64,000 nt of DNA from Auanema rhodensis (lineage: Eukaryota; Animalia; Nematoda): the NCBI GenBank assembly GCA_964057225.1, contig OZ059898.1, positions 7,688,001 through 7,752,000 of the forward strand, given 5' to 3'. The first letter of the stretch is position 1, and each line of letters opens with the position of its first letter. A model generated the notes under the pieces. That model was given only the letters and a program-made list of their open reading frames with translations. It had not been told where the DNA came from and searched no databases. Of this stretch, positions 1 through 64,000 are shown in pieces. Made by a program: the position numbers and the translations under genes.

Positions 1-676
1 ATGTATCTTATCTCCAGCTAAAGCTTCTACTTGAGTCTATAAGTTCAGAACTGCATTATTTATGATTTCAGCACAAATACCTGCAAATCATCTCCAAGAG
101 AAGATAGAAACATATTTTTCATTTCTGCATTCAGTTTCCGTTCTAAATCCAGTTGTCTTTTCATCTCCTCCAAGTCTTTTTCAAGAGACAAAACCTAATT
201 GGATGATTTTAGAAAATTTCGAGATGAGGTTCTTCATTACTTGTTCATCAGTTGGCAATTCTAGCTTTGGTCTATTTTCTCTCAATTTTCTTTGATCTAC
301 TAGCAAACATTGTTTCTCATCTTCAGGCTCTGTTTTTTCTTCCGCGTTGGACGAACGATAAGGAATAAGAGTCGGTAGATCAAGAGGAGCTTCACCTTTT
401 CTGAAACTATTTTTTCAACAAGAATTGAATAAAAATCAATAAATAAGGTTTAGAACTGCATTTGCACTGTTTATCATATTAATAGTTATAATCGATATCT
501 GACCTGTCAGGGGCAGGAGCAGCCTTGTAAGGTTCCCACGGAACAAATTTGGGTTTTTTTGGTTTTAGACGTGTTTGCTCATTTTCTTCCTCAATAACAT
601 CAATTTCCTTTTTATAGAGTCCTTCATCAATGGCTAAACCATATTCATGTGCATGGTACAGGTCAATTAAATCCAT
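1..676 (-). CDS. Golgin-45/BLZF1-like coiled-coil protein, 5' part (continues off the window start)
   Basis: Exon 1 MDLIDLYHAHEY...KPKFVPWEPYKAAP. The PKFVP(W/Y/F)EPYKAA motif is characteristic of Golgin-45 N-termini. Further spliced exons at about 80-400 encode E/K-rich coiled-coil sequence. Confidence 0.55.
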
Positions 677-1884
677 AAACAGGATAAAAAGGTTCTAAAT
701 ATAATAATGAGCTCATCTTTCAGCCGAGAAAAAGATATAAAAATTTTTAATTTTTTACAAGATATGGATTATGATAATTTTTTCATTGCAACAATTTTTT
801 CTTTCGGAAAGTTCGATAAGAACATTGAGAATGTAAACAAACTCTAAGCAATATGTATATGATATAAAGAAAATGATACTGTTCAATTTCAGCTGATGAG
901 TAAAGATAAGTAAAAGAAATAGTAAACATTTTTGAAATTTAATATAATTTTACATTACACAGCAGAATGTAATCGCTAAACTTAAGCATACAAAGATACA
1001 AAAGTAGCGATAAGAATCTTTGGTTTACCTCGTTTGCGTGCGGAACGCGAGCGTTTCCTTAGCGATAGGTCAGGCTATCTCCAGAGATCTCTCGAAGCCC
1101 GTTACACATAAGGAAGAAATTTAAGAGTCGAACAGTTTTTTTTTCAAATTCTGAGGTTTATATTCCAAACATTCTGAAATATACAACTTTAACTAATGCT
1201 GTGTTTTATCATCTAAAAGTACTTTCAAGTTAGAAACTGATTTACAGATATTTAATGTATCCAAAGCAATAAATGTACATTACATACAGTAATAATATCA
1301 GAGCCATCTTTCAGAGACACTGAAAAGCAATACAGTTGATAATGAAATATTTTTGTGATAACAGTGAATCCAAATTAGGAAAAAAGTTTAACGATGACCA
1401 TGTGTTGGTAACGTCTTCTGTGACAACCAGACATCAGTGGCATAAACCATCTGTTGATCTGGCACTACGTCTTCCCTTGACCACACATACACTTTCCCAC
1501 GTCCGAGATGTTACCAGAATAATTGTCAGACAGATTTCTTTTGAAATCAGGTCTTCCAATGAAACATTTACAGCTTAAGATTCCAACAGCTACCGTGATA
1601 AGGTCATCCAAGAGAGGCGGGACTTTCTTCGTCAATGTGGGCGGAGTTACGAGCTGAGCTTCGAACTTCAGATCTCTGTCACTTGTAATGTTTCGATCGT
1701 CTTCAAAATACGGTAGCGTTCTGGAACTATTTATCTAGATTCTCAAATATATTCAAATCAAGTTTTTAATCAGTTATATCTTTAGTTCAATTCATTTTCG
1801 ATTAGGAAGTGCTTGAAATTATTATCGAATAATTCAATTCTATATCCTAGATCATGAATTCTTATTATATGAAATTATTTTCAG

Positions 1885-3747
1885 ATGGCTCCACCTAAGA
1901 AAAGAACATCAAGAAAATCTAATAAAAATGAAGAAGAATGTCTAATGCAACGTGTATGTGCTAATAAAAGAGAACGCCAAAGAACAAAGGTAATTCTTAT
2001 ATTATATAATTAAAATAAAATATAATAAGTATTTCTGAATATGTTATCTTTTAATTATTTCATAATTCATATTTCTCATCGTTTCAATAAAAAATAAGAA
2101 AGAACACACTTCTCTTTCAAATAAAAATTTAATATTTTTCAACTCAAAATGATTCTAAACTTTTTCTGAAATTGAGCTAAAGTCTGCATGCCTGTGAAAT
2201 AAGTTCGCGCATATTCATTTCTATTAGTTGAATTCTGTCACTAAATAGTTTTCGATGTATTTATTGCCTTTTATAAGAACAATTGATGATATTTCAACAT
2301 TAGACCTAATCTTACTTACATTGAGCTCGAGTTGAACACATCCATCTTGGAACAGCCGTTCATTTTGTCAGTTTCTGTGTGAAAGGCCATGTTTGTTTTT
2401 TGATTAATTGTGTTAGAACTTTCAACATTGAGAAATTTCTTGGTCAGACACAGCTAGTTTCTCATCAGAATACTATTAGAATCAGAAATCGATCATTAAG
2501 GAAAAATGTTCTTCTAAAGAAATGATAGTGTGTAGTTTGCTGAGAGTTTAGACAAGCTTTCCCAGATAAATTGGCTCAGCAGAATAATGATGATGAACGA
2601 AATAAGAACGGAGAAGCTGTAAAACCTTTTATTATTCCGGGAAAACAATGACAAGAAGTTTTGCTGAGAATCTTTCGACGGAGCTACAAAGAGAAATTTC
2701 CTCAAATTTTACTGCTTTTCATTTTTCTTTATTGTCTAGAAATTGAGAATATCTTCATCAAAGCAAACCGCTTCCAAAAATTATTATATTTATAATTTAT
2801 TTTCAGGAATTGAACGATGCTTTTGCCTTACTGAGAAAGATAATTCCATCTATGCCCTCAGATAAGATGAGCAAAATCCATACATTACGAATAGCATCTG
2901 ACTATATCCGTTTTCTTGACCAGGTTTGTACTCTTCTGGTCTACCTGAAAGAATGAAATTGCTTTCAGATGAAACGAGACGATGGAAAATTATATGGTGT
3001 AGATATTTTTGATGATAAAGCTGGATATGGATTGCAAGCTAGTTTCAATATTTGGAGATCGGGCCATGGCATTACCGGCTCGGGAATTATGTCTCCACAT
3101 CCATTGAATGGTAAATCAAAAAAAAACAACAAAAAACAAATAGTAAATATACTTTTTGAGGACCATCCACTCCTTGTAACCTTATACCGAATACAATGAT
3201 GTCGCAGATGCCAACAACCACAATTCTACATAATCCAGGTGGCCCAGCTACATCAACTAATATGATGACGTATTATATGGGTGGATACAGTATGAAACCA
3301 GGTTAAATTTGCGAATTAACTTACAATTTTATAATAAAAACAAAAAAATCAAATTAAAACTCGTGTAATGTGATAGGAATTTTTATAATTATAACTAAAA
3401 AAGCATCATAGGTCATATCGTATTAAATTACAAAAGTAAGATGACCTAAGAAATTCATGTTTTACGATCTTATCATACCGTACTCCTCTTCCGATAGTTT
3501 ATTTCTTTTCTCAAATTCTCTTTGTGTTAGAGTGAGAATAGGAATTGTGACTAAAAAAAACAAAAGTTTCTGTGTGATGTTTCGCGCCTTTGTACAGTAA
3601 TGAATCTCAAGTCAATTTATTTTCTTTAAAAACGATCTTCTTTCAAAATATCAAATATAATATTAAACTTTCTTATAATGTAAACAAGTATTTTCAGAAT
3701 ATCTTGATACTTCTACATCTTCGGGAGATATGCATTGGGAAAACTGA
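1885..3747 (+). CDS. hlh-8: Twist bHLH transcription factor
   Basis: Exons about 1885-1989, 2807-2923, 2969-3110, 3161-3301, 3699-3747 give [83 protein letters not shown]...MHWEN*. This covers the bHLH and the WR motif and is close to CeHLH-8. Confidence 0.95.
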
Positions 3748-4980
3748 CCACATAACTTGAGTAGGGGGGAGAAGTTTACCATCTCTCATTTTCTAATTTA
3801 AATTTTGTTTTCTTTTATGAAAAAAGTCAAAATAATAAGATTGATATCATTTTAATACTATATTTACAGAGGAAAAAGTTTATTAGCTTATTGTAAATGC
3901 TTTAATGTATCTTAGTTCTTAATTCTTTCAATTCATTTTGGTCATTTTTTTGTCATTATTATGCCATAAAACGATGTACTATACTTGCCTTTAAAGAAAT
4001 TTGCCTTATCATCTTCAAAATGGGTCCTACAATATTATCAATATAATCATCATCAAGTTATATCCTTTATTGTTTTTAAAATTGTTTTATTTTTGAATTG
4101 ATTTTTCAATAAACTATTGAATATTATCTTTGTTTCCATTAATAGTAAACTGAAAGACAAATGATGTTCTTGTGGATAAGTATACATTTACTATATTTGT
4201 TTTGGACACCCATTGAAAATACCAAAAATTTGAGGTATTTTAAATTCGATATGTCGCTCAACTTAGACAATTTCATCGCTCCAAACTAATTTATAGTTAT
4301 GTGATTGGGATGATGTAGAGTTTATGTAAGAAATGAAGAAGATGAAGATGACTGTGAGAACTGAGCAAAGTGAGGAAGAGGAAGAAGACTAAACAGATAG
4401 ATGAATGATCGAATAGTTGAATGAAGAGATGTGTTGTTTTTACGACATCCAATCGACTCCAGATGTTGCTCTAGCGAAGTCGGAACTTTCAATCGGTTTG
4501 TCTTTCTTTCCACCAAAGTTTTCTGCTTATAAAAAGGCAATTTGAAGGGATTCTGTTATCTAGAACTGTCAACAACATGAAGGAATAGACAATAAGACAA
4601 TGTATATGAATTGTATTTTTAAAAAACATATAGTAAAGACAGTACAACATAAATATTATAAATGGTATTGATTGTATTATTATTTTTCTTCAAAAGAAAA
4701 AAATTGCAATCAACTTCATATCATACAGTTTGTCTAGCTATAGCCGCTGAAATTTTGTAAGTTTTGATTAGATAAGATACATGGAAAAAACAGACAACTA
4801 CATATTAATCAGGAGGTTACTGAACCATAGATAAGTGTGATACTTTTTATAATAAGAATTCTATTTATAAAACACATCCTTTTGATATTTTATCTTTTAC
4901 TATATTCTTATAACTATTATATTCAAATTAAAATGCTAAACATTATTTGTTTCTTTTTCTTAATATAACTGTTTTAGATA

Positions 4981-7900
4981 ATGACAAAACTTCCATTTAA
5001 TTCCAAACTTTTATATGAAAATTTGACGGATAAAACTCTTGAATTTGTAAATGTACAATGTCTCAGAGGCATGGAGCTAGTAAATGATCATTTATGGGTA
5101 ATAATTATAATTATATTAATTTTAAAACAATACATATTTTGATGGCTTTCTGGAAAGTATGCTATAAAAAATATTTGAAACAGACAAATCAATAGTCAAC
5201 ACGTGATTTACATACTTCTGAATGCACAGACATGCTTGGAATTCATTTTAATGAAGTTAATCGCATGATTCGGTTGTATCATATCATATAATTAGTTATT
5301 TCCAAAGAATTCTTAAGAAATTATCAGTCTAATGAATGTCTTGGCAATAATTCAAAACGGGGAAATTATTTGCTTTATGTTTGCACGATATTATCTTTTT
5401 CAGGTGCGGAATGGAAAGATCATTAGTGCTGCTGATATATTTTTCAAAGAAAAGAAACAGGCTGATGTACAAGTACAGTTTTCAATATTTAAAAAAATGT
5501 TTATGAACTAAAATTCAGATTGATTGTAACGGATACATATTGTCACCGGGATTCATTGATATTCAATTTAATGGTAATGTTAGACTTATGGATTCTTCTA
5601 CAATTATATTAAAGGTGGATTTGGATTTGATTTCTCAACAATTGCTGATAGCGATGAGGAGTACGTTAAAGGCTTACGAGAAGTTTCCAAGAAGCTTCTC
5701 TCACACGGAGTTACTTCTTTTGCACCTACATTAATAACAAGTTCTTCGGAAACATATCGAAAGGTTAGTTTTTTTTTTCAAATATTTATTTTTTCTCCAA
5801 TTAAAATAATCTGGGAATTAAATCATTTCTGGGAAAAAATTGTTGAATTGTATCTGAAAAAATTTAATCATCATATAAGATAGTTTTATTGATAGCTGGG
5901 ATGAAATTATTAGATAAGATGGCGGTCTTCTACCATTTTGACATATTTCGTATTCTCATTTCACCTTTTTTTTTTTGTTTCTTTTTTTTTGTTTTGAAAC
6001 TGATATTGATACTTCCATGTAAAAAATATCATGTAAATAGATCAATTTAATACATCAATAACTATATGTATGTATATTCTCACCAGCAATCGAACAATAG
6101 TCTACTTTCAATTTTCTATGTTTAAAATCGTCTTGTAATTTTTTGTAAAAGGAGGTCATATCGTCATCTTGTTCTAACCGAGCTGAATTGTTGGAGGACA
6201 TGTTAAGGACAAATTCATAAATAAACGCTGATGTCTGTTTATCTCATATTCAAATATATTTATCGGAGAGAGCTGCCATTAATGATTTTTTTCACAGTCG
6301 ATGACAGAACAAGCTGTTTATACAGTTCTTTTTCATGCAATTACTTTTATTTTGTCATCCATCGCTCATACGCGCTGTTTTTATTTGTCCTGTCATGAAC
6401 ACAGTCACATCCTAGCGGACTTTTATATACGCTGGGTCTATATCTCCCACCTCGTTTTCACCATATTCCCTCTCCTTCTCTTTTTGTTAACCATATATCT
6501 TCCAGTCCATCATGCTTTCTTTCCATTACGCATACATCCACAACCACCCCTCCAGTTTCTGTATTTAGCATTAATCATTGATTACATTGATTGTAGATGA
6601 TGACGTAAACGTAACTATACTTGGATGATACATTCAAATAAGGAATGTTCACTGTATTATCAATTTGAGTTAATGATTGAATTAAATTTTCTCTTCATTA
6701 TTGACCATGATCAAGTGCATTTGCCTTCAAATCTTGCCGGTCAATAATACATTTTCCCGTGTCCTCAATTTTCTATTCTTCGCCATCCTATTCATGCAAT
6801 AGTGTGCTACTTAAAGTTGAAATACAGCATGTTAGGTGTGTCTATATTTTTAACTCTAAGTAAAAGTTTTTATGGTAATAGAACTAAAGGTGTCTATACT
6901 TTTTTTTGGTTGGCGATGCGGTCGCGTGGCGGCTTGAAACATGGTGTACATTCCTTAATTTTTTATAAGTAAATATAAATATATATTTTATGTGATCGAT
7001 TTGACCGCATGTGAAGATATCTTTCATTTATCCTTTGAATGTGAGTCAACTGTATTCAACTTTATTTATTTAGGTTCTTCCTCATTTATATCGTCGAAAT
7101 GGTGATGCTCACGGTGCAGGTGTACTCGGTATGTCATATCTCTTTTTGGTAGATGTTTATACGTTCGCAGATATTTTGCGTTTTTTTTCACTCTCCTTAT
7201 TCAACACATCTATAAGCTGGTTTTTTTCCGATTTAATAGAGAGAGAGAGTATTGTTTCTCTGAGAGACAAATTGCTTTTCGCGTGGTTTGGTGTTTGGAC
7301 TGCACGCTCTCCGTCCATTTTTGTGGTTTTGTTTTCTCTCAAACAGCTTATACAAGAACTCTTAGCTTTCGTCTAAAAAAGACGTTCATTTTCATTTGAG
7401 CATCTCATTTTATAAAATTTTAATCAATTATGTGTAGTTTGAGGTGAGCAGTTAATATTTTAAACTGCTATACTAGAAGTCTATGAATCATTAATCATGA
7501 GGCTCTTATCAATGTCATTTGATCATGTATGACGAACTTTTTTTTCTGTTCCTTAACTTTGTTTCCTTGATTTATTAATTATTTATACTCATTTTTTTCA
7601 TTTAAACAGCTGATAGATCATATGAAATTTCGATTTAAAAGACGAATTTATTTATTTTAGTATTGATTAGGAAAAGTTTCTACATCCGCTTTTTATTGAT
7701 CTGATCGATAAAATTGATTTGAAAAATCACATTTGATAGCTTTTTGTAATGTTTTTCATAATTATATTTAATAATATACTTCAGGCGCTCATCTCGAAGG
7801 ACCGTTTATCTCTAAAGATAAAGTAGGATGTCATCCAAAACATTACGTCTCTGAATTTGGATCTGATCCTGAGAAAAAATTGCTAGAAGTATTTTGAACT

Positions 7901-8863
7901 CTATTATTATATGTTTTCCTAATTGTTTTTTTTTCTAGATTTATGGCTCTTTTGAAAACATTGGAATTGTCACTCTTGCACCTGAGATTCCAGGAAGCGA
8001 AGAAGCTATTAAGTATGTTGTTTCAAAAATATAATTTTTCTATTTAATGTATTTAATTTCAGATCCTTGGTAAAATCTAATGTAATTGTTTCTCTTGGAC
8101 ATTCAAGTGCTCAAACACATGAAGGTGAAGCAGGTATAAAAGCTGGAGCTACTTGCCTTACTCATCTTTTCAACGCTATGCGACAGGTAATTATATAATC
8201 ATATAATATTCATTTATTAAATTTTTTACCTTTAGTTTCATCATCGTGACTCTGGTCTGATTGGGCTTTTAGCTTCTCCAGAATCGGAAAACATATATTA
8301 CGGTATCATATCCGATGGTGTGCACACTGATGATTATGCTCTACGCATTGCTCATAGGTATATTTTCACTTTTTATAAACATTATACATAATATTTTTAG
8401 AACATGCCCTAATGGCCTAATATTAATCACAGATGCAATGGCGGCTCTAGGAATGGGTGATGGTTGTCATAAACTTGGAGACCAAAATGTGTTAGTGAAT
8501 GGCCTTCAAGCACTATTAATTAATTCAAATACACCAGCAGGAAGGTAAAGTTCAATTTCTATTTTTTGGCAGACTAACACCCATACTTCAGTGTCGCATC
8601 TTTGCCTCATTGTATCAGGCATTTTATAAAAATAACCAATGCTAGTATCGGAGAAGCGTTGAAAGCAGCAACCTCAAAGCCAGGTATTATATAACAAAGT
8701 TTAATATTTAAAAATTGTTTATGTTTCAGCTGGTTTATTGAAATTGCAAAGTAAAGGGACTCTGGATGTTGGGAAAGATGCTGATTTAGTGATATTGAGT
8801 CCTGATATGGATGTAAAAGCTACATTCATAAACGGGCAACTGGTCTATTCTCCTGAAAATTGA
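4981..8863 (+). CDS. N-acetylglucosamine-6-phosphate deacetylase (AMDHD2/NagA; F59B2.3-like)
   Basis: Spliced motifs [65 protein letters not shown]. Two unusually long introns (5764-7073, 7129-7784). Confidence 0.95.
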
Positions 8864-9072
8864 TTTTTCTTGTAGTGATTGTACTATTGTACTGCTAGTA
8901 GGAAAAAGTTGGGTATTTTGTATTTTTATTTGTCTACTTTGTATAAATTGGGCAATAAATTATGTTATAAGTTTTAAAATGAACTTTATTTATGTGTAAA
9001 TAACACAGTTATATCTCATATTCTTTTTTATTGTTAATTACATTATATTTAGAATCGTAATCCGCTTATTGG

Positions 9073-10848
9073 ATGGCCGATGACGGTAACCGTACAATGG
9101 ACATAGACACCGAATCTCTTAATGATGGCCGCGCTCTTGTAGCTGCACCGTCAAGAAGTGGCGATGTCATCTCGTAGGCATCAAATTAAAATTTCTATTG
9201 AATACCTTTCTTAATGTTTAGGCCAACAAGAGCTGTAATGACTCTATCTAAATCTATGTTCAATGCGGGTTGCTTTTCTTTACCTTATGCTTGGAAGCTC
9301 GGAGGACTTTGGGTACATCAATACGTTATGTTTTCTTTCTAATGACAAGTTTAAGGTTTCTTTCGTGTTTTCATTCATAATTGCTGGTGTTAATTGGTAT
9401 GGAAATCATATATTAGTTCGAGCAAGTCAACACCTGGCCAAAAAGTTGGAGTTGATAAAATTATTATTGTAATCTGTGAAATTCTAGATCTGAACGTTCA
9501 GCATTGGATTATGGACATTTCGCCAAGAAAGTGTGTGACTATAGTGACATTCGTTTTCTTCGAGTTCATAGCAAAGGAGTTATGTAAGGATTTGGTTAAA
9601 CTAAAAAGTTGTAATTCTTTGAATTATAGGTATGTGGTAAACATTACAATCCTATTCTACCAGTTAGGAATGTGCAGTGTAGCTATTTTATTCATCTCTG
9701 ACAATATGGTAAATCTAATTGGAGATTATATAGGAGGAGATCGACATTCTAAAATGGTTGTTATGGCATCTATAACTTTAGTCTTCATCCTTATCACTAA
9801 TATGTTTACTGAAATGAGGTAATTTGGTGAATATATCTACTTAAAACTTAACATTTTTTTCATTCAGAGTGATTTCGGCATTCGCTTTAATATCTTCAGT
9901 GTTTTTCATAATTGGAGCTGCAACTATCATGCAATTTACCGTTAGGTACTGATTTATTTATTTTTCCTTTTAAAAATTGTATTTAAGACAACCTAATCAT
10001 TGGGATAAACTACCGGCGTCAACTAATTTTACTGGGACGATTATGATGATTGGTATGGCTATGTATTCATTTGAAGGACAAACAATGGTATGAACGAATA
10101 TTTATCGACTAGATATGTTCTGTTCAGATTCTTCCAATCGAAAATAAGCTTGAATCTCCTGAAGCATTTTTGGCCCCATTTGGTGTATTGCCAACTACAA
10201 TGATGATTTGTACTTGTTTCATGACCGCATTTGGATTCTTTGGTTACACCGGTTTCGGAGACTCAATTGCACCTACAATTACTACTAATGTACCTAAACT
10301 AGGGTTGGTTCCAAGTTGAAAATAATATAATTTTTATTGTATACCTTTAGCTTTTATTCCACAATTAACGTTTTTCTCATCCTTCAAGCAATGCTTGGTC
10401 ACTCAATTGCTATGTATGTAGTATTTGATATGTTCTTTAACGGATTCAGAAGAAAATTCACTAACCGTTTCCCTAACTGCCCTAAGTTTGCCGTTGATAA
10501 GGGATTCCGAGTATTCTGGGTTGTTTTAACCTATGCAATGGCTGTATTAATTCCTCGGTTGGAAATTATGATTCCTTTAGTTGGAGTTACTAGCGGAGCT
10601 CTCTGTGCCTTAGTGTATCCACCATTCTTTGAAATGGTAACCTTCTGGACTGATTGGAAGGTATGTTTTGAATCTCCGAAGATCTGAAGAAAAAAAAATT
10701 GTAGGGTCTATTGACATATCGTCAACGCATGACTAAAATTGCTTTGAATGTGTTCGTAATGATGGTGGGCTTCTTCGCTATTGGAGCTGGTGTATATTCA
10801 AATGTTCTTGCCATCGCTGATGCTTTTGCTCATCCAGATGATGAATAA
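9073..10848 (+). CDS. skat-1: SLC36 proton-coupled amino acid transporter (F59B2.2-like)
   Basis: KSMFNAGCFSLPYAWKLGG, YQLGMCSVAILFISDN, AMYSFEGQT/ILPIENK, PLVGVTSGALCALVYPP. Starts about 210 nt after the deacetylase stop, behind a TTTAG acceptor. Confidence 0.9.
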
Positions 10849-11544
10849 TCGCTGGATATAGTGAAGTTTGATATGTTATTTGAGCAAACCGCATATCACC
10901 TATTCTGACTCAAATCTCAAATAATTGTAAAAAATGCGTTGTTTAACCCTATGACCTAGGAATGTTTTATCATTTAATTTTTAAAATTTAAATAGTATTA
11001 GTACTATGTGGTTTGCGGTTGTCTCGTTTGACTGGTACTTCATAGATTTTTAGATATTATTGTGATATTTTCTCTTTTAGTATTTCTTTTCGACTATCGA
11101 AGTACTGGCACTATATATCGTTTCTGCCTGTACTTTGCGAATTTGTCGGAAATTTATATTGTATTTAACGTTGCCTTCTGTCATTCTCACATTATTTGTC
11201 AATTTCATTATACCTCATTGTAATGTGAAGAGGCTTTCTGTTGAATAACTGTGATATTTACTTTAAATCTAATTTATTCTAATCGCTTCGAAGAGTTTAT
11301 TTATTTGCATAGAAAGGTAATAAAGAAAACAAAAACCCAGATAGTTTTTCATTACCTTATAATTTTTTTTAGTTTGTATATGTAATACTTATAACAAATA
11401 TTAAATGAGAGGATTATTGGTTTTGTATTTTTTCTATTTTCCTGAAATTATAAGCAGTGCGCTGTTGAATTCCAAAGTTTTTTTTTGGAATTTTTTTAGA
11501 CTCATTCATGAAATAGTTATATACAAAATATATTTATTCTTCTA

Positions 11545-13269
11545 TCAATCAATTAATGTATCTAATTCATCCGGAGGACTCACCAGTGTTCCATAAAAAG
11601 GAAATCGTGGACGAAAATTCTATTTAATGAAAAAAAGTTGAAATAAAAGGTTTTTTTGAGATTAGTTACCGTTTGGAATTCACTAGGTCGAATTCGATTT
11701 GCTACTTCGGGGACAACGCATTCTTCTAATGTGGGAACCAATGGAACTGCAAAATAGTATTTTCTTTATGATTAACTAATCACTTAATTATACCGGGGTT
11801 CTCTTCATCCGGTAATGATATTGATTGTATGAGCCCAGAACCCTCAAGGGGCACAGTACCAATTATAATCGGACAATGACATCTTGCTGTATTATTGATT
11901 GTTCCTTTACAAACAACTTTAATCTTTATAAATAAAAAACGTTGATTAAGAAAAAGTTTTTGTTCAATAGATTAACCTCAACTAGATGGCTAACATGCAT
12001 GATTGGACAACTACTATAAGATGGTACTAAACAAGGTATTTGCATAACCATTTTATGTGTTTTGCTACAGTGTGCTGGAATATCGACTTCCTAAAGTTTG
12101 AGAAAACTTTTTAAAAACAATAAACATCTTAATACCTCCTCTTGAACATACATTTTTCTATCATCAACTGTAATATTATTATAACCAAGCGTTTCAGTAT
12201 CATACAGATCACCATGCCATCTAGAACAAATTGATATTAAAAATTTGTTTTGATAACTCTATAAACCTTGTACTTTCGGAGCCATAACGATATGCTACAT
12301 ATGTTGTTTTCTCAATTACCTTTGCTTCTATCTGAATCTCTTGTTATATTATATTTATAATATTATTCTTTTTTCACTTTTAAAATGGGTCGATTGGTCT
12401 TATTTTCAATATTTACGTCGAGTTCTAAAAGCTCTCCAGAAACATATCCTGTCTTGGGTAACTTGCACTAAAGAAAATCAATTGAGAAGAAAGAAAGAAA
12501 AGCATTTACTCACTTGTAAAGATATTTTTCCGTGTCGAAAAAACACGAATCCCGTGTTTTTTGTTCTTGTTATCAGAACCACATCTCGTGCATCAGGTAC
12601 TGTGTTTAAATCAAAAGATGGAGCAACTGTAAAATGGTAAAACATTAGCTAAATTATAAAATAGATTTACGCGTAAAATATTCTTTATGAGATTTATTAG
12701 TCTTCCATGGTCTTTCTATAACAACTGTAATTGAGTATCGAATCGCTCCATATGAACCTGTCAAAATAATTTTACATTTCTACTCTTGGATTTTGCTTTT
12801 TAAATTCAAAATATATGTTTCTGTACCTTCGAAACTTGGTGGTAAACGGGGAAGTATTGGCAAATCGAAACGAAATCCAAAGCTATGTTGTCCAACAGTC
12901 AATGCACGATGTCCGACACCATCGTTTTCCCAAACCACTATCTGATTGTCCAAATATTGTACAACACCCGAATATGGAACTTTCATCCCGCGGCTATGAG
13001 TGCTTAAAAGGTTTTTGACTTAAGCTTTCAAAATATGAAATCTTCGTTGATTACTCTGGTGTTTTTTCTGCAATTTCCCATTTGGTAAAAGCTTTACCTT
13101 CAAGTACAATACGAACCGATTTAGCCTAGAATTTCTAATGTGTTGAAAAGATACTATGTGAACGAACCTTCAGCTCATGTTCTTGGGTAATTAAAGCATT
13201 TCCTTCTATTGTAGAGCCTGGTGAGTAGACATGATGAGTATTTGAAAAGTTTATTTGAATTGACGTCAT
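11545..13269 (-). CDS. Alpha-arrestin (arrestin-domain) protein
   Basis: MTSIQITFSNTHHVYSPGSTIEG..., GQHSFGFRFDLPILPRLPPSFEG/SYGAIRYSI, PCLVPSYSSCPIMHVSH, CPIIIGTVPL, ending FRPRFPFYGTLVSPPDELDTLID*. About 8 exons. Confidence 0.9.
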
Positions 13270-14680
13270 TTATCAGCCGAATTTTCTACAAAAAAAGTTT
13301 ATAAACCATAGCATTAATATGATAATATATCCAAATATAATTGAAGAAAAAAGTTGTATTAAAGCAAATAAAAATTAATGATAAATGAAAATTCTGCATA
13401 TATTATATTAAGCTATATCAAAGTGAAATAATAGTGCTGAATTGACTTTTACAGGAAATAAACTGAACTCCTTCCTTCTTGCATGCTTCAACACACATAG
13501 CGATTATGAATTTCATGAAGCAGTTAACGAAAATGTTGTTTGAATCAAAATTATTAAAGTTTCGTATCAAATACCTACTCAATGCTTAAATGAAGCATAA
13601 GAGTAAAGATAAACTAAGTAGAAATCAAGATAGGTTAAACTAAGCGAAAATATGAAAAGTTATAAGAAGAAAGAATACATTGAACTAAGCTGTATGTAGA
13701 ATAAAGTATCTAATTTTTCTATTTTATTTCTATAACTGAAGAAAGCATTGGAAACAAACGTAAAAGTGAGTAGCAAAAACAGATGTCTAAGATGTTTTCT
13801 AATGAGCTACCTTATTCTGTTCATTTAGCTAAGGTATTCTGAGTAGAAACTGAATGTACATACATTCCTTCATCATGCTTTTCGTTTATTGAAGTATTCT
13901 GAAGAAATGAATGAATACATACTTGGAAACAAGTGGAAGACGGTTAGAAAACAATCAAAGAAAGCAAGTAAGTTGAAACTGCCAAAGAAACTCGAAGCCA
14001 ACGCTGCAATTCTCTCATTGACTCAACATTATCTTTATCTCTTTTCAAGTAGACTAGTCTGCTCTAAAAAATGTTCTTGTATCTATTCCCTTTTCCCTTT
14101 CTTTTCTCTGAGTTTCTCTTCTCAGCGTTCTTTTCTATCCTTTTCATTTCATTTCGAGGGTCCTTTTCCAAATTAGTCTAACGAATAAACTTGGCTCATC
14201 GCCTCAGGCAATTTCACAAAAATAGATTCAATGGTTGTCCCTGGCGTCGTCTGATAGCAAAAAGAACTTTGTTTTTGAATGAAATAGATAGAGAGGGTGG
14301 AGATAAAAATGAGGCACATGTACCTAAATCTGAACCCCTAGAAGTTCAGAAAACATTGTTAATGCTTTAGTTCATCTTAATCGTAATTCAGATGAACTCG
14401 AATCAGATTCTAATAAACTGCATCGTGAGCATCATGATGATTACTAATCCTGTTTAGAATTTCAAAATTTGTTAAGATGTTCTATGAAACTTTTAAGAAA
14501 TAAAACTTTATTTCTTTGACATGACATGTAATTTCATACAAGAAAGTAAAAACAAATTTTATTTACAATTAATTTTTCGTTTGATTGGCTAGAACATCAA
14601 GGCTGAACAACTTTGAAAGCTCAAAGAAAACTTGGGTTATTTGAGGTTTGCTCAACAATATAACCAACTTTCTTGGATTT

Positions 14681-15394
14681 TTAATTTCGACGATAACTCC
14701 AAATACAGCCTGCCAAGCATAGCAAGAGACATATAAAGGCGAAACATCCACCAATTACAAGGAAAACACTGAAAGTTTCAACATTAGCAATGAAATTGAT
14801 GAGCAACCCTCACATAACCCAAGTTTCCAGTTGGATACAGCATTCCATTTGATTATATGGACAACATGTCCAATGATGAAAGATACTATCAGTTCCACAA
14901 AATCCTCCACCACTGAATAAATAGTTAGGAATAACATGAAATTTCTTAATATACTCATTTATGTTGTTTTGTATTGTTTTCTCATATGAATTTCAGATGA
15001 ATCTCAAAACTTTTTTGAAGTTAATCTAAAGTCTCAGAGCTCCTGCTAAAACACTAAAGAGTTGTGAAAAGTAACCAAAGTTCGTTAAATATACATCAAA
15101 GCTTTAGAATTTCCAAAGATTTTTAATCAAAACTATTTTTATAGCTGAGAGTTGTAGAAAACATTTTAAAGGGCAAAGGTATTTTCTATTAAAAAACCAA
15201 AAATGATAGATTTTACAACTGATTTAAAAGTTATTCGAATATATTTCAGTTAGTTACCCATATCCTCCATAGCCTCCACCGCCAACCATTCCAAGAACTG
15301 AATACAGTCCTCCTCGACAACCGAACATTGATTCAACTATTTGACTCATGACTGATACGAGGAAGAACTGAAGAAATCGAGTAACATTAACCAT
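14681..15394 (-). CDS. Small (~108 aa) single-pass protein: signal peptide, Gly-rich linker, Cys-rich module, TM
   Basis: Not in the ORF track. Three phase-consistent exons give MVNVTRFLQFFLVSVMSQIVESMFGCRGGLYSVLGMVGGGGYGGYG/GGGFCGTDSIFHHWTCCPYNQMECCIQLETWV/IVFLVIGGCFAFICLLLCLAGCIWSYRRN*, with canonical GT-AG sites. Confidence 0.8.
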
Positions 15395-16348
15395 CCGTAT
15401 ATGTAATCTAAATATTTCCCAAATAAAATATTATGAAAATCAAAAAAATTATTGGATTCTAAACAATATGTACAATATAATTTAAAATGAAAATGAAAAA
15501 AAAAATAGTTTACACGAATATTTTCTCAGAATCTTATACAGTTTCACGATGTTATGGCTTCTAGAATATACAGTAATAGCCATGAACTTAGATGAAAACT
15601 GAATCATTGTGATCCATACGATGTCTATACCTTTATTTGTTTGTCTAAATATGATTGTGCAGCAGTAACACAGACAATTCACGTCGCTTCCTTTCTCAAA
15701 ACTATTTTTCAAGAGACACGATTTCTAGAGTACAATTTGTACAATTGCCGGAGGGTAGAAAGAGTAATAGTACTACTATTTAATAATTTTATAAGAGCTT
15801 TGTAATGTAATATGAAGTTGAGAAAAGTAGAAATTCTATATAAATGGTTCAAATCAATATAGATTATATATAATAATTGAATTATATTATAAGATAAATT
15901 AATAATTTATAAAAAAAATAATTAAATGAAACATAGTTTGATAAGAGAGTAAGATGAGAAGTAAGATGACAAGTTTTAAGTATAGTTCGACTTTGAGAAC
16001 TATTCTGCAAATACAAATGAAATGGTATGCCTTGAGGCAATCAACCATGAATGACCAATACAAAATCGTCAAAATGCTTGTGATCTCGAAAAGCAATCAA
16101 AGAATGTCTTGTTATCCAACCATAAATTTCTATTGTGTGAACATTTGTTATTATATTGATAATATTGAAAATATTGTATAATCATCATATTCGTCAGAAT
16201 GTGAGAATAAAAAATATTTTAGCTTCATTCAAATATTAAATATTTGTAACTTCTGACATTGAACTCTTGTATATAAATCAATATTAAAAAATAAACAACA
16301 ATTTTCTTTCTAAGAAACTGTGCTTTTCTAAAATTCTTTTATATTTTC

Positions 16349-16750
16349 AACGAATCGTTACCGAACTATACTATATGTACATGTATTGTCGAAATAAGTA
16401 TTTATATCGTCTGTATCTCGACATCTATACATTTCCTGGGTATTCGATCGTTCGATTAATGTATTTCCTTTCTTGTGAAGAGCGTGTCTGGTTACTTAAT
16501 GTCTCGTTCTTGAAGAGATCTTTGTTGCCACAACTGTTAACGGACAGTGAACCGTGGTTGTAACAAAGCTTATTAACTCGGCACACAGTCTTCCTGAGTC
16601 GTTTTGTTCTGCACAGAATAGACTCGCCCTTTTTGGGATAAGTTCGGAACCAAAGTAGAACTTATCTACTAATCCTATTTTCCCGCCATAGGATCACACT
16701 TTTTTGTACCTCGGTCACGACATGCATATAGCTAGGATAGGCGATTCGTT
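16349..16750 (+). ncRNA. Unclassified highly structured RNA-like element (~400 nt)
   Basis: The 5' and 3' ends pair (16349-59 with 16740-50; 16371-84 with 16720-31) and enclose at least 7 local hairpins. About 8 G-U pairs form on the + strand. No credible spliced ORF. Confidence 0.55.
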
Positions 16751-16975
16751 CAAGCTTTAAAAATTTTGATCTAGCTATTTCTCGAAGTTTCCTCGTTAAT
16801 TTTATGTTTTCATTTCAAAGATCTCTTATAACTAATACAAAGTTTTATTAAAGAGAAAAGTTATAAAAATAAATAGAAGTGAATATAACAGAAAGATTTC
16901 ATGAACAAGGACTAGAGCGTCACAAGGAGGCTGTTTTTTTATTGTTTCTTACCATTATTTATTTTGTGTATAAAT

Positions 16976-17944
16976 TCAAGCTTTGATTTTCTGAGCAGTA
17001 ATGGAGAGCAATCCACGTGCGGTCAGATGACTCTTTACAGTAGTGACGTCAACATCTCTTGGTAGCTTGTATGTGCGATGAATTTCACGCGCAATAGAGC
17101 CATGCTCATCAGATCGAGACTGTAACTTAGGTATTTGTTTTATTTACTGAATTAAGTTCGAGAAAAACAAAAAAGTTATCATTTCTGTGGTTCCAGTGGA
17201 AGGTACCGACAGAAAATCCAAAATAATTTATATTCACCTCATGTCTGCAATGGATGTGAAGTTCCTGTCCGTTTACCTTGACTTCAATTTCATTTGGTGA
17301 GAAAAATTGGACATCGAGTTTAACTTCAAACTTATCTCCTGTACATTGAACCTAAAAAATTGTTTGCTTAATACTAAGTTAGTTATTTACTGTTCTATTT
17401 CGAGGTTACAGATATTCTTTTTTTCTGTAATATTGTCAATATTTAATGAAATTTCGTTTAGCAAAATATCTGCTTATCTTTTTCGAAGTGGGAAAAATGA
17501 TTTCGGATTTTCAAAGTGGTCTGCGAAGACTAACTTCAAAGCAATTGAGTTGTGTTATATTTCAACTTGACTTGCTATGATTCTTATAGATAAAACAACA
17601 AGTAGAAGAGGAACTCACTTAAGAGTTCAATAAATTAAGTGTTTAAAACTTGTCATCTTTTTGTGAACACCTTTAACAATAAGTTAACACGTGTCCTAGA
17701 CGAAAAGAAGAGGAACTGAGCACTAGGTCAGCTGTAGTGCGCTTTACACTCTACACTACTTCCCCAAGTATATGAACGGTTAAACAAAAGCCTTTGAAAA
17801 CAGATAGGACAGATTTAGATGAAACATCAAAGACTTTCAGGCTTTTACATAAAATATAAGAGTACATACTTGAACAACTCCATCATGAGACTGAAGTGGC
17901 CAATCCCAGGTGGTGCTGTCGTGGGTGATAGCAATAGTGGACAT
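16976..17944 (-). CDS. hsp-12.2: Small heat-shock protein (alpha-crystallin domain)
   Basis: MSTIAITHDSTTWDWPLQSHDGVVQ/V...FEVKLDVQFFSPNEIEVKV.../SRSDEHGSIAREIHRTYKLPRDVDVTTVKSHLTARGLLSITAQKIKA*. Confidence 0.92.
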
Positions 17945-19159
17945 CTGGAACAAATTTAAGTAAAGATGGTATTTCACTACAAAACGTATAATTGCATCAA
18001 GAATACATTATATTAAAATGGATTCAGAAAAGAAAATATCGAAATATAGAAAAGCTGAGAAGTCTAGCTTGTTTTCTATAAATCGAGTGTTATATTCTAT
18101 TTGATTTTTTCGAACATTTTGAGAAAAATACAGAGAAAACAAAATAAAAGTTGATATTATAAGATATTATTGTAATTATTGGAAAGAAAGGGATCGAAAG
18201 GATTGACGAGGTTGAATAGCACTTCTATCTGCACAGCTTTACAGCTAAACTGGCGGACAGAAGTCAGCTATATGAGGCTGATGGGCGGAGTTCGCGGAGG
18301 ATAAGAATAAATCGAGAGTCTTGAGAAGCTTCTATATTTCTTAAATAGATGAAGATTTGTAAAGACACGTAGGGAAAGGAAAACAGAGGTACGAGAGCAA
18401 ATGAATGCCTTAGATCAACAAAATCTGAGTTTGAAATTTTTTCGGAGGGAAAATCTAAAAGTTGTTGAAACACTTCTTTCAACAGATATATAAGAAACAT
18501 TTGTGCGTTTAAGCTCGATGCACAGTATGTTTATTCATATGACATTAGACAGTGTAATAGGAGTCCTAAGTATCAATTGTTCGACGGCAATTCGAAAACA
18601 AAAACGCTGTTGGAAGTGGACAAATCATCAACAAAAATCGTATTAATAAAGGTTTATAAACCCTTAGAAATATTTCGGTATAGAATCTGAAGTAAATTTT
18701 AATGTTGATCTATAATCCATTAGCTTTCATAGTCGTATCGTAATCTTTACGCTACATCTCTTTGATTAGTCTTTTCTGTAGACAGAAGTTGAAGGATACC
18801 TCTAACCGTTCATATTGAATCTCTTCAAACGATAAACAAACACTCGACCAAATCGGATAAAGGATGTCTATAGTTTCTAGAAAAGTTCACATTTTCTACA
18901 GACCTCAAGTACGAGAAATAGGGCATAATTTTTATATTGCTGTAAGCACTGGTAAAAACACCATAATTCACACATGTGATGTTTTTTTTCACACGGTAAA
19001 CATATGGCACAAGTACAATAACAGTATAGTTTCCCGTTTTAATGACCCCCATCTTATAAATGATGAACTCTATTTGAGGTAACAGATGACACTATAATCC
19101 TTTCTCGTCAAGAGCATGCCAAGTTTTATTTATAGTTTGCCATGATTTGAATGAAAATT

Positions 19160-19169
19160 GCGCGCGAAA
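19160..19169 (-). promoter_or_regulatory. E2F/EFL-1-like site (TTTCGCGC) with a nearby TTCAAA (CHR-like) element
   Basis: GCGCGCGAAA in otherwise very AT-rich DNA, with TTTGAA at 19146-19151. Lies about 520 nt upstream of the orphan gene at 19682. Confidence 0.35.
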
Positions 19170-19681
19170 TTTAAGATTTGCTAAGTTATTTAAATAATTT
19201 CTTTTATTAGCTTTCTTCAAATATCATTTTCAATTGCTCATACGAAGTAGTTGCATTTTTGAAAATTTTCACAATTATTATAATTTTTTTTAGTATTAGT
19301 AATTTTTTTTTAAATCATAATCTTTTTTAAATCATTTGAAAGTTATTTTTTTAATACATTTATCAATTTGATGGTAAATCTAGAATACCTTAACAATTTA
19401 AAATTTATTTATTTTTGTTTTATTTATCTCAGCAAGGCCTCCTTTTTGATGTTTTATTACTGGGTGCCTGCTGTGATGTTTTCCCATTACTTTTTTGTAC
19501 ATGTTAATTACCTGGCCTTACGTCTGGACGCCACATTCACTTTAGCGATGATGAACTAAGATTAAATGTGGTTATTTAGGATTAAGATTATTAATCTATT
19601 CCACCACTTATTTTTTCATATTATTTCTACAGTTATTTCTTTTTATAAGATTAAATTGAGCCGGTTTTTAGCTATAGCGAC

Positions 19682-20861
19682 ATGGGAAGAAAGAAGAGAG
19701 CTAAGAAGGTTAATCAGTCAGATGAGAAAGAAGAATTATGTGGAGAAACTGTCCGTGAGATTCAAGCCATTTATGATCCTTTGATAGTCCAAGCTCTAAA
19801 AGAATTAGAGCACATTGATTCTACAGTCCCTAGCTGCCGATTTTTCAATAAGTCTTATAGGATTGATTATATGGTCAATGACTTTAAAACTCAATTAAAT
19901 GGAGAAGTTGTATCAGCCTCGGTATATTTACTGTCGGTTATTATTGTTTTTACTTTGTCAATTCAGGTAAATTGGGTTCCCAGTTACATGGAAGTGGAAG
20001 ATATATCGCCGTACCTACTTAGTCAATATGTACTTGGATACAAAGTAAATCACCTAGTTTTTCGTCGACAAGATAGAGTCAAGCGTAGGCCTGTGGTACG
20101 TACAGCTTATATTTTTATTTTGAAAACCTTTATATCTTAGGTGAAGCCATTTGCTGTATTATGTAACAGCGAAGAATCAAAAGTATGGATTCCTTGAAAA
20201 AAATTTTTATATAAATTATTTTGCAGCTCGTTCCTTTAAATGACTTAGAGTCCTTGTATAATCGATCTCTTTTGCGATATTTTAGCTCCAAGAGTTATGT
20301 CATTGGGTCGCATGCTGTAAGACATCTTGTACCCCTGGCTAACCATGTGTTTGTTAATGCTAGAGGCAAAACGGTTAGAAGGAAGAAGAGTCAGACAGTG
20401 TTATAATTCATTTTTAGAAGCAATTTGGAAAACTTCCATATAAACGGCAGAGAACCAAGGCACCACAAGTATTAAGAGCAGTGAGGTATTCGAGCTGTTT
20501 TTTCAATTCTCAAATGCATCAGGTTTACAACAGTACATCACTATCTTCTATTGACAAATATGCAGCATGCCCTATGAACAATAAAGTACATTCCTATAGC
20601 TATATCAATATTAAAGTGTTTCTTTCAGTCAGAGAAACAGCATGTATCTCGAAAGATTGATGAATCTGGAATGAAATCGGAGGTGACTTCTCCAAAGAAA
20701 ATGGAAGAAAGCTCTATGGTAGGTTTCATTTTCTTATCTTCTAAGTTGAAAATTTTCTGAAGGCGAATCAAGAGAACGTTCCTGAATCTGAAGATGTGAA
20801 GCCCTTCAAAAGAATTAGGCTCACTAGAAATATCCCCAGGCCTGTATTTTATGGGCGATAG
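19682..20861 (+). CDS. Uncharacterised protein, probably nuclear, possibly divergent chromo plus chromo-shadow-like
   Basis: TTTTTAG acceptor, then MGRKKRAKK (NLS-like). Multi-exon ORF ending KPFKRIRLTRNIPRPVFYGR*, followed by AATAAA at about 20931. Confidence 0.75.
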
Positions 20862-21175
20862 TCGTTTGTTCTGTGTTCTCAGAATCTGAATTTTTTTTTC
20901 TCAGGAATCTGTATCATTCATTACTTACGCAATAAATAATTTATTACTGCACATTTCAATTGCAAATTTATACACGTACATGATATGAGAAAAGAAAACA
21001 AAACTAGGCAAAAAACTTAAAGGGAAATTATCCACGATTAAGTGAAAAATTTGATGAATGCCATGTTAAATGTGATCTTTCCAAGTTCCAGAGAAAGAGG
21101 ACAGAGACGAATATTGAGAACATAATAGATCGCTAAGACGACTAAAATGAGCTAAACAGAGTATCTTATTTTAAA

Positions 21176-23381
21176 TTATAATTCGTCTTTCTTTTGGAAA
21201 GATTTAACTGCATTTTGTTTCATAAAATCAGTTAGATGATCCAAAGCACGGTTTCCATTGTATTTAATTGGCTCGGTCTAAAAATAAGATTATTAAATGT
21301 TTAAAGCGGTGTTAGATATCTTACTTTCTTTCCACTAGGAGCAAAGTAAATAGTTGGGAAACCTTCAACGTTATATCCAGCGGGAGCATCATTTGCTGTA
21401 GCATCGAATTTAGCCAAAATAAGATTTGGCTCTGTTTTTTTCAGCTTGGTAGCTAACTCTTTCAACTTTGGTTCAAAAGCCTGAATAAGAAAAAAATAAA
21501 TGTTTCTTCATGCTCAGATAGTATACCTTGCAATGTCCACACCATGGAGCATAGAATTCTATGAGAACATCCTTTGAGTCATCCATTACAATTTTGTCAA
21601 AGTTAGATCCAACTAAAGTCTTCACAGGTCCCTTATCATCCTTAGGCACTGGAGCAGATTTAACAAATGCTTTAGCTTGTCCAGAGCTAATCTTTTTCAT
21701 GAAAGCTTCAAGATTTTCATCCAATTCTCCATCATATATATCAGAATTCATTGGATACTTCTTTCCATCATAACCGAAGACAACAACGTTGTGCTCGAGT
21801 CCAGAGTCGCCGAGTCCAACTTCAGTTAACTCTTTAGAAAATTCCTCTTCGTCCGCTACAGCAAATCTATACTTGTCCTTCTGATACTATAAATATTATA
21901 GATTTAGTATTGTCAATTCTTACAATACTTTTAACCATACCTTTTGGGCAATATTAAGAACTTTTTGACGCCAGTACTCGCTACCCTCACGATATTGAAT
22001 ACTGAAGTCAGCATTGTAGTAAACTACAACAAGTGGGAATTTGCTATAACGAGTAGCAGCGTTAGATTTGGTCATTTTTCCTACAAGAGGAGCGGAATGA
22101 TCACGGAAGAAAGCCAAAAGATCCTCGGGAGTAGATCCAACCTAAGATGTATTATTGTAATTAAGCCAACAATGTATAAGTTACCTTGTTGTAGGTACGA
22201 GTTTTTGGTTCAAATTTACTGTGGAATAGAGCTGGATAAAAGATGATAATATCATTTGGCTTGGCATCATATTTCTTGAAGGATTTTGGATCAGATGTAT
22301 ATCCCATAGACTTGAACTCTTCACGGAGCATTTCAGCAGCATCACTGTAAGCCTCAAAGTTCGAAGAATCCTTGCTGGGAAAGAAGCCAACAATGGTGAT
22401 ATCTTCTTTGTCAAAGAATCTATAGTATTACGTTATGCATTTCACTTATTAATGAAAAATGTTTACTTTTCTATTTCTTTAATCGACTTCATTTCCTTAG
22501 CAGCAGGCTCCGCTTGCTTCAAAAGATACTGAACAATGCCATTGGCATCACGAGGTCCTTGGTATTCAAATCTAAAAACTGTATAATTAGCCGAGTGGGT
22601 TTGATATATTTTTTACCTTTTTCCTCCTCGCATTATTTTCATTGTTGGATATCCAGAAACTCCGTATTTATCTCCTAATTTCTTTTCAACAGTAGCATCA
22701 ACCTTGTAAATCTTGATATTTGTTCCCTTATTTTTCAAGGTACGGGCAGCTTTTTCAAGCTCAGGAGCCAATTTTTTACAATGTCCACACCATGGAGCAT
22801 AGAATTCAACAAGAGCGAGAGCGTCCTCGGCAATCACGGAATCGAAGTTTTCCACAGTCAAAGCCATAACCTCCTCAGGTGGTGGCTTGTAGTTAGGATC
22901 AACTCTTGGACTGACCCAGTCAATAATTCCTTGCTCATCACGACCACCATCGTAATCAATTGGACCTTCGCCATCCTTCCAGAACTTAACTGTTGGGTAT
23001 CCCTGCAATACAACTATAAGCAAAATAACAAAAAAGGGCTTTAACCTCAATCTTGAACCTTTTGCCCAATTCCGTTTCAATCGTGGCATCAACTTTGGCT
23101 AGTGGAATTGAAAGCTTACCAGCAGCTTTTTCGTATTCGGGTGCTAAGTGTTTACAATGACCACACCTATATTGTATAAATATTATTCAGATTCAAATAA
23201 AACTTGCATACCACGGAGCATAAAACTTCACCAGAGCAGTAGGGTTCTTTTTGAGAAATGAATCGAAATTCTTATCGGTTAGAATAACAACACCCTCATC
23301 CAACTCATATTGCAGCTCTTCTTCTTCTGCTCGTGACACTGCCACCAAGAACCATAGATAGGCAAGAAATTGCCACCGCAT
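21176..23381 (-). CDS. pdi-4: Protein disulfide isomerase A4 / ERp72 (C14B9.2-like)
   Basis: Signal peptide, three [10 protein letters not shown] thioredoxin sites, C-terminal KDEL*. Confidence 0.96.
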
Positions 23382-23781
23382 ACTTACCTAGAAGAGGAAT
23401 AACCAAATAATTGTTTCAGAAACTTCAACAGAAGTACTACCACGATGAACAAAACCCAAAATCGATGAAATACATCATTTTACAAAATATTATTTGAACA
23501 CCAAAAACCCGTAGACTGGTAATGTTTACGCTAGATCTAGTCACAGCCTCGTGAGATGGTACACTCGATTTCAAGGTCTACTCTTTGTATAGAGTTTTCT
23601 TGCAAAGTTTTAAAAATTAACGAAATTCGGCTAATAAAAAAGTCAAAGACGTTCGTAACAAATAGTAATGTATTGTTAAAAAAATATAGTTTGATTTAGA
23701 GAAAATCGGAGATCATTAATTCAGATGATTGAGACGACGCTAATCAGTCCCACATGGTAAACTGCCACCATGGATTCATGC

Positions 23782-23789
23782 TGACGTGT
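23782..23789. promoter_or_regulatory. UPRE-like XBP-1/ATF6 element TGACGTGT upstream of pdi-4
   Basis: CTGACGTGT about 400 nt upstream of the ATG of an ER foldase. Matches the TGACGTG core. Confidence 0.45.
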
Positions 23790-24777
23790 ATCATCGTATG
23801 GTTGCACTACCCAAACAAGCAGCAGAGCACTGTCTGTTGATTTAAAAAGTTTTTGAAATGTTTCAGATACTTTAAAAAAATTATTAAATAGAAAAATGAT
23901 TTGACAATCTACGTAATACTATTTTGGGTAGTGGATTCGAGTTTTCAATTTCAATTGGAAAATAAGAGTAGGATGAAACTTTGAAACAAGAGTTTTCGGT
24001 ACAATTGGAAGTCTCAATTTTTACAAAAGCTGAATAGGCTGATGAGACAACCACAAGGAGTGCAGAAAGAAGGAATGGGAGAATAAACGACTCAGCTATG
24101 GACTAAGTTTGCCGAAGACCTATCCAAAGTCTATTTGAATTTCAGAGGGTCACGGAATGGCACCGACGGCTCGCCAAACAGAACGTCAGGCATTGTATAC
24201 AGTGGACTATTTACTTATTAGATGACCTGCCGACCTAAAGAATTGCAAGCAAAGGAGTGCAAAAAGGATATATGATTTGTTTCCAGAAATACCAACATGA
24301 AGAAAGAAAGAAAACGAAATTTGCCAAAGAAAATATCTTAAACACTGGATCCATCGTTAGAAATGAAAAGTTATTCAAATCAATCGAAAAATCATTTCAA
24401 AGAAAAAAGTAAAAATCGAAATTTTAAAAAAGCAGACATTAAAATAATATTAAAAACCATTGTAAAACGAAATGCGTGGGGTAAAAATGATCTATACATG
24501 TGAAAAGGACTCAAGACGTTAGAGCTTAATGAGAGCTAAAGACTACTGAGGAATATTTTTTCTTTACTAAGAATACTCGAAAGAAAAGCCGGGATAATTC
24601 TTTATTTGCTTGACCTAATATTATTGGCTCAATAAGTCTAATGGCATCTCATAATTTTTCTCAATTCCCAAGTATGAACAGTCTTTAAACGATTGTGGAA
24701 CAAAAATAACACTAATAGCTTCAAAGTTTATTCTAAAGCCTGAATATACTATCTAGAGTCGCTCAAATATGACCAAG

Positions 24778-25026
24778 TTACTCAATGGACTTCTTAACAT
24801 CTTTCCATTGCTTTCCAGCGTTAACCTGAAAGACAAAATCTTAAGATAAATTTTCAACGATTTACATATATAGAAGAAAAGAGTAAACTATACTTACAGC
24901 ATCCCAGTATCCATCAGTGATGGTATTGAATGTGTAGTTCATTGCATAAGCTCCGAAAGCGGTTGCAAGGAACAGGGTAGAAAAACGACGTCCAACCGCG
25001 TTATAAAAGGTAGCACCCAGAGACAT
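24778..25026 (-). CDS. Cytochrome b-c1 complex subunit 9 (UQCR10/QCR9; C14B9.10-like)
   Basis: MSLGATFYNAVGRRFSTLFLATAFGAYAMNYTFNTITDGYWDA/VNAGKQWKDVKKSIE*, with the N.GK.WKD motif. Confidence 0.9.
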
Positions 25027-25489
25027 TCTAAAGTATAACAGATTATATTTACTTTTACATGATAATGAAGATGATACAAATATAAACAATAATAATATAT
25101 ATAAAAGAAATTCATGAATTGGCAAGGCTCCAAGCAACCGCCCGCAAGTATACTGTATTTTTGCTTATATTCGTCTCACATGGAAAAACCGGAAAATAAA
25201 TTAGGCTAGTCCTTTAAGGTTCTCATTTTAGCAGAATCGCAGTTTTCCCAAATTTTTTGGGTTATATTTTTAAATTTTTGTCTTCTTTACTATATAATAG
25301 GTTATTTTTTCTCAAAATGATAAAATATTTTGGTCTAACAAAGTAGTATTTGAAGTGTTTTCTGTGATTTTCACGATCTGGTATACATTATAATTGATTT
25401 TGAGTTATTGGAAATCTTCTATATTCATTTTATTGGCTTAGTCAAATTTGGTTGTTTATTTTTTGTTTTTTATAGGGTACCTTAGTAGG

Positions 25490-26057
25490 ATGACTAACTC
25501 AAAGGGTCTTAGACGCGGTACGCGTTATATGTTCGCTCGCGAATTCCGCAAGCACGGAGTTGAGCATCTTTCCACCTATTACCGCTCATACAGACGCGGA
25601 GATATCGTTGATATCAAGACCAATGGAGCTTTCCAAAAGGGTATGCCATTCAAGGCTTACCACGGAAAGACCGGACGTGTCTTCAACGTCACCAGAGGAG
25701 CTCTTGGAGTAATCGTCAACAAGCGCGTCAAGTAAGTATTTTGTTAAAGTGAATTTAATTTTAATTTTTTTTTCAGGGGAAAGATCCTCCCAAAGAGAAT
25801 CAACATCCGTGTCGAGCACATCAAGCCATCTACCTGCCGTACTGACTTCCTTAACCGTGTTAAGGATAATGATGTCAAGAGGTAAATAAGTTTGATATAT
25901 CGATTTCATTTGGTTTTTTTTTAGAAAGGAAGCTAAGGCCGCTGGAAAGCCAGTTCCTCAATTGAAGCGTCTCCCAGTTCCACCACGTGCTGCCCACATC
26001 GTAAACGCTTCCGAGATTGAGACTCTTGCTCCTCTCCGCTACGAAATCGTAGCTTAA
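25490..26057 (+). CDS. rpl-21: 60S ribosomal protein L21 (eL21)
   Basis: [23 protein letters not shown]...[18 protein letters not shown]...APLRYEIVA*. Three exons. Confidence 0.98.
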
Positions 26058-26184
26058 ATTGTTATTGTTTATAAATTGTTATAAAAAATAACTTGTTTTT
26101 GTTAACTGTTCTGGTCGGTTTGTAATATTTTTAGTGGGGAGCAATGCATTAAAAAGCTTATTTTTAAGTATGGCAGATAACTAG

Positions 26185-28662
26185 ATGATTTTTCGAAGAT
26201 ATTTCAAAAATTCTCTAGTTTATCTGGGGCTGTGTGCTGCGTTACTATTCCTAAATAATTATTTTATTGTTTATGAGGAGGCTGTTCATACAGAAAATCG
26301 GGAGGTACATAGAATGGTATGAACAATGTAATATCGTGTAATAGGTTCGGATAGATTATTGTCCAGTTTATAATTTGTCTGCCGTATGTTTGTTTCATGA
26401 TCAAAAATGTATTATTGACGGTGAGAAGGAGTTGATTTGTGTTAAGGTTTGAAAATGTCTTCAGTAGATTTGTGAAATTATTTTTAGGATACAAATGACG
26501 TTTACATTCCATTCAATTTTCTTAAAAAACAATATGACATAACAGGGAAGTATAACAAGGGTAAATAATTAATTGGGTATGCCGATTTCGACTTTGTTTA
26601 TCTAGATGATGTTTTTGAGTGGGCAACTTCATATGCCAAGCTGAGAGTGCCAGAAGGAGAGTATGATCCAAGTGGTGAATTCGGACATTTTTCCACATAC
26701 AATGTGGAAAATCGAGATCGAGTGCGATGCATTAATGGTGGAACGGGTAGTTATTACTTATAGAACAAAATGGGAATGTAGTTATATAAGGTGTTCCAAT
26801 GTCTACTCAATGGGACACTGTTCCCTATTATTATCCAATACAAATAGCTCAATATGGCTTACAACATTTCAGTAGATTTAAACTAGGTTTTAGCTTGTAT
26901 TAATAGTTTTTTAATCATTCTGTCTAGCTAACACGACGAAGAAATTCATAAATATTGGAAGTGAAAGTAGGGAATGGAAGGGGTCACCCGGGGAAGCTGA
27001 TTCAAGCGAACGAGTTTTTTTTAGCGATATCGATAAAGGACCCGTAGTAAATATTACTGCTCCAGGTTTGTGCTGATTTCGTGCTGTATTCGATTCGATA
27101 ATAATTGTTTAGGATCTGTGGCAAACCCTGGATGCTACATCTATTTGAATGAAGACTCCGATTTACATTTAATTAGTTTTGAATGGTTCCCTTACTCAGA
27201 TAGTTCTTTTACTGTTTTAGTATGATATCAGTTTGTTAAAAACTCTCTTGAGAATTATTATAGGTCAAACTTCTTGAAACGAATACTGTTGTTTTCTTAA
27301 ATTATATTGAAAGCAACGATACTAAATGCATTTGGCCTGATGCATCAATCCCTGGCGAAGATCAGGTTCTTATGTCATATACTCAATTTCTGATATCATA
27401 TACTTTCTAAAATCTTTAAATATTGATATGTATATGTATATTTTTTAAAAATTTTCAGCTCTCATTCAATATTGCACTTGGAGAACTTAAACCTCAGTGG
27501 TATAAAGTTACTCGAGATATTCTCGTTGATGCTAGTAGGGCTCTGTATTCAAGGCTTGGCACTAAGAAAAAAAAAGATGATAATGTAATTCTTCATCCAA
27601 GTAATTCTTTCTCACGAAGTTTTAAAACTGAACTGAAATCTTTTCAGGTGATATTAAATTAGTAACATTGGGTTTTAGAGGGTTATGTACAGTTCGCCAA
27701 GAAATCCAACAAAAAAATCTAGCTTCAGAAGAATTTTTTCTTCGGTCTGCTGAATGGTTTTTAAATAATCAAGATAAAATGGTAGTAATATCATTTCTTC
27801 GTTCAAATTTCAATTAATTTAAAGGGAGGATGGGCTGTACCTGTGGAACGGTCAATTGCTGATAGAAGACTCGTACTGCCTGCTGGTTGGCATTCAGCAA
27901 TGGCACAAGTATTTAGAAATACTATATTTTAAAATATTAATTTGTAATTTTAGGGGCATGCGTTATCACTTTTATCAAGAGCTTATATACTAACAGAAAA
28001 TATGGATTATTTAGAATCAGCTGTGAACGCATTAGACTTGTTCGACATAGTAGTTTCTCATTATAATATATATTTATTTAATTTAATTCAGCCAGCAGAA
28101 GACGGAGGTGTATTAAATAAATTTTTCAATACTTCATGGTATGAAGAATATCCTACAACACCTGGATCTTTTGTTCTGAATGGCTTCATGTATTCTCTTA
28201 TCGGCTTGTATGATTTTAGTTCTTTGGAATTTAAATCTGAAGGTTGTGCTAATTAATGATTTATTTCCACTATGATATAGAATTTAGATAATTCTACTAT
28301 TGTTCAAGGAATTGATAAAGCTAAGGAGCTATTTGAAACAGGAATAAAATCTTTAAAGTAAAACTATATAATATTTAACATTTATCAAACTTTTTCACAG
28401 ACATTTGCTCCCTCTGTACGATACTGGAAGTGGTTCTATTTATGATTTACGTCATGTTGGCCTTCAAACTGCTCCCAACTTAGCCAGGTTTCGACAGTTG
28501 CCACAAACTGGGCTAACAATAATATTTTTCAGGTGGGATTATCACGCAGTTCACGTTTATCTTCTGAAATGGCTTGTTAAAATCACTGGAGATCAAACTT
28601 TAGACACTGTAGCAAATAGATGGATAGGGTATAGCCTTGGAAAACGGGCAAAGCATAATTAG
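26185..28662 (+). CDS. hse-5: Heparan sulfate D-glucuronyl C5-epimerase (GLCE)
   Basis: N-terminal TM anchor [23 protein letters not shown], then [72 protein letters not shown]. Confidence 0.96.
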
Positions 28663-30187
28663 GTTCTACTAAATTGTTTCATTTTCACGTTTTACTGTTC
28701 CTATTAGATTGTACATATTGAAAAGTTTTCTCATTCATTCCTTACGACAGGTTTTATTCATTGTGCTATGTACTTAACAACTCTCTCAACCTCGATGATA
28801 CTGTGAGCCATTAGTTGTGATTTCGGACGATTTTGTTAATTTATATATGCAGATAAATATTTTTGTTTCATCTTATGATTTCAAATTTCAATTTAATTAT
28901 TCAACAATGGGTTATAACGACAAATTAAAATGGTATGTCATGGGGTTTCTGATTGAAATCTAGCTTTTAGTAAGAATTTTTGGAAAACGAGAGTATAAAG
29001 AGGGAAATATAAAAACTATCTTTATCTATGTGAACTAAAACTTGTTTTAGAATATTGACGTATGGATGTAATCGGGATATGTTCCATTAACATGTTGGTG
29101 GGCATAAACTAGGTAGAATTCATGTCCACATACTTCCTTCCGCTTGTATATCCTTCATCGAACTATATTATTATTCATATTTATATCGTTATTGAATTTG
29201 TTTTTGCGACAATAATTGAACCCATTTTCCGAGGTGATGATGTTCAACTGTGGTTCATATGCCATAGATCACGGTATTTGTAGTGATATAACATCGGAAC
29301 TTATCGGAATTCATTGGTTTTCAGTATTATATCAATCAAAATTTTCTGTCAGTTCGCTCCAAAAAACGATTTCCATACAATTTAATGTTTCCTTACACAT
29401 TTGCATCTTACAATTCCTAAAACTCAAAAAAAAAGTTTTTTTTTTGAAAAATGTATACATTAACACTTCTTTTGTTAACATCTTTTGTTAACTTTTTCAT
29501 TTCTATCATAGATGTTTCAGTTTAGGCATAACGTTAAAGTTCAATTTTAACTTATTCAAGATTTTTTCTCTTTTTCGCTCTATGAAGGGTGAATTTGAAT
29601 TCAAAAAACTCATAGAATATGATTGTGCGTTTAATCCGTCTGAAATCATAATATCATAATCATAGAAATCATAATTTTATAAATCAGACAGGGTGTTGTG
29701 TCAGGATATGTATGCATCTCGGAAACCTGATCGTGTTGCTTTCAACTTTAATACCTTTGTGTATCGTGTCTTATTTATTTCTTAATATAAAATATAATAT
29801 GTGTATTTAATTGATATAAATTATTCTTTAATATGTAATTATTTAATTCATATTTGTTTTATTATTATTTAATAATACATATATTTAAATATGTTTAAAA
29901 TTAAAATCTATTTTTTAATTATAAATAATAATATTATTCCATTACACGTAGTTGATTCGTTTGTTCTATAAAGTATTCCATTTTTATTTAATCATATCAC
30001 ATGGATTCTTTTTTGGAAACTTGTATCGGACTCTGCCTATATTATGGAAATGCTTCTGTATCTGTTAGTTCGCTTCTGTATCTGTTAGGCATTGTTACTC
30101 TTAACGTTGTCGTCAGAATAATTGAATTTATCTATAATTTTCACAATTTCAACTTGAATTCAATCAAAATTTCCAGGACTGGAATAC

Positions 30188-32951
30188 ATGAGCACCTCAA
30201 GAGGATATGTGTGGTTGCGTGAGCTTCGTACGTATTTCAAAAGCATTTGGATTATAATTGCTCCAATTATTCTCATTCCGCTAACTTTCTATGGAACGGT
30301 TTGATTTTTAATCTTTGGTACATTTCTACATCAGAACAGAAAAAAAATTAAATAAGAAATATATACATGTATATCTAATAAGCTGAACAGGATACGGCGA
30401 TAGGGTATCTAAATCAAGATTGAAAATAGCTTTAGAATTATCATTATATATTATACAATTTTTAAATTTATTTTCAGGAAGGAAAATGTTGTTACTGTAT
30501 ATTCTTGATGTCATGTTATTGGGTATCAGAAGTTGTTCCTCTAGCAATAACAGCTTTTATACCTTTAGTAATATTACCTCTTTTGGGTGTCTTACCAGTA
30601 AAACAATTAGCATCATCATATCTTAGTGTTAGTTAACATTACAAATTGATTACTTTGAAGTTCTAATTCAGGATACTAATATGCTATTTATCACTAGCTT
30701 GATGCTTTCTGTAGCAGTGGAAGAATCACAATTACACAAGAGAATAGCTTTAAAACTATTAACTTATGTTGGTTCCAAACCACAATGGTATGGGTTTTTA
30801 TAGTTTATTTTAATAAGTTATATCACAAAATTCTAAATTTAATAGGCTGATGGCTGGTTTCATGTGCATTACTTCATTCATGTAAGTATTTTATTTACTA
30901 TAACTTTATAATTTATGTTGTTAGATCATTATGGATATCAGATACAGCATGTGCAGCTCTAATGTCTCCTATAGCTTACGCTTTATTAGAAGCAATCATG
31001 GTTCATAAAATGAGAAAAAAAGATGTATTTACTTTCTATTTTCTTTTTTTTCAAATGAAGAATACAATTTTCAGATTGAAACTGGTGAGACAATAACAAA
31101 TGATCCCTATGATTGTAAAGATTCCGAACAGTACGTTTTCTTATAGCAAGAAAAAAAGTTGATTTGAATTAAATACTTCAAATGATTCAAATTTTTAATA
31201 AAAAGAAAAATAAAAGTATATAAACATAAAAAGTGAAACACTATCAGTTCTATATAACATGATTTTCTAAATATTTAAATCGTTTCACACAGTTTTCCGG
31301 AAAAATGTAAATACATACACATATAAACATGTATATTACAGATCCGACAGAAAACTAGATGTCAGCAGATTGTCACCTAGAGATCGAGGTATTATATCAA
31401 GAAATAAGAAAATTAAATTAAATCATTTAAATAATAATTTATTCTCATATTTAAAATTTGTTCCACTTTGTGATTGCTCGTATTTCCTAGGTATCTGCAA
31501 ATCTTTGATGTTAATAGTCTCGCATGCATCTCTTATTGGCGGAACTGGCACAATAAATTCAACGGGACCAAATTTGATATTTAGAGATACATTGGAAAAG
31601 TTATTATGATATTTATTTTTTATTTTATTTATTGATTACTTTAGGTTTTATCCTGGAGAAGATACAAAAATTAGTTACTTATCATGGATGAGTTTTGCTA
31701 TACCTCCTATGATTGGTTATATGTTTGCATCGTGGTTTGTAGTACAAGTATTAGATATTGAAGAATACTATAGTCATCAAGTTATTTTAGCTTCAATTTA
31801 TGGGATTTGAACATATACTTAGACTTTTTGCTGAATCAACTGAGGAAGAGAAATATGATGAGGAATATGCAAAAAAGGCCGTACAATCAGCTTATCAAAA
31901 CTTAGGACCAATGACGTAAAATAAAGAATGTGAATTCATTAAACTTCTTATTAACCAGATTTGCTGAAAAATCAACGCTAACAATATTTCTTTTAACCGT
32001 TACTTCATGGATTACTAGTGATCCAAAAGTTATTCCTGGATGGACCAGTCTTTTTCGAAAGTAAATTATATTTTATATTATATACTAAATGAAATCTTCA
32101 AACTTTTAGAGGATACGTGTCGGACACTTGTACTGGAATGATTGCTGTATTCCTTCTATTTGCCTGGCCTCGCGAGAAGCCTGATTTTGCTATATTTAGA
32201 CCGGCTGAAGGTCCTATTTACTAATAATCTAAAGATATACTCTAGATATATTTATAGGCAGAGGGCGACCATCAGTCAATCGTGAAGCTTTACTAACATG
32301 GGATGCTGTTAAAAGACGATTCCCATGGTCTGTAATGTTTCTTTTAGGAGCGGGTTTTGCTATTTCAGCAAGTGTTAAAGTAAGCCACATTGTTATGTAA
32401 TAGAGTACCCAATTTATTTGAAGGAAAGTGGATTATCATCTCTCCTTGCTTGTAATATTCAATATATGTTGCAATCTATGCCTCTTATTGTGATGCAAAT
32501 TGTTTTATCCATCATCGTTGTTGTAATGACGGAATTCTCAACAAATTCTGCGACAGCTAGTATTTTCATTCCAATTTCATTCAATATTGTAAATTAATCC
32601 GTATCATTTTTACAAACAGTCGTTTATTTCAGGCAGAAAAGGTTGGAGCACATCCTTTATATTTTTCTATTCCTGCAGCTATTGGTCCTTCATTTTCCTT
32701 TATGCTTCCCATGGCTACCCCGCCTAATGCCATTGTTTATGAAACGAAAACAATGTCAATGCTTGATATGGTAAGAGAGATATCACATCTATCTCACTAA
32801 TATACTTTAGGTTTCCTGTGGTATTTTTCTAAACGTTTTCTGTATTCTAATCACTGTTATCAATATGAATACGTATACTTACTGGCTATTCGACTTGGGT
32901 ATTTATCCACAATATGTGCAATTTCATAATAATACTGCAGTTTGCTCATAA
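30188..32951 (+). CDS. SLC13 Na+/dicarboxylate or sulfate cotransporter (B0285.6-like)
   Basis: [75 protein letters not shown]. Confidence 0.93.
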
Positions 32952-33375
32952 GTTAAATACAGATCTTAAAACAAAAATATTATGCATATTTCGCATAACA
33001 GTTGTACATATAGTTTTTAACTGATTAGTATTTTAAGATTGTTATTGTTTTAGTTTAATAAATTTTTAAACTTCTATGACTGTATATGATTATTGAAGGT
33101 ATAATAATTGAAAAGCATGTATAACGGAGTTACCTTGCTTAATATCATTTTTCGAAGAGGATTGATAAAATAGTTGATAAAATAGTAGTATCACTGGGAA
33201 TCATGGACCAATTCAAATTGTCTGACCTCTTGAGAAAAGGCGGTGGTTCAAAATATTCAAGACTGTCACTAAAATATAGCTATTAAGCCAGTAGGAGTTT
33301 CCTCTTGTAGATTGCAACATGGAAATTTCTTTATTAATATATGACTAGGATACAATGTTATGTTATATAATTAAA

Positions 33376-34127
33376 TTAGTCTTTTGTTTCTTCTACTTGT
33401 TTTGTTCCTTCTGATTCCGTAGATTCTGCTTCTTCCAACTTATCTTCATTTTTATTTTCCTTGTTTTCAAGTCCTTCATCGATTCCGCCTTCCACTATAC
33501 TCAACTCTTTTTTTTTCTTTGCTTCTTCATCCTCCGCGGTAACTTTTTGGTTGTGATGAGGTTGCCACCAATAGGGATTTTTATTTCGATCTGCACCATT
33601 CCAGTGTCCTAATAATATCCCATTATTGCTTATTATTGAATAAAAAAATTATTTTGGTAATACTTACGAACTATGCCATGAATTTCGTCAGCAGGAAATC
33701 CGAGAACCTAAAAAAAGTTCTTTGCAATGTCTGTAGATATGTATAACTTACTTTACGCCTTGGAACAATATTGTGCGCTCTCCAATAGTTATGAACATTT
33801 AACATTATTGTTCCTCTACTATACTCTATGCAGATATTATACACCTATCAAAATCTTTTTCACTACTGCATAGTTTAGTACTTACTCTACAGAAGAAATC
33901 ATGCCTGCTATTGACTCGTTGAAGTCTCAGTTCAGCTTTGTTTTTCTCACATTTTTCTGGATATCCCTCATTTAACGGATCACATGGATGTCTGTAATAA
34001 ATCACTTTGAGTAAATATTAAAAAATGGTTACCTGTAGGGTTTTGGTAGCATTGCTTTTGTAATTTTGAGCGAATGAATACTTCGGAGTAGTACAAGATA
34101 GAGTAATGAAAAGCTGACAACTTTCAT
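33376..34127 (-). CDS. Secreted orphan protein (~190 aa) with a Cys-containing N-domain and an acidic E/K-rich tail
   Basis: Not in the ORF track. Five phase-consistent exons: MKVVSFSLLYLVLLRSIHSLKITKAMLPKPYR/HPCDPLNEGYPEKCEKNKAELRLQRVNSRHDFFCR/VYNICIEYSRG...RRK/VLGFPADEIHGIV/RHWNGADRNKNPYWWQPHH...EETKD*. Confidence 0.75.
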
Positions 34128-34482
34128 TTTATATAAATGAAATAGAATGATCAGAACTAACTTATTTCTTTACATGTGTTTTCTTCGAAAACAAGCAATT
34201 ATTCTTATAATTGAGAGCGGAGGTGAAACTGGCACTCATCATTCTTGTGTAATAACTAGATCCATTTAAGTATTGTACTAAGAGAGAAATTTTGAATAAT
34301 TATAAGCCTGTATTTATTTTTTTATTTCTTATATTAGGTTTCTTAATAAAAGTAATAGTTCTAATTTAGTGAATACTGACTACTAACTTTTTACTATCAT
34401 CCCAAATATAAATATCCAACTGTTTTGGGAAGTAAGTGTTTTTTTTGAAAAAATTTTCTTGAAATTTATCATTTCCTTCAGA

Positions 34483-34632
34483 ATGTCGGATGTTGAAGAT
34501 AACACAGAATTAGATTTATTATTGGAAACACTGGAAGCTGATGAAGACAGTTTTGACGGGGGAGATAATCTGGCATCAGAAAAATTAGACGATGATTCAT
34601 TTATAACATGTGATTCGAGATTCAACAAGTAT

Positions 34633-34672
<40 letters not shown>

Positions 34673-37604
34673 ATATTTTATTAATCTCTATAGAACCTCC
34701 GTTTCTACTATGGATGGAACATTTTGTTCAGCCGCTTCAACTATGCACACAGACGACTCCTTTAGAACTGTTAATGGCGATATGAATGATGTTTGTTTTT
34801 TTCTTTATTATTCAACCGAATTATTTTTGTGAAGACGTACGAGGATGATACAACGCCAGAACCTCACATAGAGTCGCCAGATTTCCTTTCAAATGGTTTT
34901 ACTAATTACAGTTTCAAATATTGAAAAAATATTTTGTAGAAAAAGAGAGCACAGCATCACCCAACAACGGAAATTCTCAAAAAAAAGGTTTGTGGTCACG
35001 TGGATTGCTGCGTTACATAAAAATATACAGTATCTGCAAAAATTGTTCCCATTGACTTTGGCATGCAACCTAAGCCTAAGGTTGATGAGTATTCTGCTGT
35101 TCTTTTCGGATCTGACTCTGAAGATGATGATTTGATAGAAAAAGAGTTAGTAGAAAAGATTTTGAATGATTAAGACATTTATGTTCCAGAAATCTAAATG
35201 AATCTGGAAGAAATATCAAGAAAAGCATATCTTCTCGTTTTAGAGAAGAAGAGAAGTCCAAACCTCTACCTTGCCCTGTACATGCACGTAGAATGATACT
35301 ATTTATATATAATTTTTTCAGTCTAATTACAAAACACCTTCTTCTTCTGTACAAAAATCAGTTCTGACGGGACTGTCTGACCAATCTGAACCCGCTATAG
35401 AATCGGTTGCATTCGATAAATTTTTCAACATAAAAATAAGGTGATAAATTTTTTTAAAAATAGTCCTGAAATTTGGATTTAAGAAATCCAAAAGTTAGTT
35501 CGATGGCATTTGAAACTCTAACAGATGGAATGCGTAAAATCCGAGCTTCAGATATTCGTTATGGACTGAAAGGTTTCGACAAAACTACGAATTATTGATA
35601 TTTTAGAAATTCAGATAAGTTTGTTACTATTGGTGTGATTGTGGATAAAAGTGAAGTGAAAAAGAGTGCCAACGGTAAAGATTATGTTATGTGGAGGATT
35701 CACGACTTGAAGGTAACTTTCTTTGAAGGCATTTTTAACAATTGAATAATTATCAAGGATTGTCAAACTCAAAGTTTGAAAGTTCTTTTGTTCGGAGAAT
35801 GCTGCAAAGAGAACTGGAAATTGCAAGCTGGTACAGCTATTGGTTTAATTGCGCCTGAAGTTGGTGATCCTCCTAAGGAGAGCAAAGGTTTAACGAAAAT
35901 ACTGACTTTCCAAAACGTTCAATCATAGACAAACAAGTCGCCGCGAGGGTTTTCAAAAAAGCTCAAGTCATGGAACTCGGCTTCTGCCCAAGTTATGGCA
36001 TTTGCAGGGTGAGTTAATTTTTTTTTTTCTGATTTAGTTCTCTTCTTTAGGCTATTAAGAATGACTCTCAAAAATGTACAAATTTTGTTAACATGGATAT
36101 TTCTGAGTTTTGTATGTATCACGTTATGAGTCAAGTTAGAAGTTTGTCATCAAAAAGAGGTTAATCTTACATGTTTGCAATTTGCTTGAATTTTCGTTGT
36201 TCTAGGAACATTCAATAATATCAGTGGAGCTCCTGCCAAAAAGAGACAACCTTCTAATCCTCAAAATGGCTTATTAATAAACAAGTATTCATCAATCTTG
36301 TGGTTAGAAGCACAAAACGTTTTTTAGACCTACGTCACAGAAACTTCAAAATGGAAAGTTTAGTATAGAATCTGATACTGTGAAAGTATCATCAACATTT
36401 GCCCCTGTAGCATCTACTGCAAAGACAACTACAAAGACAGAAGAGAAGGAAACGTTGACACAATTAATGACTTCTAGAGTATAATATTTAAATCCATATT
36501 GGCAAAAATTCTAGCAAATTGTTTTAGTCACATCTGATGGGTGCCCGAAATTTAATGAAATTAACCGGTGATAAAGACGTGAAACCTACAGCTATTACAG
36601 CGAAACATACTTCCATGGCTGATTTTATGAAGGAACGCATGGTATGCATATCACATTTTTCTTTAATCCATCGAGATAATCTAGATAGCGGAGGCTAAAA
36701 CTCAATCTCCACAGTTGGGTTCTGGTATGTCCAGAGGTGTAATTTCGCTTACAAATACCAGGAAAAGACTGTCTACGGATCATGAAGCGGCACGGGTTTC
36801 TAATTTTATTGTAATTAAAAGTTATTATATATTTGTATAGCAAAGAGCTATTGAGTTATACAAGAAAAGCAAGGAAAAGAAAGCTGCTACTCCGACCATT
36901 AGTCAACCAAAGAAGAGATCCGCTACTGGTTAAAGCGCTTTTCCTAATGTTAAAATTAGTTCTTTTCTAGATAGCAATAATGAAGATACTCCTTCGAAGA
37001 AAACTAAAATAGGAACAGCAAGTAAAGAAGATATCGAAAGAATTCTTCAACGCAAATTCTTATCCGATAAAGCTGCTGATAAGGTTTAGAAAAAATAATT
37101 ATAATACGATTTTCGTTATATCGTTGAAATTTAAGGAGGAACATACTGCTGTAGAAAAATATTTGGATAATATGGAGAAAAGGGAAAAGGTTGAAACTGT
37201 TGTTACCACTTGTATGTCTCTAAAAAATGTCAAAGTATACTCATGTAAAAAGGTTTTTTTTAACTTTTCTAAACTTTTCAAAACTTTTTTTAAAGTGTAA
37301 TTACACAGCTCAAAAAAGAAGTGATCTATGTTTGCGTAATGGGCACGCAGTTACTGAGCACATGGCAGAGAAACGGTTTTTCAAGTGTAAGGGATGCAAT
37401 AGGAGAGAGATCGCCTATGGTGTGCTTCCCAATAAGCCTTGTCAGGTAACAGATTAATTTTATTTTAATATCTGTTTAATTGAATTGCAGGGATGTGACT
37501 CCAATAATTGGGAACGGGTTGCTTTACGTGATGAACGAAGAGTGAAACTGGATAATGAACAACTAAAAGTTCGAGGCGATGAGCAGAAGTTCGTTAATCG
37601 TTAA
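34483..37604 (+). CDS. mcm-10: DNA replication factor MCM10
   Basis: Acidic N-terminus; OB fold (GVIVDKSEVKKSANGKDYVMWRIHDL); zf-primase (ELGFCPSYGIC...CTNFVN..ISEFCMYH); C-terminal CKKC/HAVTEH/FFKCKGC/CQGC zinc motifs; LKVRGDEQKFVNR*. Confidence 0.92.
34636..34669. repeat. (AT)n microsatellite, ~17 units, in mcm-10 intron 1
   Basis: Directly visible ATATAT run. Confidence 0.95.
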
Positions 37605-37807
37605 AAATGTCTTAAGTTATTACTTCTATATAATAAATTCTATATATGTATATAAATAGTGAAAATATGTTTTATGCATTGTTTTACTCCAAACAAATTG
37701 TTACGAACTAATGTAAATTAAATAAACAATGTTTATGCTAATTAAACGTTTCTCTATCAAGTTTACATTCCTTGGATTATTTAAGACAGTGCGGTCGTGA
37801 CAACATA

Positions 37808-39471
37808 ATGGCGGCAGCCGATAAGTATATAAGTAAAATATTAAAAATAGAGTAATTTATAACATTCTAGGCAGACTAGTGTTCCGGCAAAATATGGTCA
37901 GTTTTTCTGATTTAGCGTTTGAACTCTGAATTCAGGAAATATGAATACAAACTGTGAATTGCTGAAGAACGAGGGTTACTATTTATTATTTAGATTGTGA
38001 TATTTCTTCATTTTCAGACAAGGTGAAATTGTTAAAATCAGAATATTTCTTGTACAGTTTTATCTCTACTTAATATTGTTTTGAAGACTGTCAAAATACT
38101 TCATTCGAAAGGAATTGAAAAAGTACTACTTTCCCAATTGATTCAAGTGTCCTCTGTGATTAAAGAAGTCGTGTTTTGGTTGCTGACATGCTTTTATTTC
38201 TTCCAATAATGTTTTAGCATGTTTTGGAAGGAAATAGTCCTACAGTTCTCCAATTGACGGAATACAATGAAGATTGTGTAGCGTTTTTTGTTGATTATGT
38301 TAAAGGAAAACAGTCTAAGGTGGTCCACGATGAGCATTTTTTTTGATTATACGAATAATAGGAATCAATTACTTTTTCTGTGATGGAAGAACTACTGCGA
38401 GTATGTAAAGTTTTAGGGTTACAGGAGTTTCAACATAAATTAGAGAAGGTATTCATCAAAATTATCAAAATTTAAAGTAGCCTAGTAAATTTTTAGACCT
38501 TACTTAACTCTTGTGAGGTTGCTGAAAATCTTATTCAGAGTCTCTTGATTATGCATATGAAGAATCTTTCGAGAGAAGTGAATATTTATGCTATCTTTTG
38601 CAGATACTAAGAATTTTGATTTTCATAAATTTAGACAGAATCCTTGATACTCGAAAAGGCTGCAAATAAGTTCAATGACCTAGTTAGTCAGCCTTCATTT
38701 AATTCTCTTCCTTTCAATCAACTTCTCATCTTATTGTGCAGGTAATGGTATAATTGCATATTTATTTTAGTATCAAACATTTTTAGTTGTGAGTTGGATA
38801 TTGAAAACGAATTGACAATAGCAGATACTATTTTACTGTGGTTATTCAACCAACCGTCTCCAGAGTATTTTGCTGCAGCTCTGTTATCTTCAGTATCTTT
38901 TTAACTGTTTTGATTCTTATGAAATGCTTTCAGATACGAACTCACAAGCTCACTGCGGCGGACAAAGAAATCTTGCTCGAGCGTATTAAAGTTTTGGAAT
39001 TTTCTGACTCTGTATTTGATATTTCATTTTACATATTCTTGAAATCTGCTCTATAGATACTTCGATTGGCTGAATTATTCTTGACTTCAGATCACAATGC
39101 AAGGCCTTGTCTTAATCCTGATCACATAACTAATCACTTTATCCGTTGTGGTCAAAATAAGCCCTCAACTTCCAAAGGAATAATTTCCATGCCTCTCAGT
39201 CAACCTCGTGAAGGTTTAAAATTGATGAAGAAAAGTAGTGCAATAAAGTAATAGTTTTTAATTTTGAACTTAGATGATGAGTGTTTCTGCGCTAGAATAA
39301 GTAAGAAACAAGAGGTAATATCTAAATGTTCAAAACCTGTTGCTAAACAATCATCTTCAACAAGTGTAATATTATCTGCATGCACTGAATGAACAATCTA
39401 TTATGTTGCAGGTGGTGTCTTTAAAGAAAAATTCAACAGCAGTGAAAGGAAAAATTTTTAAATGGTTCTAG
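37808..39471 (+). CDS. BTB/POZ-BACK domain protein
   Basis: Degenerate BTB (FFVDYVKG...LRVCKVLGLQEF) and BACK-like FNSLPFNQLLILLCS/CELDIENELTIADTILLW. Many small exons; the 3' exon assignment is less certain. Confidence 0.7.
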
Positions 39472-39706
39472 TGAATAAACCGAAATTGTTTCTGTTAGTT
39501 CTACTTTCTTAAGTTGCACTTAGCCTGATGGGGCCAGAAGAGTTGCATCGCAAGCCCAATGTTCTTCTAATCATATTGAAAACTGCAGCACAATTAGAAC
39601 ATAATAATAGTTTCCACTTTATTTGAAAAAAAAAACAACAACGGGTATATATATTTCTGAGTGAACAACAAAAACAAAATATGGAATTGAATAATAGTTG
39701 GTTAAT

Positions 39707-41192
39707 CTAATTATCTCCAACTCTTCCTCGTGTTTTGAAAAGACGATGTGCTTTATTTGAACTGTTCTTCCAGCGAAGATCGAATCTTCTACGATAACTG
39801 TCGATGTACTTAAGATCACGCGCAATTTGATGAGCTTGTCTTCCTATACATATTATTCCGTTAAAATACAAAAATTTAAATACTACCCGTTGTATTTGTC
39901 CAAGCCAAAGCAGGAAGAATTCCTTTGGCTCTATCAATAGCAGTTCGCCCATGATCCATTCGCTGACTAGCAACGGGCTTAATATACTGACGATAATAAA
40001 TCATCAGGCCCCTGTGTCCAATTTTTGCGCCTGAAACTACCGAATAATATAATATCTAATGTAAAGATAGACCTGAAGGTAAGGTTAGTGTCCAACCATC
40101 GTCATATATCACATCAGTAGACGACTCTTCTCCTTCATACATGGGACTATAAATTAAATATAGAAAAAAACAGTCATTAATTTTACCTGTAGTCATAGAA
40201 CTCTGCAAACTCTAGCATGCTTTGAGGATCCCTAGCTAACTTGCAATGTTCCTTGTCTTTCATATGTTTTTGGCAAGAATCAACGGTAGCAAATCTGCTG
40301 CGTATATCAGGACAATATATGCAGCATCGACCAGCTCCAACTTTCAAACCTATCACACAACTATTATGGGGAATACATGTAAACTTAGGTACCGAGGTAA
40401 TGCATAAGTCCCTTCTCATCAATTAAATATTGCTTATCCGGTACAATGAACCCATGATGAAAACGCATGTGCTCCATTTTTTCTTCCATGGTGCGCTTAT
40501 CTTGTGGACAGAACAAACACTTTGTGATGGGAATAGCCTAATAATTGTATTAGTTGCAGCAGAGAAAATGTTTAGTACTTGGGATTCATCGTAATCATAC
40601 TCCTCTTCATCAGAGCCATTATCAGTTTCCCAGCCAGTACTATCATCGTCATCATCATCTTCTTCATCCATGACAATATCATTAACATTACTAGTGATGA
40701 CAGGGGTACTGGTAGGGTCTGCTTTCTTGAACGATCGAAGAATTAGACATTTTAAAAAATAAGCAAACCTTCCTAGGCTGTTTAGGCCCCTTCTTCTCTT
40801 GATTCTTCTCTAGTTCTTTGTGTTTATTACTAGCAAAATGATTATCCAAAGCGTTTTGTGATTTTAAATTTTTTTTACAAACTTCACAATAGAAACTTTT
40901 AACAGCATTCGCCTTATCCTGCAGGAAAAAATTAGAACATTTGATATTTAATCCGTAAAACCAACCTCTTTCTCTTGTTTGAAGTTTAAAACTTTATCCC
41001 TGAACTGTTCAGCTGTTACAGGAGGCAAATCAGCAACCTAAATATTATTTTCAAAACTCGTTTTCTTGATTAACTTGCATTTCTCTTCATGTTGTACCGA
41101 TGCCAATCAGATCGGTAATGATCTCTTTGAACATCTGCATTTTGGAAAACTAGATGGCATGTAACACATGTTAATCCTGTTGAAGGATCCAT
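39707..41192 (-). CDS. ZNF622/Rei1 pre-60S maturation factor (C16A3.4-like)
   Basis: MDPSTGLTCVTCHLVFQNADVQRDHYRSDWHRYNMKRN/VADLPPV, CQKHMKDKEHCKL, TLTLPS/GAKIGHR.LMIYYRQ. Confidence 0.93.
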
Positions 41193-41348
41193 ACTATAAG
41201 TAAATTACAATAAGAATAGAATAATGTTGTTATTCAAATATTGAGAAGCCATAAACTTCAAATAAAAAAGATTTAACTCAAAATATCAACTTCAGTAACA
41301 ACAAGGAATAACAGCATAACATTCAGATTATAACAAATAAAACAGATT

Positions 41349-42676
41349 TTAAGCCTTTTGTTTTCGTTGGGTCTCGGCCTCCTCTTCATATTCAATTTCG
41401 ATTTGTGGGCGTCTCTTACGCTGAACCTAAAGGACCAGGACAACTAGATCAAACGAATTAATAAAATATTACCTTGGTTGGTTTAACAACTTTCTTTGCA
41501 ACAGGCTTTTTAGCTGCCTTCTTCTTCTTCTGAGGTGGCTCGTCATCTGAGCTCTCTCCGCTCTAAATATTATTTTTAATTTTTAAATAGCGAAAATAAA
41601 GACACCTCTTCCTCTTCATCCTCATTTTCTTCATTGTCGTCCTCATCCTCATCTTCCTCGTCTGGTCTTTGCCAGTCTTCTTCCTCACTATCAGTATCTG
41701 GTGGAGTCCAATGACCATCTTCAATATCCTCTTCATCAGATGATTCAAAATCTTCTACGTATTCACGGTGTCCGACACCCTGAACCAAAGTAAGAGGTAT
41801 ATACTACAAGATTATCAAGTTCTGACCTCTTCAACTTCTTCTTCTACTTCGATTTCTCGATCTTTTTCACTTTCATCAATCAATTTCTCAAATGCAGCCT
41901 TATTAAAGTTATACATATCACCATAAGTTCCTTGTCTGAAAAATACATTATGAGGAGAAATTAGTACAACACTCATACTTCAAGCGATCCAGAAGTTCTT
42001 TCTCAATAGCATTGTCTAACTTTGCAGCAATTAAAGCCTTTTCTTCCCTACGTTTTTCTCTTCTTTCTACTTTGCGAGCTACAGGAATGATTTTCTTTGC
42101 TCTGTAAATTTATTATTTCATACTTTAATGCAAGTGTAGAACTTACGTTCCCTTGATAGCCATTTTTCGCATTCTAATAAGGTATTGATGAATACGAATA
42201 AGACGAGCTTTACATTTTTGTCTCACATATTCACTCCAATGCAAAGTGTGATAACTTATTTGCTCCAAAGCCTGTAAATATTTTAACACTTGATATAAAT
42301 TTGAGAAAAAAATCTGTGCATACCTTAGCCATGTCACGTGATAACTTAACTTTCTCCCATAATCGTCTAGGATAATGACTACGTTCAACAACTTTCAAGT
42401 ACAAATAACAAACGCCTTGAAAATTTCTTTAAGAATATCTTACATCATGATATAGCGTACCTTCTTCTTCTCTTACTGTTGCGTATTGTGAATTTGATAG
42501 TGGGCACGAAGCTCTATTACATACACCTGTTAGATTGTACTCATTACGACAAAACATTTTTGGCTTTGTCCTATGATTCAAAAACTTTATTTAATTACAT
42601 CAAAATTAACAAACCATGCTTTAAAAGCACATTGTCCTTTATTAAGAATATTCCATGTAATATCGTCACACTGCAT
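41349..42676 (-). CDS. MAK16 ribosome biogenesis protein (C16A3.6-like)
   Basis: [72 protein letters not shown], acidic tail, RPQIEIEYE. Confidence 0.95.
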
Positions 42677-42849
42677 TTTTACCCTTGAAAAAATTATTAT
42701 TCTGCCGTCAAGATTAATAAATTAAATATAGGATTGATAAAAACAATTATTTAAAACAAATATTTAAATATTTAATAAACGTTTATAAAATAAAAAAAAG
42801 AAAGTGATGGGAATAGGCATGCAAGGCACCCACATTTTCAAGTAAACGA

Positions 42850-45800
42850 CTATACATCTAGAAATTGTACAACTTGGTTCACACATTCGTTTAACACATC
42901 AGAAACCGTCTTTATGTCAGGATTATGTACAGGTTCCTCTTCCTCGTCACTCCACCAATTTGGATCTTTTTTACTTGAAAGGTTCACCACAGGATTAGAT
43001 TTTTTCTTTCTCGTCTCTTCACTATTGCTAGTTTCGTCATCACTACCTAAGACAGAGAAGAAATTTTGTTGCTTTAACGGTGCAGGCTTTGCGATTGTAA
43101 CCGGCAGTCGTTTAAAAACCTAAAAGAAAATTACTCATACAAATGTTCTTTGTTGCTTTGGAACCTTCTTAGTAGATTTCAGCAATTTCATTCCTTCTTC
43201 AACGGGAGCTGGCTCTTTCTTTACTTCGTCGATCAAAGTGCTAAAATAACATTCAGTTCACATTTGGTTTAGTATAAGAAGTTTTTACTTCTTAAGAGTA
43301 GTAACTCCAGCTGCTTTGAGCACAAATGGATATTTGCGTAAATCGGTTAAACAAATCAAAGGAATTCGAGAAGAACATCTAAAAAAATTAATTTGAAACT
43401 CAAGCAGAATAAATCTTATAGATAACCTCCTTGCTGTGACAATAACACTTCTTTTAGGTGGATTATCTACACTAACAGTTGTCATGTTAAAGAGATTGGC
43501 ATATTCGTGAATGAACCTACGCCGTTCTAATGGCATAGGGCGGAATGAATGCGAAAGACCCTCAGATATAGTAACCTAAAAATTCTTTTAATACAGGATA
43601 CTTTCGTGTAACTAACGTCAGCGAATTTGTTGGCTAAAGCACAAAGAATACTTTCTACTTCAGAAACAAATTGAGGGTTTTTACGGTATACTTCCTAAAA
43701 TCAACATATTGAATAACTACTATTGCTTTTCAAATACCTTTAAACTCTCTGTAAAAGTTACTGTAGGTTCCTCTGTCTGTAGATCTTCATCTGTTACAAT
43801 AGAAAGAGCATCCGCAAGCTTTTTGTTCCTAGCTACTTTTTTACAATCTTCATCACATGATATACTAAAAAAATATGTATACATAATCAATTTCAGAGTA
43901 TTAGTAAACCATGACAGCTTTTCCATGCTTAAAGATCTTATTAAAACCCCAGGATGACCACCCGGAACTTGTTTTCCTTCCTCAGCTACAGCAAGAGCAG
44001 CATTAACTCTCATAATAGCACCTACAGACTAAAAATATTCAACATAAAAGTAATATATGAAATGTGTGCAAACCTCGTAGCATTTCATTTTGCTCTTTCG
44101 ACGTCCACAATCACAGGTAACCTCAACTGAATGCATACATTTGGTTTCGGGGCATTCTGCATTAGGATGACAAGCCATAGCGCAAGGATGTTCACAATTT
44201 TCTCTCAAAGCATTGCAAGGTCTCTTACAGACAGCATTTTCCTAAATATTTGAGTATGACAAAATTAAAGCGTATAATAATATTACTTCTTGACAAGCTC
44301 CAGGATGGCAGTTTCTGTCACATGAATGAACACCACAAGATAACGGCTTTCCACATAGTTTTCCACAAGAAACCCCAGAGAAATGACAAGGAATATTTTT
44401 GCGAATTTCATGCCCACCATAGCAATATTTTTCAACTAATGTGGTACAGGGGGGACAATTTTGATCCGAGTGGCACCGATGAAATACTGGATGATTACAA
44501 GAATGCTCACGAGCACAAGGCTCATCACATGGTGGAGGTGGTTCACCACACGGAATTGGAGGTAGACGGACAGTTTTCCCGCAATGACAATATTGCTCAG
44601 TAAAGCCTGGATTAAAAAAAGAGAATGTAAACTATTAGTGACTTTTTAAAACTCACTGGCATTCAAGCATGGACGGCATTGTCCCGAATGGCAAACGAAT
44701 TCACAGAAATGTTGCCCACAGGCTAATCTTCTATTACACAGCTATAAAATATATGTAATTGAAAAACTATACAAATTAAAATACTTGGAAACAAGTGAGA
44801 TCATGGTCAACACAGCAAAATTCTTGACATTTATGTACTCCACATGATTTTTTTTTACGGCACTTTTTATCGCAAATCAACTCATTACGCTCTGCAATAA
44901 ATTATGAAGTATCAAAACCCTGACATATAATTAGAATACCATTCAACCGGTTAGGAACTTGTGAACATGGAATTTCTTCAGTAGTTAGCTTGCATCTGCA
45001 TTCAATTCTTGTAACATCTTCGCATGGTGGACAAGGACCGACATGACATTGTTGTCGACAACGATGAGCTTTAAACAACATTTTTATATGAAAAAATTGT
45101 TAAACCTACTTTGATCTCCACAGAGTAAACGCTTATTACAAGTATTTGCACATGTAGGTATTGGATCAGCACAAGAACTTCTCGAAGCGGACATAGCTTC
45201 TAAACTCATTTTTCCACATGGGCAGTGAGTAATCCTTTCAGGGGCTGTTGGACAAGAACCACAGCCTTTAGTTATATCATGACATCTGAAAAAGTTGGAA
45301 TTAATTAAATCGGAAAACAGTAAAATTACCGAGTGGTGCAGGAATGAATTCCACACTTGTATTTACCGGAACAAGGAGAATCACAACTGTATTTATCATT
45401 TTCATTTATAGATATATCACACTCTAATTCCTTGCTATCTTTACCACAATAACAATCTGAAACACGTATAAATTAGTAGCGAAAGATAAAGTTTATAAAT
45501 TTACGTTGAATTATTTTCACTTCGCATTCGTTACAAGAGCCCTCATGACAATTTTCAGCACATTCATGAACTCCACAAGCCAGAAGTTTACCACATTTGT
45601 TTGAACACTAAAGAAGTATATTAAGATATTATAAATCTAAAAACAAACCTTAATTGACTGTCCACATCTAACCATTCTAGTTGTAGAACCACAAAAACAA
45701 ACTTTCATTACTTGACTAATACAATCTGGGCATGGACCAGGATGACAGGGTTCATTACAAGGATGAGAACAATCTTCTCCTCTTTTAGCTCCGCAAATGC

Positions 45801-47085
45801 CTCCACAAGCATGGGGCCTTTCTCCACTTCAAAAAAAAAAATAATAGTTAAAACGACAAAAACCTACACTTTAGTCGTTGGGTTTTTCTGTTTTCCACAG
45901 TAGCAATCGTAGAAAGGAGTTTTGGTATACTTGGCCTTACATGCTGGACAATTCCAACTTGAAAAAAAATTTTTGAAATAATTAAGGGTAAAACAACTTA
46001 CAATCCTTGTTCTCCTATACTTTTAGAAGCCCAATCAAGAATACAACCGCCAGAAATGTGAAATACGTGGTAGCATTCTTTACAAGACCAAACTTTCTAA
46101 AATGAAGTTGAATAAATATAATGTAGATAAATATTACTTGGCGAGGTCCGATGTTCTGGAAACAAATCATACACTCATATTTATTATTTTCTAATTGAAA
46201 AATTAGTCTTTCTGAAAAAAACATTATTATATAAATTTCACGAAATTCCAGAATTACCTCTAAAAGATAAAGAATCAACGTCTACAGACACTCTCTGTCG
46301 ATTTTTTCTTTGTTGTCTAGGTTTGCTAGCTTTACTAAAAACACCAGTGTAAATTGATCAAAAAATTAATATTCACTCACAAAGTTTGCGGCCTCTGTGG
46401 ATCTGTATTTCTAGATGTTGATGGCTTGTTTTGGTTAAGTTTTGAATCATTAGATTCATTTGGAAAGGGACCACCAGGTTGAAAAACAGGGGCATTTGCA
46501 TTGAATGGGAATGTACGACTATTTCCTGTATTTCTTCTATTATTTCGTCTACCTTGTTTAGGTTTTTCACTGAAAAAACGGTTTACACCTATTGATCACT
46601 ATTGAACATACTTTACTCCATTTCGTGTGAAAGAAGTAGTATCAAGAGAGACACTTGAAGGTACAACTTGTGTTGTTTCAATTCGTTCTCTTTGAAGAGG
46701 AACATGAGTAAGATTTCCTCCAGAATAATTTGGTTGTCTAAAACCTCTGGATCCTCCATGTCCTCTGTTAGAACCTAGACCTCTATGCGATGGTCTAGTA
46801 TTTTGATTAAAGTGGCGCTTATTCTGAATATTAGGAACATTTTTAGAGTCATCATTACTTGTTGTAGCATGGAAATTTCTGGAAACAAATTATCTTTAAC
46901 ATTTCAAAAAAAAAAAACACATACGTTCCTCTAGAACTTGAAGGCACATCAAAGTCTTCTGCAACAGATACTGCTACAGAAGAACCCTGATTATTATTTT
47001 TTGGCCTATGACGCCTTACATGTCTTGGTTTTCTTCGTTGATCTGTCTCAGACCCAGTATTATTTGTTTCAGATTGGGTGTTCAT
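42850..47085 (-). CDS. nfx-1: NF-X1-type zinc finger protein with RING/PHD, NF-X1 Cys repeats and an R3H domain
   Basis: YECMICF...WSCKECYHVFH, multiple C..LL.CG.H.C...CH.G.C repeats, R3H (HSFRPMPLERRRFIHEYA...DNPPKRSV). Confidence 0.93.
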
Positions 47086-48074
47086 GAGGAGATGTAATCC
47101 TGATATAGCGAGAAATAAGGAAATATTTACATTAAAAAAGAATAAAAACAATTATTATAAGATGAAAAGAGAGAAAAGATAAAACAATTCACTTTTTAGA
47201 AAATTTAACAACTATTTTCTTATTTTCTGAAGCCCTTAGCTTATATATGATCCCAATCGTTTGCGATTACCATTGTGAATCGTGTCACATTGTTGTGCAA
47301 TATTTCAAACACTATCTTTACAGATGTTTGAAAAACTCCCGTCAACATAATTTTCGTTGGTTTTTTCTTTACTTGTGATTCAACTTTTGAATATTACTAA
47401 AGCAATTGAAAAGTTAATGTGTGAAACTGATTTATCAGAATCAATTATTGTTTATTAACATAAAATAATTCTGTGTATATAAGACAATGTATATTACGGT
47501 GACATTTCGATATATCTCGGACAAAGTGAGGCTATTCAATAAAATTTCTAAAAATTAATAATAATATTTAACATGTTTGAGTTAAAAGAATTTTAAAATT
47601 AGGTGATATTAATAATAATCTAATATATCATAACAATACTCAATTTTTTTCAAATCAGCCTTTGGTGATTTAATAACAGAATTATTAAAAATATTTCATC
47701 CACCCTGAATTTTCATTTTTTAAGTTATGTATAACTGCTTTTAATCCTTAGATAGCAACTATAAGAAACATTGCAATAACATTCATTATATAGTCTTCAC
47801 ATTCTTCACAGAGAAGATATTAAAAATTGTCAAAAAGGTCCTGCAACGCAGACGCGATACCGTAATTCAAGTGAAGCGGAGAATTCTTTTAGGTGGATAT
47901 AGTATTTCCAAAGGTTACGAACAACTTCAATTAATACTCATATCGTTCAGTTATCTTTATTTCTTTACATTTCTGGTAATATAGTGCGATTTTTACTTTA
48001 TCTCTGGTTATCTTATATTATTGCTAGTATCGCCAGTAACGCCGGATTTTTACTTATAATATTTAGAAGTCAAC

Positions 48075-48691
48075 ATGGGTCGCATGCACAATCCAGGAAA
48101 GGGTATGTCTAAGTCGGCATTGCCCTACCGCCGCTCTGTTCCTTCCTGGTTGAAGCTCTCCAGCGAGGATGTGCAGGAGCACATTGTTAGACTCGCCAAG
48201 AAGGTTTGTAATTGTGTTGGGTTAGAAGGTTCGATTCCTGATATCACCAGCACTTGCCGAATTACTCGTAGGGGTTTATTAGGCACATTATGAATAACAT
48301 GTGTTAAGTAAAATTGTTTTAGGGTCTTCGTCCATCCCAAATTGGTGTTATCCTCAGGGATTCCCACGGAGTTGCTCAGGTCCGTCGTGTCACTGGCAAC
48401 AAGATCTTCAGAATTCTCAAGGCTAAGGTTCGTCTTTCTTTAAATTTATTTTTTATATTGATGTTTTAGGGTATGGCCCCAGAAATCCCAGAGGATTTGT
48501 ACCATCTTATCAAGAAGGCCGTCTCTATCCGCAAGCATCTTGAGCGTTGCCGCAAGGATATCGATTCCAAGTACAGACTTATTCTTGTTGAGTCTCGTAT
48601 CCATCGTCTTGCTCGTTACTACAAGACCAAGAAGCAGCTCCCACCTACCTGGAAGTACGAGTCTGCTACTGCTGCCTCTCTTATTTCATAA
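48075..48691 (+). CDS. rps-13: 40S ribosomal protein S13 (uS15)
   Basis: [18 protein letters not shown].../[16 protein letters not shown].../[15 protein letters not shown]...[11 protein letters not shown]. Introns 48204-48321 and about 48428-48469. Confidence 0.98.
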
Positions 48692-48779
48692 ATTCGTTGT
48701 TGAAAATAAAATTGTTATATCTAACTGTGTTTCTGTTTCTATGGGTGCAATTTTGGGAGGGGTATAGTCGGTCATACGT

Positions 48780-48793
48780 GTTGCCATGGTGAT
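48780..48793 (+). promoter_or_regulatory. X-box (RFX/DAF-19 site) of dyf-2
   Basis: GTTGCCATGGTGAT fits the RYYNYY-AT-RRNRAY consensus and lies immediately upstream of a ciliary IFT gene. Confidence 0.75.
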
Positions 48794-48804
48794 CGGGTTC
48801 GTCA

Positions 48805-51800
48805 ATGGCGTCTATGAAGGTTGGTTTTTATATAAATTTTAATGTTTGGAAAAATCCTTGATAGTGAGTTATCATTGGAACTTTTAGTTATTGTTTCGTA
48901 AAACTGATGCTGACATCGGAACAGGGAGTTGTATTTTTGCCTGGAGACCTCTTAGAAACTCTATAGCTGTTGCTGGGTAGTTCATAAATTAATTTTGTAT
49001 TGTACTGAATTGAAAACTTCAGTGGAAATAACTCTGTTCATCTTTTTGAAAGACGTGGAGAATTAATAGATGCCCTGGAACTTACTTCGTAAGATATTTT
49101 AGCTCCTCTCGTAATGGATAGTTTCTATATAGCAAAATTATTGGAATATCATGGGATCGTGAAGGAGATGTATTGGCTATTATAACAGAATCTACATCAC
49201 AGTTGTTACTGTGGGACTATAATACCAAACAAGCTGATGTGATAGACATAAGTATGGGCTCACGGTAAGATATTGTCTTTCAGCATCATAGTTTTGTTAA
49301 TTGTTCAGCGAAGTAGCTTCATGTGTAGCATGGTCAAACCATGGACCTCTACTGGCGTTAGGTACCCATAATGGAAATCTTTTTATATATAACCATAGAA
49401 CAGCAAGGTAAATGCTGCTAATTATAAAAATTGTTAGAATGCATAATCACAGAAAAGTTCCAAGTATTGGTAAGCACCAAAGAAAAATCACAGGTGTAGT
49501 GATTACAAGGTTAGATCAAATAGTAAGCTGCTCGGAAGATAATACAATTATAGGTTAGCTATATTACTTTTGAGTTTTGAGATAGAAAAATTAGTTTGAA
49601 AATTCTATAATGACTTGTTTTAGTTTCTTCTGTGGATGGAGAAACGTTAAATACGTTTCCGGTTAGCGGTATCCCTAGTCAGTTGAGTGTAGGAGAGATA
49701 AAAAAAGGAAACGGATCATTTGAAATAATTGTAAACATTTTTAAAATAAGTTCCCATAAGCTACAACAGTTTATAGATCAGCTCAGTTTTATCGGGGAAG
49801 ATTTTATTTTTCATGCCGATTGATAATGCTGATGCTCAAACAAATTTACAATTTCAAGAAAAATATGGAAATATTGTGTCGTATAAATGGTATGCGGATC
49901 CTAAATATTGTTTTGATAAATTTTACATTAGGTATAATGAGGGTTTAATTATGCTTGGATTTGATAAAGGATTCATGGTTATCATATCAGCTCATCGCTC
50001 TGAAATTGGAACGGTAAATTTGTATTTCCATTATATTTATAATATAATTTTAGGAATTAAATTGCTTCGCTGAGTATAAAACTTATTTAAGTCATGTAAC
50101 CACTAATGAAGTATTTCAATATATCATTAACATTGGAGATAATCAGTAATATAAAATGAAGAAATTGAACTAATTTATTTATTGTAGAATCCGTATTCGA
50201 GATATGGAACAAAGTCAAGATTTACAATTAATGACCGATATTGATACTGATAAAGGTATGGTATTTTCTCAAAACAAACAAACTTTTTTTGTTACAGAAT
50301 TAGATAAAGTTGAATGTTCATCTGATGGCCAATTAGTATGTGTATCATCCATATCTGGAGCAATTTCTGTATATTTAACACGCATGCCGATATTGACAGC
50401 TGCTCGTGGTGATATTATAGCGATTTTAACTTCACTGACTCAGATTACTATACAAAGAGAAGGAGATAGAGTACAATAAAAATTTTGAAATTATTTTCAA
50501 AAAAATTTAAAATTTAAGAATAAAACTAGAGTTGTCGATGTGGCTGTTGAACCAACATTAATTGCCGTGGGCCCATACTACATCGCAGCTACAACGAATA
50601 ATAAAATTTGGTTTTATGAATATCCCAACAGTAAGTTTGTTTAATCATTTTTTTTTTGAAAAATAACAGAAACTTTTATATTTTGATAATGGTAATCGAT
50701 GCCTATAAAAATATATTTAGGTAATACTGGGCAATTGGTAAGAGAATGTGAATATCTTTCAACAATTCTTCAAGTATCATTAAATGCAGAATACGCAGCT
50801 GTGGTAATGGAAGGAAAAGTTCGCCTGCATAAGGTAATATTTTTTCTTCAATAAGAATTAAAAATATGAACTATTTTTAAAGATTTTGGACAAAGATGAT
50901 GAGATTTCAATCACATTTCCTGAATCATCGAGAAATGCAAGACTTATATCTGCTTCTCTCACTAGTCATTTTCTTATATTCACTACAGATGTAAGTATAG
51001 TTTGGACTATATATCTATATTATATTTCAGTCGAACTATGTCATATACTTTTCATTGGACGAATGGGCTGTAGTCAGTGAATATCGACATGCATCTTCAA
51101 TCAGACACATAACTCCTGACTCGAGTGGCTTGCGGTGTTGTGTTTTTGATGAACGCATGGATACCTGGGTTTACAGGCAAGAAAAATATAAATTGGGAAA
51201 AAATTGATCTTTTTAGTCCTGTAGATGATTCAATGCTTAAACTTCCCCCGATTGGTCCTTCCGTTTTGGTAGGGTTAAATTGGTATTCAACTAACTATTT
51301 AAAATTCAAACTTATAGTATACATCAGCTTTATGGGAAACTTTTACTATTGATCGTAACACATTTGTTGTATATGATACAAACAATATTTATGTTTTTCT
51401 CGTTTCCAAAAGTCAAGTTGAAGGTGTCAAAAATATCTAAAAAATGCTTGTTAAAAACTTATCTTTAAGGAGAATCGATAGTATTTATTGGAACAACCAA
51501 GTTGCCTTATGGTAATCAACCTCTTTTACTAAATAAGGTAACTATACTTATGTATTTTATTTATTTTAATATCATTTTAAAGGGAATTGTACAATGCATA
51601 ACCTCTAACGGAAAAGTAAATGGTGTTCTTTTAGACAGTCATAGAACTGATACTATATTAGAAAACAAAAAGAATGAAGAGGTAAAGTTTTATTTCATAA
51701 ATAAACTAATACTTTACATTGTTGAGGTACGAGAATTACTTAACAAGGCTCTTACTTTGCGCAGGTAGTTCTTTCTTTTTTCTTCATTATACAATTTTTG

Positions 51801-54800
51801 GAATTATTATAAGTTATTCAACGAGCATCCCATGCTCGTAATGGATCGCCTGAAGGTTGATTTATTGAAGTTGCTGAAACAGGCACTAATGAAGGAGTTT
51901 GAGCTTCTACCCTGGAGGCCATGTCTGAATTTAGCGTTAAAAATATTTTAATTAATTTTAAAATTTACTTCTTCCTGTTGATAAGTTGCTTGACCTATCT
52001 ATAATTTAAAAATATGATATTAGAGTTTTAATCAGGCAGACTTACTATTCAACTCTAATGGTGGTTGGTCATAACCATAGCCTGGTGATTGAGGAACTGG
52101 CGCATTAGTATCTGAATAGTTAACTCTTATCTTCAAAAATATGTTGAAATAACGTACTTTCTGATCTTCGGGGAGGCTGTGAATCATAATAAGATGTCTG
52201 CCGTGGATTATTGATATTCTGAATTATTTGTAAAGGTGTAAAATAATAATATGTTTGCATACAGCTGAGAAGGCAGAGTTGATGTTGTTTTCTGGATAAG
52301 GCATTCCCGCTGTGCGATAACGCATTTTTTTATACATTTTACAAGCAAAAACAAGTAAAATTGCTCCTAGAAGAAGACCCTAAAATCAAATGTATTACCT
52401 AAAGTTAAAATAAATAATATACATTACCTCAATTACTGCAAAGACTACTGCTGCTGAGTGATTATTAACATGTTTTACGGTAGTACTTTCACTGTGAACA
52501 ATCACAGAGTATATCATTGTTGCGTTTATTTTAAAACTTTCAAATGAAGTGTTAGTAGGATTAAATTGAATGACTGGAATTTGAGTAAGTGAAACAATCT
52601 TTGGATCGTTGTTTGTTGTAAGATTCTTGATACTGTATGTGAGATTGAATTTAGCATTATATACATCTTTTGTTTTAACAGATGACATGTTATAATTCAA
52701 AGTGAATATATAAGAATCAAACTTTTGAATTTGATCGGCAGCCTATAAAAATGATTTATAATATGATGAATAAGAAATAAATTTAAAACTTACATCTATA
52801 ATAAGATAATCATTCTTATTTGTTAACGCATTTACTTTAATTGTCTTATTTTCTTTATCTGTCATAAGCTAAATTTATATATTATATTTAAAATTTAAAA
52901 CTAAAAAAGCATACTTGAATACTTTCAAAACTTCTGGACATATTATTACTATCCCATGGATCAAATACTAATTCCAAAGATTGAAATTGCATATATACTT
53001 CTTGAATACATCTTACAGAAGAAAATATTCCAATAAGTAAAAAGTATAATTTCATTCGTTTTCTAAATATTGCAGATGGAACTATGCTTGGAAAGTGTGC
53101 GAACGAACGAACAATTTGGAAGATTGGAATCTTTTCGCCCATGCAACGCTTCACGCGTCTGATGTCGAGCTAGGTTTGTACAAATAATACAAAAAGATTC
53201 AAGCATTTAAAAACAATATCACATTAATTTTTAAAATAAAAAAGTGTCTGTTACATGAGTAAAGCGTATGATTAACTTTGAAATACTGCTAGCTGATATG
53301 CCGCTTATCAAGCAATGCATATGCTTCTCTCCAAGCATAAGGAATCAATAGGTGCTATTCGGGGCGATGTATTGAGGAGTACGAAATAGGATGACGTCGT
53401 TTAAGAATAATGATATCAATAATGTGATAAGAATCTTCAACATACAATTGTTCCAGCTCTTCGAATTTTTCGACATATAGGGGATGTCTCAATGGTTTTT
53501 GCTTTGGAACGATTATTGCCAATCGAAGACAAAAATCTATTAGCTGGGCAGGTATAGCAAATGTGAGATTGTCTGCCAAATACATATTTTCATCAGATTG
53601 CTGTGCTATTAGGCAGATTTGATCAGGCTGAACAACTTTTTCTTAAAAGCTCGGAGCCTATAGAGGCACTGAATGTAACAAATCTTAAAATTTTATCAAT
53701 CATTTGGTTATGTTTCTTTAATTTTTAGTTAAGAAGAGATCTTCTGGATTGGCCAGTAGCATTAAAGTTAGGAGAGCAATTAGCTCCTGATGAAATTCCT
53801 TATATAGCTAAAGAATATGCCCAACAATTAGAATTTGTGTCAGTTAATTTCTCATAGAATGGGAATGTTAAGTCCATATAATACTAATTATTTCAGTGGA
53901 GATTATGCATTAGCTTTAGCTCATTATGAAAGAGGAGTTATTGAGGATGATAATAACACAGAAAAAGTGAGAAAATATATTTGAATTCATTTTAAGTTTC
54001 ATTTAAGGTGATGGAACATAATGAGGTTTGTGGTTCAGGAATTGCTCGAATGTCTATACGTACTGGAGACATTCGAAGGTAATACATTCATTACTTATAT
54101 TAATTTATTATCCAAATAATTTTTATAGAGGAATTCAGTTGGCTAAAGAACAGGAAGGACGATTAGTAAAAAGAGATTGTGCTATTGCATTAGAACAGTT
54201 AAAAGTATGATTTGTATATGTTATAATGTTATTGACATTTTTTAAAGCAATATGGAGAATCTGCTGAACTCTATGAATTAGGGCAGTACTATGATCGAGC
54301 AGCAGCCGTCTGTTTAAAGGCTAAAGCATGGTATATAAACACAATTGTATGCATCTAATTAAGTTTGAATTTAGGGGTAAAGTTGCGGAATTATTACCGA
54401 AAGTTAGGTCTCCGAAAATTCATGCCCAATTTGGAAGAGTAATGGAATCAGAAAAAAAATATAAGCAGGCTGCAGTGGTATGGCAATGATTTATTACTAA
54501 TTGTTTATTTTTTGTTTTCAGGCTTATAAGAATGCAAGAGACTATGATAACCTTGTACGAATCTTACTTGATCATTTGGATCAAGCTGAAGAAGCAGTTA
54601 ATGTTGTTCGTGAGAGTAGAAGTGTAGAAGGTGCAAAACTGGTGGCTAAGTTGGATTACCAAACCCTCTATATTTGTTAAATCGGTGTTTAAGATTCTTC
54701 TCAAAGTTGGGAGACCACAGTTCAGCTATTCAATTCCTTGTGATGTCCCAATGTCAAATGGAAGCCTTTCAACTTGCTGAAACAAATGATAGAATGTTAG

Positions 54801-56247
54801 ATTATGCTAATGCTATTGAAGGTTTTCTATAAGTTATACTTCAAAATATTTGTAAACAAATAATATATAGATTGTGGTACACCTGATCAGTTTTCTCAAT
54901 TGGGAGAATACTTTGCTAATATAGGTGATATGGTTAACAGCGGAAGATTTTTCATCAAAGCTGGTCATTACAATGTGGTTTGTGCTCTATTCTATTATTT
55001 TAAGCTTTCATTTGCAATTATAGGCTTTGAATCATTTAATGCAAGCTGGTGATGTTAATGAAGCATATTTACAAGGTATTGATGCAGTTGCCAAATCTGA
55101 AGATCAAGGTTTAATAAACAAATACAAAGATTATTTGATGGGGGAATTAGATGGTGTTCCAAAGGTATGATTAAACTAAATATTATTAATTGAAACATCT
55201 TTTAAGGATGCACATTATCTTTTCCGATTCTATGTAGCTTTAAAACAAACCAAAGAAGCAGCAAAAACAGCAATCATTATAGCAAGAGAAGAACAAGAAA
55301 CTGGAAAATATGCAAAAGCCCGAGACGTCTTATTCTTCATGTATCGTGTAAGTATTGCCATTATATGATGAAAGAGTAACAATTATTGAATTATAGGAGT
55401 TATCAGCTAAACAAATTCGTATACCTCTCGAAATGGAAAATAATCTTATGTTAATACATTCATATCTTCTTGTCCGGGTTAGTTTTTGAGTTAGATTAAG
55501 AAATACATTACTTGGGTCTTTTCTTCTGTAGGTTCTCATGAATAAACAGCAGTGGCTTAGAGCTGGAAGATTAATCACGCGTGTGGTAGCTAACATCAGT
55601 AGATTTCCTTCTCGTATAATTATAAGTTTTTATATTTAGTGAAATAATTCTTTTCAGATATTGTTCCCATTCTAACGTCTTCAGTTGTGATATGTTCTAA
55701 AGCTGAGCTTCACAGCACAGCTCTTCAATCAGCACTACAACTAATGAATCCAACATATCGAAACAAGATTGATGCTAAATATAAGAAAAAAATCGAATCT
55801 CTCGTCAGGTTGAACACAAATTGAATTTTTATTTTATAAAATTTTCTTTTTTCTTTAAGAAAGGGAGAACGTAAGCCTGATCCTGAAGATCCGAAAACAC
55901 CATGTGTATTCTGCCAAACTCCTTTGCCAGAGATGGAACTGTATTGCAACAACTGTAAAAATCACCTTCCGTACTGTATCATTACGGTACTTACAGTTCC
56001 TATTCTCTTAATAGTCATATTCAATAATTACAGGGACGACACATTGTTTTGAACGATTTTTCATTATGTCCTTCTTGTGAATTTCCCGGATATTATTCAG
56101 AATTCAAACGGTTTGTTAAATAACATAGGTGATAACAAAAGAAGTATTTGTAGCATGGAAACTTGCCCACTTTGTAATTCTTCATTGAAAGAAGCGATTC
56201 CTGGAGATATATCATCATTTCTAATTAAAATAAATCATACATTTTAG
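48805..56247 (+). CDS. dyf-2: IFT144/WDR19 intraflagellar transport complex A protein
   Basis: About 40 small exons. WD40 N-terminus ([36 protein letters not shown]), TPR region ([29 protein letters not shown]), C-terminal LPYCII/TGRHI zinc region. Confidence 0.97.
51818..53055 (-). CDS. sid-2: Nested antisense type I membrane protein (~300 aa); putative SID-2 orthologue
   Basis: Eight phase-consistent exons inside dyf-2 intron 51765-53075. Signal peptide [16 protein letters not shown]; ~160-aa ectodomain rich in N-glycosylation sequons; [24 protein letters not shown]; basic stop KMYKKMRYR; Pro/Ser/Tyr-rich tail ending [10 protein letters not shown]. The gene model is high confidence; the sid-2 identity comes from position and remembered motifs. 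Confidence 0.72.
53304..53431. promoter_or_regulatory. Two TGATAAG (ELT-2-type GATA) sites upstream of the nested sid-2-like gene
   Basis: CTTATCA at 53304-53310 and TGATAAG at 53425-53431, both within an enlarged (283 nt) dyf-2 intron, 53174-53456. Confidence 0.5.
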
Positions 56248-56409
56248 GAAATCTTATTAACAATGAAATAAAATAACGTGTAATTAAGAAGATATATTTT
56301 TATTTTCTAATAAAGTGAACAAAAGCAACCCAAACGACTACATTACACGTAAGAAGATTTATGAGAATCTTAATTTTGAGAATTTGAAGATAATTTATTC
56401 TTTTGACAT

Positions 56410-59400
56410 CTAATGTCTTTGCTCGTGCATTAATTTATTCCGTTTTGTAAGAAAAACTAAACCGCAGAAAGAACATTTCAAATCAGTGCTATCCAAATGG
56501 AAAGATTCCTCATGGACCCTCCGCTGAAAATAAAAAACATTGTTGAACTATATGACTGGCTAAGTTACAACCTCATGTTCTCTAAGCCTTTGTAAGGTAG
56601 AATATACTCCGCTACAGTAACTACATCTGAAATCATATATTTATAAAAATAATAAAATATATAAATTACGGATAAGCATTCTGATCATTCTTATGGACAT
56701 CTTTGATGTGAGCATACAATTTTTTACGACTTTGACATACCTAAAACTTTCTTATGATACTTAAGGTAAAATAAACATACCTTAGGACATAGCAAGCAGG
56801 GAGAAATTATTTCTCTTTCAATTGGTTTTAAATGTTTTCCTTCCAACATATGAACTAGCCGTATATGTTTTGTTACATCTTGTACTTGTAATCCAACATA
56901 AGAACATTTAGTACATCTAAAATGTTTTCTATGCATTACATCCTAAGAATGAAAATTTTACTTATAGCCAGATACTCCTGGAATATGACTAACATCTGGT
57001 GGTGGCAGTTCTGATTTTTTTTCGACAGAACTGCTAGCTAATAATGTCAACAAACTGTCTTTTCGTAAAGATATGCAATTCTAAAATCAATAGTAGAAAT
57101 AGGCATATATAGTTGAAATTACTGTTATCTTAGGAGACTCTAAGTTGGAACTAATCGCCTCTGAAAGGGTTCGGAAAGGTGATGCGGATCCTGTTGAGCG
57201 TCCAGCCTAACAACACAATGTTTAATATCTAGGCAACGGAAGATATTTAGAGAGGAAATGCTTAAACAACAGTACTCAATTTCGAACTACACTCTGTAGA
57301 AGTATGACTGAACAACAGAGAAAGGTGGTAAGTTTCAGTTAAAGTTTAGAAATTTGAAGTATTATAGACTGGTCAAAATTTCTATGAAGAATGGATGGAT
57401 TTCAAAACAAAGGTAAAACTAAGAAAGAATACAAAAATAACTTCAAATGTAAGGTGTCTCGTCCACCTTCAACTTTGTCTAAAGAGAGCATACCAAGGAC
57501 ACAGAAGACAAACTTCTATCTCTCACAGGACTATGCTAATGGAGATCAGGTAATTTTCTAAACATAATTCTAAAACTTTGAAGTAAAAATAGGAGAGTGC
57601 GAAAAATAAAAACAAATCTAATAAAGAGGCCATGAATAATTCAAAAGAAAGAGCTTCTGAATCCTCGGTAATATTAATTGTTGTTTATTATATTTTAGAT
57701 AATATCAAGCGTTTCAGATAATCGGTAAAATTAAAAGTGAGTTCAGGCCATACTATAAGTGGGTTTCTAATGGAAAGACGGATGACATGTCTCCGGAAAG
57801 AATTAAAAAGATACTATTTCCAAACAAATAAAATGTTTGATAACTTTCAAAAATTGAATAATAAAATATAAAAAATCTTCAAAAAGAGGTTGAATATGCA
57901 TACCGTTGGGAAAAGGGTGGCAGGCACCTTAGGAGATGCTACTGATACGGTGTTTTCCATCTGTAACCAATCTAAAAAAAAAATAATAGGAGAACTAGAA
58001 CTAAGTAATACTAGATGTTGGATCAGATGTGTTAGTAACTTCCGTTGTTGTTTTACCATTTCCTGGTTGTTGAGAATTCTGTAATTATGTTTGTTGCTAC
58101 TGTATGAAATATTAAAACATACAAGGAACAAATCTTGAGTTAAACTATTATTAACTTGTTCATCGTTCTCTCCATCACAAGAACTGCTGGAATCTGAAAT
58201 TAAAATCAAATTTAATGCTCAAGGAAAGTTATTTTTACTTTGAATTGGAGTATCTGATTTATATATCTCGGAAGAGTTTGAAGCAGCTGTTAACTGGAAT
58301 ATGGTTTACAATGAGGCTTATTTAGAATATAAACAAACTCGAGATAAGAAATCAGTCATTTTTGTTTGTGGTTTACTTTCAACAGCTTTTGTAATCCTAC
58401 TTTTGATTTCTAGATCTTTTTGCAGTTTCCCATATCTGAAAAATTACTTCTAAAAAAACTTTTTGATGTTTCTAAACCTTGTGAAAGTGTCTTTCCATTT
58501 ATCCTTATCTGTTTTATGAATATGTGTTTTAGGTGTTTGTGCTTCTTCTATGTTCTTATTGGGTGTGTTTTCCAGACTCTGTAAGACGTTTGAACAATTA
58601 ATAACAATTCATGGTAGACTCTAACCTTGGCTAATTCGAGCGATTTTCTAGCACTAGATCTTGTAATTCTTTCTAAATCAGTATTTTTAAACAACATTTT
58701 TAAGCATGCAAGAGTCGTACTAGGTGTACTAGGTGTAGCAGTCTCATTTCCTTCTCCAGCACTTTCTGTATTTAATTCTGAATTTGGAGTATTCAAACTT
58801 AAACCAAGTGTTCTGAGGCTTTGACTAGACATAGAAATCGATGACCGAGGCGACGAATAAGGTGTTAACAAGGCTCTAAATTAGAAAAATATATCGAGTA
58901 TATAAGATGCTTACTACATGTTTTCAGAATGTAAACCTGTACAATGACGCATCAGATTTTTCATTTCTCTAGCTGAAAAATCACACAAAGCACAAGCAAT
59001 TTTTTTAACTATTACTGACTTTTCCAAATTGACAAATGGAAAAGAAAGTCTTATTTTATCTCTGAAATGAGAAAGGTTATTAAAAATATTGCATTGAATA
59101 TCTCACTTTTCGTCCTGAGAGAACAAAGCGCAACCTTCGTCGTTGCGATGTGACTCAATAACATGTACAGCTAAAGTAGTTAGTCTGCCATACTTTGGAG
59201 ATTTCTTCAGAGTTTTGATACATATTGGACATATTCGTGAACTGAAGCAACAATTCATTGAGCACTCACAATTAATTCTATAAACCTTTCCTTGTTTTGT
59301 AAATGCATTTCATAGTGTGTCGTAAGGTGCGACAGACTGTTATATGTTTTAGAACATTTTGAACATGAAATTGCATTTTTGACATCATCTGCAAGGATTA

Positions 59401-62400
59401 ATGATTTTAAATGCACTCTATGAAATGAAGGTTACCTTGATCAGCAAATGTCCTGATAACTGCATTAATATCAAGCATAGGAATGGATTCTTGGTATTTT
59501 TGCACATCTCTGTTAAAAGTTCAAATACTTTGAAATTATATAGTTCTTACAAAGAATTCATCCAAGTTTTAGCATCTGGGTTATTTTTATGTGTCCTCAT
59601 AATGTGGAGAAGAAGCGACGCGTCAGGATACAAACTGGACAGGAATGTTTTCTTACAAAATCTTTAAAGGAATAGCGTATAATAAATCGGTATCGTTACA
59701 AACAAACATGCAAACAATTCTAGGAAGAATTTGGTTTGCCTTAGGAGTTGATATAGATTTCGTAGGTGATTTCGTAGGTGATTTCGTAGGTGATTTCGTA
59801 GGTGTTTTCACATTACTCCTGATCTTGGTAGCCACATTTTCTAGTGCTAAGACATTACCACTCTGTCCAAAACAATATCTTGCATGTGCTTTGAATCCTG
59901 CGTATCCTACATACTTTCTGAACAGAAACCACTTCTAGTACGAATATTATAGAAAAATCTTACTCGCATTCCAAACAGAAGAATATAATACTTTTCTTCT
60001 CCCTAGATTCTATAACAGATTTTATGGGATCGATACGATATATGGGCTCCGTACATAAAAGTTCATTTGTTATATTTCTGAAAATCAATACCAATTGCTA
60101 TTCAGAATTCCGAAAGATCCTACGCATTTTTTACACGTTCTTCTATATCATCCTCGTTGAGATGATCGTTTATAAGATGCAAAACGTATGAAAGAATAGG
60201 GTTCACAATTCTTCGCCTTTCTTCTTTCATTTTAGTACAATCTTTATACGGACAGTCAAGTCTTAAAATAAATAAGATTACGTACTACGTTAGATATTCA
60301 ACTTACACTTCTTTATGATAACGATTAGAATGTTGCAACAGCTCGTGTTGAGTGTGAACACTAACATCACATTTTGCACATACCAAACATAGTGTTGACG
60401 ATTTTAATGTATAAGCAAACGATTTTTCATAATTCAAAAAAGGTCTAATTAAATTGAAAGGGAACTTCTTTCTAAAAAGACATGATAAAAGTTTATATGG
60501 TTGACAAAATTATACCCCATTTCCTGAGCAAATTCGTAAGCCGTCTTGTCTTCAGCATGTGCACCTATGATATGAAATAGCTGGGTGAAGTTTTTGGAAT
60601 ATTTATTTCCTGCTCTGATCCTAATTCCACAACTTTTCAAAGGACAACGAGTTCTGCAAGATTGAAGAATGTATCTAACAAAATGATGAAACTTACGAAT
60701 TACCACAAGTATCCCGACTTTGCGGTGTTGCTACGGTTTTTTCTTTAACACATCGCATAAAATGCGTTAGTAGAGATGTGAAGCGTCGGTCAGGCTTTCC
60801 ACAAGATGAACAACGTATGGAGTCCTAAATATAACATGCTTAAGTATATTTTAATCTTGCACTCACTCCAGGTTTCAATAAGAATGGTATAGGATTGAAT
60901 GGTTCTTCTTCCAACAACATCTTTCTGAAGACAACATTGAAAACAATGTTTCAACAAAAATTATTACCTTTTTCGATTCAAAAGTAATCGAACTGTAGGA
61001 TTATCAGAATGATTTAGAATGTAATGAGAGAGAAGAGTAAGTTCAGTAATTCCGTTGCTCCTATTTGCCATTCCAGAAACTTTAACCAATGGTGTTCCCT
61101 GAAAATTTATAGAGACTATAACCAACTAGAAAATGTTATAACTAACTTTGCAAAACACACATCGGCGACATTGCATCTTGTCTAACGCATTAATTTCCTC
61201 AACAGTTGGGTGTATAGGTATATCCATGGCTCTGAAGTTTTTAATAACATGAAATAATGAAATATATTTCCTTACTCATCGCATAATTCAAATTGGCTTC
61301 GGATAAATGTCATTTTATCGCTATTTATTTCGAAATTTGAACTTGGTCCATCTGAAAAAACAAATTAAATTCTGTTTATTCTTAGCCTTCCATCTAACCT
61401 TGTCCTGGGTGAAAACTAGAAACACTTCCGCTACTAGCTGTAGTATCAAATATTTGGGATATGGTATGTGGCTTCGAGGTTCCGAAAGTCATTTCTTGAA
61501 CATTTGCTTCATCAATATTTGACTTTAGAGACGCTTCGAAAATCATTTTATGATCATCTAGCTTTTCTTTCTTTCCATCATTATCTTCAAAGGATTCCGC
61601 CGTAGACTCAGCTTCCGAATAATCTAATTCATCAAACTTTTCAGTATCAGAAGAGTCAGCATCACTTGATGAACTACTTTCTTTATTTCTAAAACAAATT
61701 TTTTTTAAAAATCTACTCTTCTATACCATACAGAGCAATTGCAAACTGCTTTGTAGTAAATGATTCTGAAATTTTAGCAGTAGCATCTTTTGCAGAACGT
61801 CGAGTAGATCTCCGACCTGAAAAAACACTCTGCCCGAATTTCAACTTTTTTAAAGATATTACTAGATTGTGTACTAGAAGTCGGAGATATTAATTCGGAT
61901 TGACCCTGAATTGTTTCATTATCATTCGACGAAAATAATTCCTTCTTCTCTGTGAGGGCAGAATGTTTCTTAGTAGAGTCATCGTTATTAGGAATCTAAC
62001 AAAAACGGAAATAATAAAGGATTCTTTCTAAGAAAATTATTAATGTTTAACTTCTATGCTTTCTTCAATTTAGAATCAAATACGTGAATACTTACATATT
62101 GATTAGAAACTGGCCCGATCTCACGTTCTATCATACAATCAGGCACTGGAGCTCTCACAGAAGCAACCACTGATTCAACAAGTTGATCATCGCTTGATTC
62201 AACCGTTCGAATCACTGGATTAATAGAAGATTCTATAACAGAATCTTCCGCGATTTCTACTAGTGGTCCCTGTTTTAGCTCTGCCACTGGCTCTACTAAT
62301 TGGCCTACAGTGATATTGGAAGGTTGAAACGAGCCATTACATAGAGATTTTTTCAAACTTTTCCCTAAAGGACCCATAATTTTTTTCGGAGCTATTCCTA

Positions 62401-63925
62401 TCTGTAATGAAAAAGGAAGATACAAATACAAACAAACAGGAAAATACTTGCTGATTCTTATAATCCTTCTTGGCAATATCCTTTTTTTTCAGTGTTTTGA
62501 AATCTTCATTGGATAGCATACCTTTTCTAAATGAATATGAATTTAAACTATAAGCTCTTGAAACAAAATTACTTATTAGGTGCGTATCCATGAACAGCAA
62601 TATGATCTAGAAAGCTTGAAGGTAAACCACACCAAAAACAAAAATAGCAAATCTATAAAAATAATATAATATAATTTTTTTAAAATGTGAGTAAATACCT
62701 TGAAATCTTTCGCTGATTTTGGAAGCATCATGTGTGTCCATGGACATTGAAAGTCGTTCGGGTCGCTAAACTCATAGGTAACTCAAATTTAAAGTTAAAT
62801 TATTTACTCTATCTCGAAAGATCTATTAGAAGTAATGGGATCAATGGTAAGCAAATTAATTGTCAAGCGAAGTTGATTACTCAGTATGCTCCTGGAACAC
62901 GATTATTTACAACCAAAAATTGAAAAACCAAACCATTCATGAGCAATGAAAGCTTCAGAGAACAAGCCGTCATGAAATTCCAAAAAGTGTTTCAAAACAT
63001 AAAGTTGCAACAATGTTTCAGAAGGAAACTAAAATGATTAATTAAAAGATATTTGAATGAAAAATATATTTTACATGAAGTACATCATCTACATGACCAT
63101 GTTGATCACAAGGCAGTGGACATCTCCATTTATAAACAAGCAAGGAATTTGTATTATCCAACTCCTAAAAAAAAAAATTAAGAATATATGACAAGGGTAT
63201 TCCTTTTACCGTCACACAATACATTTTTGAATATCTTAATAAGCTTAACGGGAACATTTCTTTACTAAGTAAATTAGCCTCAGCTATTTCTTGTATTAAT
63301 TGAAACTCCGTTCTTTCACCATGTCTGAATTCTATTCAGAGTAATTTTGAGCATTAAGAACAGCTTACGTTTTTAAATCATTATGATAATCGTCAAGAAC
63401 AAAATGAGATGAGATTCGTCCTATTGATATAGGGTTAACACAAATTAAGCAGATTACTGTTTCACTTGGTATAATTTCATGCTAAAAGGTCAATAAATAG
63501 TAAATTATAACTGACTATACAAAAACCTCTCGTTGACCACGTCGAATCATTTCAACAATTAAATCTTTATTTGAATCACTGTATTCATCCATATAATAAA
63601 ATACGCTCCTAAATCATTACAGATAACTATTTACCAACATATACTTATACATACCTATATTTACTTTCAAGCCGTGAGCTCCAACTACTGTATTTCTCAA
63701 AGTCTAAATCACAATCTTTTTGTAGGCGATTCCTTAATAGGTTTAAATGTCTATAAACGCTAGAAAATCATTCATACCATTCTTTTGAACATAACGCCTG
63801 CAATTCTTCATTATCAGAGTGATATGTTTTGAAATGCCTCAAAACATATAAACGTAAAGATATATCATTACGAAACTTGTGTGGCATATGCCTAGCTAAA
63901 CCAACGTCACACAATACGCATACCC
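56410..63925 (-). CDS. Large multi-C2H2 zinc-finger protein, 3' part (5' end beyond the window)
   Basis: Many small exons with C-x2-C...H-x3-5-H units (e.g. FRCTKCSYVGLQVQDVTKHIRLVH, LKCSFCGLVFLTKRNKLMHEQRH*) interspersed with Ser/Thr/acidic linkers. Confidence 0.8.
57304..57831 (+). CDS. Small orphan gene nested antisense in a zinc-finger gene intron
   Basis: CTGTAG acceptor, then exons 57304-27, 57368-412, 57454-549 and 57593-667 (all phase 0; introns 40/41/43 nt) plus a last exon. Protein begins MTEQQRKV/TGQNFYEEWMDFKTK/VSRPPSTLSKESIPRTQKTNFYLSQDYANGDQ/ESAKNK... The last acceptor is ambiguous (stop at 57831 or about 57870). Confidence 0.7.
59756..59803 (-). repeat. Coding 12-bp tandem repeat x4 encoding (PTKS)n
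   Basis: GATTTCGTAGGT x4, perfect, giving TPTKSPTKSPTKSPTKS in the zinc-finger protein. Confidence 0.95.
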
Positions 63926-64000
63926 TGAAATCAAAGTATTTAAATCATTATATAAAAATTCTCCAACCATCTATAAGGCATTAGCTTATTTTCATGCACT

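Follow-up and report, generated by a model that had tools for sequence, protein, structure and literature searches.

A probable sid-2 orthologue antisense within a dyf-2 intron of an Auanema-type free-living rhabditid

Why most nematodes resist RNAi by feeding or soaking has long been explained by the absence of sid-2. In the window (the whole 64,000-nucleotide stretch of DNA analysed here), a minus-strand gene of eight exons nearly fills one intron of dyf-2. An earlier note on this DNA took the nested gene for a probable sid-2 and supposed that the lineage may have, or have had, dsRNA uptake in the gut. We investigated whether the nested gene is a sid-2 orthologue and what its presence says about dsRNA uptake.

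The nested gene and its host intron

The host gene was identified as WDR19/IFT144 (match to PDB 8fgw_C). The upstream exon ends at 51764 (...KALTLR, then AG/GT) and the next exon begins at 53076 (RWNYAWKVC). The intron between them splits an Arg codon (AG/A) and lies at approximately residue 662 of human WDR19, with the flanking exons mapping to WDR19 595–644 and 664–694. The coordinates that the earlier note gave for the locus are exactly the boundaries of this intron (Table 1). The other gaps between dyf-2 exons, as judged by colinear tblastx against Auanema sp. JU1783, were about 60 nt or less, with the exception of one 283-nt intron. The host intron is therefore the sole dyf-2 intron longer than 300 nt, and its description as the only one on the kilobase scale holds.

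The spliced open reading frame of the nested gene comprises 912 nt from ATG to TGA and encodes 303 aa. Its introns are 44–51 nt long and all GT..AG, with TTTCAG-like acceptors, and all 14 splice sites are canonical. An in-frame TAG is located 9 nt 5' of the ATG. The complete eight-exon, opposite-strand gene of approximately 300 aa that had been proposed was thus recovered, and every peptide quoted for it was found in the spliced protein, including the three His residues within 13 residues.

The product is a predicted type I membrane glycoprotein. The hydropathy profile contains a single transmembrane (TM) segment at approximately residues 168–190, with eight N-x-S/T sequons ahead of it, in a fast-evolving ectodomain of about 150 aa. 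A Glu is located in the middle of the membrane segment (AVIEG), and a phase-0 intron follows directly after this residue. The cytoplasmic tail of 113 aa contains 14 Pro residues, and the C-terminus reads DPLRAW followed by DAR.

Transcription of the nested gene would start in the next dyf-2 intron, cross one dyf-2 exon antisense and yield a transcript with its trans-splice site a few bases 5' of the ATG; dyf-2 exon A accordingly sits antisense within the presumed 5' outron. The intron corresponding to the presumed promoter is also long in JU1783 (about 250–290 nt) and in Diploscapter pachys (about 840 nt). The 9-mer TGATAAGCG occurs in the same orientation at −223 in JU1783 and at −265 in Steinernema carpocapsae; chance alone would give about 0.5 TGATAA hexamers per region. 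GATA sites are typical of gut genes, and the conserved site suggests that the next dyf-2 intron may serve as a gut promoter. The probable trans-splice acceptor overlaps the acceptor region of the host intron on the other strand, and in JU1783, D. pachys and S. carpocapsae, too, the ATG is preceded at a distance of 0–25 nt by sequences resembling 3' splice sites. The 3' UTR can extend at most about 53 nt before the host exon is reached.

Table 1. Positions in the window of the nested gene, its parts and the surrounding dyf-2 features.
Feature	Position	Strand	Basis
Probable sid-2 orthologue, coding span	51818..53055	-	spliced ORF, canonical sites, homology
Exon 1 (aa 1-47): signal peptide and ectodomain start	52915..53055	-	spliced ORF
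Predicted signal peptide (aa 1-16)	53055-53008	-	hydrophobic N-terminus
Exon 2 (aa 48-72): ectodomain	52794..52868	-	spliced ORF; also 75 nt in JU1783
Exon 3 (aa 73-177): most of ectodomain, His-containing membrane-proximal strand, first TM half; ends ...AAVVFAVIE	52428..52742	-	spliced ORF
His cluster in exon 3	~52499-52461	-	
Exon 4 (aa 178-216): second TM half, KMYKK stop-transfer, RTAGMPYP...NINSAFS block	52263..52379	-	spliced ORF
Exons 5-8: Pro-rich cytoplasmic tail, DPLRAW (51847-51830), then stop	51818..52218	-	spliced ORF; block order
Exons 5, 6, 7, 8	52218-52158, 52111-52046, 51998-51969, 51924-51818	-	spliced ORF
dyf-2 host intron, 1311 nt	51765..53075	+	splice sites; flanking exons vs human WDR19
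dyf-2 exon A, 98 nt	53076..53173	+	splice sites; 97% aa identity to JU1783
Next dyf-2 intron, 283 nt, only other long one; presumed promoter of nested gene	53174..53456	+	splice sites, tblastx
GATA site TGATAAGCG, sense of nested gene, 255 nt upstream of ATG	53302..53310	-	sequence comparison
Probable trans-splice acceptor (atatttAG, AG 53064-53063), 7 nt upstream of ATG	53056..53064	-	inferred from sequence
Candidate poly(A) signals AATAAT (51808-51803) and AATGAA (51788-51783)	51783..51808	-	inferred from sequence

Relationship to SID-2

Blow et al. 2024 (Open Biology, PMC11538922) found sid-2 in 17 clade V parasites by means of the same nesting in dyf-2, and the SID-2 family is defined by this nesting, by its architecture and by the conserved TM segment and tail. 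The statement in the earlier note that surveys had not found sid-2 outside Caenorhabditis is consequently outdated. Because SID-2 was already known outside Caenorhabditis and could be found by its nesting, the nested gene would extend an already described family by one further member.

We compared the protein with published SID-2 sequences by exact-word look-ups and by reading the published alignment by eye, and not by a profile score. A run of 19 consecutive TM residues is identical to Haemonchus contortus SID-2, its single occurrence in Table S2 of Blow et al., and an 11-residue part of the segment is present in six sequences of that table. Table S2 contains the core 15 times as AVIEG and 13 times as AIIEG (a few duplicate entries included), and the two forms account for 14 and 10 rows, respectively, of the 28-row alignment, that is, for all but a few. 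Around the TM segment, 30 of 41 positions equal those of H. contortus (by eye, File S1), and the H. bakeri and H. polygyrus rows contain RTAGM letter for letter. The tail blocks follow one another in the published order (published/nested gene: NTVYYDN/QTSYYDS, PPVRLDSL/PPLELNN, TPNLVPV/TPSLVPV, and APLNYW or DPFxxLxxW/DPLRAW). The nested gene has a minus-strand coding sequence inside the dyf-2 intron, the SID-2 architecture (about 300–360 aa with signal peptide, sequons, one TM segment and tail), the core A-[VI]-I-E-G with its mid-membrane Glu and, by eye and exact words, the cytoplasmic blocks with a C-terminal [AD]P[LF]..W-type motif. These results support the SID-2 identity that the earlier note had proposed, together with its remark that sid-2 is too divergent for BLAST and traceable by nested synteny. 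Of the features of C. elegans SID-2 that it had listed, only the C-terminal DPF..L..W is correct; the TM sequence is not, the published segment being GGAVAVAVIEGIALIAILAFLGYRTMV.

The nearest relative found (phmmer, 136 bits) was the orthologue in Auanema sp. JU1783 (L002 13617–14855, minus strand; GCA_943334845.2, contig CALQYR020007453.1), which is annotated as an unnamed protein of 311 aa, with a half-model of dyf-2 on either side. It occupies the same host intron (...KALTLR/RWNYAWK), and its eight exons share all seven intron positions and phases with the nested gene. Exon 1 of JU1783 is 138 nt long with the same phase, exon 4 is 117 nt in the nested gene, JU1783 and D. pachys alike, and all exon-length differences between the two Auanema-type genes are multiples of three. 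This conservation of exon structure and frame in a second species indicates that the nested gene is more than a chance arrangement. Identity to JU1783 was 27% in the ectodomain, 66% in the TM and juxtamembrane region and 49% in the tail, and the rough dN/dS values were 0.42, 0.09 and 0.27, respectively, with dS saturated. Both proteins carry the NINSAFS and DPLRAW blocks, and both loci have the long downstream intron and the TGATAAGCG site; in contrast, a Thr/Pro linker of 20 residues is retained in JU1783, with a single His before the membrane rather than three.

In regards to strongylid SID-2 (H. contortus HCON_00089550 and H. bakeri HPOL_0001199201; PMC11538922), the genes are likewise antisense in a dyf-2 intron, and the proteins likewise have a signal peptide, a glycosylated ectodomain, one TM segment and a disordered Pro-rich tail, with the blocks R(T/A)AGMYP, YYD, PP.(R/E)L, TP.L.PV and PL..W in the order seen here. 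H. bakeri SID-2 is longer (358 aa against 303 aa), as are the other strongylid alignment rows, and strongylid sid-2 introns measure kilobases rather than about 45 nt. The nested-gene protein stops soon after PL..W, as in Caenorhabditis, and lacks the strongylid ...PVKNIMDSD extension. C. elegans SID-2 (ZK520.2, 311 aa) is also encoded antisense in dyf-2, on chromosome III, and has the same architecture and a similar length. It shares the AVIEG core, 13 of 23 TM positions (by eye) and the type of C-terminal motif (DPFxxLxxW against DPLRAW here), whereas its ectodomain is not alignable with that of the nested gene. In sequence, the juxtamembrane region and tail of the nested-gene protein resemble their strongylid counterparts far more than those of Caenorhabditis.

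The ectodomain departs from most published members, strongylids included, by the absence of a Thr/Pro-rich linker and of a Cys pair. Two Cys residues are seen in the N-terminal ectodomain of nearly all published SID-2 members, and here the sole Cys before the TM segment is C16, at the end of the signal peptide. JU1783 has one Cys and D. pachys none, while the pair is present in S. carpocapsae; these counts indicate that the pair is common in the family and not kept throughout. A beta-barrel ectodomain is predicted for SID-2, the AlphaFold models for C. elegans and H. bakeri superposing at 2.1 Å. AlphaFold2 prediction of exon 3 alone (aa 73–177) gave an all-strand but unreliable model (mean pLDDT 44.9, pTM 0.30).

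The poor recognisability of the ectodomain would fit an unrelated, lineage-specific gene for a single-pass membrane protein that happens to occupy the same roomy intron, with a likeness to SID-2 that is generic to hydrophobic helices and Pro-rich tails. A phmmer search with exon 3 found no relative among 1.84 billion proteins, no Pfam family was found and the ectodomain cannot be confidently aligned with published members. Generic likeness does not account for the exact 19-residue run shared with H. contortus, which includes the rare mid-membrane Glu, or for tail blocks in order. Moreover, the intron directly after ...VIE was found in five species, and among 545,214 six-frame residues A[VIA][VAIFW].A[VI]IE with an intron after it turned up at six loci, always inside the dyf-2 intron and nowhere else. 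For the Diploscapter nested gene, an HMM of the two Auanema-type proteins gave 34.3 bits, a score reached by none of 500 global and none of 500 composition-preserving local shuffles. We consider an unrelated gene extremely improbable. A true sid-2 orthologue that is decaying or silent, its frame open by chance and without function, would be compatible with an ectodomain shorter than those of its relatives that has lost the linker and the Cys pair, and with the ectodomain dN/dS of about 0.4 at saturated dS. This reading is also very unlikely, though less so, given the eight open exons with canonical splice sites, the length differences in multiples of three, the clear constraint on the TM segment and tail and the conserved upstream GATA site. 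The best explanation of the locus, with high probability, is that the nested gene represents sid-2 in a free-living rhabditid of the Auanema type.

SID-2 and the uptake of dsRNA

If this orthologue worked as in C. elegans, it would be an acid-dependent gut receptor that endocytoses ingested long dsRNA, and the lineage would have, or have had, environmental RNAi. The orthology itself, the three His residues near the membrane, the gut expression suggested by the GATA site and the conservation of the TM segment and tail, which would drive endocytosis, all point in this direction. In the work of McEwan in 2012, extracellular His residues were reportedly involved in dsRNA uptake by SID-2. The His cluster, however, is not conserved: JU1783 has one His, and Caenorhabditis has NKNG there. 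It is the ectodomain that decides dsRNA uptake, yet its identity is low even to the nearest orthologue. Neither the C. briggsae SID-2 ectodomain nor the whole H. bakeri SID-2 supports feeding RNAi (PMC11538922), uptake of ingested dsRNA is not common to most SID-2 orthologues according to published data, and most Caenorhabditis species possessing sid-2 have no environmental RNAi. In Auanema, delivery of dsRNA by soaking, electroporation and injection failed. We therefore regard a C. elegans-like function as improbable, and the earlier proposal of dsRNA uptake in the gut was not upheld. Uptake has been demonstrated for C. elegans SID-2; the presence of the nested gene is unlikely to predict dsRNA binding by its ectodomain and says little on whether the worm takes up dsRNA.

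The explanation by absence of sid-2 was overturned for strongylid parasites in 2024 (PMC11538922). The present locus adds a free-living member outside Caenorhabditis with a compact, fully readable gene structure, and the question moves from who has SID-2 to what the fast-evolving ectodomain binds and what role the conserved helix and tail play.

Distribution and age of the nested gene

SID-2-like genes were found in the same dyf-2 intron of Diploscapter, Pristionchus and S. carpocapsae, the last of which belongs to clade IV. The D. pachys protein has 396 aa and is unannotated, and that of Pristionchus fissidentatus has 376 aa. S. carpocapsae has an annotated 317-aa protein with the TM segment NTTAVVVAVIE/GLLLLAIF and the motif DPLNAW. 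In Brugia and Dracunculus (clade III), the corresponding dyf-2 intron is short and empty. These results suggest an earlier origin and a wider distribution of sid-2 than the literature gives. We think it rather probable that a SID-2-type gene already lay antisense in this particular dyf-2 intron before the clade IV/V split and has stayed there, with its TM segment split after ...VIE and a GATA-bearing promoter in the next intron, and that it is not a clade V invention. The absence of sid-2 in Steinernema and diplogastrids, which has been stated in print, would in that case be a search artefact, and Caenorhabditis would have co-opted an old membrane protein of gut and vesicles for dsRNA uptake at a late stage.

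The locus provides a simple recipe for locating sid-2 in any rhabditid genome: one looks for the dyf-2 intron that follows ...LTLR, for an AVIEG helix interrupted by an intron and for a GATA site one dyf-2 intron further on. It also points to an annotation mistake that recurs, dyf-2 being given as two gene models with sid-2 between them. In JU1783, dyf-2 is annotated as two separate genes.

Gene model and host intron

Reading the splice sites showed that the interval named in the earlier note, 51765–53075, coincides to the base with an intron of a gene on the plus strand. Position 51764 is the last base of the upstream exon (...KALTLR, donor AG/GTAGTT), and the downstream exon (exon A, 53076–53173) starts at 53076 after the acceptor ttgcag, an Arg codon being split by the intron. 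The host is dyf-2, the WDR19/IFT144 orthologue, since its exons matched residues 325–373 of human WDR19 (PDB 8fgw_C, E 8e-5). The exons flanking the host intron aligned weakly to human WDR19 595–644 (E 1.6) and 664–694 (E 0.087), which places the intron in the middle of the gene, after the propellers and before the TPR part. A colinear tblastx comparison with dyf-2 of Auanema sp. JU1783 gave approximately 30 exons, with about 75–100% protein identity per exon. The inter-exon gaps were approximately 60 nt or less, except for the 1311-nt host intron and a 283-nt intron (53174–53456) directly after exon A.

Eight minus-strand exons with canonical GT..AG sites and 44–51-nt introns were joined into a 912-nt ORF encoding 303 aa, and all of the peptides quoted in the earlier note were present in the spliced product. 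The protein has a hydrophobic N-terminus (aa 1–16), eight N-x-S/T sequons, a single hydropathy peak (aa 168–190) that intron 3 interrupts after ...AAVVFAVIE, KMYKK as a stop-transfer sequence, and a tail with 14 Pro residues that ends in DPLRAWDAR. Outside the coding span, the host intron has just 20 nt on one side and 53 nt on the other. The ATG is preceded by a splice-acceptor-like atatttAG (7 nt upstream) and an in-frame TAG (9 nt upstream). A Pfam search of exons 1, 3, and 4 gave no match, and when exon 3 (105 aa) was run with phmmer on 1.84 billion representative proteins there were 0 matches, because the conserved part straddles exons 3 and 4 and the ectodomain has diverged too far. The expectation that SID-2 would lie beyond the reach of simple searches was thus borne out. 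The AlphaFold2 model of exon 3 alone had a pLDDT of 45, too low to be of use.

Coordinates of the nested genes, the dyf-2 models, and the neighboring genes
Feature	Location	Strand	Remarks
three-thioredoxin-domain PDI	window 21476–23098	minus	
rpl-21	window 25442–25732	plus	
ZNF622/REI1-like C2H2 protein	window 40183–40809	minus	
NF-X1-type zinc finger, nfx-1	window 43700–47200	minus	
rps-13	window 48075–48691	plus	directly upstream of dyf-2, same strand
dyf-2	window 48900–56240	plus	
Split dyf-2 models, Auanema sp. JU1783	L002 10734–13536 and 14963–17954		two genes, 649 and 658 aa
Split dyf-2 models, Diploscapter pachys	L005 11558–16853 and 17616–20612		two genes
Split dyf-2 models, Steinernema carpocapsae	L008 10651–13165, 14864–16276 and 16421–17263		three models
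Nested gene, D. pachys	L005 14999–16575	minus	unannotated, 8 exons, 396 aa, same dyf-2 intron
Nested gene, D. pachys homeologue	L004 about 15040–16612	minus	unannotated SID-2-like gene in dyf-2 intron
Nested gene, Pristionchus fissidentatus	L007 19040–20942, BTSY01000003.1	minus	annotated, 376 aa, same dyf-2 intron
Nested gene, S. carpocapsae (clade IV)	L008 13379–14515, AZBU02000008.1	minus	annotated, 317 aa, no Pfam, same dyf-2 intron

In public annotations, dyf-2 is broken up around the nested gene into two or three models (L002, L005, and L008). The C. elegans dyf-2 was likewise first annotated as two models, ZK520.3 and ZK520.1.

Relationship to the SID-2 family

Blow et al. 2024 (Open Biology, PMC11538922; bioRxiv 10.1101/2024.07.03.599821) took a Heligmosomoides bakeri vesicle protein as their starting point, collected orthologues from 17 clade V parasites through their nesting in dyf-2, and found that the helix and tail of SID-2 are conserved and the ectodomain is not (PMC11538922). 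The concept that sid-2 is old and can be traced by its nesting was already published in 2024; what is new here is a further SID-2 member.

The 19-residue transmembrane (TM) run of the candidate occurred exactly once among the published sequences (Table S2 of Blow et al.), in Haemonchus contortus SID-2, and an exact-word look-up found an 11-residue piece of the candidate in six published sequences. Table S2, in which a few entries are duplicated, contained the core AVIEG 15 times and AIIEG 13 times; 14 and 10 of the 28 alignment rows contained AVIEG and AIIEG, respectively, so that together they cover all but a few. From NNHS to YP, 30 of 41 positions were equal to those of H. contortus by eye. 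When compared by eye with the published alignment, the tail blocks of strongylid SID-2 (NTVYYDN, PPVRLDSL, TPNLVPV/MPVSATS, and APLNYW) followed the same order as those of the candidate (RTAGM-YP, QTSYYDS, PPLELNN, an 11-residue block, and DPLRAW). At the position of the last block, Caenorhabditis SID-2 has NDPFxxLxxW, and the candidate ends just after its last motif, as in Caenorhabditis and unlike the strongylids. The C-terminal C. elegans motif given in the earlier note agreed with the published alignment; the C. elegans helix given there was wrong, the published one being GGAVAVAVIEGIALIAILAFLGYRTMV. The TM run, the AVIEG core, and the ordered tail blocks support the assignment of the nested gene as a very probable sid-2 orthologue, as the earlier note had proposed.

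In Auanema sp. JU1783, an unnamed minus-strand gene of 311 aa lies between two dyf-2 half-models (L002). Rebuilding it as eight exons gave exactly 311 aa, and all seven intron positions and phases were common to this gene and the window gene. The exon lengths (window/JU1783) were 141/138, 75/75, 315/360, 117/117, 61/49, 66/57, 30/30, and 107/110, with all of the differences being multiples of three. Both genes lie in the same host intron, following ...KALTLR, and the two nested proteins matched at 136 bits (phmmer). The ectodomains were 27% identical, the helix and juxtamembrane regions 66%, and the tails 49%, and the rough dN/dS values were 0.42, 0.09, and 0.27, respectively, with synonymous sites saturated (dS about 2). 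Judged from this sequence comparison, these values indicate that the nested gene is coding, conserved, and under constraint, and that its outer domain evolves fast.

Predicted function and expression

H. bakeri SID-2 expressed in C. elegans localized to the apical membrane, formed vesicle-like mobile structures, and was loaded into extracellular vesicles, properties that go with the conserved helix and tail, and it did not restore feeding RNAi (PMC11538922). The ectodomain decides dsRNA uptake, and that of C. briggsae does not support uptake (PMC11538922). Most SID-2 members have a Cys pair and a Thr/Pro linker in the ectodomain; the candidate has neither. The cluster of three His residues was not kept, as JU1783 has one His, at the NKH position common to the strongylids, where Caenorhabditis has NKNG. 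The gut dsRNA uptake suggested in the earlier note is not supported by these features and by an ectodomain identity of 27% even with the nearest orthologue; it is very unlikely that the candidate mediates dsRNA uptake.

In regards to expression, only 20 nt separate the ATG from the host acceptor, and the promoter would therefore lie beyond exon A, in the 283-nt intron. The corresponding intron is also long in JU1783 (about 250–290 nt) and Diploscapter (about 840 nt). The 9-mer TGATAAGCG was located at −255 in the 283-nt intron, on the coding strand of the nested gene, and in the same orientation at −223 in JU1783 and −265 in S. carpocapsae; in Diploscapter, five TTATCA sites were observed against 1.3 expected. 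Gut GATA factors such as ELT-2 bind TGATAA. In C. elegans, SID-2 is located apically in the gut (PMC11538922), and the two together point to a gut promoter. The nested gene may thus be driven by a gut promoter located in the dyf-2 intron that follows exon A; its transcript would carry an outron antisense across one dyf-2 exon, and trans-splicing would take place just before the ATG.

SID-2-like genes and microsynteny in other nematodes

Pieces of the window rps-13 were aligned to retrieve RPS13 proteins and, from these, loci that reach dyf-2, a route opened by the position of rps-13, which in many nematodes is the gene just upstream of dyf-2. The protein of D. pachys (L005) contains ...NKNTGAIVVAVIE, followed by an intron and ALLLVGIVVF, as well as TPTLMPTSAS and DPFTDPW. 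An HMM of the two Auanema-type proteins, from the window and JU1783, scored 34.3 bits against it, above all 1000 shuffles. In the homeologue copy (L004), seven of eight exons matched at 93–97% nucleotide identity, and exon 3 was not located. The TM of P. fissidentatus reads NAAAVWAAVIE/GIILIVLVGLCIWVFF, with GIILIVLVG after the intron; its C-terminus has no PL..W motif, and the locus ends before the 5′ end of the gene.

The S. carpocapsae protein has an ectodomain Cys pair, NTTAVVVAVIE followed by an intron and GLLLLAIF, and DPLNAW, and a 12-mer of its TM is equal to that of N. brasiliensis SID-2. The whole-protein HMM gave 2.1 bits, a score reached by 25 of 500 shuffles and not significant; only its TM motif, the position of the intron, DPLNAW, and synteny speak for this gene. 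The motif A[VIA][VAIFW].A[VI]IE occurred six times in 545,214 six-frame residues (the window and ten loci), and all six occurrences were in the dyf-2 host intron on the minus strand with an intron directly after each. In Brugia malayi and Dracunculus medinensis (clade III), the same intron is approximately 130–300 nt and the nested gene is absent. SID-2 has been described as apparently absent from S. carpocapsae (PMC5333901), and sid-2 as apparently absent from the diplogastrid Levipalatum texanum in a 2025 paper (PMC12530127). This distribution suggests that the SID-2 family predates clade V.

The window gene order PDI, rpl-21, Mcm10, nfx-1, rps-13, and dyf-2 is that of JU1783, as is the order of nfx-1, the ZNF622/REI1-like gene, PDI, and rpl-21. 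The window had a GC content of 32.5% and introns of approximately 45 nt. The immediate upstream neighbor of dyf-2, in the same orientation, was rps-13 in Brugia and Dracunculus (clade III), Steinernema (clade IV), and Pristionchus, Diploscapter, and Auanema (clade V), as well as in the window; the pair was seen at the window and at the loci L002, L004, L005, L007, L008, L009, and L012. In C. bovis, B. xylophilus (Bursaphelenchus), and Ditylenchus, rps-13 does not adjoin dyf-2. For nematodes, this microsynteny of rps-13 and dyf-2 is unusually old.

RPS-13 was identical at 139 of 151 positions to JU1783 and at 143 of 151 to Angiostrongylus and does not discriminate between them, and the best match of RPL21 was JU1783 (91%). 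The worm of the window is neither JU1783 nor a Caenorhabditis species. An 82-aa 'hypothetical protein, partial [Escherichia coli]' from a 248-bp contig was 83% identical to the window RPL21, and this contig probably reflects contamination of an E. coli assembly by nematode DNA.
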